Shown: one piece after another, positions 1 through 64,000 of the stretch | Layout: each line of letters opens with the position of its first letter | Position numbering within the stretch: position 1 is the stretch's first letter | Assembly: GCA_964016885.1 (NCBI GenBank) | Contig: OZ024742.1 | Coordinates: 297,724,001 to 297,788,000, forward strand | Length of the DNA: 64,000 nucleotides | Source: Eledone cirrhosa | Taxonomy: Eukaryota | Direction: 5' to 3' | Program-made: the position numbers and the translations under genes | The notes under the pieces: model-generated | What the model saw: the letters and a program-made list of their open reading frames with translations, nothing else | Told to the model about the DNA's origin: nothing | The model's database searches: none

Positions 1-53
1 TCAAGAGATTTTTGATAAAACAAAAATACAAACATGCATTCAGACTAATATAA

Positions 54-106
<53 letters not shown>

Positions 107-172
107 CATATATATATACACACTCACACGTTTACATATATATATATATATATATACACTCACACACATGTT

Positions 173-206
<34 letters not shown>

Positions 207-214
207 TACATTAT

Positions 215-388
215 TCTGGGTTGAATCGGAGGTAACCACAGTAAGTAAGGTACTCAATAAATTGCAGAGTATAAAAGTTTTAATATAGATGAGATTCTAC
301 AGGACTAGAACTGTTTCCTTCTTTAGAAATCATCAGGAATCCTGATGATTTCTAAAGAATGAAACAGTTCTAGTCCTGTAGAATCTCA

Positions 389-395
<7 letters not shown>
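215..395. mobile_element. Fold-back mini-element, family A (Penelope pLTR-like), in (TA)n
   Basis: Leader ctgggtt.aatc.g.ggtaaccacagta.taaggtactcaata plus a palindrome 283-395 (56-bp arms, 1 mismatch); homologs at 7031 and 13537. Confidence 0.7.
293..341 (-). ncRNA. Type-I hammerhead ribozyme motif (family A)
   Basis: GAUUC-CUGAUGA-UUUCuaaaGAAG-GAA-ACAG-uucuaguc-CUGU-A^GAAUC: all core nucleotides present; stem I 5 bp, stem III 4 bp, GUA cleavage triplet. Paired by eye. Confidence 0.72.
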
Positions 396-439
<44 letters not shown>

Positions 440-1441
440 AATTCCACAGAGTTAGCAGCAGTTCTAAATGATGATAATAAGAAAATCTTAGCACTGTAAC
501 AATTTTTTTTATTTCTGTTATATTTGTCGAAGAAGAAGTATTCAAGCTACAACAGCAATGACAATAAAAAGTGGCATAATAAAGATTTATTTACTGAAGA
601 AAAACAGGGCGTTTTTCTTTATAAGTTATGTCATAATGGATTCTGATTTTATAGCTAAAGAATCGTTGGTGTGGTATCATAACCAAATATCATTTTTAGT
701 AGCTAATTCACAAGAGTTATTTTTGGATTTAACAACAATTTTATTAAAAATAGCTTTGAGTGTGTGTGTGTTTGTGTGTACATGTATGTATAACATGTGT
801 GAAGGCGCATGGCTTAGTGGTTAGGGTGTTGGGTTCATGATAATAAGGTCATCAGCTCAATTCCCAGACAAGGTTGTTCCAGTCGACCCATTAGAGCCAT
901 GGAGAAAAGCGACTTGCATGCATCGGTGATTTTTGGGGTTTCATAAAACACTGCGATTGGCTAGCACAACTCAGTGGAAGTTTCTAGGTGCAAACGCAGT
1001 CATGATGGAAAGAGACTATACATGTATGTATATATATCTACATATATGTATATATATCTACATATATGTATATATATCTACATATATGTATATATATACA
1101 TATATATACATATATACATATATGTATATATATACATATTTATATATATATACATATTTATATACATATATGTCTGTATAATGTATATATATACATAATT
1201 ATATATATATATATTATATATATATATATATTATACATATATATATATATATACAATATATATATTATATATATATACAATATATATATATACAAATATA
1301 TACATATACAAATATATATATATATATATATGTATATTATATATATACAATATATATATTACATATATATATACAAATATAATTATATATATATATATGT
1401 ATATATATATACACTATATATATATACAAATATATACATAT

Positions 1442-1499
<58 letters not shown>

Positions 1500-1663
1500 T
1501 ATATATACAATATATATATTATATATATATACAAATATATATATAGATAGATAGTAATAATAATAAATGTGAAGACTAAAATCCAAAGAGGGCTCGATAA
1601 GGATAAATATATATCAAATATATAAGAACCATAGAGCAAATAGTTATTAAAATAACAGATTAA

Positions 1664-1714
1664 AGTTTAAGCAAAGAATCGCTGCTTTCACCCTTAACGG
1701 GATCTTCTGAAACT
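1664..1714 (-). ncRNA. Hammerhead-like motif (family B), inverted copy
   Basis: Exact reverse complement of 2346-2396. Confidence 0.5.
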
Positions 1715-2345
1715 AAAAAAATGAATCTGTGAATGCAGAAGTAAATATTTCGAAAAACGTTACAACCGAAGGAAGACAGGCAGACGATACTTTGGTTCGT
1801 GGAAACGTTCCCTGGCAAAGAACGGAAAAAACGAAGATAATACGTCATTATTTGGAGCGGTAAAAACAAATACATGCAAAGACAAAATCACGTTTATGGT
1901 ATAAATGAAGTTGTAGACTAATATTCTATTAGGTGGTTCATATTATCTTCTTCATTTTTTCCGTTCATTGCCAGAGAACGTCTCCACGAACCACCTAATA
2001 GAATATTAGTCTACGACTTCATTTATAGCATAAACGTGATTTTGTCTTTGCGTGTAATTGTTCTCATTGATCCACATAATGACGTATTATCTTCGTTTTT
2101 TCCGTTCATTGCCAGAGAACGTCTCCACGAACCACCTAATAGTCTACAACTTCATTTATACCATAAACGTGATTTTGTCTTTGCATGTATTTGTTTTCAC
2201 TGCTCCAAATAATGACGGATTATCTTCGTTTTTTCCGTTCTTTGCCAGGGAACGTTTCCACGAACCAAAGTATCATCTTCCTGTCTTCCTTCAGTTGCAA
2301 CGTTTTTCGAATTATTTACTTCTGCGTTCACAGATTGATGTTTTT

Positions 2346-2396
2346 AGTTTCAGAAGATCCCGTTAAGGGTGAAAGCAGCGATTCTTTGCTTAAACT
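2346..2396 (+). ncRNA. Hammerhead-like motif with variant core (family B)
   Basis: AGUUU-CAGAAGA-uCCCguuaaGGGu-GAA-AGCA-gcgauucuu-UGCU-U^AAACU; three stems form, but U4 is A and the triplet is CUU. Confidence 0.5.
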
Positions 2397-2412
2397 TTAA
2401 TCTGTTATTTTA

Positions 2413-2461
<49 letters not shown>

Positions 2462-3321
2462 AGATATATATACAATATATATATATACAATATATATATA
2501 TACAAATATATACATATACAAATATATATATATATATATTTATATACATATACAAATATATAAATATATATACAAATATATATACATATACAAATATATA
2601 TATACAAATATATATATATACACACAAATATATATATACAAATATATATATATCATCATCATCATCATCGTTTACCGTCCATCTTCCACGCTAGCATACA
2701 TACATACATTCATACTTGCACACATACATATATTTACATTGCATATGTGTGTGTGTGTGTGTATGTATGGTGATTATTTGTTAATCAATACTTATAAGAA
2801 ATTTAGGAACTTCTTAAGAGAAAAGGTATATTTTTTGATATTACACTTGAATTAAATTGAATTCCATTCAATCAAGTTTTTGTAACAGAATCTTATTAAT
2901 CTTCCTATTTCGGTCTTTTGTTTTGAACTCTAGAGCATTTTATAGTTTGAATATTGTTTTATATATTATATACATGGGGTTTCAGGTAGCTTATCAGAAA
3001 ATATACTAATAGAATTTCTACAGACTTTGATTAAAAAATCATAGAGTAGAAAATATAGAATTTTCTATTAAAAAAATGGTATAAAAAGGATTACAGGGTG
3101 ATGTGTGTTTGTTTTTTGTTTTAAGTTTATTTTGTAAAGAAGAAAAGTATATTCAGTGAATTTCAAATTCAAACCATTATTGATTGTTTTAAAGTTAGCA
3201 TGGACTATTGGTCACAAATAAATCTATGTGAGTGATATTTTTCACATAGTTTTCTACCACACAAATTCCCACCCCAAACTAATTTTACTAATTTTAAAAA
3301 ATATAGGAAATGCAAGCTTAG

Positions 3322-3352
<31 letters not shown>

Positions 3353-3769
3353 TTAGGGAAGTACATTTCTTTGATACATATGTGTTATTAAAGACACAAC
3401 TATGTTCGAGTTTTAACTTTTTTTTTTTTTTTAAGTTTTCTTGTATTTTCTTTTGAGTCCTTTGCAGCTTGTTAAGATGAACAAAGTTTTAAAATCATAA
3501 TCAATGATTCTAGTCTTTCACAGTCTCATCATCAGGATGTTGAGTGTTGTTATCTTGTTTGTTTGTTGCCTCTTTCCTTGTAGGCAAATATACTAAAACT
3601 CGAACAGACATATACAGAAGAAATGCCTTATAGCCTTATAGCTTATAAAGAGGGTGGTAGGAGAGAAACTGAGAGATTGTTTAAATAACAACTTGATTTC
3701 TGCTAAATATATTAATAATAAAGACATGACAAAACAATGAGATCCTTCAAGAATAACTTTTTGTTATTA

Positions 3770-3830
<61 letters not shown>

Positions 3831-4272
3831 AAGAGCAACAGTCATTGTGTATATAATTTAATTGTCTTCATCGGTCATGTGTGTGTGTGTGAAAATAATG
3901 TTTTGTAGTAGTGATATATTTATATATTTGAAAGAAGAAAGAAAAAGATGAAATAAACAGATTTGTGAAATATATTTACAGAAAAATGTACAATTTTATA
4001 TTTCTTTGCCAGTATGAGAGCCAGAATACTCAATACTTTTTCCTCAGAACTTACAAAACATTTTTCCAATCAAGTTAATTTAGATTGAAGCTCTGATTAT
4101 TACATAGGCTTTTATAAATATCTATTTCCATCTAAATAAAGAGGTTGGGTGATTTCACCAATCTCCAAGAACATAGACCAATAGAAATTGATATATATAT
4201 TTCCATATATTTTCTATACATTTCAGTAAACTCTGCAATATAGTATATATACAGTTTTTCATACAGTTGTAT

Positions 4273-4312
<40 letters not shown>

Positions 4313-4371
4313 TAAGTACATATATACACATAAGTATATATATATATGCACACATATGTACATACATACAC

Positions 4372-4427
<56 letters not shown>

Positions 4428-4531
4428 TATATATACACATATATGTACATATATACACATATGTATGTAAATATATACATATAAATATATATATATATAT
4501 ATATACTCATATGTACATACATACACATATG

Positions 4532-4588
<57 letters not shown>

Positions 4589-5312
4589 TCATATGTACAT
4601 ACATACACATATATATATATATATATATACATACACATATGTACATATATATATGTATATACGTATATATGTATATATGTATACATGTATATGTCTTTGT
4701 TAGAAAGCATGAGAAAGCAATAATGAATATGTACATTTACATACCTTTATTTTTGTAAACAAAAGGAAACATGGACACTTTATATATTTTTATCAATTTT
4801 ATACGTACTTCAGGTTTCCTTTTGTTAAAACCATTTATCTAGCAATATTACCAAAATAATTAGCACTATGATTAACAAACATGTTGATTAGAAATATTTT
4901 TTAAAAAAAGGAGATTTTATATTACACATTTTCTAAAGAAATATTTGCAGTTTAGCTTATAGAATGTAGGCCAAAAGTAGATGAACCGAAGGCCATAACG
5001 TAAAGATTTTAGTATTTAATTCTATTTGGGATTTGCAAATTTCCATTCTACCCCAGTTGAACAAAAGATAATGACATCTATATAACAAAATATGAATTAA
5101 AAAAGGCATCTAAAAATTTTAAAATAAAACCTAAACTTGGTATCTTTCAGTTAAAATCAGTTAATTGATTTTTCATAAAAATTAAATCATATATTAAATT
5201 AGAAAATATGGCATATATATATAGCATATAAATAATCTTCAATTCCACACACAAGCATTACAAAGTTCCTAATTGACTGTCTCATTCCAATACATATACA
5301 TACACATATATT

Positions 5313-5352
<40 letters not shown>

Positions 5353-5772
5353 TATATATATATATGTATATATATGCATTTATGTGCATATATATATATA
5401 TGTATATATATGCATTTATGTATATATGTAAATATATATATATATATGCATATATATCATCATCAATTAATTTTACGTCCGCATTTTACGTTCGCTTTTT
5501 CCCTGCTTCCAAGGGTGGGACGGGAACTGTATGTATGTATATATACATGTATCTATATATATGCATATATCTATATATATGCATATATATATATGTATAT
5601 ATACATGTATCTATATACACATATATATATGGATATATATATGTATATATACATATATATATGCATACATATATATGTATATATACATATATCTATATAC
5701 CACCTTTGCAACCAGGGAAAAGCGGACGTAAAAAAATTTAAAAAAATGAAATGCAAATGAAAATATATATGC

Positions 5773-5805
<33 letters not shown>

Positions 5806-6130
5806 TCTATATACATATATCTATATACATATATCTATATATATATATATGTCTGATGGTTGCTAAGATGCTTCCATAGGCGGTATGCCAGTTGAGCACT
5901 CTATGCTCTTACAGAGCAGAGTATGATAGAATAGAAAATGAAAAATCAGTGATGCATCTGAACTCATATATCTATATATATATATATATATATGCACATA
6001 TATATACATATGTATATATATGTATATATGTATATATATATATATGCATATATATATATATATGTGTATATATACATATATATATATATATGCATATATA
6101 TATGTGCACACACACTGACATATATATATA

Positions 6131-6178
<48 letters not shown>

Positions 6179-6204
6179 TGTGTGTGTGCACATATACATA
6201 TATA

Positions 6205-6274
<70 letters not shown>

Positions 6275-6320
6275 TATATATGTATATGTGCGCACACACA
6301 GACATATATATATATATATT

Positions 6321-6414
<94 letters not shown>

Positions 6415-6423
6415 TATATATGC

Positions 6424-6456
<33 letters not shown>

Positions 6457-6526
6457 TGCATATATATATATATGTATATATGCATATATATATATATATG
6501 CATATATATATATTTATATATGTATA

Positions 6527-6557
<31 letters not shown>

Positions 6558-7030
6558 GATTTATATAATCATTATATTTTTTTGTATGTCTTCGTTTGAT
6601 TGTAATATGCCCTTCTTGATAAAACCTCAATACCATATGGTAGATATGTACTGAAATATCCCTGCTGGTTATTTAATACGAAACAGAGATGATTTAAGAT
6701 TGAGGCTATAAGACCCGGTCACAAGTGGCAAGGATAAAAATAACAACATTGCAGAATCTCACATTTTTAAAGAAGAGGCTGCAACAGCATATTTAGCAAC
6801 ATTTGAATAGGCAGAGAAAAGTGGTGGTGAGAACGAGAAGAGGGGCAGAAAGTTTTCAATTATTATCATTGTTATTGTTATTGTTAGATTAAAAAAAAAT
6901 ATTTTTGTTTGTTTCAACGTTCACAAAAAATAATAGAGATTTAACACACTATTTATGCAGCAAGTTTATTAGTGTGTATATATACCTATATGTATGTGAG
7001 TATATATATATATATATATATAATATATAT

Positions 7031-7234
7031 CCCGGGTTCAATCAGGGGTAACCACAGTACATAAGGTACTCAATACATAGCAGAGTATAAATTCTTAATA
7101 TAGCTTAATATAGAAATGGCTTCTACAGGACTAGAACTGTTTCATTCAAGGCAAATCATCAGGAAAGTATCAGGCTTTCCTGATAATTTCCTTTGAATGA
7201 AACAGATCTAGTCCTGTAGAAGCCATTTCTATAT

Positions 7235-7236
<2 letters not shown>
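7031..7236. mobile_element. Fold-back mini-element, family A
   Basis: Same leader; inverted arms 7106-7167 and 7175-7236; flanked by TA repeats. Confidence 0.7.
7120..7166 (-). ncRNA. Type-I hammerhead ribozyme motif (family A, second copy)
   Basis: UUUC-CUGAUGA-uuugccuugaau-GAA-ACAG-uucuaguc-CUGU-A^GAAG; core intact, stem II weak. The + strand mirror copy has CUGAUAA (G8A). Confidence 0.6.
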
Positions 7237-7304
<68 letters not shown>

Positions 7305-7320
7305 CAAATATATATATCTG

Positions 7321-7399
<79 letters not shown>

Positions 7400-7787
7400 G
7401 TATATATATATATATAAATATGTATGTATATATAAATATGTATATATATGTATGTATATATATATAAATATATATATGTATATATATATATATGTTAGAA
7501 GTGGATAGACATATTGCCAAATTGCTTTACATTTATTTTATTTTAATATATTTTTCTCAAGGTAAATATGAAATTTAAAAAAATAGACAGAAAGTTATGT
7601 AGTTGATAGCAAATGTCAAATAGTCTAAAATGGAATTTTAAAAAGTGGGTAGAAGGCCTTTCTTTGGCTGTTTTTTTATAGTTATTGTTATTATTATTAT
7701 CATTATTTATTGAAGTGTTCAATAGACGATATTAAAGAACTTTGGTGGGAAAATTGAAATAGAATATATGATAATGATAATAATAAT

Positions 7788-7990
7788 GGTTTCTGATCTA
7801 GGCACAAAGCCAACAAATTTTTGTGGGAGGGAAGTCGATTAAATCGACACCAGTTTGTTACTGGTACTTTATTTTATCAACCCCAGGAGGATGAAAGGCA
7901 AAGATGACCTCGGCGGGATTTGAACACAGAATATAAAGAACCGTAACTAAATGCCAAAAAGCATTTTGTCCGACGCTCAACGACTAAGTC
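7788..7990 (-). mobile_element. Same SINE family
   Basis: ggatgaaaggcaaagatgacctcggcgggatttgaac core on the + strand. Confidence 0.82.
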
Positions 7991-8522
7991 AATAATAATA
8001 ATGATAATAATAACTTCTTTGTTTGTATTTGTTTTGCAAGATTCTTGATGTGAAGTGTATTGGAACAGATATTGTTATACATTGGGAGGCTCCTGCTGCC
8101 AATGTAATCATATATATCAACTGAGTTTCACTTCAGCTTTTTATTATTAACCAGGTAACTAACCGACTCAACATTTGGTTTAGTAAAAGGATAATTATTT
8201 AATTGTCAAAGTTCTTTCGTCATACATTCTGTGACCTTCACAGTGAATATTTTGTCACTCTGTATCTCTTTTTCATTTCTGTTTTGCTCTAGTTACTTTA
8301 TTTTGTCTTTTGAAGTGAAAATCAATTGGTACTTAAGCTTTTATTGGCAGCATGACCTTCGCAATTATAACAATGATAACAATGTTTATTTTTTTATTTT
8401 GAAGAAAATTTCTTTTTTTTATCTTAAATTAATAAATAATGAATAATATAGCAGATTAAAATTTTCAGACTTCCATTTCCATTTTTAATAGTAATATTTA
8501 TAATGATGATGATGATAATATC

Positions 8523-8558
<36 letters not shown>

Positions 8559-8559
<1 letters not shown>

Positions 8560-8776
8560 GTTTCAGATTCAGACACAAGGCCTAATTTTGTCGGTGATGA
8601 AAAAGTCAATAAAATTGAATCCTGTACTTGACTGATATTCTATTTTATTGAATCCACTGAAGGATGATAGGCAAAGTTGGCATCAGAAGGTTTTGAATAT
8701 AGAATGTAAAGTCTTGGAGCAAACATTGCAATGCATTTTGTCCAATGCCCTAATGATTCTGCCAATCCAGCCCTCT
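8559..8776 (-). mobile_element. Same SINE family (older copy)
   Basis: aaggatgataggcaaagttggc core; between (AAT)n tracts. Confidence 0.7.
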
Positions 8777-8784
8777 GATATAAT

Positions 8785-8834
<50 letters not shown>

Positions 8835-9197
8835 GGATGATAATAATCAAGATAATAATGATAATAATACTTTACATGAAAAATAACAATGTTTTTAAAT
8901 TGATGTTGTGCAAATTATATTAATTAAATGAAGATCCCATGCAGTATTATATATATGTTATATGCACCTAGCATTTTAGGTACTGGTTATGTGCCATGCA
9001 TGTTATGTCCTCTCTGATATGAAGGAGGATGTGTTCAGAGTGCACAGAAAAAATATTTTTCTCAAAGTTTAATATCACAAAAGAAGACCATTAAAAAAAA
9101 TAAATAATAGAAGTAAACATGAATGATAATTACAAATATTTGTTGTTTTTTTTTTTTTGTATATATACCATATGTATAAGTCATACCACCACCGTGT

Positions 9198-9500
9198 CAA
9201 GGCACGTGGCTTAGCAGGTAAGGTGTTTGGTTCCCATTTGTAAAGTCATGAGTTTGATTCCTGGACTGAGCAATGTGTTGTGTCATTGAGCAAGACATTT
9301 CATTACACATTGCTCCAGCTTGCTCAGCTGCAAAAGATGAGTTGCAATAATACTGGTCCCAATCTGTATCAGCCTTTGGCTTTCTCTGGACAACATTGAT
9401 GGCCTAGAGAGAAGAGATTGGTATGTATGGGATTACACCTTGAAGAAGATCTTTTCAGGTGCAAAAACATGGGCATTCACGATTGAAAAGGGTCTTTTAA
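9198..9500 (+). mobile_element. Second tRNA-derived SINE family
   Basis: ggcacgtggcttagcaggtaagg (A box) ... gagtttgattcc (B box) ... ttgtgtcattgagcaagacattt; related heads at about 800, 29505 and 52975 (+) and 51567 (-). Confidence 0.65.
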
Positions 9501-10253
9501 GTTACACCCCACCATTTCACATACAATTTTCATTGTTCCTTACTTGACACATACATAAGATTTTGTAAATCCAACAAATATGTTGGTTTTTACAACAGTT
9601 TTTTTTTTTGTGTGAAAAATGGTATGACTTACACATGAATGAAAATGGTATGTATGTATATATAAATACACATCATTTTGTTATGCTTTTTTGTGTGTTT
9701 CCTACACACACACGTTTACACATTCACATCTATAGACAAATACACACAGCCACACCAAAGAAATATCGATGTATTTCAGGCATTATACATATATATATAT
9801 ATACATGCATATACACATATAATATATATATATACATTTATTTATACACACACACTCATACACACACATACATACACGTATATATATATACATATATACA
9901 TATATATATATATGTGTGTGTGTGTGTGTTATCTTTAAAAAAAAATGATTAAGCAGCAGAAAATATTGTTGTCACTTTGGTAAGCAAGAGTGTTGTCAAT
10001 ACATCTATATACTCATAGAATTAAAAACCATCTTTGTGGATTTCAAACTGATTAAATTTGTTGATTTTTTAAAAATTATTTTTAATGAATTATTTATTTT
10101 TCTGTACTGTTGCCAGTGTTTTGTACATCATTTTCTTTACCATTAATAAGAAGTTTGGCCACAAAATATTTAGAGGAAAACAAAATCAAGAAACAAAACA
10201 AAAACTAAATTAAACAACTTAGCGATATAACAGAAACAAGGGCATAATGCTGC

Positions 10254-10958
10254 TTTCTAATCTTGGCACAAAGCCAGCAATTTTTGCAGGGTGGTGGTGG
10301 TGGTGGGGGGGGGGGGGGGGGGGGGGTCAATTATACCAACCCCAGTATTTGACTGGTAATTTATTTTATCATTTATCAAAAAGATGAAAGGCAAAGATAA
10401 CCTTGGTGGGATTTGAAATCAGAATGTAGAGTGTCAGTAAGAAATACTGCAATGTATTTTGGCTGATGAACTAATGGTTCTGCTAGTTCACTACCCTAAA
10501 CAAGAATATAAAAAATGGTAATAATAATAAAAATAATGTTGATGATTTCTAATTTAGGCAGATGGCCAGAAATTTGTTGGAAGGGAAAGTCGATTATATC
10601 AACCTCAGTACTTTTCTGGTACTTTATTATATTATTTATTGACCCTGGAAGGATGAAAGGCAAAGTTAACCATTGCGGGATTTGAAACCAGGATGTAGAG
10701 GTTCATAATGAAATACTGCAAAATACATATTGTCTGACACACTAATGATTCTGCCAATTCACCACATTAAACAAGTGTATAATAATAATAATAATAATAT
10801 TGTTATACTCTGGGAGGGTCATGTTGCTAAGAATCTTGCTAAACAAATTCAGAAACGAAATAATAATAATAATAATAATATCTGAGGCTGCAGGTAGCGG
10901 CTTGATATTCATTTCAACAAACTTTCCAGTTAAATAACATCAATGACTGAGACTCAAA

Positions 10959-11006
<48 letters not shown>

Positions 11007-11232
11007 TTTCTAATGTAGGCACAAGGGCAACACTATGTGGGGATGGGAAAGTTAATTATATCAAGCCCAGTACTTGACTGGTACTCTATTTTTTACTCCC
11101 TCCACCCCACTCCATAAAAATGAAGGAAAAAGTAGACCTTGGCAGGATTTACATTCAGAACATAACGAGCTAGAACATAAACTGCAAGGAACTTTGTCTG
11201 ACACTCTAACAATTCTGCCAATTCACCACCCT
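10254..11232 (-). mobile_element. Cluster of three older copies of the same SINE (about 10254-10497, 10545-10765, 11006-11232)
   Basis: Each has ggcaca..gcc...ctggtac.ttatt...atgaa.gg.aaag...ggattt...cagaa; separated by (AAT)n. Confidence 0.8.
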
Positions 11233-11233
11233 C

Positions 11234-11275
<42 letters not shown>

Positions 11276-11276
<1 letters not shown>

Positions 11277-11464
11277 TGTTTCTACTTTTGGCACAAGGCC
11301 AGCAATTACCCAGTGCATTACTGGTACTTTATTTTATCGACCCCCGTAAGGATGAAAGGCAAAGTTAACCTCGGTGGGATTTGAACTCAGAATGGCAAGG
11401 ACCGTAACTCTATGCGTCAAAGCATGGCGCCCGACCCTCTACCGATACTGCCAATCCACCGCCC
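11276..11464 (-). mobile_element. Same SINE family, internally deleted young copy
   Basis: A and B boxes and core intact; sits within (AAT)n. Confidence 0.85.
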
Positions 11465-11519
<55 letters not shown>

Positions 11520-13484
11520 TAGTGGAACCTGAGCTCTAGGGCTGGAATTTTTCACATCAATAAAATTAAATGCAATATATTTTTAATTTTATTTTTAATT
11601 ATTCATTTAATTATTTAATTATTCAAATGTAAATAAAATAAGCCTTAAAAAATACAAAGATAACAGATGGGTTTTTGTGAAATTGTGTTAGTAGGATAAA
11701 CACAAGTAAAATAATACAAAATATTTTAAAAAATTCAAATTCAACTAATCATATCGATTATTAATGTTTCAAAGTTTAAAAAAACATACACAATATGAAA
11801 GAAAAGGGGAATTTCGATTTAATTTTTAAAAAAAAACATACCATGATGAAAATCATAAAAGCCAAACAAGTTTCTAATTATGTAAATTAGAAAATATCCG
11901 AGCCAATATCTGAGAGACAACTGAGTTTGATTTAAAGTGGATTGTATGTGTTTTAAAGTCATCAGTGTTATTCTTAGAATAGAAGGCTAGAACATTTTTA
12001 AAAAAATTATTTTAATATCCTGTATGATTTTTGCAGAAAATATCTAAAAATGATTTTCTAACTATTAAATGTTTATATTATCTTTACTATTGAACAGATC
12101 ATTGTGAACATTTTCAACATTATAGTAAGAACTTCTGCTCTTAATGTGACACAGTTAAAGTGCTATTTTATACTTTTAAAGAATGTATTGTTAATACGCT
12201 TTCTGGTATGTTTTTGGCAATGAATGACTGCTTCATATGTATCGGTATGCTTTTGGTGCTAATAAAGTAAATTGAAATATTTTGATCAAATTTGGTTTAT
12301 TATTTCTTTTTAATTTGTTGAAAACTGCCAAAATTAATGTCCAATTTTGGTTGCTGAAACTTTGTTGTCAGATATTTAGAAAATACATTTAATGCTATAA
12401 TCAACTACTTGCTAATGTAACTGAAATGTAGTTGCAAAATAAAATTATATATGGTTGAATTGTAAGACAAGGGTAATAACTTCACGCTAAAAATTAAGAA
12501 TATAAAATTTTGTATCACCGGGAGTTAGCTGAATGTCAGGATGTCATATTGACATTATTTCAGACACCCAGTATGATTCTCTCCTGAAAGGAGTTAACTG
12601 CAGTATGTAACTGAGAAAATATTCTGGGGTCTGATTGGTTTGCTGGATTCTATCTTCATTCATTTTGAAAGATAAACCAACTGTAAGGAAATAATTTGAA
12701 AATATTCAATTTAAAGCAAAAAGTTAAATATTAACTAAAGATTTTGTACATTGCTTTTGAGGAAAAACAAAAACAAAGATAAACTTTTAAAATATATAAC
12801 ATCAGCTGTAAGGAAATAATTCGAAAATTTAGGAGTATGTTTTTAAATATATAATTTAAAGAGATTAAATGATTTAAATAAAAATAATGCACTCACTATC
12901 ATTGTTTTAAAAGAAATAAAAACTAATAAAAACTTTTAAAATATTTCATCCGTTTTTAAGATAACTTTTAAAAGAAGAATATATTTATTTAGATATATTT
13001 TTCCCTAATTAGTTATGATACCTGATGAATCTGTCTCTTTATACACTATCAAACAGAGAATATACAGACAGGCTTTTGAAAAATAAATTTAAATAATTTT
13101 ACTATTAGCATTAGCACATTGATGAACACTGGGTATTTGGATTCATTTAAATATGCGTCCATATTTCTGACAAATAAATCTACAGTTTTGTGGGATCTTT
13201 AGGACAACTATTGCTTCTGAGGCCACTCTGAGGTTCAGCACTTTCAAGCTCAAGCTTCATTACTTTCATAGCAGATCCATCACTGAAAGGCAGTAAAGGA
13301 AGTCATTCTATCTGAAAATCAAATCCAGAATATATATTCTATTCACTACTACCATTATTCATTCCTGTTGCCTTGAAAAAATATTTAATTTTCAAAAAAT
13401 GTAATGTTTTGTTTTGTTATGATTTTTCAGATTTTCTGAATTAAAAAAAAACAAAAACAAAACAAAACAAAACAATAGAAAATT

Positions 13485-13536
<52 letters not shown>

Positions 13537-13538
<2 letters not shown>

Positions 13539-13733
13539 CAGGTTCAATTAAGGGTAACCACAATAAGTAAGGTACTCAATACAGTAGTAGATTTTATACA
13601 CCTACTTTAATATAGGAATGGCTTCTACAAGACTAGGACTGTGTCATTCGAAAGAAATGATCAGGTTTTCTTGATAATTTCCTTCGAATGTAACAATTCT
13701 AGTCCTGTAGAAGTCGTTTTTATATTAAATTTG

Positions 13734-13765
<32 letters not shown>

Positions 13766-13844
13766 CAAATTTAATATAAAAACGACTTCTACAGGACTAG
13801 AATTGTTACATTCGAAGGAAATTATCAAGAAAACCTGATCATTT

Positions 13845-13848
<4 letters not shown>
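13537..13848. mobile_element. Fold-back mini-element, family A (decayed), with a secondary perfect inversion
   Basis: Same leader; old imperfect palindrome at about 13608-13727, then a perfect palindrome 13651-13848 centred on (TA)n. Confidence 0.7.
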
Positions 13849-13927
<79 letters not shown>

Positions 13928-13992
13928 TACATATATATTCCTTCCATATACTGTACCATTTGTGTTGTTATTTCTGTTTACCTTTTACATAC

Positions 13993-14053
<61 letters not shown>

Positions 14054-14670
14054 TAGAAAGAGAGAGTTAAGATTTTATTAATTGGGACTAGTTAGACCAT
14101 CATTTCACTTCTTTCTTCAGACAACATCACATCAATATGATTCATTTTTCACACATACACTCACAGAGAAATTATTAAACGCATCCATACATTTAACTTT
14201 ATAAGAAATAAAGTTTCATAGTTAATTAACTACCCTAGAAAATCAAATTTGTAAATATATTATGACTGAACAAATAAGTTTTTAAAATAAGTTTATTATT
14301 ATTTTTTTGGTTTCAATTTGTAATTGGTTTACATATCTGTAATTTTAGATTTTATAAAAAAATAATTACTACAACTATAGAAGCTGGGATTCAGTTTTTT
14401 TCTTGGCTTATTTTCTAAAGGGAATAATAATATCATGCCATGGCCTTTTAACTCCTGATGGAATTATAGCAGAACCATTGTAGTATACAGCATGTTTTGG
14501 GCATTTAAACATAGCAGAGCTCATCCCACTCCAAGTCAGAACACATTTGTCTCAGCTGGATTTGAACTGATAGACCAGATAGCTGGAACAAATACTCCAA
14601 AGTATTCTATCTGACATTGTAATGGCTCTGCTAATTTACTGCCTTATAGAGAACGATACATCCTAATAAT

Positions 14671-14887
14671 GATTTCTGATTTAGGCACAAGGCCAACAAT
14701 TGGGGGGGGGGGGGGGATTCGATTAAATCAACCCCAGTGAGTTACTGGTACTTTATTTTATTGACCCTGTAAGGATGAAAGGCAAAGCTAACCTCGGCAG
14801 CGTTTAAACTCAGAAAGTAAAGGGTCATAATTCTGTGCCACAAAACAAGGTGTCTGACGCTCTACCGATACTGCCAATCCACCGCCC
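14671..14887 (-). mobile_element. Same SINE family
   Basis: Full length; ends ctctaccgatactgccaatccaccgccc. Confidence 0.85.
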
Positions 14888-16289
14888 TATAATAATGACT
14901 AGTTTTGTGCAATTAGAGCGACCATAACACATTTTACTGCATGTGTTTCCCTAAAATATATAAAATAATAAATATTTTTTCTTTGTTTATACATTTGAAT
15001 TGGTTCCAATAAAACACAAGGTTTTGGCACAATCTAGGAGATAAACATTATTTAGTTTAAACAACATTGTTTTTTTTTTACAAAGCATTGAAGACATTTG
15101 AAAATACATTTTGTTTTTTGAAAATGCTGCCACAATGCAGATGAACTATAAATAATATTTGAATATAAGTTGGGTAATGTACCCCTGGAAATGGAAAAAA
15201 AATGAATAGAACTGCCTATAGGAATCAAACCAAGGTTTGATTCCCATAAGCAGTTCCATTTACTTTTTATGTCCACTGGGTTATGTTACCTGACTTATAA
15301 TCGACTATCATTTATAGTTCATCTGCATCGTGGCAAGCTAGTTATACTATTTAATTTGTTTTCATAAGTCTATTTTAGAGTACCATCAAAACAAATCTAT
15401 CATTGATATTACATAGGAAGTCAATATATATTGAAAAAAATTTCAACAGAAATTTAACCTTTCATATGGTAGATTTTTTTTTTAATATATAATAAAATAG
15501 TCTTCCATTGGTTTCAACAATAAGTATTTCACAGACACATATACCCTTAACTTAATTCACAGGGAACTTCAGCCTGACATAACGAATATCAAATGGCACT
15601 TTGAATTACTGGCATTAACAGTCTGATAGATTTTTAAGTAATTTCTGTTTACCCAATTTCACTCACAAAGGTTAGGTCAAGCTGAGGTTATAGCAAAAGG
15701 CATTTGCTCAAGATGTCATACAGTGACCTCAAACCCAAATGGCTGTGAAGTGAACTTCTTAACCACTCAGTCATACCACATTCACAAAATATTTCTTTTG
15801 GTTTTTACTGATTAGATGACAAATAATTTAGAAGTGATACCACTCTAATGATCTTAGGAATATACACATTTTAGAGAATTTATTCTACATGACTTAAAGC
15901 TTTCACAACAATATCTAAGCTATAAAACACACATATACACACATACAAATATATATATATAACATATATACTGTATAAGAAACTTCATAACATTTAAGGT
16001 ATTCGGTTAAGTGATGTTGTTCTCTGAATATATATTTATATCACTGATCTTTCTTTTAAAAAGAACAAATATTTTAAGGTAATTATCCCCACTAAAAAAG
16101 AACTTTGTAGACCCCATGGCAGATTTCATACATTTTGAGCTTTTAAGGTAATATTTAGTAGTTGGATGCTATTCTTCACACCAACTCTTATAGTAACCTT
16201 TTATAACTTCTTCTGAGAAGGGAAATCATAGTCATCATTTTATTACTTTATATTATTGCTATTATCATCAGTATTTGTCTTATGATTAT

Positions 16290-16590
16290 TGTATGTTGTC
16301 ACTGCATTACCGGGCACAGCCCTGTGCACCGTGTGGATGTACAGTATGTTGTTTCCAGTATATCAAGGGTACTCTTTCTAATATGTGTGCAGTTCCTAGT
16401 AGTGCTATTTTTCGTATGCTGTATATATTGTAAGTCCTGGGGTTAAGTTATGTATCTGTCTGTGTATTGTTTTATCATTCTCAATGCACCTATTTTTATA
16501 GATATTGTTTCTGTTTTCATCATCCATATTCAGGTTATTTATATCTTTTCATATTTATATTGAATAATTTATCCATTTCCTTGGAAGATA
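16290..16590 (-). mobile_element. Decayed C-terminus of an R4/Dong-like (restriction-like endonuclease) LINE
   Basis: The minus strand gives MKTETISIKIGALRMIK and ..KIALLGTAHIL, typical of the RLE-LINE C-terminus; (TAA)-like tail. Confidence 0.6.
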
Positions 16591-16779
16591 TATTGATAAT
16601 AATTATTGTTATTATTTAATAGACATTGAATAGTTTTCTATGAAATCAAAATAATTTTGAATAAGTATGAAATAATTTACTAATTCCTTATTCGCATTTG
16701 TAAAATTGGATGAGTATGTTCAAATTCACCATTAATAGGAGAATCAATATTTTTACACATATTTTACATATCTGGGATG

Positions 16780-16810
<31 letters not shown>

Positions 16811-17022
16811 GACTGTATTTACAAACAAGAGGAGAAAGTAGTCAACACTAAGGGATATTATTTATTATAACACTGACACTCTGTTGTTATTTGGAATTTC
16901 ACAACTTCTCATTGATCATGCAACTTGCATGATCAATGGGAATTTGTTTAAATCAGAGTAACAGCTGAGAGTAGTCTCCTGGAACTAATGAGCATCATAA
17001 AAAAAGTCATACATATATATCC

Positions 17023-17084
<62 letters not shown>

Positions 17085-17270
17085 GTATATATATATATAT
17101 ATATACATATGTATATATAGATACATATGTATATATATATAGATACATGTATACATAGATATATATATGTATATATATATAGATATGTATATATATATAT
17201 GTATATATATACATACTTGTATACATATGTATATATATAAACATATGTCTATACATATATGTATATATAC

Positions 17271-17302
<32 letters not shown>

Positions 17303-17363
17303 GTATGTATATATATATATACATATGTATATATATATACATACATATATATATATACATATG

Positions 17364-17397
<34 letters not shown>

Positions 17398-17904
17398 TAT
17401 ACATATATACATATATACATACATACATAATCATCATCATCATGGACGTTAAACGATGATGATGATGTATGTATATATGTATATATATACATATATACAT
17501 ATACACGTATATACATATACATATATATATATATGTATATATATACATATACATAAATCAGTGTAGTACTCGATGCATGGAAGGGTGCAGAATGAGTATA
17601 GTAATGATGTAGAAATTTGACTTTGAGCTCGAGCAGTTTCGACAACCTGAAAACACCCTACCTCCTGGTCGAGTCTCTGCCTCATTAATATACATATATA
17701 TATATATATAACGAAGGAATTGTGGTAAGGAACCAGATGGACCATAACGCACCAGAGTACTCAATACTTAGGGTAGTAGAGTATATATATATATTCTGAT
17801 CATTTTATTTTTTTTAAATCACAATTTGTTTTTTTTATATCTTGAAACTCAGTTGATTCTCATATTTTGTCTCAAAATGTTTTAATTTTGAAGAACAAGG
17901 ATTA

Positions 17905-17970
<66 letters not shown>

Positions 17971-18792
17971 AAAGTATACATTAAACACTACTTTAAGTTT
18001 CATGAGAATAAGGCCATTATATTTGCTTGTGATGCTGGAAATAGGAATACAGAGGTTCTCTCCCTTGAATAAAATACTGTTTAAATACTTTCTGTTAAGC
18101 TGGCACACAAATGCGTTTAAATGAGTGTTGATATTTAATAAATTATGTAATAATAATTTCACAGTTGGAGACAGATTTTAATATAAAGAAAAATAAAAAC
18201 ATGATATGGTTTCATATCATGAACAAATATCCTATATTTCAATTTCACCTGATTGTAACAACCATGAGATATTTGATATAGTTTTTCAATGTTAATGAGG
18301 TATCGAGGGGTAAAAAACGAAAAACAAGATACAAATAAAAATAAAAATAATAATAGTTATTATTATAATAATTAAAATAATGATAATAAATAAATAGATA
18401 AAAAACAAAATGAAAATTTTACAAATCTAAATGTGTTTGTGTGTGTGAAAACAAATTGTAAATTAATTATGAATTATATATTTTTCAATTGTTTGACAAG
18501 TACAACTAATTTTAAGTTTGCTTCACTAAATGGCGGTGTCCCTGTATGGTCTCAGCCCAATGGGCTTGTTCAGGCTGGAACATGTAAAAGAGTAAAAAAT
18601 GTAAATAAATGTATAATTCAGATATTTATCTATCTTTAGACCAGCACATAATTTTCTGATACATGTGCATATATATTTGAACATATGTGTGTGTGAATGT
18701 ATGTATGTAGGTCAGTAGATAGGCATGTGTGTGTTTCTGTGACTGTGTATGTGTTTATATAAATATGTATATGAATACATATGTATATGTAA

Positions 18793-18845
<53 letters not shown>

Positions 18846-21009
18846 CATAGATACACTTGTATCTATGAAAATATAGACAGATATATGTACACACACATAT
18901 AAACAGGTGTCTTTATGTATACATATGGATGGAAAAACACATACACACATACATGCATACATACATACACACATACATACATACATAATTAAACATATGT
19001 ATATAGAGATATACATGTTTGTCTTTATGTCTGTATGTATATATAGAGAGAGATGTAGCTGTAGTGAGACATACATACACACATTAGTCGTTGATAAAAA
19101 TTATTTTAATTATATATCACCATTCGTTTATAATATATTTGACATTTCAATTTCACAAATTCATTGATTATCATTGCCAAGTTTAAATATTTCTTATTCC
19201 GATTGGGAAAAGGCAAAAGGGGCTTCACTTAAATAGATTTTTATCATACTGTATCAGTAAAATAACTTTAGTAAGAATAACTTTATTATTAAAATACAAG
19301 AAATTAATAACTCTTTTGAGATCATCTGAGCTAAAACGGGAATCAAAATCTCCCATTTTAAAGGATTCCACTTTAAATTAAATCTTCCACTATAATTTTA
19401 TATAAGAATCATATGATAAGTTAATATCTTAGTAACAAAATAATTCATAACTTATAATCCCTCAAAATTCTTCATTAATTAGTGGAAATAGTGTATTTAA
19501 TTAAATATATGCTGACAAATTGGTTAAAGGAAAAAAAGATATCAAAATACTAACTGTTTTTCATTTGCAAGTTTCATAGACTACTAAATTCATTATCATT
19601 AGGTACTTTTTCCAGCTCCCTATGGAGCATGTGGGGAATGAGATATCCCCATGCAGCACAGTTGAAATCTCTGTCATGAGCCTATTCTCAGGCCCACCCA
19701 GTCTTTCAAGTTCTCCCTCATAATCTTCAGCCACATTTAAACATGTCTGCCTCCCCTCCTATGCCCCCACCTTTATCTTGTTCTCACTGGTCTCCTTGTG
19801 TCATTAGTACTTATATAACGTCATTAAGACATTTTGAAATAATATAATATATTTATCATTGTATAAACGTTTCTCAATTCCGTTAAATTTTGTGTTGAAA
19901 TAGGTGGTATCACTGTGTGAGGCTACTGTCTATTAAATACATGACAAACCTTTGACTTGCCTATATATATTTTTCATAACTCCACTGAATAAATTATATC
20001 ATATACTGATGGACTTTTGTTGATTAACTGCAAATGCTTATCATATAGGTTTGAAGATTATTGCAAATGGACTTATATATGTTAAGGGGCATTGAACATA
20101 AGCTATGGATTTAGATCCGATAACTATCAACCATTTCATCGAAAACTGAATAATAAAAGTGAAATATGTTTGGAAAACTGATGTAAGTATTTAACGTTAA
20201 AAATTCCCACTTTGGAATTGCATTAGTTTGGAAAATGACTTGAACTGAGACAGTCATTCAAAACCACACAAAAACTGTTAAAATAAAAAGTGTATATATT
20301 TTTTGAATTGTTAAAATTACTCTTCCATGATGTAATAGCAATTCCTATTTTTATAATTAATTATAAACTAGTTAAACTGAATAATTTTTATATAATTGCC
20401 TGTTGCCAAATTTTATCAGAAATAATTTATTAGTCAAAATATACATCAAGAATCTATATTAAGAATTTATTTTGAGACATTTCTCTTCCTACTTAAATAC
20501 TTGTAAAATATATTTCCAAAGCATAAATGCTCGAGTATTTTGTACCAATTCAAATTCTATTTCTATTATAACTACTTTGAGTAACAAGAAACGTTTAACT
20601 CATTTTAAGAGTGTTAAATAGAGATGATTTAAATTTATGTTTTAATGTGTAGTCAATGAGTAGAGGGTTATGATCACCACATGCTTCAGAGTCTCTGACA
20701 CTGGTTTGAAGGTAAAATTTTATCTTTCAACGAAGACCTACTTTGAATATTTACAGCAAATTGTACTCCACCAAAGGTGGTGTTAATCTAGATAATGGTG
20801 GATGATGGATTGAATATACTTTCCATAGAAAAAATCTCATCCAATGCTGTAAGTTGGGATCTCACTTCATTGATGCCCCAAAGGATGAAACACCATGCTG
20901 AATTTCGTGGGATTTGAAAGCAAGATTGCAGAGAGCTAGTAAAAATTCTGAAATGTTAGATTATTTTCAAAAGGATTTGTAAATTATAGTAATTTATTTT
21001 CATTAATAA

Positions 21010-21205
21010 TTGTTTCTACTTTTGGCTCAAGGCCAGCAAGGGAAGGGAAAAGTCGATTAAATCGATCCAGTGCATTACTGGTGCTTTATTTTATTGACCC
21101 CATAAGGATGAAAGGCAAAGTTAATCTCAGCAGGATTTGAACTCAGGCCATAATTATATGCCTCAATGCATATTGCCCGACACTTTATTGATACTGCAAA
21201 TCCAA
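21010..21205 (-). mobile_element. Same SINE family
   Basis: Core and B box recognisable; another older copy at about 21695-21900. Confidence 0.8.
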
Positions 21206-22699
21206 ATATGATAATAAAAGTGTTAAAACTATCAAAGACATTGTAAGGTAGTGGTGACAGATTTTATCAGGCTGCATCTGCTGCCACTGAAAATATGCTT
21301 TGTTTTGTTTTTTCCAAAAGAGTATTTGAAACGTTGCTCAGTATTTCCTAGTGTTTACTTCAGCAACTTCCTAGCAAGCATTTTCAGACTTCTCTATTGA
21401 CAAAATTCTTAATACTTCAAAAAATAAACTAATATATATTAATTTACGTTTAAGAAAGCAAATTGAAAATATGAAATATATTAGATATTCATAAAATAAT
21501 ATAGATATTAAAAGGTTTTTATAAATGGAATATAGTTTTGTAAACTTTAACCCTGAAACTAGCCCTGGTTCTATTATACAAAATAATTTATTTCAAAGTG
21601 TTTATATTCATGTAAATTCATTTTATTATCATTTTATGTAAGAATCTTTGATAATCAATGCTCCACACATCCACTTAGTAAGTCTCTCTGATTAACATTG
21701 GCACATGGTTAGCAATTTCTTTTTGGGTGGGAGGGGAGAGTCGATTATATCAACCTCAGCATTTGAACAGTACTTCAATTTATTGAACCTGGAAGGGTGA
21801 AAGGGAAAGTTGACCCAGTGGGATTTGAACTCAGAATATAAAGAAATGAAACAAATAACACAGTGTTATTTATCCGACGCTCAACCAATTCGGACAAGCC
21901 AACATCAAATTAATAATATGAAAGCTTATCATAATACTTAACTCCCACCTAATACCTGATTATTTTCAAAAATATTTGAAAATGTCTTTCATTAGAAATA
22001 CAGTATTGAAAAAGTGTAAAGGAAACAGAATACAATAATTCATCCTTAACTTTGCCTGATGTTAAAATATTTACTTGCATTTTTTTGATGTGATATGTAA
22101 GTGAAGCCCTGATTCATATTCTGAAAGATTCTAGAGATTCTAGTTTCCTATAGAATAAATATCTGTAAATAGTAGTAGTAGAAATATTAATAATAATAAT
22201 AATAATAATGATAATAGGGGAAATATGCAAAAGAAATATATGGGGATGTTTTGTGGCCAGCATTAAGGCAAATGCTGTTGGATCCAACACTCAGAATGAA
22301 AGCTAGCAGTAGAATGTTACATTGTGGTGGCACATGATGTGAGAAAGGATCATGGCCCTAGTTCTGATGGCAGATTCAACACTAAGGCATGTATATTACT
22401 TTGTTATATATTCAAATTTATATGAATGAATGAATGTATATATATGTTAATGTACACAATGTACACAAACACATATACATATACACACTAACAAACGCAC
22501 ACATACTTAAAAACATGCACATACTTACAAACATATAAACACATATATATCTGTCTGTTTGTGTGTGTGTGTATATATATACATATATATGTTTATGTAT
22601 GTAAATATATGTGTATATAGATTTGAAAAAAATACACATATTTATATATGTGTCTAAATATATATGTAAGCATGTATACATATAGATATAGGTATATAT

Positions 22700-24617
<1,918 letters not shown>

Positions 24618-24815
24618 AGGGTGCAGCAATATGCCTCCCACATTTTAAGGGTTGATCAGGTAAAATATGGGAGATTTTTCTACCACATCTTGTATATATA
24701 CATACATGTTTGATTTTTTTCTAAATCTGTGTGTTAGGTATGTTTGTGTGTATGCGTGCCTTTGTTTGTGTGTGTGCCTGTACATAAATTGTATCCAGAG
24801 CATTTTTAAGCAACT

Positions 24816-25015
24816 TCAGCATAGCTCTTTTTTTTGCGAAACTGTTGGTGCAGCATTATTATCACTTCTTTGTGAACCACAGTCCTTCTGTAAAACGTTT
24901 TCACTATCAGGAGGCGTTTTACACGTGCTACCCTTGTCAGAAGTGCTTTCAGACCTGTCAGCATCAAGTTGCTCACTTCCTCTCCTTGATGCCTTCAATG
25001 CTCTATCTGCTGCAT
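24816..25015 (-). CDS. PDE1: PDE1 terminal coding exon
   Basis: cattttAG|AT GCA...; phase 1; (D)AADRALKASRRGSEQLDADRSESTSDKG...SQKKELC*, TGA at 24816-24818; in frame with the preceding exon. Confidence 0.85.
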
Positions 25016-25321
25016 CTAAAATGAATCAAGGAAAGAAAAATAAATTTACATATGTAACATTTATGTTGTACAAGTGCAGCTAAATTGAACCCACAACCTT
25101 GTGGTTGTGAAGCAAACTTTGTAGCTACCCACACATGCCAGCACTTATATATTGCTTATATTTGAATCATCATCTATGATTAAAAAAATTAACACTGTGT
25201 TATCTATTGTTTTCTTTTTTTAAAATTTATTTATATTTTTTGAAATTTATTATACTTTTTCATATCTTCTTTGAAATTAATATATTTTCCAGTCAGAAAG
25301 TATATCAATAAGGATAACTAC

Positions 25322-25396
25322 CTTGGGCTGCAATTTCTATCCACCTTGATTTATTTACTTCTAGTATTGGTTTCCATGGCCTTTTCAATTCATAAC
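25322..25396 (-). CDS. PDE1: PDE1 small coding exon (last catalytic-domain helix)
   Basis: ttttaacAG|GT...CAA G|GTagtt; 75 nt, phase 1-1; (G)YELKRPWKPILEVNKSRWIEIAAQ fits the PW...L..NK..W helix that ends invertebrate PDE1 catalytic domains. Not in the ORF track. Confidence 0.88.
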
Positions 25397-25799
25397 CTGT
25401 TAAAAGAAATTTTTTTTAAGAATTGTAATTAAAATTTTTTCAGTTAAAAATTGAGTTTGAAAATCACTATGATATTACTCACCATCAACATCATCTTCAC
25501 CGTTTTGTGTGTGACATGCTGGCATGGGCTTATTGGGTTGTTACATTCTGTGACTAGAATAGTCAGATGACCATACCTTGCTCATACATTCCAGTTTACC
25601 AACATTTCTATAGCTTGATAATCATCATAATGCCAACCACCTTACAGTGATAATTAGCTTTCTGGCTACCCATTAGATGTAGTCAGGGTTTCCTCACTGT
25701 AGTTTTGGATAGAAGATTGAAACTCCACTACTCAAGTGTTGCACCAGAAAAGACTGTACAGGTAGGAGTGGAGATACTCACAACCCCCAGCTGATAGGT

Positions 25800-26460
25800 A
25801 TTCTGCTAAATGCTGTATGGCAGAAATGAAAATCATGGCTATGAAGACTGAAATGTTTATCTGCTCAAGGATGCCTGCTCAGTGCACTCTACATGTGAAT
25901 GGAGTTACATTGAAGCAGGTGTAGAAATTTAAGTATCTTGGGGCCGTTCACAAGTGATGGAATGAAGTAGGCTGAATTATGTGCAAATATGGCAGTAGCT
26001 GATACAGTAATGCACCAGCTTCAGCATTTGGTCATGAGAAGAAGAGAGGTAGGTGTAAAAGCCAAACTTGCTATCTTCAAATCAGTATCCATGCCAACCC
26101 TTACCCATAGTCATGAATCTTGGGTAGTGACTGAAAAATTACAATCTGAAATACAAGCTGCCAAAATGGGGTTCCTCCAAAGGGTGCTTGGAATAATGTT
26201 ACTTGATATAATCTGTAGCTCAGAGGGCAGAGAGTCACTTCATGTAGAACTGCTACTTCTCCAAATTGATACTATGGACATGTGGTTAGAATGTCTCAGA
26301 AAAGAAATGTTGGAGAGATTTTAAGAGCAAAACCAACCTACAGGTGACCCAGATGTAGACCCTGAGCAAGATAGTTGAATAACACGCATCAGCTCGACTG
26401 GTCTCACTTGGAGACCCAGCCAAATCAATAGGAGATGGTTGCTTCTGACAGGACCTGATG
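25800..26460 (+). mobile_element. Decayed RTE-like LINE 3' fragment (different family)
   Basis: FKYLG-like segment, KAKLAIFKS..PTLTHSHESW...IQAAKMGFLQRVLG, then a GRPR-like region; many lesions. Confidence 0.7.
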
Positions 26461-29191
26461 AAATAAGGAATCATGATACTGTATAACATGCAGGCCTTAT
26501 GCATAAAATTCCATGTTATATGGAGTGTCTACTTTTTAAATTGATATAAAAATAGTAATAGTAATAGTGAAACTATCCCGACCCCAAGTAAACTTAATTT
26601 TCAACTGTAGCATGATATCAAAATTATTTCTGACTGTAGCTACAGGTGTGGTTGTGTATATGTGCAGGTTTCTTGTGTATAGGCACATGCATGACTGTTT
26701 AGGTGCAGGTATGACTATTTCCACAGATATGACTGAGTATAGGCACAGGCTGGGTCGTATATAGGCACAGGCATGGCTATGTACGAATGCAGGCATAACT
26801 GTGTATACAAGCAGAGTTTTATGGCAAGATGCTCTCCTTGGTAGCAACCACTTTTCTCACCTCTTACAACACATTAGAATAGGCACACAGAATTGTGTGC
26901 CTATTCTAAACCTATTAGACATAGATAATTGTTTCTACTTTTGGCACAAGGCCAGCAATTATCGATCCCATAAGGATGTAAGGCAAAGTTAACTTCGGTG
27001 GGATTTGAACTCAGAATGATGATTAATTAGATAAGAATAGGATAACTTCCAGGACATTTATTATAATAAAATCTAAACATTTGCAAGTAGTGTAGCTAAT
27101 AAGATAAAATATAACCTTTATAACTTGAATTAGTTTGTCAGAATTTAGGAAAAGGCAATATGAGATACAATTTATATAATGAATGATAAAAAGTAATAAA
27201 TGATTTACAAAAGAAACGAATCTATAAAGAAGAGTCAGCAAGATGAAGGGGAAAAAACAAAAAATACATGCACACTCAATTATACACAACTGGGAATTCT
27301 GGTGTTATCCTCTAAAACAGTCCATGTTATCCTCTAAAGTGCAGTCCATGACCCACATATGGCCCATTTGGTTTTCTGAATGGCATGCCTAATTTCCAAA
27401 TTGGCTTGAATTTTTTAGTAGTGCAGCTCGCCTTATGATGACCCACTGTGACCCACTGCTCGAAAAAGGGTTACCTATGCCCGCTCTAAAGATTTTTAAA
27501 GCAAGCCAATATACTTATGACATTACCATGAGTGATAGCATAGCTAAAGAGCTGGAATAGTCAAGTACCTTCATGAGCATCACCTGATACCTCAGTAAGG
27601 TAAGCCATCATCAATATAAAAAATGTCATTATCAGAAATCCAGCTCCTCCAAATATCTCAAATGTCACAGACTGAAAAATATGATTTACCAATAAATCAC
27701 AGTAGTTTATTCCATTTGGCTATATCTGATTATTCTTCAATAAATAGTATACTATCACAGCAAATCTAAATTACCCACCTTACTTTCCTACATTGAAATT
27801 AAAGACAAGATTAAAAGAATATGATCATGTCAAATATTATTCATAAGTAGAAATAGAAAAATAATTCTAATAATTCTGATGGAGAAACTTCTGTATTTAA
27901 ATTCTAGACTTCATTTTCCATTGTAAGAATAAATCATAAACAAATACATTGAGATTAACATATTAATCTCATCTTATTCAGCTTTCATACTTTCAAAACA
28001 CAGTGAATCCAAAAACTTTCCTTCTAGCTCCATGCTTATATTATTTCTTCAACTCTGTTTACTGTAGAATAATCCCGTTAAATCCCAACAAATAAGAAAT
28101 GGTAAAGTTCTTGAAAGTTCAGCTCCATTACTGTCTTTCACAGCAGATTAATTCTTGCTTACCATTAATCCTAACATCTCACATCTTCCTGCTGCTGCTA
28201 TATATTGCATTGCTGTCAATTTCTTAACGGAAATGTCTTACTAAGATCATCAATGATGAACTGAAGGGAACTGCAAAGTCTAACAACTGAATAAGCTGCT
28301 ATTTACATTACTTCTGTTTTAAGAACAAAGTAAATCTCTTTGGCCAATTGTACTTCCTCTTTACTAAATGTTCTCATCATTGTATATGAAATTTTATAAG
28401 ATTTCTATTTGTTGTCATGTCTGAGAAGGAAATGAAGTGTTCCAAAGCCAAAGAAGGCTTTCACTGTTTAGAAGCCACTGATAGGAAATGAATGTTGGAT
28501 GAGTAAGAGGATAAGACTATTTGAAAATAAAAATATATACAAACAGTTTAAAGGACAGCAAAAACAAGAAAAATAAAATAAGTAAATCTATAACTACTGA
28601 ATAAAATATCATAGTTTAAAATAAGCTAACCCAGTACTAACTTATCATGCTTAGGTGTATGGAAGTAATAAGATAGTGTTATAAATCTTTTTTATGATAA
28701 TAGTGTATTTGTCATAATGAAAATTGTTATATCTGTCGATTGCATTACTATTCACAGAAATTGTGATATGATCTAAATGTATTGGAACACATGGAATAAG
28801 AAGATTGGGGTTCTGTTAGACAGCAAGCCATCAAACATATAAACATATGTGCTAGGTGGGTCATGCTTGTTGCAATCGTGAAAAGTTGAAGGAACACCTT
28901 TTACATACAGTTGTGTATCTCACCACAACTGCCTGTTCCAAGCCTTTCTCTAGAACAAAATTGAAGGAGGGCAAAAAGAGGAAACAAAAGAAAATCCTGG
29001 CCAAACAACAGCAAGAACTGAATAGGCTTCAAAACTGTCACCTTTCTTTATATGACAGAATATAGAGGTGACAATTGCTGACTGCTGGAATGTGGGGACT
29101 GACCACCAATGACTTGCTGCACCAATTATGGGAAGATGATGTTGATAGTGATGAAAACAAACTGTTGAAATAAAAAGAAAGATACACATAC

Positions 29192-29395
29192 CAGCATATT
29201 GCTTAGTGGTCGGACGGCTGTTATTGCTAATACTTTCTAAACGCGGGCTCCCAATATCTCTTTCAAAGACCTCCTCAGAAATCACTTCATCTACTTTTGT
29301 TGGAGTACATACAGACTGGTTCACTTGGAATATTATCTTTTGTAAAACATCACCCATAACTGTAAAACTGGGGTCAACAATGAACTCGATAAATC
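29192..29395 (-). CDS. PDE1: PDE1 coding exon
   Basis: tctgcAG|GA...GCT G|GTatgt; 204 nt, phase 1-1; FIEFIVDPSFTVMGDVLQKII...KQYA, i.e. the GFI.FIV.P motif followed by a variable insert. Confidence 0.92.
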
Positions 29396-29738
29396 CTGCA
29401 GAAAGAAAAGATAGAAAACAAAGTAGTATAGTTTATATGAATAATTGTGAAATATGTGGTTAGAATTATTTTGAGTAAAGTCAGTAAAATGCAAGTTTCA
29501 ATGCAAGCATGGCTGACAGGTTTAGAAGTTCAGTTCACAATCATGAGATCCAAAGTTTGATTCCACAGTGTGGCATCTTAGGCAAGTGTTTTTTTTCTAT
29601 AGCCTCAGTTTGACCAAAACATTGTGAATGAAAGTAGGTAGAAAGAAACTGTGTGGAAGCCCGATGGATGTAGTGTACCTATAATTCAAAAGTCCAGCTT
29701 TGACACATATTGTGTCATGATTCTGCCTGAGAATTATA

Positions 29739-29953
29739 TTAACCCTTTAGCATTTACAATATTCTATATTTACTATTGTATTTTTACGGTAAAGGCTTTA
29801 CCTCACATAATATCGAATATATGAGATTTTGATATATATTTATTGAAAACAATACCTTAACATCATTATGAGTGGCAAGTTACGGCTGGTTTGAACAGAA
29901 AGAGGTGAGAGAATTCTGTCTGAATACAGCCGGTTTAAATGCTAAATGGTTAA
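29739..29953. mobile_element. MITE with TTAA-flanked terminal inverted repeats (piggyBac-like)
   Basis: TTAA-ccctttagcattta ... taaatgctaaatgg-TTAA; a second similar copy at 38204-38418 lacks the right terminus. Confidence 0.72.
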
Positions 29954-30780
29954 AGGTACACATTAATTCCCAAGTTAGATATAGTTTATTGAATGAGTGA
30001 ATGTTCATAATTAAAACTGGCAGAGGCTCCATGATGATCATCATCATCATGATCAAAATGCAAGTTGAAATTAAGGAGTGAAATAAACAAAACAAAATAA
30101 CAGTTTACTTTTACATTTCATGATATTTTGGAAATAGTGTTTCTAGCTTGTTTTTTTTTTTTGTTTTTACTGTTAGGTTGAAGAAGGGAGGGCAATGCCT
30201 GTGAACATTTTTAATGTTTTTTTCATTAAACCACAGATCTGATCTTAATACTTACAAAAGAGTGGTCTTTGTTAAAGTTACTCAAGAGACAAGTGGTGGT
30301 GTTAAACTAGGGAATGGATGAAATCTACCACACAAGTTGAATTCAGCAGGATTTGAACTCAAGAGAATGTTATCATCTTAAATAATTTTACATTAATGAT
30401 GACAAATCAAATTGAGCTTGATGGCATTTGAACTCAGAGTGAAGAGAGCCAGAACAAGATCTGAAATCACTTTGTCAGATGTTAAATTTAAACTAATTTA
30501 GATATAGCTTTAATCCTTTAGATACCAACCTGTCTGTGTCTTCCTTTGGTTCCATGATATAAAATCTCTACTTTGAAAGTGTTTATATGTAAATTAACAC
30601 CTCCCACCATATTTTTATGCATGAAACTATTTCAATGTTATATTCCAAATGTCAGTTTGATAATGACAGAGGTAGTTATTATACTCAATTACACCAAATT
30701 CTTGGGTTATTTTCAAAATTCATTGCAACATAGAGACAACATATTTTATTAGAGATATAATTATTAAAGTGTTAACTCAC

Positions 30781-30862
30781 CGATTTGGGATTCTGCAACC
30801 AGTGTGGTTTTACGATCACAGAGTGGGGAAAATGGCAAGCCTAGTTCTTTTTCTCTGTCACC
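30781..30862 (-). CDS. PDE1: PDE1 coding exon with the invariant substrate-binding Gln
   Basis: atctAG|GGT...ATC G|GTgagt; 82 nt, phase 0-1; GDREKELGLPFSPLCDRKTTLVAESQI(G). Confidence 0.96.
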
Positions 30863-31049
30863 CTAGATAGGAAGTGATAAAGGAATACAATGTTAAAATA
30901 ATGATAACAGAAACATGTTAAAACCAATCATATATTATTCATTGTTAAATGAAAAGTGAATACAGGTACATCACTGATCTTTATCGAATGCCTTTGGTTC
31001 TAGACCCATGCTGAATTATCTGAACTAACACGTCATACAATAATAACAG

Positions 31050-31270
31050 TTTTTAATTTAGGTATAAGGCCAGCAATTGTAGGGGAGAAAATAGTCAATT
31101 AAATTGATTAAATATGGTACACTGTACTTAACTGGTACTATATTTTATTGACTCCATAAGGATGAAAGGCAAAGTTGACCTTGGCAGAATTTGAAATCAG
31201 AATGTAGAGTTGGAACAATTATATTGAAGCATCTTTCCAACATGTTACCTGTTCTGCAAGTTTGCCATCC
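31050..31270 (-). mobile_element. Same SINE family
   Basis: aaggatgaaaggcaaagttgaccttggcagaatttgaa core. Confidence 0.78.
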
Positions 31271-31836
31271 TTAGGTTATGTCATATCAATTCATAGTAAA
31301 CTGCACCCACATTATTTTTTTTTTACAACACGTTTTCAAAATACATTATGAAAGTGGAAACACTCTCTCTACATTCAAACTAAATATAATGGTACAAATG
31401 TTTTGATACTTGAACTATGTTTTGAAGCAATAGCTAGGGATGAAGTGAAGTAGGATATGAATTTCTGTAATTCACCAGAGCTGCAACAACAGATGATATC
31501 AGGACATTGTAAATAGTGTCATCTGTTGTCACCTAGTAAAATACTTTGGTTGGTCACATGAAATTCAAGAGTCCATTCTGTACCTTAAGAAACCACATTT
31601 GCAAGACATTCTTGAAAAGTATAAAATGGCTGCATCACATTAAAAATTAAAGTCTTTACTCTAATATTGAAAATTTCCACAACTATCTGTACATTTGAAT
31701 TAACAAACGTTTTTCAAATATGTTTTCTGCTAAATCATTACAATTTGTTACAATTGACATGAGATGTCAGATCCTCAATTATCAGAAAATAGGTGATGTA
31801 ATGTATTTCTTTGTTTTGTTTCATTTGTATACATAC

Positions 31837-31957
31837 CTGCCTAAAGAATTCTTCTAAAAGCAAATCTGTCCATTTCTTATGCATACTCCATTCTTTGGCA
31901 GGATGGCTGATATCAGCACAGTGCAACACAAGGGATAAAGCTTTGGATTTTTCAATG
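31837..31957 (-). CDS. PDE1: PDE1 coding exon
   Basis: tttgcAG|C...CAG|GTatgt; 121 nt, phase 2-0; IEKSKALSLVLHCADISHPAKEWSMHKKWTDLLLEEFFRQ; LH.ADISHPAK is PDE1-characteristic. Confidence 0.97.
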
Positions 31958-34789
31958 CTGCAAAAGTAATAATTTTAAAATATCTTGTTAATTCATATTT
32001 CTAAAGGATATTGGGTTTTCTTTTTGCATTAAATGTTTTTTGACTACAATGGTATTTTGACAGATATTTCACAGATACATTCTGATATTTTATCACATTT
32101 CTATATTCATTTGTAATAACAGTTAAGAGATTATTCAATGAAAAAACTGTGATAATATGAGGCAGAGAAGAACCTTTCGTCTTGCCAAGGACTTAACAAG
32201 TTCTCTAATGCTAGTGCTTTGATATGGTAGAATACCTTTAGTATAGAACAGTTGAACAAAGACAATATAAGTTTGAGATGATCTAATCTTGTCAAGGACA
32301 AATGGAACGTATACCCAAGGTGTGATTCATTGATCCATTTAGAAAGACAATAACCATCAATAAGAACTAATTTTAATTGTGACCAACTGTCCAAATTATG
32401 CCAGCATAGAGACAATCTTGGTTAAGGATGGAATTAAATATGAATGGTATGTATTAATGCAATTTATCATGGAACCAAGAATTCCCCATTACAGAATGTA
32501 CAGGATGCATTTTGTAAGGCACCAGCACTAACATTTTAAAGAGTTTATCAAGTGCATTTTAGCATGACACTGGTATTTCCATTTTCCTGAGTTTACAAGA
32601 TGTATTTTATTGCGGTAGAGTGCACCATAGTAGTGATGATACCACAATAAAATGTACCCAGTACACACTGTACAGAAACAGTGTGGTGCTATAAAAATGC
32701 ACAAATATTTATAGCCACATTTAATACCATACTAAATAATGATCATTTCAACAAATACTTTTCCTCTTCAGAAATGTATCCTATGTTTTCTGATGTTTTA
32801 TCTTTCTCCTAATCAAATATAATATTGCAGAATAAAGAAAAAATAAAAGATTGCTTATTTTAAATTCATCATTGTGTATATGCTAATTATTATAGTGTTT
32901 AGACGATACACTTCAAGTTTTATTTTTGTAGCATTAAGGAGTTGTTAATAGACACATATATGTTTATGGAAAGGCACTTCAAAGAACATAATGGTAACCG
33001 TATTGCATCGTTTCATGTCTAAGAGAAAAGAAATATGACAAAACGCTCTGGTTAAACCTGGAAATTTAATACAAAAGCAACTGGAGGATAGCAAAAAAAT
33101 GTAGACCCAATATCAATAGAAATAGGAAATGTGGACTCTGCATGCAGAGATCTGGCTAATTCTTAAGAACTCATTAGATCCTAATGCTTGTTTTAATACC
33201 AGAAACAAATTACGAAACCCTGCTTGCACAGCAGAAAATCTTTCCTTCATTTCTAGTTTCCACACAACCAGATACCCACAGATTATCTTGACAGATAAAC
33301 AGGAAAATAGACTCGATATCGAATTGAGAAAAAAATACTCATACTGAAATGCTGTATCAGAAATTAATACAACACAAAGAGGAATGTTTTTTTCCATGCG
33401 TTGCTTCCCTTGGATCAGATAAAAAAAGTTTTTGCAAGTGATTAAATGCTGGAAGCATACTTCAAAGGAACTGAATTTGATGGTTGATTTGGAATGAATC
33501 TGCAACATAAACCTCTGAGTATTCTACAAAAATATATGCTTAGTTACTATACATTAAATAAGAGCGATTTTTCTGTCATAATTACGAATTCATACTCAGA
33601 TAATGCATATACATACATACTCATACATACATAAGCATATACATACATACTTTAGATGATGTATGTATATGCTTATGTACAAATATAAATGTACATATAC
33701 ACATATACATATATGTTCATACATATATATGTGTGTATATATATATATATATATAAACATATATAGCCTTAATTTTGTTCTGTTTTGGCTAATATATAAT
33801 CAAATACGAGCAACCATATCAACTTGCTTCTGTTTTCACTAATTAAATAAATAACACAGCTCTGTTATATTCAATTGAAGAGAGTTGTTTGACCCTAGGC
33901 CCATTTTTCTTGCTGCTAAACTAATATAATAGAACAAATCACCAAATATACTGGATAGTTATAAGTCTGCTTCAGCTACTGTAAGCACCAAATCTATTTA
34001 AGATATCAACTGTATCTACCAAGATGTTTTGCTATCAATTATAAACATTGAGACCAATTACCATTCTTCATTTTCCTCTCATCGTTTCACAATAACCAAC
34101 CATTTATTGAATTCCCATTAAAGATAGCATTGGCCGAAAACGCAATACTAACTAACCACAGCAGCTGTGTTAGACCCCAGAGATTTTGTATTACTTTTTG
34201 CTACCCAATTCTATAATTTCAAAAATTCTTATTTAGTATCTTCTATTCTCAACTTATTAACCTATTCTATAGCATTGGCTGAAAAAGCAACACCAACTAA
34301 TTATAGCAGCTGTTTTAGACTCCACAGTTTTTGTTTTTTTATCACTTCTTACTATCCAATTTTATATTTTTATATATCTTTCTCTTATCTTTTTATTATC
34401 TCCTAATCTCAATTATTTACCTATTCTATAACGTCCCTCCTCTATTTTCTCCAGAACCCTTTTTCGCCTACTTCCTCTGGCCTACTTTCATACACAATCC
34501 TTAGAATTTGATGTATAGATTTTACTTTCAACGCTTGACCGGCTCCACCCACGCCCTCATTGCTCTACAGGCAAGTTAAACCACCCCCACCTTCCACCCA
34601 CTGTCATGATAGACTTAATTGTGTTTACAAGAATTTTTTACCAATCCTCTTGACAACTACAATCTTCCCATATAAGGAAGGACCCCTTGAAAAGTTCAGC
34701 TATTTATTTACCAGGCTAAAAATTCTAATTTAGTCCAGAAATAGCTGTCAAAACGGCTTGAGCTCTGCCGTCGGGGTCATACATTTTCC

Positions 34790-34824
<35 letters not shown>

Positions 34825-37361
34825 TCTATTTTCTATTGACAGTCATAAGAATGAGTACTCATTATCATTGTACATAATATCTATTTATTATTGGCTTGTC
34901 TGTCTGTCTCACTCACTCTGTCTCTCTCTATATGTATATGTGTGTGTGTGTATGAAAACTTAGCATAAAAGGAATTGAATGTAGTGTGCAAGAAAAAACT
35001 GTGTTGGTATGAACATGTGATGTATATGGAAGGTAGCAGCTGCATAAAGAAATGCAGAGAATCCCAGTGGCTGGATCTCATGAAACAGGCAAACCCAGAG
35101 AGATTTGTGAAGACCAAATTTAAGAAGCTAAACCTCACAACAGAGTTGTCAAATGACTGGCAGAGCTGTTGCTATGCTGCACTGATGAAGACCCAGCAAC
35201 AAGCATATGATATGACCTGAGCCATCCTTGTTTCTCCCATACCTCTAGCAGTTTTCAGCAGCTATCCTCACCGCCACTGCAAGCCCACCATCCATGTCCT
35301 TTCCAATATCACTCTTTAGCCCGCTAAAGCCCTTAGATACTTATACCCCCACTCATCATACATCCATTACTTCATACGTACCTCCCTTCTCTCACAAACT
35401 CCGAATCTCACAGAGCAGAAAGGGCATCAGTTGGGATGATGTCCAACAACTTCTCTTGTGATGATGCCATGAAAATGCACTTGGCTCACTTGCCAAACAA
35501 ATGGTTGGGAGACCATTTAGTTGTGTCAAGGAAGTTTAAACCTCCCTAGTGTTGGTAATCTACAGGATAAATGTACCCAGTATATGTTGTAAACTTGTTG
35601 GTAATAGAAATGGCATCCAGCCATAGAAAGTGTGCCAAACAGAGGGTTGGGAAGACCGTTCTGTTGTGTCAAAACATGACAACCTTTTTAGTGCTGTTGT
35701 CATTAGAATATGCACCCTCTCTCTTATTTATGCAGCTCCATCTGCCAGTAATGAACCCAATTCTCCTCAGCAAAATAATTTCAACTTCCAGTTTAGTAAG
35801 CTAATAAACCTAGCTTTTGACACTACTTTCTCTGACCACATTAAGAAAATTACAAAGCCTGCCTTTTCCACTATATAATCAACAGTTATGTTAAATCATG
35901 TTACAGGTCATCACACTTGCTGCTTTGGATATTTCCACAATGATTCTATGCTGAAAATATATTTAGTGATTTATTTACTGATTGCAAAAAACCAAATATG
36001 TAAGTTAATGATTGAATTTGAATAAAACTGTGATCCCTTAAGCTTCAGTAATGTGACTTTCTGAGGTTGGCACCATAAGTGACTGTTTAGTTGGTCTTGT
36101 TGGTAGTGCTGCTCCTGGCTATATGTATCTGTGGTACACATTAGATGGATTATACCTGTAAATCAAATGTCCAGCCTTGTCACACATTGTGTAACACTGA
36201 GTCAGTTTGGGAAATTATTTTAATGGTATACGAGTGAAATATTTAGTTGGTCAAACAAGTGAATGTTCATTGTTGAAGATAATGGAGGATTTATTATAAG
36301 ATATAAAAAGTAGTCCGAGCTCCAAACATACAAAATATCACAAAACAACAAAAGATAATATATATAATATAGTGAACAAAACTTCCTATAATATATTATG
36401 CCAGAACTGCCATCTTATAGCACAATACCACTAATGTATACAATATAGTGACCAATAAAAAAGGTAAAGTAAACATTTGTGATCATCAAAGGAAAAACAT
36501 TTTATGTATTTTTTTTAATATCTAGATTATCAAGATTAGTATGTCTCAGATATGAATATGTGATAATATAGCCAACACATTGTAGAAAAACTGGTTTGAT
36601 ACATTTATATATATACTCAGCATTTGTTGTATTGTATGTACTATATAGATTTCCTTGTTAATGTTTTAACCCTTTTGATACTGAAAAACCGGAAACCACA
36701 CCTGATTTTACAATATTAAGCTGTTTGTTTTACAATGTTTATATTTATCACAAACCTCACATTATATGATGATAGCTTTTAGATCTTAGGTTATAATTAA
36801 ATTAAATGAAGTCTAATATATTGTTGTTTAGATATTATAGGAGTGTTTACATAATTTTTAGATTAGATGAAACTATAAACATATTAAATTGGCAGTATCA
36901 TTGACAAGTTTCCTTCATCTAAATGACACAGGTGGCACATGTTAAAGGTCCCTTGCATAATTTAATACAGTGGTTCTCAAAGTAGGCGCTACCACACTCC
37001 AAGGGTTAGGGGCGTTGGGACCTATTATGTAATAAATTTTAAGCTATCTTTAAAATTCTTCATTATTTTTACGATGATTTGAAAATAATCAATAGTCCTC
37101 TTCTTTTGAAATATGGTAATGAAGGAATTAATCTTAGCTATGGATTAACTTCAATTTTTTAATTCAGTAAGTTATTTTCAGATTTGCACAATTTATGATT
37201 AATTATGTTACTTGTCAAATAAGAGAGTCCAGTCAGTCAAGAAACATTCTAAAGTAGTCTTCATTTACTGTTTTGTTATGGATGGAAAGACATGGCTTAT
37301 GACATCTTTTCAGGGTCCTTATATATATATATCTGTCTGTGTGTGTGTGTGTGTATATATG

Positions 37362-37397
<36 letters not shown>

Positions 37398-37474
37398 ATT
37401 GGTGTTGGATGCTTAAAGCGTCCGTATGCAGTAGGCTGTATGAGCACTCGATGTTCTCATAGAGCAGAGTTTGC

Positions 37475-37846
37475 TATCACAGAAAAAAAGAGAATCAGTG
37501 TTGCGACGAATGGAATTTATTGGACATATTACAATCGTTTCTCTGCCGACCAGCTCGAGGCACGATCGATTTGATGATCGAACCTGACTCTGAAAATCGC
37601 AAGGTCCTCAGATACATCTTGATTCTACAAAGCAGATTTTCCTAGAATCAAGGTGTATCTGAGGACCATACGATTTTCAGAGTCAGATTTTTGTAGAATC
37701 AAGACGTATATGAGGACCTTGCGATTTTCAAAGTCAGGTTCGATCATCAAATCAATCGTGCCTCGAGCTGGTCACCAGAGAAACGATTGTAATATGTCCA
37801 ATAAATTCCATTCGTCGCAACACTGATTCTCTTTTTTTCTGTGATA
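37475..37846. repeat. Inverted repeat with about 157-bp arms
   Basis: 37475-37631 pairs with 37690-37846 with few mismatches; the spacer holds an extra partial arm (37643-37686). Confidence 0.92.
37523..37618 (-). ncRNA. Hammerhead motif with extended stem II (family C), sense to the PDE1 pre-mRNA
   Basis: GAUGUAU-CUGAGGA-[63 nt]-GAAAC-gauu-GUA^AUAUGUC; stem I 7 bp with 2 G-U pairs; minimal stem III. Confidence 0.5.
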
Positions 37847-38203
37847 TATATATATTTATTTATTTATTTGTATATATACACACATACATATACACATCAG
37901 GTTTTTGCAGTTTCTGTTGACCAAATTTCACTCACTCACAAATCATTGGTCAATCTGAGATTATGGTAGAAGACACTTGTCTAAGATGTTGCAGAATGGA
38001 AGTGAATCTAAAACTACATGGGTGTGAAGCAAAGTCTTTCATTATACAGCCATATCTACACTATTGTCTACTAAAAGAAATAATATGTCACTTTATCAAC
38101 ATCTCTCTCAACTGATAATATTCAAAGATTGAAATACCTTCTGTAAGGTTTGTTTATGTTATAGTCTCTAATATATTCATCTGAAATTGTATTCTCATTT
38201 TAT

Positions 38204-38418
38204 TTAACCCTTTAGCATTTACATTACTTTACATTTACCCTTGTATTTTCCCAGTAAAGGCTTTACCTCACATAATTATCTCACATAATATTGAATCTAT
38301 GAGATTTTGATATTATTTATTTTGAGAACAATACCTTAACATCAGTATGAGCAGTCGATTATGGTCGGTTTGGACAAAAAGAGGTGAGAGAATTCTGACC
38401 AGATATGGCTGGTTTAAA
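38204..38418. mobile_element. MITE, second copy
   Basis: Colinear with 29739-29940 (aaaggctttacctcacataat...gaggtgagagaattctg). Confidence 0.7.
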
Positions 38419-38643
38419 CATGTTTGAAACAAACAACATAGATAACAAGTTATCACAATTAATTTTAACACAATCTTTACAAATTTCATGTTCCAGCTGG
38501 TGTTAAAGAATTACAAGTGTGATGTAGAAAGACATGATTATAAATTTATGATTTTAATTCATACATTAGATTTTTAATTTTTTTAATTTTAATAATATCC
38601 TAATGGAAATGAATGCAATAATAATAATTCTTTCTAACATAAT

Positions 38644-39182
38644 GATTTTTAATTTTGACACAAGGTTAGCAATTTTGGAGTGAGGAAAGTTGATTTAAAC
38701 CCAGCAATTTATGAGAAACACTTTTTATTAAACCTTGAAGGATGAAAGTAAAAGATAACCTCAGTGAAATCTGAACTCAGAAAATAAAAAGTTAGAACAC
38801 AGCATTTTCTCTAATGATTCTGATAATCAACTACACTAATAAAAATAATAATAATAATAATAATTGTTTCTACTTTTATTCTACTAATTATTCCAGTGCA
38901 TTATTGGTACTTCCTTTTATTGACCCCGTAAGGATGAAAGGCAAAATTAAGCTCGGCAGGATTTGAATTCAGATCATAAAGGAACGTAACTCTATGCTTC
39001 AAAGCATGGTGTCCAACTCTCTACCGATACTGCCAATCTACTGCCCTATAATAATTATAATAATAATAATTGTTTCTACTTTAGGCACAAGGCCAGCAAA
39101 TACCCAGTGCATTACTGGTACTTTATTTTATCGACCCCGTAAGGATGAAAGGCAAAGTCAACCTCGGCGGGATTTGAACTCA
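38644..39182 (-). mobile_element. Three tandem copies of the same SINE
   Basis: About 38644-38835, 38864-39046 and 39070-39182, separated by (AAT)n. Confidence 0.82.
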
Positions 39183-39519
39183 ATTATAATAATAATAATG
39201 CCATATACACACTAATAGACATTGCAACACCCTCTGACTAAAATATTGCTTAAAAAGAAAAGAAAACTGTCAAAATACAAGGATCTTGAAATTGAAATAT
39301 ATATGGTGTGGGACATGAATTGTAAAAAGAGTGTGAGGAACAATTAGAGCACTGGGTATGATAAAACAAAATATGAACAAAAATAGATTTGCTTGGAACA
39401 ACACACCTCTTGAATAAGATCCAGTTGGATGCACTGCCTAACACCAGCTTTATACTATAGAGATATGATGTCTTACAACATGTATAAAACAGTTATTTGT
39501 AGATATTCAAGATACTTAC

Positions 39520-39621
39520 CCTTCTGTCAGAGTGAGTATACTTTTCATGTTTTTGATTTGCTGGAAATGAAAGGACATGTCGGTGGCCAAAACCATGTCT
39601 ATCAGCAGACTCCGGAATTCT
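39520..39621 (-). CDS. PDE1: PDE1 coding exon
   Basis: tttccAG|A...GG|GTaagt; 102 nt, phase 2-2; EFRSLLIDMVLATDMSFHFQQIKNMKSILTLTE(G), with the VLATDMS.HF motif. Confidence 0.96.
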
Positions 39622-40251
39622 CTGGAAAAAAATATTCAGAAAATGATAAAAGTTGAAGATGAATTTTAAATACAATAAACATTCCATTTTACATGATAGT
39701 GATACTAGTAGTAGTTTAAATTGTTTAAAAAAATTGTTGAAGTTCATTATGTGTATAAACCCTTGTAGAAGGAAAAACAACTGTTAAATGATATATATAT
39801 ATATCATCATCATCATCATCGTTTAACATCCATTTTCCACGGTAGCATAGGTTAGATGGGTCATCCTATTTGAGGCAAGTTGGGTTAGGTACCAATATAA
39901 GCACTGAGCTGTTGACGAATGGGAGAATGAGTACTCAATACTGATGTAGAATTGAAAATATTCTTTATTATGGCTAACTGATGAATTTTGTTACTCGGAA
40001 GTTTCACATGTGTACTCCAGAGTAATATGACTCATCACTAAGTCATGATAAAGAATATTATGTATAAATATATATATATATTAATTAAAACAACAGAAGG
40101 CCAGACTAGATGTATCCCATGTGATTCAACATCAATGATGGATAAGTTACATAATGTAGAGTGCTTTTATTACTAATATATGATGGTTAACTAAAGAGAA
40201 TGACCAGTTCTATCCATTCATGAATCACACAGCATAAATGTGTGTGTATAG

Positions 40252-40283
<32 letters not shown>

Positions 40284-41975
40284 CACAAAAAAAACAGTAT
40301 AAGAGAATAAGACAATACAATAATTGTTTAATAGAGTTGGAAATGAGTCTTAATGTTTCTGATGCTAGTCCTTCAGAGAAGTAAATCCTGGGGTTACCAA
40401 TACAAAAGAACAATGTAAGACTACGTAGAATAAAGTGTCTAAAGAGCAAAGCTGAGTATGGACATTTTTTTACAGAAATAGCTGCCAAATGTTTCCCAAA
40501 TCATATTGTTTCTGTAAACATATACAATAGCCTCATGTCTTATATGGTCAACTAATTCACCAATCCCTTGAATTATTATAAAAATACATATGTTCAAGGC
40601 CCTTATAAAAAAAGTGTCTGGGAAAAGAATCATAATGGAAGGGGTTAAAGTGTTCTCTCTTACAATAGAACGTACAGTTTTATGCAGAACATGACATTAA
40701 GAGCTTTCCAGTTTTTTAGAAGTTCAAAAAACAATTTTATGAGACTGCTTATGTTCAAAGCTGCATGATTTAAATTCATATTTGCTGCAGGCCTACCATG
40801 TATCACCATCATTATAATCATCATCACCTCAATCATCATCATTAACAATGTCTGATTTTCATGCCCAAAAGGTATAACAAAACATTACAGATGATTATGG
40901 TAAATATTTGAATATTCATATTTATTTTTCATGGTCACCTCTGTTAATTAATATCCTTCATAGAATTGATATTGCTTTGCTAGAATAATGCATTAATTGC
41001 AAACTATCTGTAAAAAATATAAACTGCTCCATCTGAAGAATAAATTTTAAACTGATGTTTAAAAATTTGTTATTAGTGGAAAATGGATGTTAAACGACAA
41101 TGGTGATGATGATGATTATGATGAGGTCTAGGGTTTGGTCCCATTTTACGTAATCTTTACCATAGCCTTGGGTTGATTTAAGTCATATGAGTGAAAGTGG
41201 TTAGATGGAAACTGTATGGAAGACTATCTGATGGACTATACTTAAAATTCATAGATCTAGACTTGTTACATTGTCTTAAAATGCTTCTTTTTCTTGTTTG
41301 AAGTGAGAGAAGCAGAGTTTGATTAATAGTAAAGGCAGTACAGTGAGTTGCTTAAAGTGATTGTAAAGTGTACCTGGCTTGTGGATTTTGTCATGGATAC
41401 ATGTGGCTGTGGAATATTCAGCCTCTTGTATATTAATTAGTGAGTTGGACATTGAGTTGATTAAACAAGTGAATGCTCATTGTAGAAAGTGATGGAGAAG
41501 CCATCATCAATTAAAAATTAATCCCAGCTCCCAATAGACAAAAGATCAACAATAAACAAAGGATAATATATATAATATGGTCAACAATATGAATTCCCTG
41601 CTTCAGTCCCACTGTGTGGTATCATGGCCAGGGGTGAACCTAATTTTGTGAGTGAAATATGTAGAATGGGACTGAAAACTGCATGGAAACCCATTGGAAC
41701 GTTTGTACCTGTGCCCCCAAATGTTTACATTTGCCTTATGTTGCGACATGCTGATTTGGCTAGGGTAAAGTGTTAAGTGAAATACCCAGCCACTTATACA
41801 TTAATTAATGAGGTGAATAATCAGTTTATCAAATAATTGAATGTGCATCATCACAACTGACAGAGAAGCAATATCACTGTCACCATCATCATGATGAATG
41901 TACATTAATAAGTCTCAATTTTGAACAGATGATTAATTGAGTTTTATCAATGTTCTTTCATAATGGGACTTGTAT

Positions 41976-42168
41976 CATTCTTGCTGTTATGTTGGCATGT
42001 AAACAGAACTGATGACACTGTTCACCTGCCAAACTGTCAGAGCTAGTGAAAATATATGCTAGCTCTGACAGTTTAGCAGGTGAACAGTGAGCTATACTAA
42101 TGAAGGGTGATACCCAGAAACATTAGTGTCTGCAGTTCTGTTTGCATGCCAACATAAGAGCAAGAATG
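41976..42168. repeat. Nested inverted repeat
   Basis: Outer arms cattcttgc...gaactg / cagttc...gcaagaatg; inner arms cactgttcacctgc.aaactgtcagagctag / ctagctctgacagttt.gcaggtgaacagtg. Confidence 0.88.
42092..42135 (+). ncRNA. Degenerate hammerhead motif (family D)
   Basis: cuaua-CUAAUGA-aGGGugauaCCCa-GAA-ACA-uuag-UGU-C^ugcag; G5A in the core, so probably inactive. Confidence 0.45.
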
Positions 42169-42327
42169 AAGTGTTCATTCTACTGACATGGCTATAAAAT
42201 TGAGGCTTGTGTGCATAATTGCAAATGAATGGAATGTTATTATTAATATTTGAAAACCTCAGATTACATTTATATATATGTACATATATATAATGTATAT
42301 ATATATATAATGTATATATATATTATA

Positions 42328-42358
<31 letters not shown>

Positions 42359-42374
42359 ATGTATATATATATTA

Positions 42375-42416
<42 letters not shown>

Positions 42417-42473
42417 TATATATATATATATACATATATATAAATGTAATCTGAGTTTTTCGAATATTAATAA

Positions 42474-42608
42474 TTGTTTCTACTTTTGGCACAAGGCCAT
42501 CAATTACCCAGTACATTACTGGTACTTTATTTTATCGACCCCGTAAGGATGAAAGGCAAAGTTAACCTCGGCGGGATTTGAACTCAGAATGGCAAGGGCC
42601 GTAACTCT
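42474..42608 (-). mobile_element. Same SINE family, 5'-truncated
   Basis: Nearly identical to 11276-11410; similar truncated copies at 26929-27017 and 49219-49310. Confidence 0.82.
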
Positions 42609-42640
42609 AACATTCAATTCATTTGCAATTATGCACACAC

Positions 42641-42703
<63 letters not shown>

Positions 42704-42715
42704 CACACATATATA

Positions 42716-45700
42716 TGTGTGCAAGAGACTAGATGGAGAGGAGAGTCTGCTAGCGTCCTTGTACGAAAAAGTCAGTGCTACAAATTTTTCTGGGTGGGAA
42801 ATGACGATGGGATTGGTGGTGTAGGTATTCTACTAGCTGACAAGTGGGTAGATAAAGTAATCTCAGTGTACAGGGTAAATGCAAGAATCATTAAACTCAG
42901 ACTAGTCCTGAATAAAACAATTACCACAATAATATCAGCTTACGCACCCCAACCGGGGTTGCCAGACGAACTTAAGGATAGAGTCCCTAATGCACACTAC
43001 TGCTCTAACAAACGACAATGACTTCCTAATCATCGCAGGAGATTTTAACGGACACGTAGGTAAACACTGTGACGGCTTCAATAGAGTCCATGGAGGCCAT
43101 GGGGTTGGCACAAAAAATGAAGAAGGATTCAGACTTCTAGAATTCTGCGACGCCAATGACATGTCAATATGTAACACAAACTTCAAAAAACCTGACAACC
43201 ACCTGATCACCTATAGATCAGGGGAACATTCTAGTCAGATATATTTTATCCTCATCAGAGGATGTGACAGATGGACGGTCGTAAACACAAAAGCCTTCCC
43301 TAGTGAGGAATGTACCTCCCAACATAGCTTAGTTGTCAGCGACCTCACGGTCAGAACTAGATGAACCTGGAAACAGAGGCCAACATCTGGAGAAGAAAGA
43401 TCTGGAAGCTGAAAGACCCCTCAGCCAGTAACAGATTTAAAGATATTTTACTCAACACCTACGACAGTAGAGAAGAACAGATAGAGACATTCAATGTAGA
43501 AGAGCACTGGGAGTTCCTAAAAAATAACTTACTAGAGGCTACGGATGAGGTCTGTGGTTGGAGTAAGACCACAAGCAGGAGGAGAGTGACTTGGTGGTGG
43601 AAAAATAAGGTAGATGAGGCAGTTAAGGCCAAGACACAGGCATGGAAAGAATGGAAGAACAGGGGAGCAGGGTACATTACATAGAGACCAAGCGGGAAGC
43701 TAGGCAACAAGTATACTTAGCTAGGAGGGAAGCAGAAGATAGAAAATTCAAGCATGTTTTGCAACGTGAGGACCAGAAACAGGAGGTGTTCAAGATTGCG
43801 AGGCAGTGTGTCAGAGAGAATTGTGATGTCATTGGAGAGAAGTGTATCCGGAATGATAAAGGTGAGCTTGCCCTCATAAGTGCTGAGAAGAAAGATGCAT
43901 GGAAGAGCCATTATGATAGATTACTAAATGAGGAGAATGCATGGGAAGAAGAGACCCTACCCCAAGTAGACCCTATAGAGGGGCCAGCAGTACAAGTCAG
44001 CAGCAGCGTAGTAAGTAAGGAAATCAAAGATATGAAGATGGGGAAGGTAACCGGTCCATCAGGTATAGCTGCCGAGATGCTGAAGGCATCTGAGTCTGTA
44101 GGTCACACTATAACCACACGTATTGTTAACTAGAAGGTGTCATACCAAAACATTGGTGCAGTAGCGACATTGTCAACTGCTACAAAGGTAAAGGTGATGC
44201 ACTCGATAGAGGAATCTATAGAGGTATAAAGCTGATGGACCAGGTCATGAAAGTAACAGAAAGAGTTATAGAACAGTTGATTAGGGACCGGGTGAAACTA
44301 GATGAGATGCAATTTGGGTTTGTACCAGGAAGAGACACCACTGATGCCCTTTTCCTTGTGAGACAGTTACAGGAAAATACCTAGCTAAAGGTAAGCCACT
44401 CTACCTGGCATTCGTTGATCTCGAGAAAGCCTTTGACAGAGTTCCACGTGCTGTAATCTGGTGGGGTCTTAGAAAACTAGGAGTAGATGAATGGCTTGTG
44501 AAAGCTGTACAAGCCATGTATAGGGGAGCAGTCAGCAAAGTTAGGATTAGCAATGAGTATAGCGAGGAATTTAGCGTACAGGTTGGTGTCCACCAGAGCT
44601 CTGTTCTTACCCTTCTCCTGTTCATCATAGTCCTGCAGGCAATAACGGAGGAGTTTAAGACCGGATGACATGGGAACTCCTGTATGCTGATGACCTCACA
44701 CTTATAGCTGAATCTATGGTAGAACTAGAGAAGAAATTCCAAACTTGGAAGCAGGGACGAGAAAGAAAGGGTCTCAAAGTCAACATGACAAAGACTAAGG
44801 TCCTTGTAAGTAGACGAGAAAACAGAACCCAGATCCCTTCAGGGAAATGGCCTTGCTCAGTATGTAGGAAAGGTGTAGGTAGGAACTCCATTCTCTGCCT
44901 CAAATGCAAACAATGGGTACACAAGAGATGTAGTGGGATCTCAGGAAGCTTAATTAAAAATGTAGGCTTCACATGTAGCAGCTGTGCTGGGACAGCAAGC
45001 AGCAAACAGCCACAGGAAACAAGTACCACCAATCTCTGGGAGGGCTCTGTAGAAACAGTAGACAGCTTCTGCTACCTTGGTGACCGAATTAGCAGCTGAT
45101 GTGGGTGTTCAGAAAGTACAGTAACCAGGGTAAGAACGGGATGGAAGAAGTTCAGGAAGCTACTGCCACTGCTAGCTGCAAAAGGCTTCTCCCTCAAAAT
45201 GAAAGGCTGACTGTATGATGCGTGTATCCGAACAGCAATGTTACATGGTAGTGAGACCTGGGCGCTGAAGGTGGAAGACTTACATAGATTAGAAAGAAAC
45301 GAAGCCTGCATGCTCCGATGGATGTGTAATAGTAATATACGCGAACGGCAAAGCATAAATGAATTTTGAGAGAGACTGAGCATAAGAGGAATCAAACGCT
45401 GTGTGCAGGAGAGGCGGTTGCATTGGTATGGACATGTGATGCATATGAAGGATGACAGCTGCATCAAAAGGTACAGAGCACTAGAAGTCGATGGAAACCG
45501 CGGAGTGGGGAGACCCAAGATGACCTGGGATGAGATGATAAAAGCTGACCTTACCCAATTACACCTCTCAAAGGCGATGACACACGACCGTGACCTCTGG
45601 CGTCACACAGTAATACAGAGTACCCGACCTCCCATGGGTACTAGCTGAAGCATATAGACAATATGCCCCCACACCCTCCCACTGCAAAGTGGTCATGGAG

Positions 45701-45951
45701 GTGCCACGGCAAAAAAGCACCCAGCCCACACTGTAAAGTGGACGTGTAGGCGCCACGAAAAAGCACCCAGCATTCACTGTAAATGAGGTTGGTGTTAGGA
45801 AGGGCATCCAGCTGTAGAAATCAAGCCAAATCAGCTCCTGTATGAGCAAGGTATGGTCAGCCGACCAAACACTGCCCACAACAGGAGAACCCGTCTAACC
45901 CATGCTAGTGTGGAAGAATGGACGTAAAACGGTGATGATGATGATGATGAT
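42716..45951 (+). mobile_element. 5'-truncated RTE-clade LINE (APE-RT with PHD finger), disrupted, (GAT)n tail
   Basis: CVQETRW, SAYAPQ, IAGDFNGHVG (APE); FVDLEKAFDRVP, GVHQSSVL, ELLYADDL, FCYLGD (RT); ERRLHWYGHV...GRPKMTW C-terminus; the 3'UTR ends gacgtaaaacggt(gat)n. Several in-frame stops and frameshifts. Confidence 0.93.
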
Positions 45952-47814
45952 ATGAGAGTGATTTCAAATGACCAACAATGATACATTTGTAAGGGCTACA
46001 AACTGACAGTCAGTCATCTAGTTTGCCTTTTGTCCTGTAGCTACAATAGGGGATGTATCTCACAAAACTTTCTTTACATGCACCATATTTAGATTTAATC
46101 CCCTTCTTACCTACTCTCCTCACCAAACCATAATCTTTTTCTAAGCCTTCTCATTCTTTTCATTTCCACCTTGTCACTATGAGATAGACATTAAACATCA
46201 CACACAGCTAAAATGAATGAAAGCAAACAATGATCTCATTGATAATCTCTTGGGTACAGATCAATAGGTGACTATCCTTATTAGTTTTTCAAGAGATGAA
46301 AATAAGAATGTTGACATCCATACATCTCCCAAGGTTATTATTAGTGATGGCAAGTGAAAAGTTACAATCTAAAATGTAAACAGCAGCTCAGCAGGTTCTC
46401 AATTTGTTCAGAGCTTGTTTTAAACTCGAGTACTGTAAGTTTGTTTTGGATTTCTATATTCTATATGACTAAACCTTTTGCAAGTGTATTTCTAATGAAG
46501 TACATTCTATTTCAATTAATTAATGAAGAATTTTGAAGGATTTATTGAGATTTTTAATTATATTATTTCTATGATAGTAATAACATATATCTCTTATATA
46601 TGGAAAATTACAATTTAAATAGAAACCATATTCAATGGAATGGTTTTGTTTCATAGATCAGAGCCAGTTTTGGTTGAGTTAGTATCAAAAGGGTTAATGT
46701 AAGGTATGGATTTTGCAGATATGTTAGGGTATGAGATGGTATACTATCTAGTATTCATTTCACCTTAAGGCCAATAAATAAATTACCAGTCCAGTACTAA
46801 AGGTCCATACCTCTCTCAATTTCTTTCTTTCACTTTCCCTCTTTCTCTTTGATTTTTAATGAAACTAGTTCAGGTCAAGCCTGCAGAAGTGCGGATACTA
46901 CCTTGTTTATAATGACTAGCACACACCACTTGTCATGACAGTACCCTTACAACTCCTTTGCGTGCAATACATGATCTTTATAACTCCTGGTGGGGTTGTG
47001 GGGATGCTGTAGGGACATATAGCATTTCTTGGGCATTTTAAACCTGGCAGAGCCTAATCCTTCCCAGCAGATTTTTTTCCAGAGAAGGATAGATAGAATG
47101 AGAGAATGGAAGTATATATATAGAGGAAGAATCGACCCTTAGAGAATCGAACTTAGAGAGCAGAGAGTCGAAACAAATACTACAAAGCATTCTATCTGAT
47201 GTTTTAACGACTCTGCCAATCCTACATTAAGGTATAATAATCAGAGATCTGTGATATGATTAATTACAACTGCTAACTACTGATTTCCCAGCAAATAATC
47301 TCTTTTTCGATTTTAACTTGATATTAGTGTTGTTGCCCCAGGTCATCTCTAATCAAGGATACCTATGATCAGAAGCATTTCAGCCATTACAATGGGCTAT
47401 ATTTTTCTCTTAACTCTTTGTGATCAGATTTCTAAGAAAAATAACACTACTTATTGTCCTTTTCAAATAATTTTGAAAATAATTGCGAATTTGGAGGGAT
47501 TTAATAAAATAATTAAATTTCTCATTATTTATTTGTTGTTTGGAACAAAACTTAACAAAAGGCATAGAAATATGATGAAGGTTTTTAGATAAATATAAAC
47601 ATTTTAAAACAAACACTTTTGTGATGTAGAACATGAGGATTTTGTCAGCTTGATATAAAAAGAGTTAAAGAGGCAGGGTGTGATCAGAGAGAAATTTGGC
47701 TGTTATTTTTAATAGATTTAGAGCCACCACCATTGGTTAGTTGAGACTGAGATGTTATAATAGATACTGCAGAGAAAGAACTTTAGTAAATGTGAATCTT
47801 ATAGAATAACGTAC

Positions 47815-47940
47815 CTGTATTCTTCTTTACTGAGCCCAGTAAGTATATTGTATTCATCTAACTTTAGCAACTTAAATGCAGCGCTAACATGGTGATTTTC
47901 AAGCACAGCTTTGTCATTGTACAATAAAGCAACTTCAGAC
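47815..47940 (-). CDS. PDE1: PDE1 coding exon
   Basis: aaacAG|G...AG|GTacgt; 126 nt, phase 2-2; SEVALLYNDKAVLENHHVSAAFKLLKLDEYNILTGLSKEEY(R), with the YND.AVLENHH motif. Confidence 0.96.
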
Positions 47941-48045
47941 CTGTTTAAAAATATAACAAATATAATAGTTAATGAATTAAATATATTTTTTTTAGATGAG
48001 GATGAACTGAATTTCAAAATATTGTAAATATATATATATATATCT

Positions 48046-48320
48046 CATCATCATCATCATCATCATTTTACGTCTGTTTTTCCTGTTTGCAAGGGTGGGA
48101 TGGGTCCTATTCAGCATCTCTCCACTTGTCACGGTGCTTCGTCATCTCCTCTGTGAGCTTCAGCGATCTGAGATCTGCTCTCACCACCTCCGCCCATGTT
48201 TTTTGTGGTCTTCCTCTACTGCGTCCCCCTTCTACTGGGATTTCTTGGCAGTTCTTTACCCAGCGGTCATCCTTCATGCGCATCACATGTCCATACCATC
48301 TCAGTCTTCTCTCCTGCATA
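48046..48320 (-). mobile_element. RTE LINE 3' fragment with (GAT)n tail
   Basis: MQERRLRWYGHVMRMKDDRWVK...GRPQKTW, homologous to the C-terminus of the 42.7 kb RTE. Confidence 0.88.
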
Positions 48321-48374
48321 ACTTATCAATATATATCAACTTATCAATATATATATATATATATATATATATTG

Positions 48375-48586
48375 ATGCACATGTACAATGACTGATAGGT
48401 TGAGAAATGCTAGGAAATCCCAGTGGAAGGAAGTCACAATAGAGGACGACCAAGAAGAGCAGACCACATATCGCTCAGACTGGCAGAGGAGATGACAAAG
48501 AAACACGATGAGTGAAGAGATGCCATGCTGAGAAGGACCCATCCAACCCATGGAAGCATGGAAAAGCAGACGTAAAAATGATTATG
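48375..48586 (+). mobile_element. RTE LINE 3' fragment (decayed), inverted relative to its neighbour
   Basis: gaaatgctaggaaatcccagtggaagga...ggacccatccaaccc...aaaagcagacgtaaaaatgat mirrors 48060-48290. Confidence 0.75.
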
Positions 48587-51404
48587 ACTATATGTGTAAA
48601 CTAACTTGATTAAACAATTCTGGATTATGATTAACTGTAGTTTTTATCTGCTGATGTATCAGATATACCAATATCTGATGCCCTACCACCATATTAATAT
48701 ATATAATTACTTTTCCAGCTGGTGGGTCTGTTATGCACATAATACATTTATTTAAGCATTTCATTATCAACATATCTAAATATGACTATTTTTGTGTATC
48801 TTCTGAAAACCCATTGAGATTTAAATGGTGGAAAGATGTTTGAGATCTGCTTGGTTGTTATATAACTGGTAGTGTTCAAAATTTGTTTTAGACTATCATA
48901 AAATTTGGTGTTGAGTTTAAAGTGAGAGAAAGCCTGTTTGTATCTGGTTTAGAGTAGACATGCCTCATCTCTGCAAGAGGTGATTAATAGTGGTGGCACC
49001 AGAAGGTCATCTAACAGTAAACCATTGCCTCAAAAAGGAGTCCACAGTCACTAAGAACTCTATTATTGTGCCTGTAAAGCTCCTGTTCTAACAAGGAACA
49101 ATGACCTTAAAATGCTTCTTGCTGTTGTTTAGATTGGGAGAAGCAGAGTTTGATTAACAGTAAAGGTAGTGCAGTAAGTTGGTTAAAGTGATCGTAAGGT
49201 CTACCTAGCAAATTTTAATTGTTTCTACTATTGGCACAAGGCCATCAACTACCCAATGCATTACTGGTACTTTATTTTATCGACCCCGTAAGGATGAAAG
49301 GCAAAGTTAAATGATCACTGTCATTATACAAAGCTTAACTTTGTACTTAGTAATTGAAGATTTTCAATTCAGTAGAATTTCTCAAGATAAATATTTCAAG
49401 ATACTCATGGAAAAGTGTAGTCATCTTGGTATCTATTTGGCAATATGATTTATTTGGGAGTTCATACTAAAGATGGATTATTCAAATTGTAGAATACAGA
49501 ACATTTTCCTTTGAAAATTGTTATACATAAAAACATGATGAAATGTATTCAGTACAATCTGTAAAGGGAAGAACATTGGAAAGAATATCCAGCTGTAGAA
49601 ACCATGCCAAAGAAGGGGTTGACAGCACTCTTCAGTTGTGTGAATGACATGAAAACTTCCATGTTGTTGGTACTATAATAAAATGCACCCAGTTATGGGT
49701 TACAAAGTATTCTTATTTATTTGAGAATTGTTCAGCAGAAATGAATGTATCGCAATGTTCTTCCTTGAAATAAATAATATTTATATCTTAATTTTGCAAA
49801 CCCATTACAACATTATCTGATTATCCTCATTGAGAGATATAAAAGTTCATTAAAGGCAGCAACTGTTGAAGACTGGTGGAAACTGTTGATATTTAAAATG
49901 AATAGAAGATAGGATTTAAAGAGATAAGGATTGGAGAATGATGTTATATGTATAGGAATATATGGGCTTAATGAGGATTATCTAGTTATTGATTAAATGC
50001 AGCAAGTGCAGCTAGCATTTTAAGGATATTTACTCCTGCTAAAGCAGGTGTTAGCTTTGTGCACCCTGTGGAAAGTTTCATACCCATCATGGAGTTCATA
50101 TTTTATAGCTAAATGTCTTTCCTGACACCAACATATTTAGTTGCCCCTTATGGCATGCAGATATATGATGTACCTATTTTAAGCTGGATACACACAGTCT
50201 TAATCATTAATTAAATAGGCGAAAAATTACGAACTCTAGAGATTCTTCTGAAATACATTTGTTATAAAACTATAAATGTGAGTGTGACTACAGGATTTGA
50301 TTAATTTTAAATCTAGTTACAATTCAGGATATGAATTAACAGATTCACAGATATATGCTCCCACATCCACATACAGATACATAATGCATATCTATGAATT
50401 CAGACAGGCATCTATACACATGCAGGTACAAACACACTTGCAAACACCGAGATCTACTTACAAACATATGTGCACATATCTACACAGGCACACACAAACC
50501 CACATGGGTACAAATGTGTTAAAGAGTGGCTGAAGATGATAAATATGTTAATTTAGAACACAATATATTTTGTTCTATTCACACAATAAATTTAGAATAT
50601 TTTTATTTCTCATTCTCAACTGTTCCACCCCACTCCATTAGATATTTTAATCCTGCATTATCTTCTTTCAATAATTCACTTTTTTTACTCTAGGGGTGGC
50701 TGGGAATTGGGATATTTTTTTCTGTGGATTATTCTGGAATGTATATGGTTCTCAGTTCCAAATTGTGTGATGACATGCTGAGAAATGACGAAGATGTTTC
50801 AAGACAAACAGATTCTTAAACTTATAATATTGGTGTGCAATATTTTTTTCGTGGATTTGTTGTATTTTTGTTATTAAAAGTAAGAATATTTGAGAAGAAC
50901 ATTTGAAAATATAGTCACCCAAATTTAATTACTTTGATATTATAATACTATAATCAGAGTAATTATTATTTGACAAAACTGAGTTAATTACACCTAGAGT
51001 CAGAAAATATAGACAGAGATGCATGCAGGGAATTGAACCATGCATCTCTTGTATGCTGAGCAAATACTTTTAAGTAGTATGTTAAAGGGTCCCATTTGCT
51101 GTTAGGAAATTTGAATCAGAAGCTAAATTTAAACATCCAGTTGACTTAAAGCCCACTGGGAAATTTAAAGTTTCAAAATATAGACACCTTAATGCAAATA
51201 ACTATAATAATAATTGAGTCATCATCATCATCATCATTTCATTTTACGTCCGCTTTTTCCCTGCTTGCAAGGGTGGGACATGAACTGATTCTGGCTTGAT
51301 TTCTACAGCTGGATGCCCTTCCTAACACCAACCTCATTTACAGTGAGTGCTGGGTGTTTTTTTGCCGTTGCACCTCCTAGACCACTTTGCAGTGGAATGA
51401 TAGG

Positions 51405-51567
51405 GACCGCAGTCCCTATCATCTCATTTCTACAGCTGAGTAAACTGGAGCAATGTGAAATAAAGTGCCTTGCTCAAGGAAACAACATATCACCCGGTCT
51501 GAGAATTGAACTCACAACCTTTCGATTGCAAGGCCAATGCTCTAACCACTAAACCATGTGCCTCCAC
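51405..51567 (-). mobile_element. Second SINE family, head and core
   Basis: Minus strand: ggaggcacatggtttagtggttagagc...gagttcaattctc...tccttgagcaaggcactttatttcacattgctccagt; joined to an RTE-type 3' end at 51220-51400. Confidence 0.75.
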
Positions 51568-51889
51568 ATCGACTATTATTATATTTATCTGCACTGTGGG
51601 AGACTCAATTTTCAAACTTCTAATTTAGTAATTCTGATGGGACTATTATAGATGGTATTAGACCAAAGGGTACATGAATTCCTTGGCCTAATCTGATGAT
51701 CAGCTCCTTTCCTTTTCTTTCATTTCTCTCATATAGATTAGTTAGCTATGATACAATTTGTTTATAATATAATGCTTGTCATGTCACTTTAGTAGCTGTT
51801 GTTTTACATTTCTTCTAATTAAAAAGAAAATAATAACAGGTTCTTTGAAATAAAGATGAAATAATATATTAGTTTTAAAATATAATTAC

Positions 51890-51990
51890 CCTGTATTTAT
51901 GTGAAAATTGTTTGTTGTTCCAGTGTGTTCATAATCATGAACCAAGGCAGCTATTATTGTGGCAAAGATTTCAAGGTCTGTAAGCCAGTT
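51890..51990 (-). CDS. PDE1: PDE1 coding exon with the class I PDE signature HDxxHxGxxN
   Basis: ttttcAG|AAC...GG|GTaatt; 101 nt, phase 0-2; NWLTDLEIFATIIAALVHDYEHTGTTNNFHINT(G); HDYEHTGTTNNFHI is typical of PDE1. Confidence 0.97.
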
Positions 51991-52154
51991 CTGAAAAAAT
52001 TCAAATATGAACAAATACTTTACTGATTAAATAATAAATATTTATGTACAATGCTGTGTATATTAGACAATCTCATATAATGAACGTATAATTACACTTT
52101 AGATGTCTTGCTGAAAATTTAAACAAATATAGAAAACTTTTTGTTATTCACTTT

Positions 52155-52545
52155 CATCATCATCATCATTTTACGTCTGCTTTTCCCTGCTTTCAAGGGT
52201 TGGATGGGTCCTATTCAGCACAGCATCTCTCCACTTGTCACGTTCCTTCGTCATCTCCTTGGTGAATTTCAGTGATCTGAGGTCTGCTCTCACCACCTCC
52301 GCCCATGTTTTTCGTGGTCTACCACTACTGCATCTTCCTTCTACTGAGATTTCTTGGTACTTCTTTACCCAGCGGTCATCCTCCATGCACATCACATGAC
52401 TAGACCATACCATCTCAGCCTTCTCTCCTGCACACCAGAACTTATCCCTCTTATACCCAGTTTCTTTCTCAACTCGTCTATGCTTAGTCGTTCACGCACA
52501 TTGGTATTGCACATCCAACGGAGCATACTTGCTTCATTTCTTTGT
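52155..52545 (-). mobile_element. RTE LINE 3' fragment
   Basis: Closely similar to 48060-48320 (GRPRKTWAEVVRADLRSLK); appears as a (CAT)n tail on the + strand. Confidence 0.88.
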
Positions 52546-53236
52546 TCATAGAAAAATATAAGGCATTGTTTTTATATATTTCTCTCCTAGTTGGCTGATC
52601 ATCATAAAACATGTACACTTATTATTCCTTCAATGAAGAGAATTTATAGTTAAATGTTATTTATATCAAACAAAAACCAGAACTGAAATGACCAGTCTAA
52701 TTTGCATAATGAGCATTTAGTGACATATTTAATTAAATAATAGTTTATAAAGGGTAGTTGTACCTATACTAAATTTATCTATAATTTAGGTATAACTTTT
52801 AATATACACTGTGTATACACAGTGTATAGGTACAACTTCACTTTATAAACTGACTAAAAATTTATACAAATGTGGCAAACATGTTTTTATTCTCTTCTTA
52901 TACAAAAAATCAGAGATTGCTTTTACATATTTCACATTTAATTGACTGATCATCAGAAGACAAAGTACCTCCAGGTAGGATATTGGCCTTATGATTGTAA
53001 GGTTGTGGTACATTTTGGTACCTAGACTGGGTGGTACATTGTATCCTTAAGCAAGGCACTTCATGTCATATTATTTCAGTCCATGTGGCTAAAAATAACT
53101 GCTAAGAGCAGCTGGGTGGGTAGGTAACTTTGCAACAGACTGGTGTCTCATCTTGTGGCTTCATTTGCTTTACACCACATGAAAACTGAATCCTGTTGTG
53201 CTAGAGTTATCACTAATAATAATAATAATAATAATA

Positions 53237-53284
<48 letters not shown>

Positions 53285-53501
53285 GAATGCCATGGTTGAC
53301 GGAGGCTCGGCTCTGTAAGGCATTGTAAATTTTGACCGCTATAACAATTGTAAATTGTTTAAAACTTTAACCAACTTGTAGACAAAAACACCCTCCTCCT
53401 CGTGAGAGGGGTCTTTCTGCCCATTATTTGGCCCTTCGGGGTTAAATAACCGCTTATTGGGGTTTTGTGCCCAATATTTATTTTAAACAAAAAAAAACAA
53501 C

Positions 53502-55587
53502 ATGGCTACGAAAAAGAATTTTCATAGGTCACTCCCACTCATTCCATCTTTTTCTTCCTCAATCGTCACTACAGCAGAGAGAAGATTGTCTCTCTCCCTC
53601 CCTTCTCTTTCGCAAGCGACGACAGAAAAGAAAAATCTCGTGCAAAGCGTGCAAGATTTCTCCATGACGACGACGACAACGACGAAACAGGTGTGCGGGA
53701 AATACGAAAACCCATTTCATTCGTCTGACGTCAGGAATAATAGCAGTAGCAGCCGTAATAACAACAGCAACAGTGACAAGGAAAACAACAGTAGCAGCCG
53801 CAACAGCATCAGCAGCAGCATAAACAACAACAGCATTAGCAGCAGCAACAACAACAACAACCACAGCAACAGCGGCGGCGGCAGTAGTCGTAGTACCTGC
53901 AGCAACAACAAAAGTAACAGCAGCTCTGACGACAACAACAACAACAACAGCAGCAAAGAAAAACCAATCTCGTTTGCAGGTATCGCAAAGAACCTGGAAA
54001 CCATCCTCATAACAAATGAGGAATTAGAGGAAGCGAAGAAGATGGTGACAAAAACTGGACACCGAGCAATCTGCAAGGCAGTGGAAAATTTTTTCGAAAC
54101 CCAACAGCACTGTACGGTCACGTACCGTACAGTAAGTACAAAATCCCGTAGGGTTGAAAGAGCCACAGAGGCTAAAATACAAAAAGCCTTGGGGTCTGTG
54201 TGGAAGCGGAAAACGCACATCACCCGAAGCAAGAAATATGCCACCGTAGACGTACTTTTTGCCACACCCCAGGAGGCAAAGGCTCAATCCTTAGTGACCC
54301 TAAGGAGCGAGGAAATGGTGTTGGTGACCTCCTACTGCGGGCAAAAAATTGTGAGGGTCAAACTGACCCACGTCCCCCCCCCCCCCCGGGATGGCCCCTT
54401 CTTGGCTGGCGGCGTCTGTCCTCGTCGGAATCGAGGACAAAACAACTATACTGCAAGTACAGAAAAAAGTAAGAGAAGATTGGGTCGGCACCTCCATTGA
54501 GATGTTAATCCAAACCAACCAGGAGTGCATCGAAGCTATCCCGGATGGGATAGACTTCGATAACGGCACTCAACTGCCCATAAGTGTTGAGGGCAAATGC
54601 CCGAAATGCTTTCGCTGTGGATCGAAGACTCACCTCAGGGCCTTCTGCAATGAGAACACCCTGAGAAAGGAGAAAACCCCCCTCCTTCCGAAACCGGCTC
54701 CACGGCTACCAGCAACAGGACAAGCGGCAACCAGGAACGATAGGTCCGTGGCACCCATACCCACGCCACGGAAATCAAAAACAGCAGCAGCAGTGGAAGT
54801 ATTGACAACAACAACAGCAATACCAAATGCAGCTGCAACAGAGACTCCAGTGCAAACATCACCAACAACAACAAGTGAAAAAGTGGAGCTGGTACCCCTC
54901 CCCGACCTCACAGAATCAGACATGGAGTGTGAGGTCGGAGAGTGATGGCAAAAGGTCGTAAGAAGGCACAAACGCAGAAGCAGCGCATCGTCGCCTTTGA
55001 AAAGGGAGGAAAGAAATGAAAAAAGGGTAAAGGCTACTGCAAAGAGACTCACAGCAGCAACACGACCAACACCATCACGACCCACACTAGCACCACCATC
55101 ACCACCGGCGACAACCCCACCGCCAACAACACCTTCAACACCACCACCACAAGCACCAACATCGCAAACACAACAACAAAACACACACACCCAGCAACAA
55201 CGACAAGAAAATAGCAGAACCACACCCCACCCCCAGAAAAACAAATGCACAGCAATAAATACACACAACAAGAAACTAATGACTTACATAATTGAACACA
55301 CAGACATTTCACAACACGACTACATAATACCAGCACCAATCAAAACGCCAACTAACATAAGACTGCTAAAAATAGCACAGAAACAATACACAAACATTAA
55401 AACGAAATTCCCCAACGCAGTTGGTGATTTCAGAGACGTAGGAGCGACACTCAACCGAAGAGTATATTCGGACATACTCAGAGAAGAGCCGACGACCAGC
55501 CGAAGGGACGATTCAACGGTCAGTTCACCAGACGATCAAGTGAAAAGGGATGTAAAAACCATCCCTCCTCTACGAAAAGTACGGTAA
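53502..55587 (+). pseudogene. Tx1-like ORF1 (gag-like zinc-knuckle protein), frameshifted
   Basis: ORF pieces 53502-54500, 54391-54945 and 54997-55587 join across a frameshift at the C14 run (54374-54387) and a TGA at 54943; CFRCGSKTHLRAFC is CX2CX4HX4C; Asn/Ser and Pro/Thr low-complexity tracts. Confidence 0.8.
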
Positions 55588-55622
55588 GTGGTCTTTCCCA
55601 TCTTTTCCACTCTATTTTAAAC

Positions 55623-58600
55623 ATGACCTCACTCAGAATAGGCAGCATAAATGCGCGTGGCTTGGGGTCGTCATGGAAGCAGGGTCACCTGCTCAACGAC
55701 CTCAGGTCACTAAACATAGATGTAGTGGCCATCAGCGAGACCAGAATCTCCGAAGCACGGGCCTTCGCACCGATCTTCGGCGGCTACGATGTGTACGCAT
55801 CTCCCAGCCGTCCTGGATCGGGGGGAGGAGTTGCTGTGCTTTTTCGGAGAGGTTTGGATCTCCTGGACCCATCTTCCTGGACCCAGAGGGTAAGTTGGTG
55901 GTGCTGGACGTGACCAGCGGAGACGGGCAAGCTTTCAGGCTAGTGGCCGTCTATGCCCCGACAGAGGTAGGGCGCCTGATTTCTTCCGGCGTCTGGAGAC
56001 CTTTCTTGGAACGTCCCGCTCTTTAGTGTTAGTGGGCGACTGGAGCGGGATCTTAGATGCACGCTGGAACTGTGTGGGATTAGCGGATAGGGGTGGAGGG
56101 TGCAGGAGCCTCACCAACCTGCTCAGGCGCTTTGAACTGTCTGACAGGTACCGATTGGATTTCCCGAATGTGCCAATGTGGACTTGGACAAATCGCATAT
56201 GGTCATCCAGATCATATCTAGAGTATTTTGTAGGGAAATAGATAGGTCTAGCATAGGCTGTCCACAATTCAAGATAGTCAGCTACACGGACCACAAATTC
56301 GTGATCTGTCTGCTTGACTTAGATAGGCTTCATAGACGAAGACCCGGCTAGTGGAAGCTAAACGCGTCCTTACCAGCGCGCAAGGCCTACAGAGACCGGA
56401 TTAGCGAACTAGTTAAGCGGGCGTTGACGGGGGCCATCGTCAACAACAAGTGGTGGTTTGCTCTGAAAAGAGCGATTAGAATAGAATCCATTAGGTTTAG
56501 TAAGGCGTTAGCAATAAAGAAAAATAGAGCAGAGGGAGAACTAGTTAGAAAATTAGACGAGGCGCTTAGCAAAGGCATTGTGACTGACGTGCTTGCGGCG
56601 AAATTGGCCCTTGACCAATTCTTCAATGCAAAGCACGAAGGCTGCGTTGTCAGAGCTAGGGTGCGTGCTCTCAGACACGAGGGGACGAAAGCCGTTCAAT
56701 AGGCCCGAGTGGCGGAGGCGCGTCGTGGCAACAAAGCCACGATCCGGTCTTTGGTGGACCACGACGGGCGCATGCTACTCGAACCCGGGCAAATGTCTGA
56801 AGCTTTTCAGCCACACTTCACTCAGCTGTTCGGGGGGCAGTGGTGGGCCGGGTCGAGGGATGGACTTTAGTGTCTACCTCGACAGACTGCCGCAGCTCTC
56901 GACCACTGAGGCGGAGTGTTGAGAAAAGCCGATAACAGCCGCTGAAGTAAGGGAGGCAATGACTGGCTGCACAAGGGGTAAATCGCCTGGTTTGGATGGT
57001 CTGCCGTATGAACTTTACGTACAGATGCCAGACTTGTTCGGAGGCCTCTTGGTGGACGTCTACTGCAACTGGCAACAGAACGGGAGAATTCCCAGTTCTG
57101 TGAGCCGAGGAGCAGTGGCACTGCTGAGAAAGGATCCGAACAAGGGGGATAACATAGATAATTTCAGGCCCATAACTCTGCTAAACACAGAGTTCAAGAT
57201 TTTGGCCAAGGTGCTAGCAAAGAGGTTGGCGCTTGTCGTTGGTGGTCTGGTGGGAGAGGCGCAGACATGCGCCATTCCCGACAGATCCATCCACGACAAC
57301 CTCCACCTCATGTGATACATCGTAGAGAGGGTAGCTAGGGAACCTGGCACGGGTGGGTCCTTGATCAATTTAGATCAGTCGAAAGCTTTCGATAGGGTCG
57401 ACCATCGTTACCTAGCGGCAGTCCTGAGGGCGGCTGGCTTTGGGCCCGTCTTCAGAGGCTGGATCGCTGCCATGCACAGCGACATCTGCTCTGTGGTGAG
57501 AGTGAACGGTCACCTTTCGGAACCGTTCAACATCATGCGCTCGGTCCGCTAAGGATGTCCCCTCTCGTCCCTCTTGTACGTATTGACTCTCGAGCCATTA
57601 CTGCACAAACTGGAGACGTTGAGGGGCGTCCTGCGCGAACTAGGATGCGGAAGATCCGTGTCAGCATATGCGGACGGTGTCACTGTAGTGGTGTCGAACG
57701 CCAAACACATCGAGGCGATTGGCACTACACTAAGAGAATACGAAGCGGTGACAGGAGCAATGATCAACCAAGAAAAGTCAGTGGGCCTGCAGCTTGGCAC
57801 CTGGAGAGGCAGGTCCATGCCGTCCAACAGCGTCGTCGGACGCTGGACGGACGGACCGGTTAAATTGCTAGGGGTCTGGTTCGGTCCGGACCTCCAGATG
57901 GACAAAAACTGGGACGAGGTGACGAGCAGGGTGGCTTCTCTCACCCAGAAATAGGCGGAGAGGAAGCTATCCCTGAAAGGTCGAGCGGAGGTGGCTATCA
58001 CGTACATCGCGTCTGTCATCTGCTACCGCCTGACCGTCGTACCTTGTCCTAAGACTCGCCTGACTGCGCTGGAGCGTTTACTCTTTCGCTTTTTGTGGAA
58101 GGGACGCGCTCCGATGGTCAGGCGGTCCATCTGTTGTCAACACCCGCTACGTGGAGGGCTGGGCATGCCGTGCCTGATGATGTGCAGGCACGTGTGCTCA
58201 GGCTACGACATCTCCACCTCTTCCTCGACGGTGATCAGATGTGGTCGCCGTTTGCTAGACACGTATTTCCCCAGCTCGTTTCCTTGACGGAGCTGCAGTC
58301 CTGGGTCAAGCGAAGACCGAGAGGGAGCGCCTGGAGACTGGAATGTCTTCAGGCGCTCACAGCCCTCGACCAATCGGGCAATGTCATCGGTGGAAACTCC
58401 ACCTCGGCGTTCTATAGAGGATTAGTGGAGGGGAAGAGCGACGACGTACTTGGGGAAACTCTAGGCGTCGACGAAAATCAACTAGCCAATCTCTTTGGAA
58501 GAACTTTCGGGCCAGGGCCTATGGACAACTTCCAGAAATCTCTGGCCTGGCAGTGCTACCGAGGAGCCTTGCCAGTTCGGGATAAACTCTACAGGCATGG

Positions 58601-59036
58601 AGGTGCCGTCAGCCGGGCATGTCCGAGATGCGCGCAGGGCGACGAAACCGTCCTGCACGCACTCGTCCAGTGTCCGAAAATTGCTGACTTGTGGGTTTAT
58701 GTCGAACACCTGCTGTCGCATGTAGGATGGATCCAGCTATCATCTGAGTCCATCGTGAGGATTGCCCCGCCCTCCTCCTTTAGCCGGGAAGGGCAGGCAG
58801 TTTTTATCTGTCTGGTGGCCATGGCGAAAGAGATAGTATGGTGGACACGTTTGAAAGGGCTGAAGACGAGCACTTATCTCTTCGGTGATGCCCTGATTGA
58901 CTTTTTCAAATTTCATTTGAAAAGGAAAATCAGAGTAGAGAGGGAAGTGCTCTCTTCCCAGCATTTTGTTGAAAGATGGGTGAGAGAAGCAAGAATGGCC
59001 CGAGTGAATGGGCCTACTCTGAGTATATATCTGTAA
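55623..59036 (+). pseudogene. Tx1-like ORF2 (AP endonuclease-reverse transcriptase), multiple stops and frameshifts
   Basis: MTSLRIGSINARGL..SET, VYAP, LVGDW (APE); KSPGLDG, FRPITLLN, LDQSKAFDRV, VR*GCPLS, AYADG (RT, with YADD mutated); CPRC...ETVLHALVQC (C-terminal Zn motif). Confidence 0.92.
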
Positions 59037-59287
59037 ATTAAAGGTGGAAAACTGGGAGAGGGCACTTGCCTTAGTGGTCAGGGTCACTGTGGCCTTTTAC
59101 TGGACTTTCTCCACAAATGTCCCTCAGAAGTCTCCCCCCTATTGGGGAATTTTTCATTGTTATTTTTTTGTTACATCCTCTGTTTTTGTTTTTTACACGC
59201 AGAAATGCCCATTTGTACCGTACTGTATTGTCCTGCACTGTCCTTAATGTCTACTTTATGTAAACCCTTGTGGTTAATAAAGAAATC

Positions 59288-59540
59288 TTTCTTCTTCTTC
59301 TTCTTCTTCTTCTTCTTCTTTTCCCACTTATTCCTGAGAGAGTTGTAGGGCAGCACCTCAAACACTCCTTCTAGCAGGTCTTCTCAGAAGCAACCGTCTC
59401 CAACTGATCTGGTTAGATCCCCAAGTGTGACCAGCCAAGTTCATGGATGTTATCCAACCCTCTTGCTCGGGGTCTACCCCTGGGTCTCCTACCAATTGGT
59501 TTTACTCATAAAAGAGACATTCTAACCACATGCCCATAGT
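59288..59540 (-). mobile_element. 3' fragment of an RTE-like LINE with (GAA)n tail, abutting the Tx1 3' end
   Basis: The minus strand reads YGHVVRM...KPIGRRPRGRPRAR.. and ends ggaataagtggg(aag)n; resembles the 25.8-26.4 kb family. Confidence 0.65.
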
Positions 59541-59930
59541 ATTATTATTATTCTGTATAGCAAAAATAAATCATGAAAATGTGAAAATAATCTAAAGCTT
59601 ATCTTGAATGAACTGAAAACAAATTTAATTTAGAAAACTTTCTGATACACATTTAATGAATCTTGATTCAATAGCAGAAAGAAGTTGATGTACAATTCTC
59701 TTTCAAACTGACTGAATGTAAATGTCAGCTATGTACATGTCAGGTGAAAGGTTAACTTCTTACCTTTTCCATGTTGACTAGAGTAGCAGCTGTCAAAGAG
59801 AATGTCAGGACACTACCATTTCAAAAGTTGTAATATTATTGAATAGTCTAAGCTCTTATGTTAGTTTACCTTTACATTTAAACCAACATTTTAAAAAATA
59901 AAATAACTGTTAAATAAAATGTTCACTTAC

Positions 59931-60071
59931 TGTTAGTTTACTGCTTGATAAGATAAAATGAACTGTATGTGCAACATCTGCTGCATGGAGTAAATTGTGA
60001 TATGGATTTTTGTATTTTGTGTACCCTGCTTCCATACAGCTTAAGAAAGCATCTAGCGCTGAGGTATTGAT
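59931..60071 (-). CDS. PDE1: PDE1 coding exon with the first metal-binding motif
   Basis: ttatAG|ATC...ACA|GTaagt; 141 nt; INTSALDAFLSCMEAGYTKYKNPYHNLLHAADVAHTVHFILSSSKLT contains the PDEase NPYHN..HAADV motif. Not in the ORF track. Confidence 0.96.
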
Positions 60072-62638
60072 CTATAAACAAACAAAAGAAAAGTAAACAT
60101 TGTTAGGTATATTTTACTGAGAAACCCTTTTGATAGCTAATTGAATGAAACTGCTCTTCATTTTAAATTTACTTTAAAATCTTCTATCATAATTTTATGT
60201 AAGAACATTTAAGTTATGTTTCAAAAACCAGCTTAATAATGAGAAAGTTATATTACTAAACCCTCGAAATTCTTGATTGTGGGAAATCTGTCATGGGACA
60301 CACAAGGCTAATCCCATTGTGTATTAGAAAAAATGGTCTTAAAAAATTTTTTGTAGTTGTCATATAGAAAAAGCTGCACCACAATATCCTAACTGAAGTC
60401 AGAATGTATGTTTTTAAATGTAATTTAAAAATGTATAAATTTGTACTGAATAAAAAATAATTCTTATTCAACATAGAACAATGCATGATTCTAAATAGGA
60501 ATCAGTTTTATTTCTTTGTTAAAACCAATAGTTATAAATAGTATATGAATAATATTCATTAATTACATAAAGGGCAAACTATCATACCTCATTCTTTATT
60601 TCTTTTTTTTTAAAAATCAATAAATAATCACCAATAATCTGTTTAATTAAGCCATAATAATTTTTGAAATAAATAAGTAGGTTCTTCTCATCAAAGAATT
60701 TTATAAGCACATTCTCTCTATAATGGTTGCTGTATGAATCTGGTTTAGGATAGGTTCCCAATATCCTGATGTGTTGTAACAGGCAACCAGTATTGTTAGC
60801 ACCGGGAAGGGAATATGACCATAAAATATTCATGGTGTTCCAGTACCAGGGAAGGCTCCTGATACATGTAAGAAAGCAATATAATCAGTTGACTTTTCAC
60901 ATCTTTTTACATATTGGTTATTTTGAAGATCACCAGAATGAGCCAGTTAATGCCTGGACAAGAAGATCTGATTGCTGCATCTTTCAGATTGATTATTTGT
61001 CTTATATTCCTTTCCTGTTAGCCAAATCTTGGCGGTTGTAACCCACCCATCAATTACAGCAATAGCGATGTGGAAAGAAAGCAACACAAGTATTTATTAC
61101 TGCTAAACACCAATTTTTGAGTCAATGACAATAGAAAACAACTATGTTAGGAATAATATATATTTATTTCGGTTTGCCACCACCATCACATTCTGTTTTC
61201 AGGAAAAAGATGATTTACACCTGCAATATCATGAAATGTAAGGTAAGGATGTAAACTTTTGTTTTATTTTACTCCCACTTTCAATCCTTTATTTCTAATT
61301 TGCATTGCATTAGCTTTCTTGAAACAAATTTGCTGTTCAGTCAAGAAGGGTAGGGCCGTACTAATGTGAACCACATTTTTGAGGTTGTGACCCATCCATC
61401 AAGTGCCGCAAGAGGGATGTGGAAAGAAAGCAAGTACGTATTACTCCTAAACACGTTTTTGAGTCAATGACAACAGAAAACAACTAGTTTCACTCAAAGT
61501 CAATAGAAGTTTTCATCAATGGAATGAGAAAATATGTTTGAAGTAATGAAGAGACCTCTGCTTCTCTCTGTAGCAAAAAAATATTTTTTTCTTTTTTTGT
61601 TACTGCTTAATCAAGAGAGGAACTCATCATCATCATTCTATGTCCTCTTTCCACACTGGCATGGGTTGGATAGGTTGTCAGTGAGACCAATTGTACTTAT
61701 TACATTCCATATCTGGAATAGTTCTTATGGCTGGATGCTCTTTCTAATGCTAATCATCTTACAAGGTATACTGGGCACATTTTTCATTACACCAGCATGA
61801 TCAGTTTACAGTGTATAAAACAATATAAAATAGAAGAACAATAAAAACCTTTCTGAATATACATGACAACATACAGATCTTTATATTAACCACCAAACTC
61901 ATCAGGAAAACATGTATAATATTTATATTCAGTTTTGGTAGTGTGGCTCAATGTTATTTCCATTAATAATTCTAATTTCTATTTTTTTATTTTTTTTATC
62001 AAACATATATGAACAGTTTATATTTTTTATAACTAGATTAAAAGTACTTTTATGTTTTGTCTTCCAGTCAAATAGTATTGATGAGCTATTTAAAAGAATG
62101 AAAACTCCAGGATATCTGAAATAAAACAACAATAGATGAAGAAGTCCATTCACAAGAATGAACCCTGCATGTTAGCTTGCTCTTTTGGTGAATCTCCCTC
62201 ACCCTCCTGTGGGATATTGCATATGCCATTCTTTCCACCATGGCTATGAAGCAAAACCAGCATTGAATATTATGTAGATTAAGTTGTCTTAAATGAATAA
62301 AATGTTATGTACTTATATTATAATTAAGTAACCATAACAAGAGATCTTTTTTCAGCAACACGCATTTGAAATGTCACTTTTAATAAACATGCTTTAATTC
62401 AAGGTGATAGCTGTAATTTTACAGCTTCACTTATCTAATAGATGGTAGAGACAGATGAACTAGAAAATACTCTTTTACATCAAACTTGAAATTAATACAT
62501 CTATTTGACAAGACATTTATTTAAAATATTCTCAATTTTCTCCATAATTATGTCTACCTGATATTTTCTTTTCAATTTCATCATAGGAGTTTTAACAGTA
62601 ATTAGAAGAAAAAAATATTTTAGAAGTAAAAGACTTAC

Positions 62639-62749
62639 TTTGAATTTATTGAGTAAATCATATTTCTGAAGCAGTTCATAACCAACGTATTTGAGTGCAT
62701 GAGAATCTTCATTGGTTGCAAACACATCAAAACTCCAGTCATCTAGATT
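62639..62749 (-). CDS. PDE1: PDE1-type phosphodiesterase, coding exon (first in window; upstream exons lie beyond 64000)
   Basis: ttttcAG|AAT...AAA|GTaagt; 111 nt, phase 0-0; NLDDWSFDVFATNEDSHALKYVGYELLQKYDLLNKFK matches the start of the PDE1 catalytic domain (W.FDVF). Confidence 0.93.
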
Positions 62750-63273
62750 CTGAAAATAATAATTCAAAAAGAATTTAATAAGTTATTTCAAAGAAATTAT
62801 AATGACTATATACAATGCATGGCACTTGAATTAAACAACTTTTATATAGCATAATACACAAATCTACTTAGATTTGTTAGAATCAGCTTTTGAAACATTT
62901 TAAACTGTCTTTGTGACAATAAAGTGTTCTAGTAATAGCTTTCTTTCAAGGAGAATTATACAAAAAAACATTTGATTACTACAAAATAATGTTTTTATTC
63001 TCCCTAAATACTTGAAATATTACAAATCAAGATTTTATGTTATCTGAAAAAAAGACTCTTAGTTACTTAGGTAACAATGTTGACGTTAATTGACTGTATA
63101 ATTAACTCTTAATATCCTGTAGTGATTTAGCAGAAGATATCTAAAAACAGATTTGTTACTTCAAATGTTTGTAGCATCTTTAATAGTGGACAGATCATTG
63201 TACAAATATAATCTTCAGTATTAGAGATTAGACTTTAATTTTTATTATGATGCAATCATAGTGCTTTTTAATA

Positions 63274-63496
63274 ATTGTTTCTACTATAGGCACAAGGCCA
63301 GTAATTTGGGGCGGAGAGGGAGGGCAAAGTCGATTAAATCGACCCCAGTGCATTACTGGTGCTTTTTTATCGACCCCGCAAGGATGAAAGGCAAAGTTAA
63401 CCTCGGCGAGATTTGAACTCAGACTGTAAAGGACCGTAACTCTATGCTGCAAAGCATGGTGTTCGACTCTCTACCGATACTGCCAATCCACCGCCC
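63274..63496 (-). mobile_element. tRNA-derived SINE, full-length young copy (Meta/MESC-like core)
   Basis: Minus strand: gggcggtggattggcagtatcggtagag (A box) ... gagttcaaatc (B box) ... gcctttcatccttgcggggtcgataaaa.aagcaccag core ... (tta) tail; the sequence atagtgctttttaataat occurs on both sides (TSD-like). Confidence 0.88.
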
Positions 63497-64000
63497 TATA
63501 GTGCTTTTTAATAATGCCATGCTAATGTGGTTTCATGCAGTACAGGATGTTAAGAGTTAATATACTTAAGTATATTTTACACTATAAGTTTTAGCTATGC
63601 ATATATTTTAATTGATTTTTCAGATTTATAGTAGGCTACAGAGAATTCCTTTACAGATTGCAAATGGACTGTGGAATATGTTGGGAATAATGTTATATAT
63701 TTAGCAGAGAGGCTCAGTTTTCCACCACCATCACATTTCATTTTCAGAAAAAAAGTGATTTGCACCTCCAATATCATGAATTGTAAGGTAAATGTTTTAG
63801 TTTAATTCCACTCTCGCTCCTTTATTTCTAACTTGAATTGTATTAACTTTCCTGAAACGAGTTTGCAGTTCAGTCAGGGGCTTTAAATCATCATAATCAT
63901 TGTTTAATATCTATTTTCCATGCTAGCATGGGTTAGATGAGTTGCCCTGTTGTGAGACAAGCCAGGTCAGATGCCCATGTCTTGCTCATATAGAATTGGT

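What the first reader, a model, noticed from the sequence alone, without database searches (positions are those of the whole stretch)
37400..37846. Intronic hammerhead with a 63-nt stem II on the PDE1 sense strand, locked inside a 157-bp hairpin
Seen: on the minus (transcribed) strand, 37618 to 37523 reads stem I-CUGAGGA-[63 nt insert]-GAAAC-gauu-GUA-stem I'. The inverted copy on + has a mutated core (AUGAGGA), and a third partial arm with an intact CUGAGGA sits in the spacer. In the pre-mRNA the antisense arm is made first and could capture the ribozyme. Inference: competition between self-cleavage and long dsRNA formation, and the dsRNA would be a strong ADAR substrate, notable given the extensive A-to-I editing known in coleoid neural transcripts. 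A leader-only relative lies at 5850-5965.
Basis: partly seen in the sequence, partly recalled or inferred. Interest (0 to 1): 0.75.

Follow-up and report, generated by a model that had tools for sequence, protein, structure and literature searches.

The report
Long-armed hammerhead in Penelope transposon stub
This hairpin is the leftover end of a Penelope-type jumping gene, one of more than a thousand similar copies in a likely octopus genome, joined to an inverted copy of itself; its predicted self-cutting RNA has an unusually long, conserved arm but is predicted to be locked shut here, so it likely does not regulate the host gene.

Summary
The regulatory reading is not supported. The stretch is the 5'-truncated 3' end of a Hydra-clade Penelope-like retrotransposon (PLE), inserted in (TA)n. 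The genome has 1,343 exact matches to the core pattern. Full-length copies encode RT plus a C-terminal GIY-YIG with the Hydra motifs. In 16 of 30 loci an inverted arm stops at the same base, leaving a 77-nt tail, which is the published PLE layout. Both extra arms are antisense in the pre-mRNA. The hammerhead fold costs about 136 kcal/mol, so no real competition is predicted, and its palindromic stem III suggests it needs a second sense copy that is absent here. Core and stem II show compensatory changes across subfamilies, yet dispersed copies decay neutrally, so selection acts on the transposon, not the host. The unusual part is the 61-63-nt stem II (12-26 nt in published Hydra elements). This scan noted it before on other DNA. 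Editing and cleavage are untested; no RNA run was listed.

The parts
37398..37644 (-). Sense 3' end (pseudo-LTR plus tail) of a 5'-truncated Hydra-clade Penelope-like element, subfamily A; 9 of 234 nt differ from the subfamily majority
37523..37618 (-). Type I hammerhead motif: stem I 37618-37612 with 37529-37523, CUGAGGA 37611-37605, GAAAC 37541-37537, GUA 37532-37530, predicted cut 37530|37529
37542..37604 (-). 63-nt stem II, a bulged hairpin conserved across five subfamilies; C-A first pair; private C-to-G at 37546 breaks one pair
37531..37538 (-). Stem III and loop, ACGAUUGU, self-complementary (predicted dimer interface)
   Evidence: duplex -5.8 kcal/mol; ACAAUUGU in subfamilies B, D, E
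37398..37474 (-). 77-nt tail present only on the sense copy; starts with a hairpin conserved in subfamilies A-D
   Evidence: loose ends to (TA)n at 37475 in 13-17 contigs per DNA run
37690..37846 (+). Inverted 5' copy (positions 1-157 of the repeat), core C3 changed to A at 37710
37643..37689 (+). Second, short inverted piece (positions 5-51), intact CUGAGGA at 37659-37665, antisense in the pre-mRNA; 2-nt overlap with the sense copy at the junction
37319..37397 (.). (TA)n/(TG)n microsatellite at the 3' end of the element (target site)
   Evidence: (TA)n follows the 3' end in 29 of 30 subfamily A loci
37847..37896 (.). (TA)n-rich flank at the end of the inverted arm
39518..39620 (-). PDE1-like exon upstream of the host intron (approximate ends)
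31837..31960 (-). PDE1-like exon downstream of the host intron (approximate ends)
5852..5966 (-). 3' end and tail of sister subfamily D, without the hammerhead

Best explanation
This is the 5'-truncated end of a Hydra-clade Penelope-like retrotransposon joined to inverted copies of itself in a (TA)n tract of a PDE1-like intron; its long-armed hammerhead likely serves the transposon and is predicted to be silent here. Shown: family membership, copy number, the two recurring end points (157 and 234), the conserved fold, neutral decay of copies. Inferred: in a full-length partial tandem (pLTR-ORF-pLTR) two same-sense hammerheads would pair through the palindromic stem III and cut or process the element's RNA. 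Inferred: reverse transcription started at two sites 77 nt apart on the element RNA, and template switches at the 5' junction left two inverted pieces. Predicted: in the pre-mRNA both inverted pieces are made first and pair with the motif as it emerges, giving a stable 157-bp duplex that is probably edited by ADAR as a bystander and removed with the intron.
For: 1,343 exact matches to core + 62-63 nt + core, 0 in the reversed control. All 40 scored hits 94-96% identical apart from the window itself. 11 of 17 long stretches show pLTR, ORF start, endonuclease and a 3' pLTR in order. The ORF carries RRMRWRA, DKT, YRDD, CxCx5C, CxxC and CxH, the Hydra diagnostics of PMC8557442 section 11, and matches Hydra-1_Obim motif by motif by eye; GIY-YIG hit is weak (E 0.014). 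Inverted arm upstream in 18 of 30 subfamily A loci, 16 ending at 157/158, window included; 11 of 11 in subfamily C end at 157. Inverted 5' copy plus tail is described in PMC8557442, two RT start sites in PMC11167929, opposite-strand hammerhead pairs 100-700 bp apart in PMC4209133. 8 of 29 pairs change on both sides, 90% of cells paired, slid controls 26-41%; an unguided consensus fold recovers stem II with 6 such pairs. Private substitutions in 145 copies: core 20 seen vs 25 expected, stem II 140 vs 135. Folding energies.
Against: Cleavage was not tested. The first pair of stem II is a mismatch, two of five subfamilies carry U4C, and even the lone majority sequence puts the hammerhead fold 6 kcal/mol above its ensemble, so the motif may cut poorly or act as a protein-bound structure. 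In one search the count of pairs with double changes did not beat the shuffles (249 of 500), five subfamilies give few independent events, and subfamily C was left out of that alignment; with it included only 1 of 11 predicted pairs changed on both sides (where a gap is misplaced). The window's stem II alone is not clearly more stable than shuffles (z -1.36). Raw core substitution rates were lower than background in A, B and E before base composition and shared variants were controlled. Copies are best BLAST hits, so biased to young ones. Pfam and PDB did not recognise the RT; no tree was built.
Confidence: 0.9

Rival explanations
1. A host switch: self-cleavage competes with long-duplex formation, tuned by ADAR editing, to control PDE1 pre-mRNA.
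For: The motif is on the sense strand of a PDE1-like intron with an intact core. The duplex holds 92 adenosines. Intronic, repeat-overlapping editing is common in squid (PMC9068888 passages).
Against: About 136 kcal/mol favours the hairpin. No second sense copy for a dimer lies in the window. The layout recurs at many loci. This copy's private changes weaken stems I and II. The insertion is about 4% from its subfamily majority, so young. The paper ties repeat editing to ubiquitous, not neural-type, sites.
Confidence: 0.04
2. The long stem II is the selected unit (a binding or dimerising arm for the element's protein) and the catalytic core is partly relaxed, so the motif need not cut at all.
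For: Stem II length 61-63 nt and fold kept across subfamilies 68-91% alike. U4C fixed in D and E, mismatched first pair in all. In a Poseidon PLE the hammerhead cut only with protein and was not needed for insertion in vitro (PMC11167929).
Against: GAAAC, GUA, C3, G5, A6, G8, A9 and the palindrome are kept in all five majority sequences, and N7, the free position, varies, which is the pattern of a catalytic core.
Confidence: 0.25
3. A MITE-like or chance hairpin with an accidental hammerhead match.
For: Long terminal inverted repeat in a TA target; Rfam sees no hammerhead.
Against: The repeat is attached to an RT-GIY-YIG ORF, the arms are unequal with a fixed 77-nt tail, and the core and stems covary.
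Confidence: 0.01

Closest known systems
Hydra clade of C-terminal EN+ Penelope-like elements (Craig et al. 2021, PMC8557442; includes Hydra-1_Obim from Octopus bimaculoides)
   Same: Single ORF with RT and C-terminal GIY-YIG, RW(K/R), DKT, CxCx5C, CxxC, CxH; (TA)n target; type I hammerhead near the 3' end with palindromic stem III and often a mismatched first pair; inverted 5' copy (Penelope-13_HM has hammerheads on both strands, File S2).
   Different: Core spacer 61-63 nt against 12-26 nt in the 26 Hydra rows of File S2 (my count by eye); unit 4.4-5.2 kb against generally under 3 kb, with a long linker between RT and EN; tail 77 nt against 30-40; U4C in two subfamilies; a different family from Hydra-1_Obim.
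PLE hammerheads (Cervera and De la Pena 2014, PMC4209133)
   Same: Type I motif in pLTRs, short palindromic helix III, dimer-dependent with low activity, mostly single truncated copies, pairs on opposite strands 100-700 bp apart.
   Different: Their helix II is 7-8 bp with a conserved G10.1-C11.1; here about 20 bp in five bulged helices with no such pair.
PLE-X1_sMoe and PLE-X1_sTam hammerheads of spike mosses (PMC8557442 File S2)
   Same: Long core spacer (about 48-54 nt by my count), flagged as deviating from the canonical structure.
   Different: Plant, EN-less Chlamys-related elements that target 28S rDNA; a short stem with a large loop rather than a long conserved bulged hairpin.
Inverted-repeat transposon pairs in introns as ADAR substrates (Alu pairs, recalled; squid repeats, PMC9068888)
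   Same: Long, near-perfect intronic duplex from transposon sequence.
   Different: Here one insertion event makes both arms; editing at this locus is untested.

Membership tests
Penelope-like element, Hydra clade | Single ORF with RT and C-terminal GIY-YIG endonuclease | tested here: met
   Order seen in 11 of 17 stretches; RT motifs by eye (YASIS, MGSSDS, YRDD, FLD); Pfam GIY-YIG E 0.014, below cut-off
Penelope-like element, Hydra clade | RWK, DKT, CxCx5C linker, CxxC and CxH motifs | tested here: met
   RRMRWRA (R for K), PSDKTGN, CNCRVGEEC, CKLC, CRH against section 11 and the supplement alignment
Penelope-like element, Hydra clade | pLTRs, inverted 5' copy, tail at one end | tested here: met
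Penelope-like element, Hydra clade | Insertion into (TA)n | tested here: met
   29 of 30 (A), 27 of 30 (B), 27 of 30 (C), 20 of 30 (D) loci
Penelope-like element, Hydra clade | Length generally under 3 kb | tested here: not met
   pLTR-to-pLTR 4.4-5.2 kb in the uninterrupted copies; a typical trait in the paper, not a strict criterion
Penelope-like element, Hydra clade | RT phylogeny groups with Hydra elements | not tested
   Reference proteins were seen only in a paper supplement; compared by eye
Type I hammerhead ribozyme | Core CUGANGA / GAAA / NUH | tested here: met
   Window; CUGAGGA with 63-nt spacer in 28 of 30 subfamily A loci; U4C in D and E
Type I hammerhead ribozyme | Three helices around the core, with covariation | tested here: met
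   stem III is 2 bp as a monomer, 8 bp as a dimer
Type I hammerhead ribozyme | Paired 10.1-11.1 position closing stem II | tested here: not met
   C-A, A-A, C-A, A-G, A-C in the five subfamilies; U-U mismatches are usual in published Hydra motifs and natural in others (PMC3088659)
Type I hammerhead ribozyme | Site-specific self-cleavage | not testable with these tools
   No RNA run listed; bench assay needed
Non-LTR retrozyme | Head-to-tail tandem units, each with a hammerhead, no ORF | tested here: not met
   Dispersed, inverted, ORF-linked copies; definition from 10.64898/2026.07.22.740005
Naiad clade | N-terminal endonuclease, DKA, no canonical hammerhead | tested here: not met
   Endonuclease is C-terminal, motif is DKT

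The most novel reading that the evidence does not exclude
Octopus Hydra-clade elements carry a distinct hammerhead class in which stem II has grown into a conserved 61-63-nt RNA domain that the element's own RT/endonuclease binds, making the ribozyme protein-switched and tolerant of U4C and an unpaired first pair; thousands of such motifs escape Rfam, and the inverted arm made at insertion is what lets sense copies survive in introns by locking them into ADAR-edited duplexes.
Probability: 0.25. Interest if true: 0.55.

Novelty: new variant of a known kind. Interest (0 to 1): 0.27.

Why it matters
For PDE1 it most likely does not matter. For ribozyme and transposon specialists, the family gives a natural hammerhead with a long, covarying stem II and natural core variants (U4C, unpaired 10.1-11.1) in five subfamilies, a ready set for asking what PLE hammerheads are for, which the papers read here call unresolved. 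It also shows that standard searches miss these motifs, and that PLE insertions are a likely mass source of long intronic duplexes in cephalopods.

Tried and rejected
Rfam, whole window (best 150 of 365 rows seen) and 37400-37850: only microsatellite and hairpin matches below gathering scores. RNA evidence: no RNA holder listed. Three DNA runs of one sample: depth over the element far above the flanks and loose ends at 37475, but no information on editing, cleavage or presence/absence. A type III wiring using the upstream UUCGUA was considered by eye and dropped: no stem I forms. A Naiad assignment was considered and dropped. Pfam and PDB did not identify the RT fragment; the protein atlas gave no answer. 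The first neutrality test (36 of 1537 vs 652 of 25043, p 0.62) mixed subfamily variants and base composition and was redone. Consensus folding with subfamily C included gave a weak result because of a misplaced gap. Literature: 'octopus' + 'hammerhead ribozyme', 'long stem II' + retrotransposon (0 papers) and searches listed nothing on long-armed Hydra hammerheads; Lunse et al. 2017 on dimeric PLE hammerheads was not held, and it or supplements I did not see may describe long stem II variants.

Full report
Observation. The minus strand 37618-37523 has a 7-bp stem I (two G-U), CUGAGGA, 63 nt, GAAAC-GAUU-GUA and the second stem I strand. The arms 37475-37631 and 37690-37846 are 96% complementary, and a second inverted piece at 37643-37689 pairs with 37581-37627. 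The host gene is a PDE1-like phosphodiesterase on the minus strand, so the motif is on the sense strand of an intron of about 7.5 kb. That the genome is an octopus is my inference from its size (3.0 Gb) and from recalled repeat types; no call names it.

What it is. A search of the genome with 37398-37631 gave 2,226 first-look candidates; the 39 scored copies besides the window were 94-96% identical. A tight pattern for core + 62-63 nt + core has 1,343 exact matches and none in the reversed control. Copies end at the same 3' base followed by (TA)n in 29 of 30 loci, and are cut at different 5' points. Following longer copies led to full-length elements: in 11 of 17 stretches a pLTR is followed by an ORF start, an endonuclease region and a second pLTR. 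The frames carry RRMRWRA, PSDKTGN, YRDD, CNCRVGEEC, CKLC and CRH. These are the features that PMC8557442 (section 11 read; passages; supplement parts 1, 2, 52 and a search) gives for the Hydra clade of PLEs, which already includes an octopus family. The copies I translated are broken by stops and frameshifts. Library support for the protein is thin.

The hairpin is an insertion product. An inverted arm lies within 400 nt upstream in 18 of 30 subfamily A loci; 16 stop at position 157/158, as in the window (which is one of the 30). In subfamily C, 11 of 11 arms stop at 157. Full-length copies also end at either 157 (6 copies) or 234 (2 copies), and 13-17 contigs per DNA run break into (TA)n at 37475. 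Two end points with a tail between them are the PLE signature, which PMC11167929 (parts 1-2 of 4 read) traces to two internal RT start sites. PMC4209133 (parts 1-2 of 4) already notes hammerhead pairs on opposite strands 100-700 bp apart. The two long arms share two differences from the subfamily majority, consistent with one template, and have six private ones. The AUGAGGA core is one of those; 8 of 9 subfamily A inverted arms that cover the core keep it, and 7 back-to-back pairs with both cores intact appear among the 100 rows listed.

The hammerhead is selected in the transposon. I collected 30 loci for each of five subfamilies, 68-91% alike. All keep C3, G5, A6, G8, A9, GAAAC and GUA; N7 varies; D and E have U4C; the spacer is 61-63 nt. 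On 32 real sequences from A, B, D and E (C left out), 90% of cells pair, 8 of 29 pairs change on both sides, covariation score and paired cells beat 500 of 500 shuffles, and slid controls drop to 26-41%. The number of doubly changed pairs did not beat the shuffles, and relatedness inflates these scores. An unguided consensus fold finds the same stem II. Stem III with its loop is self-complementary, the mark of dimer-dependent hammerheads. In contrast, substitutions private to one copy hit the core 20 times against 25 expected and stem II 140 against 135 (145 copies). So active source elements kept the structure, and inserted copies decay without sign of host selection. This copy's own changes at 37616 and 37546 weaken stems I and II.

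How it likely behaves in PDE1 pre-mRNA. Both inverted pieces are antisense and come first. In folds of the growing transcript the core pairs with the short piece at once and then with the long arm. Forcing the hammerhead costs 136 kcal/mol in the full context, 52 without the long arm, 10 for the sense copy alone. No second same-sense motif of this family is in the window. The motif is therefore predicted to be silent. Editing of the duplex is plausible: PMC9068888 (passages) reports that intronic and UTR editing in squid overlaps repeats, but classes it as mostly ubiquitous rather than neural. Editing enough of 157 bp to free the ribozyme is unlikely, by inference. No RNA run was available.

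Comparison and novelty. Layout, target and ribozyme type are known. The stem II is not matched in the 26 Hydra rows of the published table (12-26 nt by my count); spike-moss PLE-X motifs have 48-54-nt spacers, so long spacers have a distant precedent. My searches listed no paper on long-armed Hydra hammerheads; one relevant paper was not held. PMC3088659 (passages) shows natural mismatches at the first stem II pair. The retrozyme preprint 10.64898/2026.07.22.740005 (part 1 of 5 and passages) reports retrozymes depleted in frog introns. Earlier notes of this scan reached the same reading on other octopus DNA; they are unchecked and were consulted after my reading was fixed. The protein-handle idea and the tail hairpin were leads from those notes.

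Verdict. Real feature, ordinary at the locus, modestly new at the family level. Interest 0.27.

Noticed in passing
window 37474-37440 (-), and subfamilies A-D: The tail begins with a hairpin kept in four subfamilies, with a U-A to C-G change at the loop-closing pair; it sits right behind the internal end point and could mark an RT start site.
   Followed up: partly
L131-L190: Subfamilies D and E carry U4C (CCGAGGA, CCGACGA) with the rest of the core and a perfect ACAAUUGU palindrome intact; E is young (95-99% alike).
   Followed up: partly
L054-L067: The element is 4.4-5.2 kb with a long, poorly conserved linker between RT and endonuclease and a 3' region of about 1.7 kb that holds an embedded SINE-like piece in some copies.
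   Followed up: no
L011:1518-1997, L010:1626-1981, L014:1501-1975: Ends of different copies or subfamilies sit back to back in the same (TA)n tract, forming further inverted pairs.
   Followed up: no
window 5852-5966 (-): Tail-only fragment of subfamily D in a (TA)n tract, no hammerhead.
   Followed up: yes
window 42600-45650 (+): Broken LINE with endonuclease and RT pieces, RTE-like by recall.
   Followed up: no
window 53400-59050 (+): Broken two-ORF LINE, L1/Tx1-like by recall, with endonuclease and RT pieces.
   Followed up: no
window 38700-39180: Three copies of a SINE-like repeat.
   Followed up: no
window 1881-2047: Another long hairpin, picked up as a weak Rfam miRNA match.
   Followed up: no
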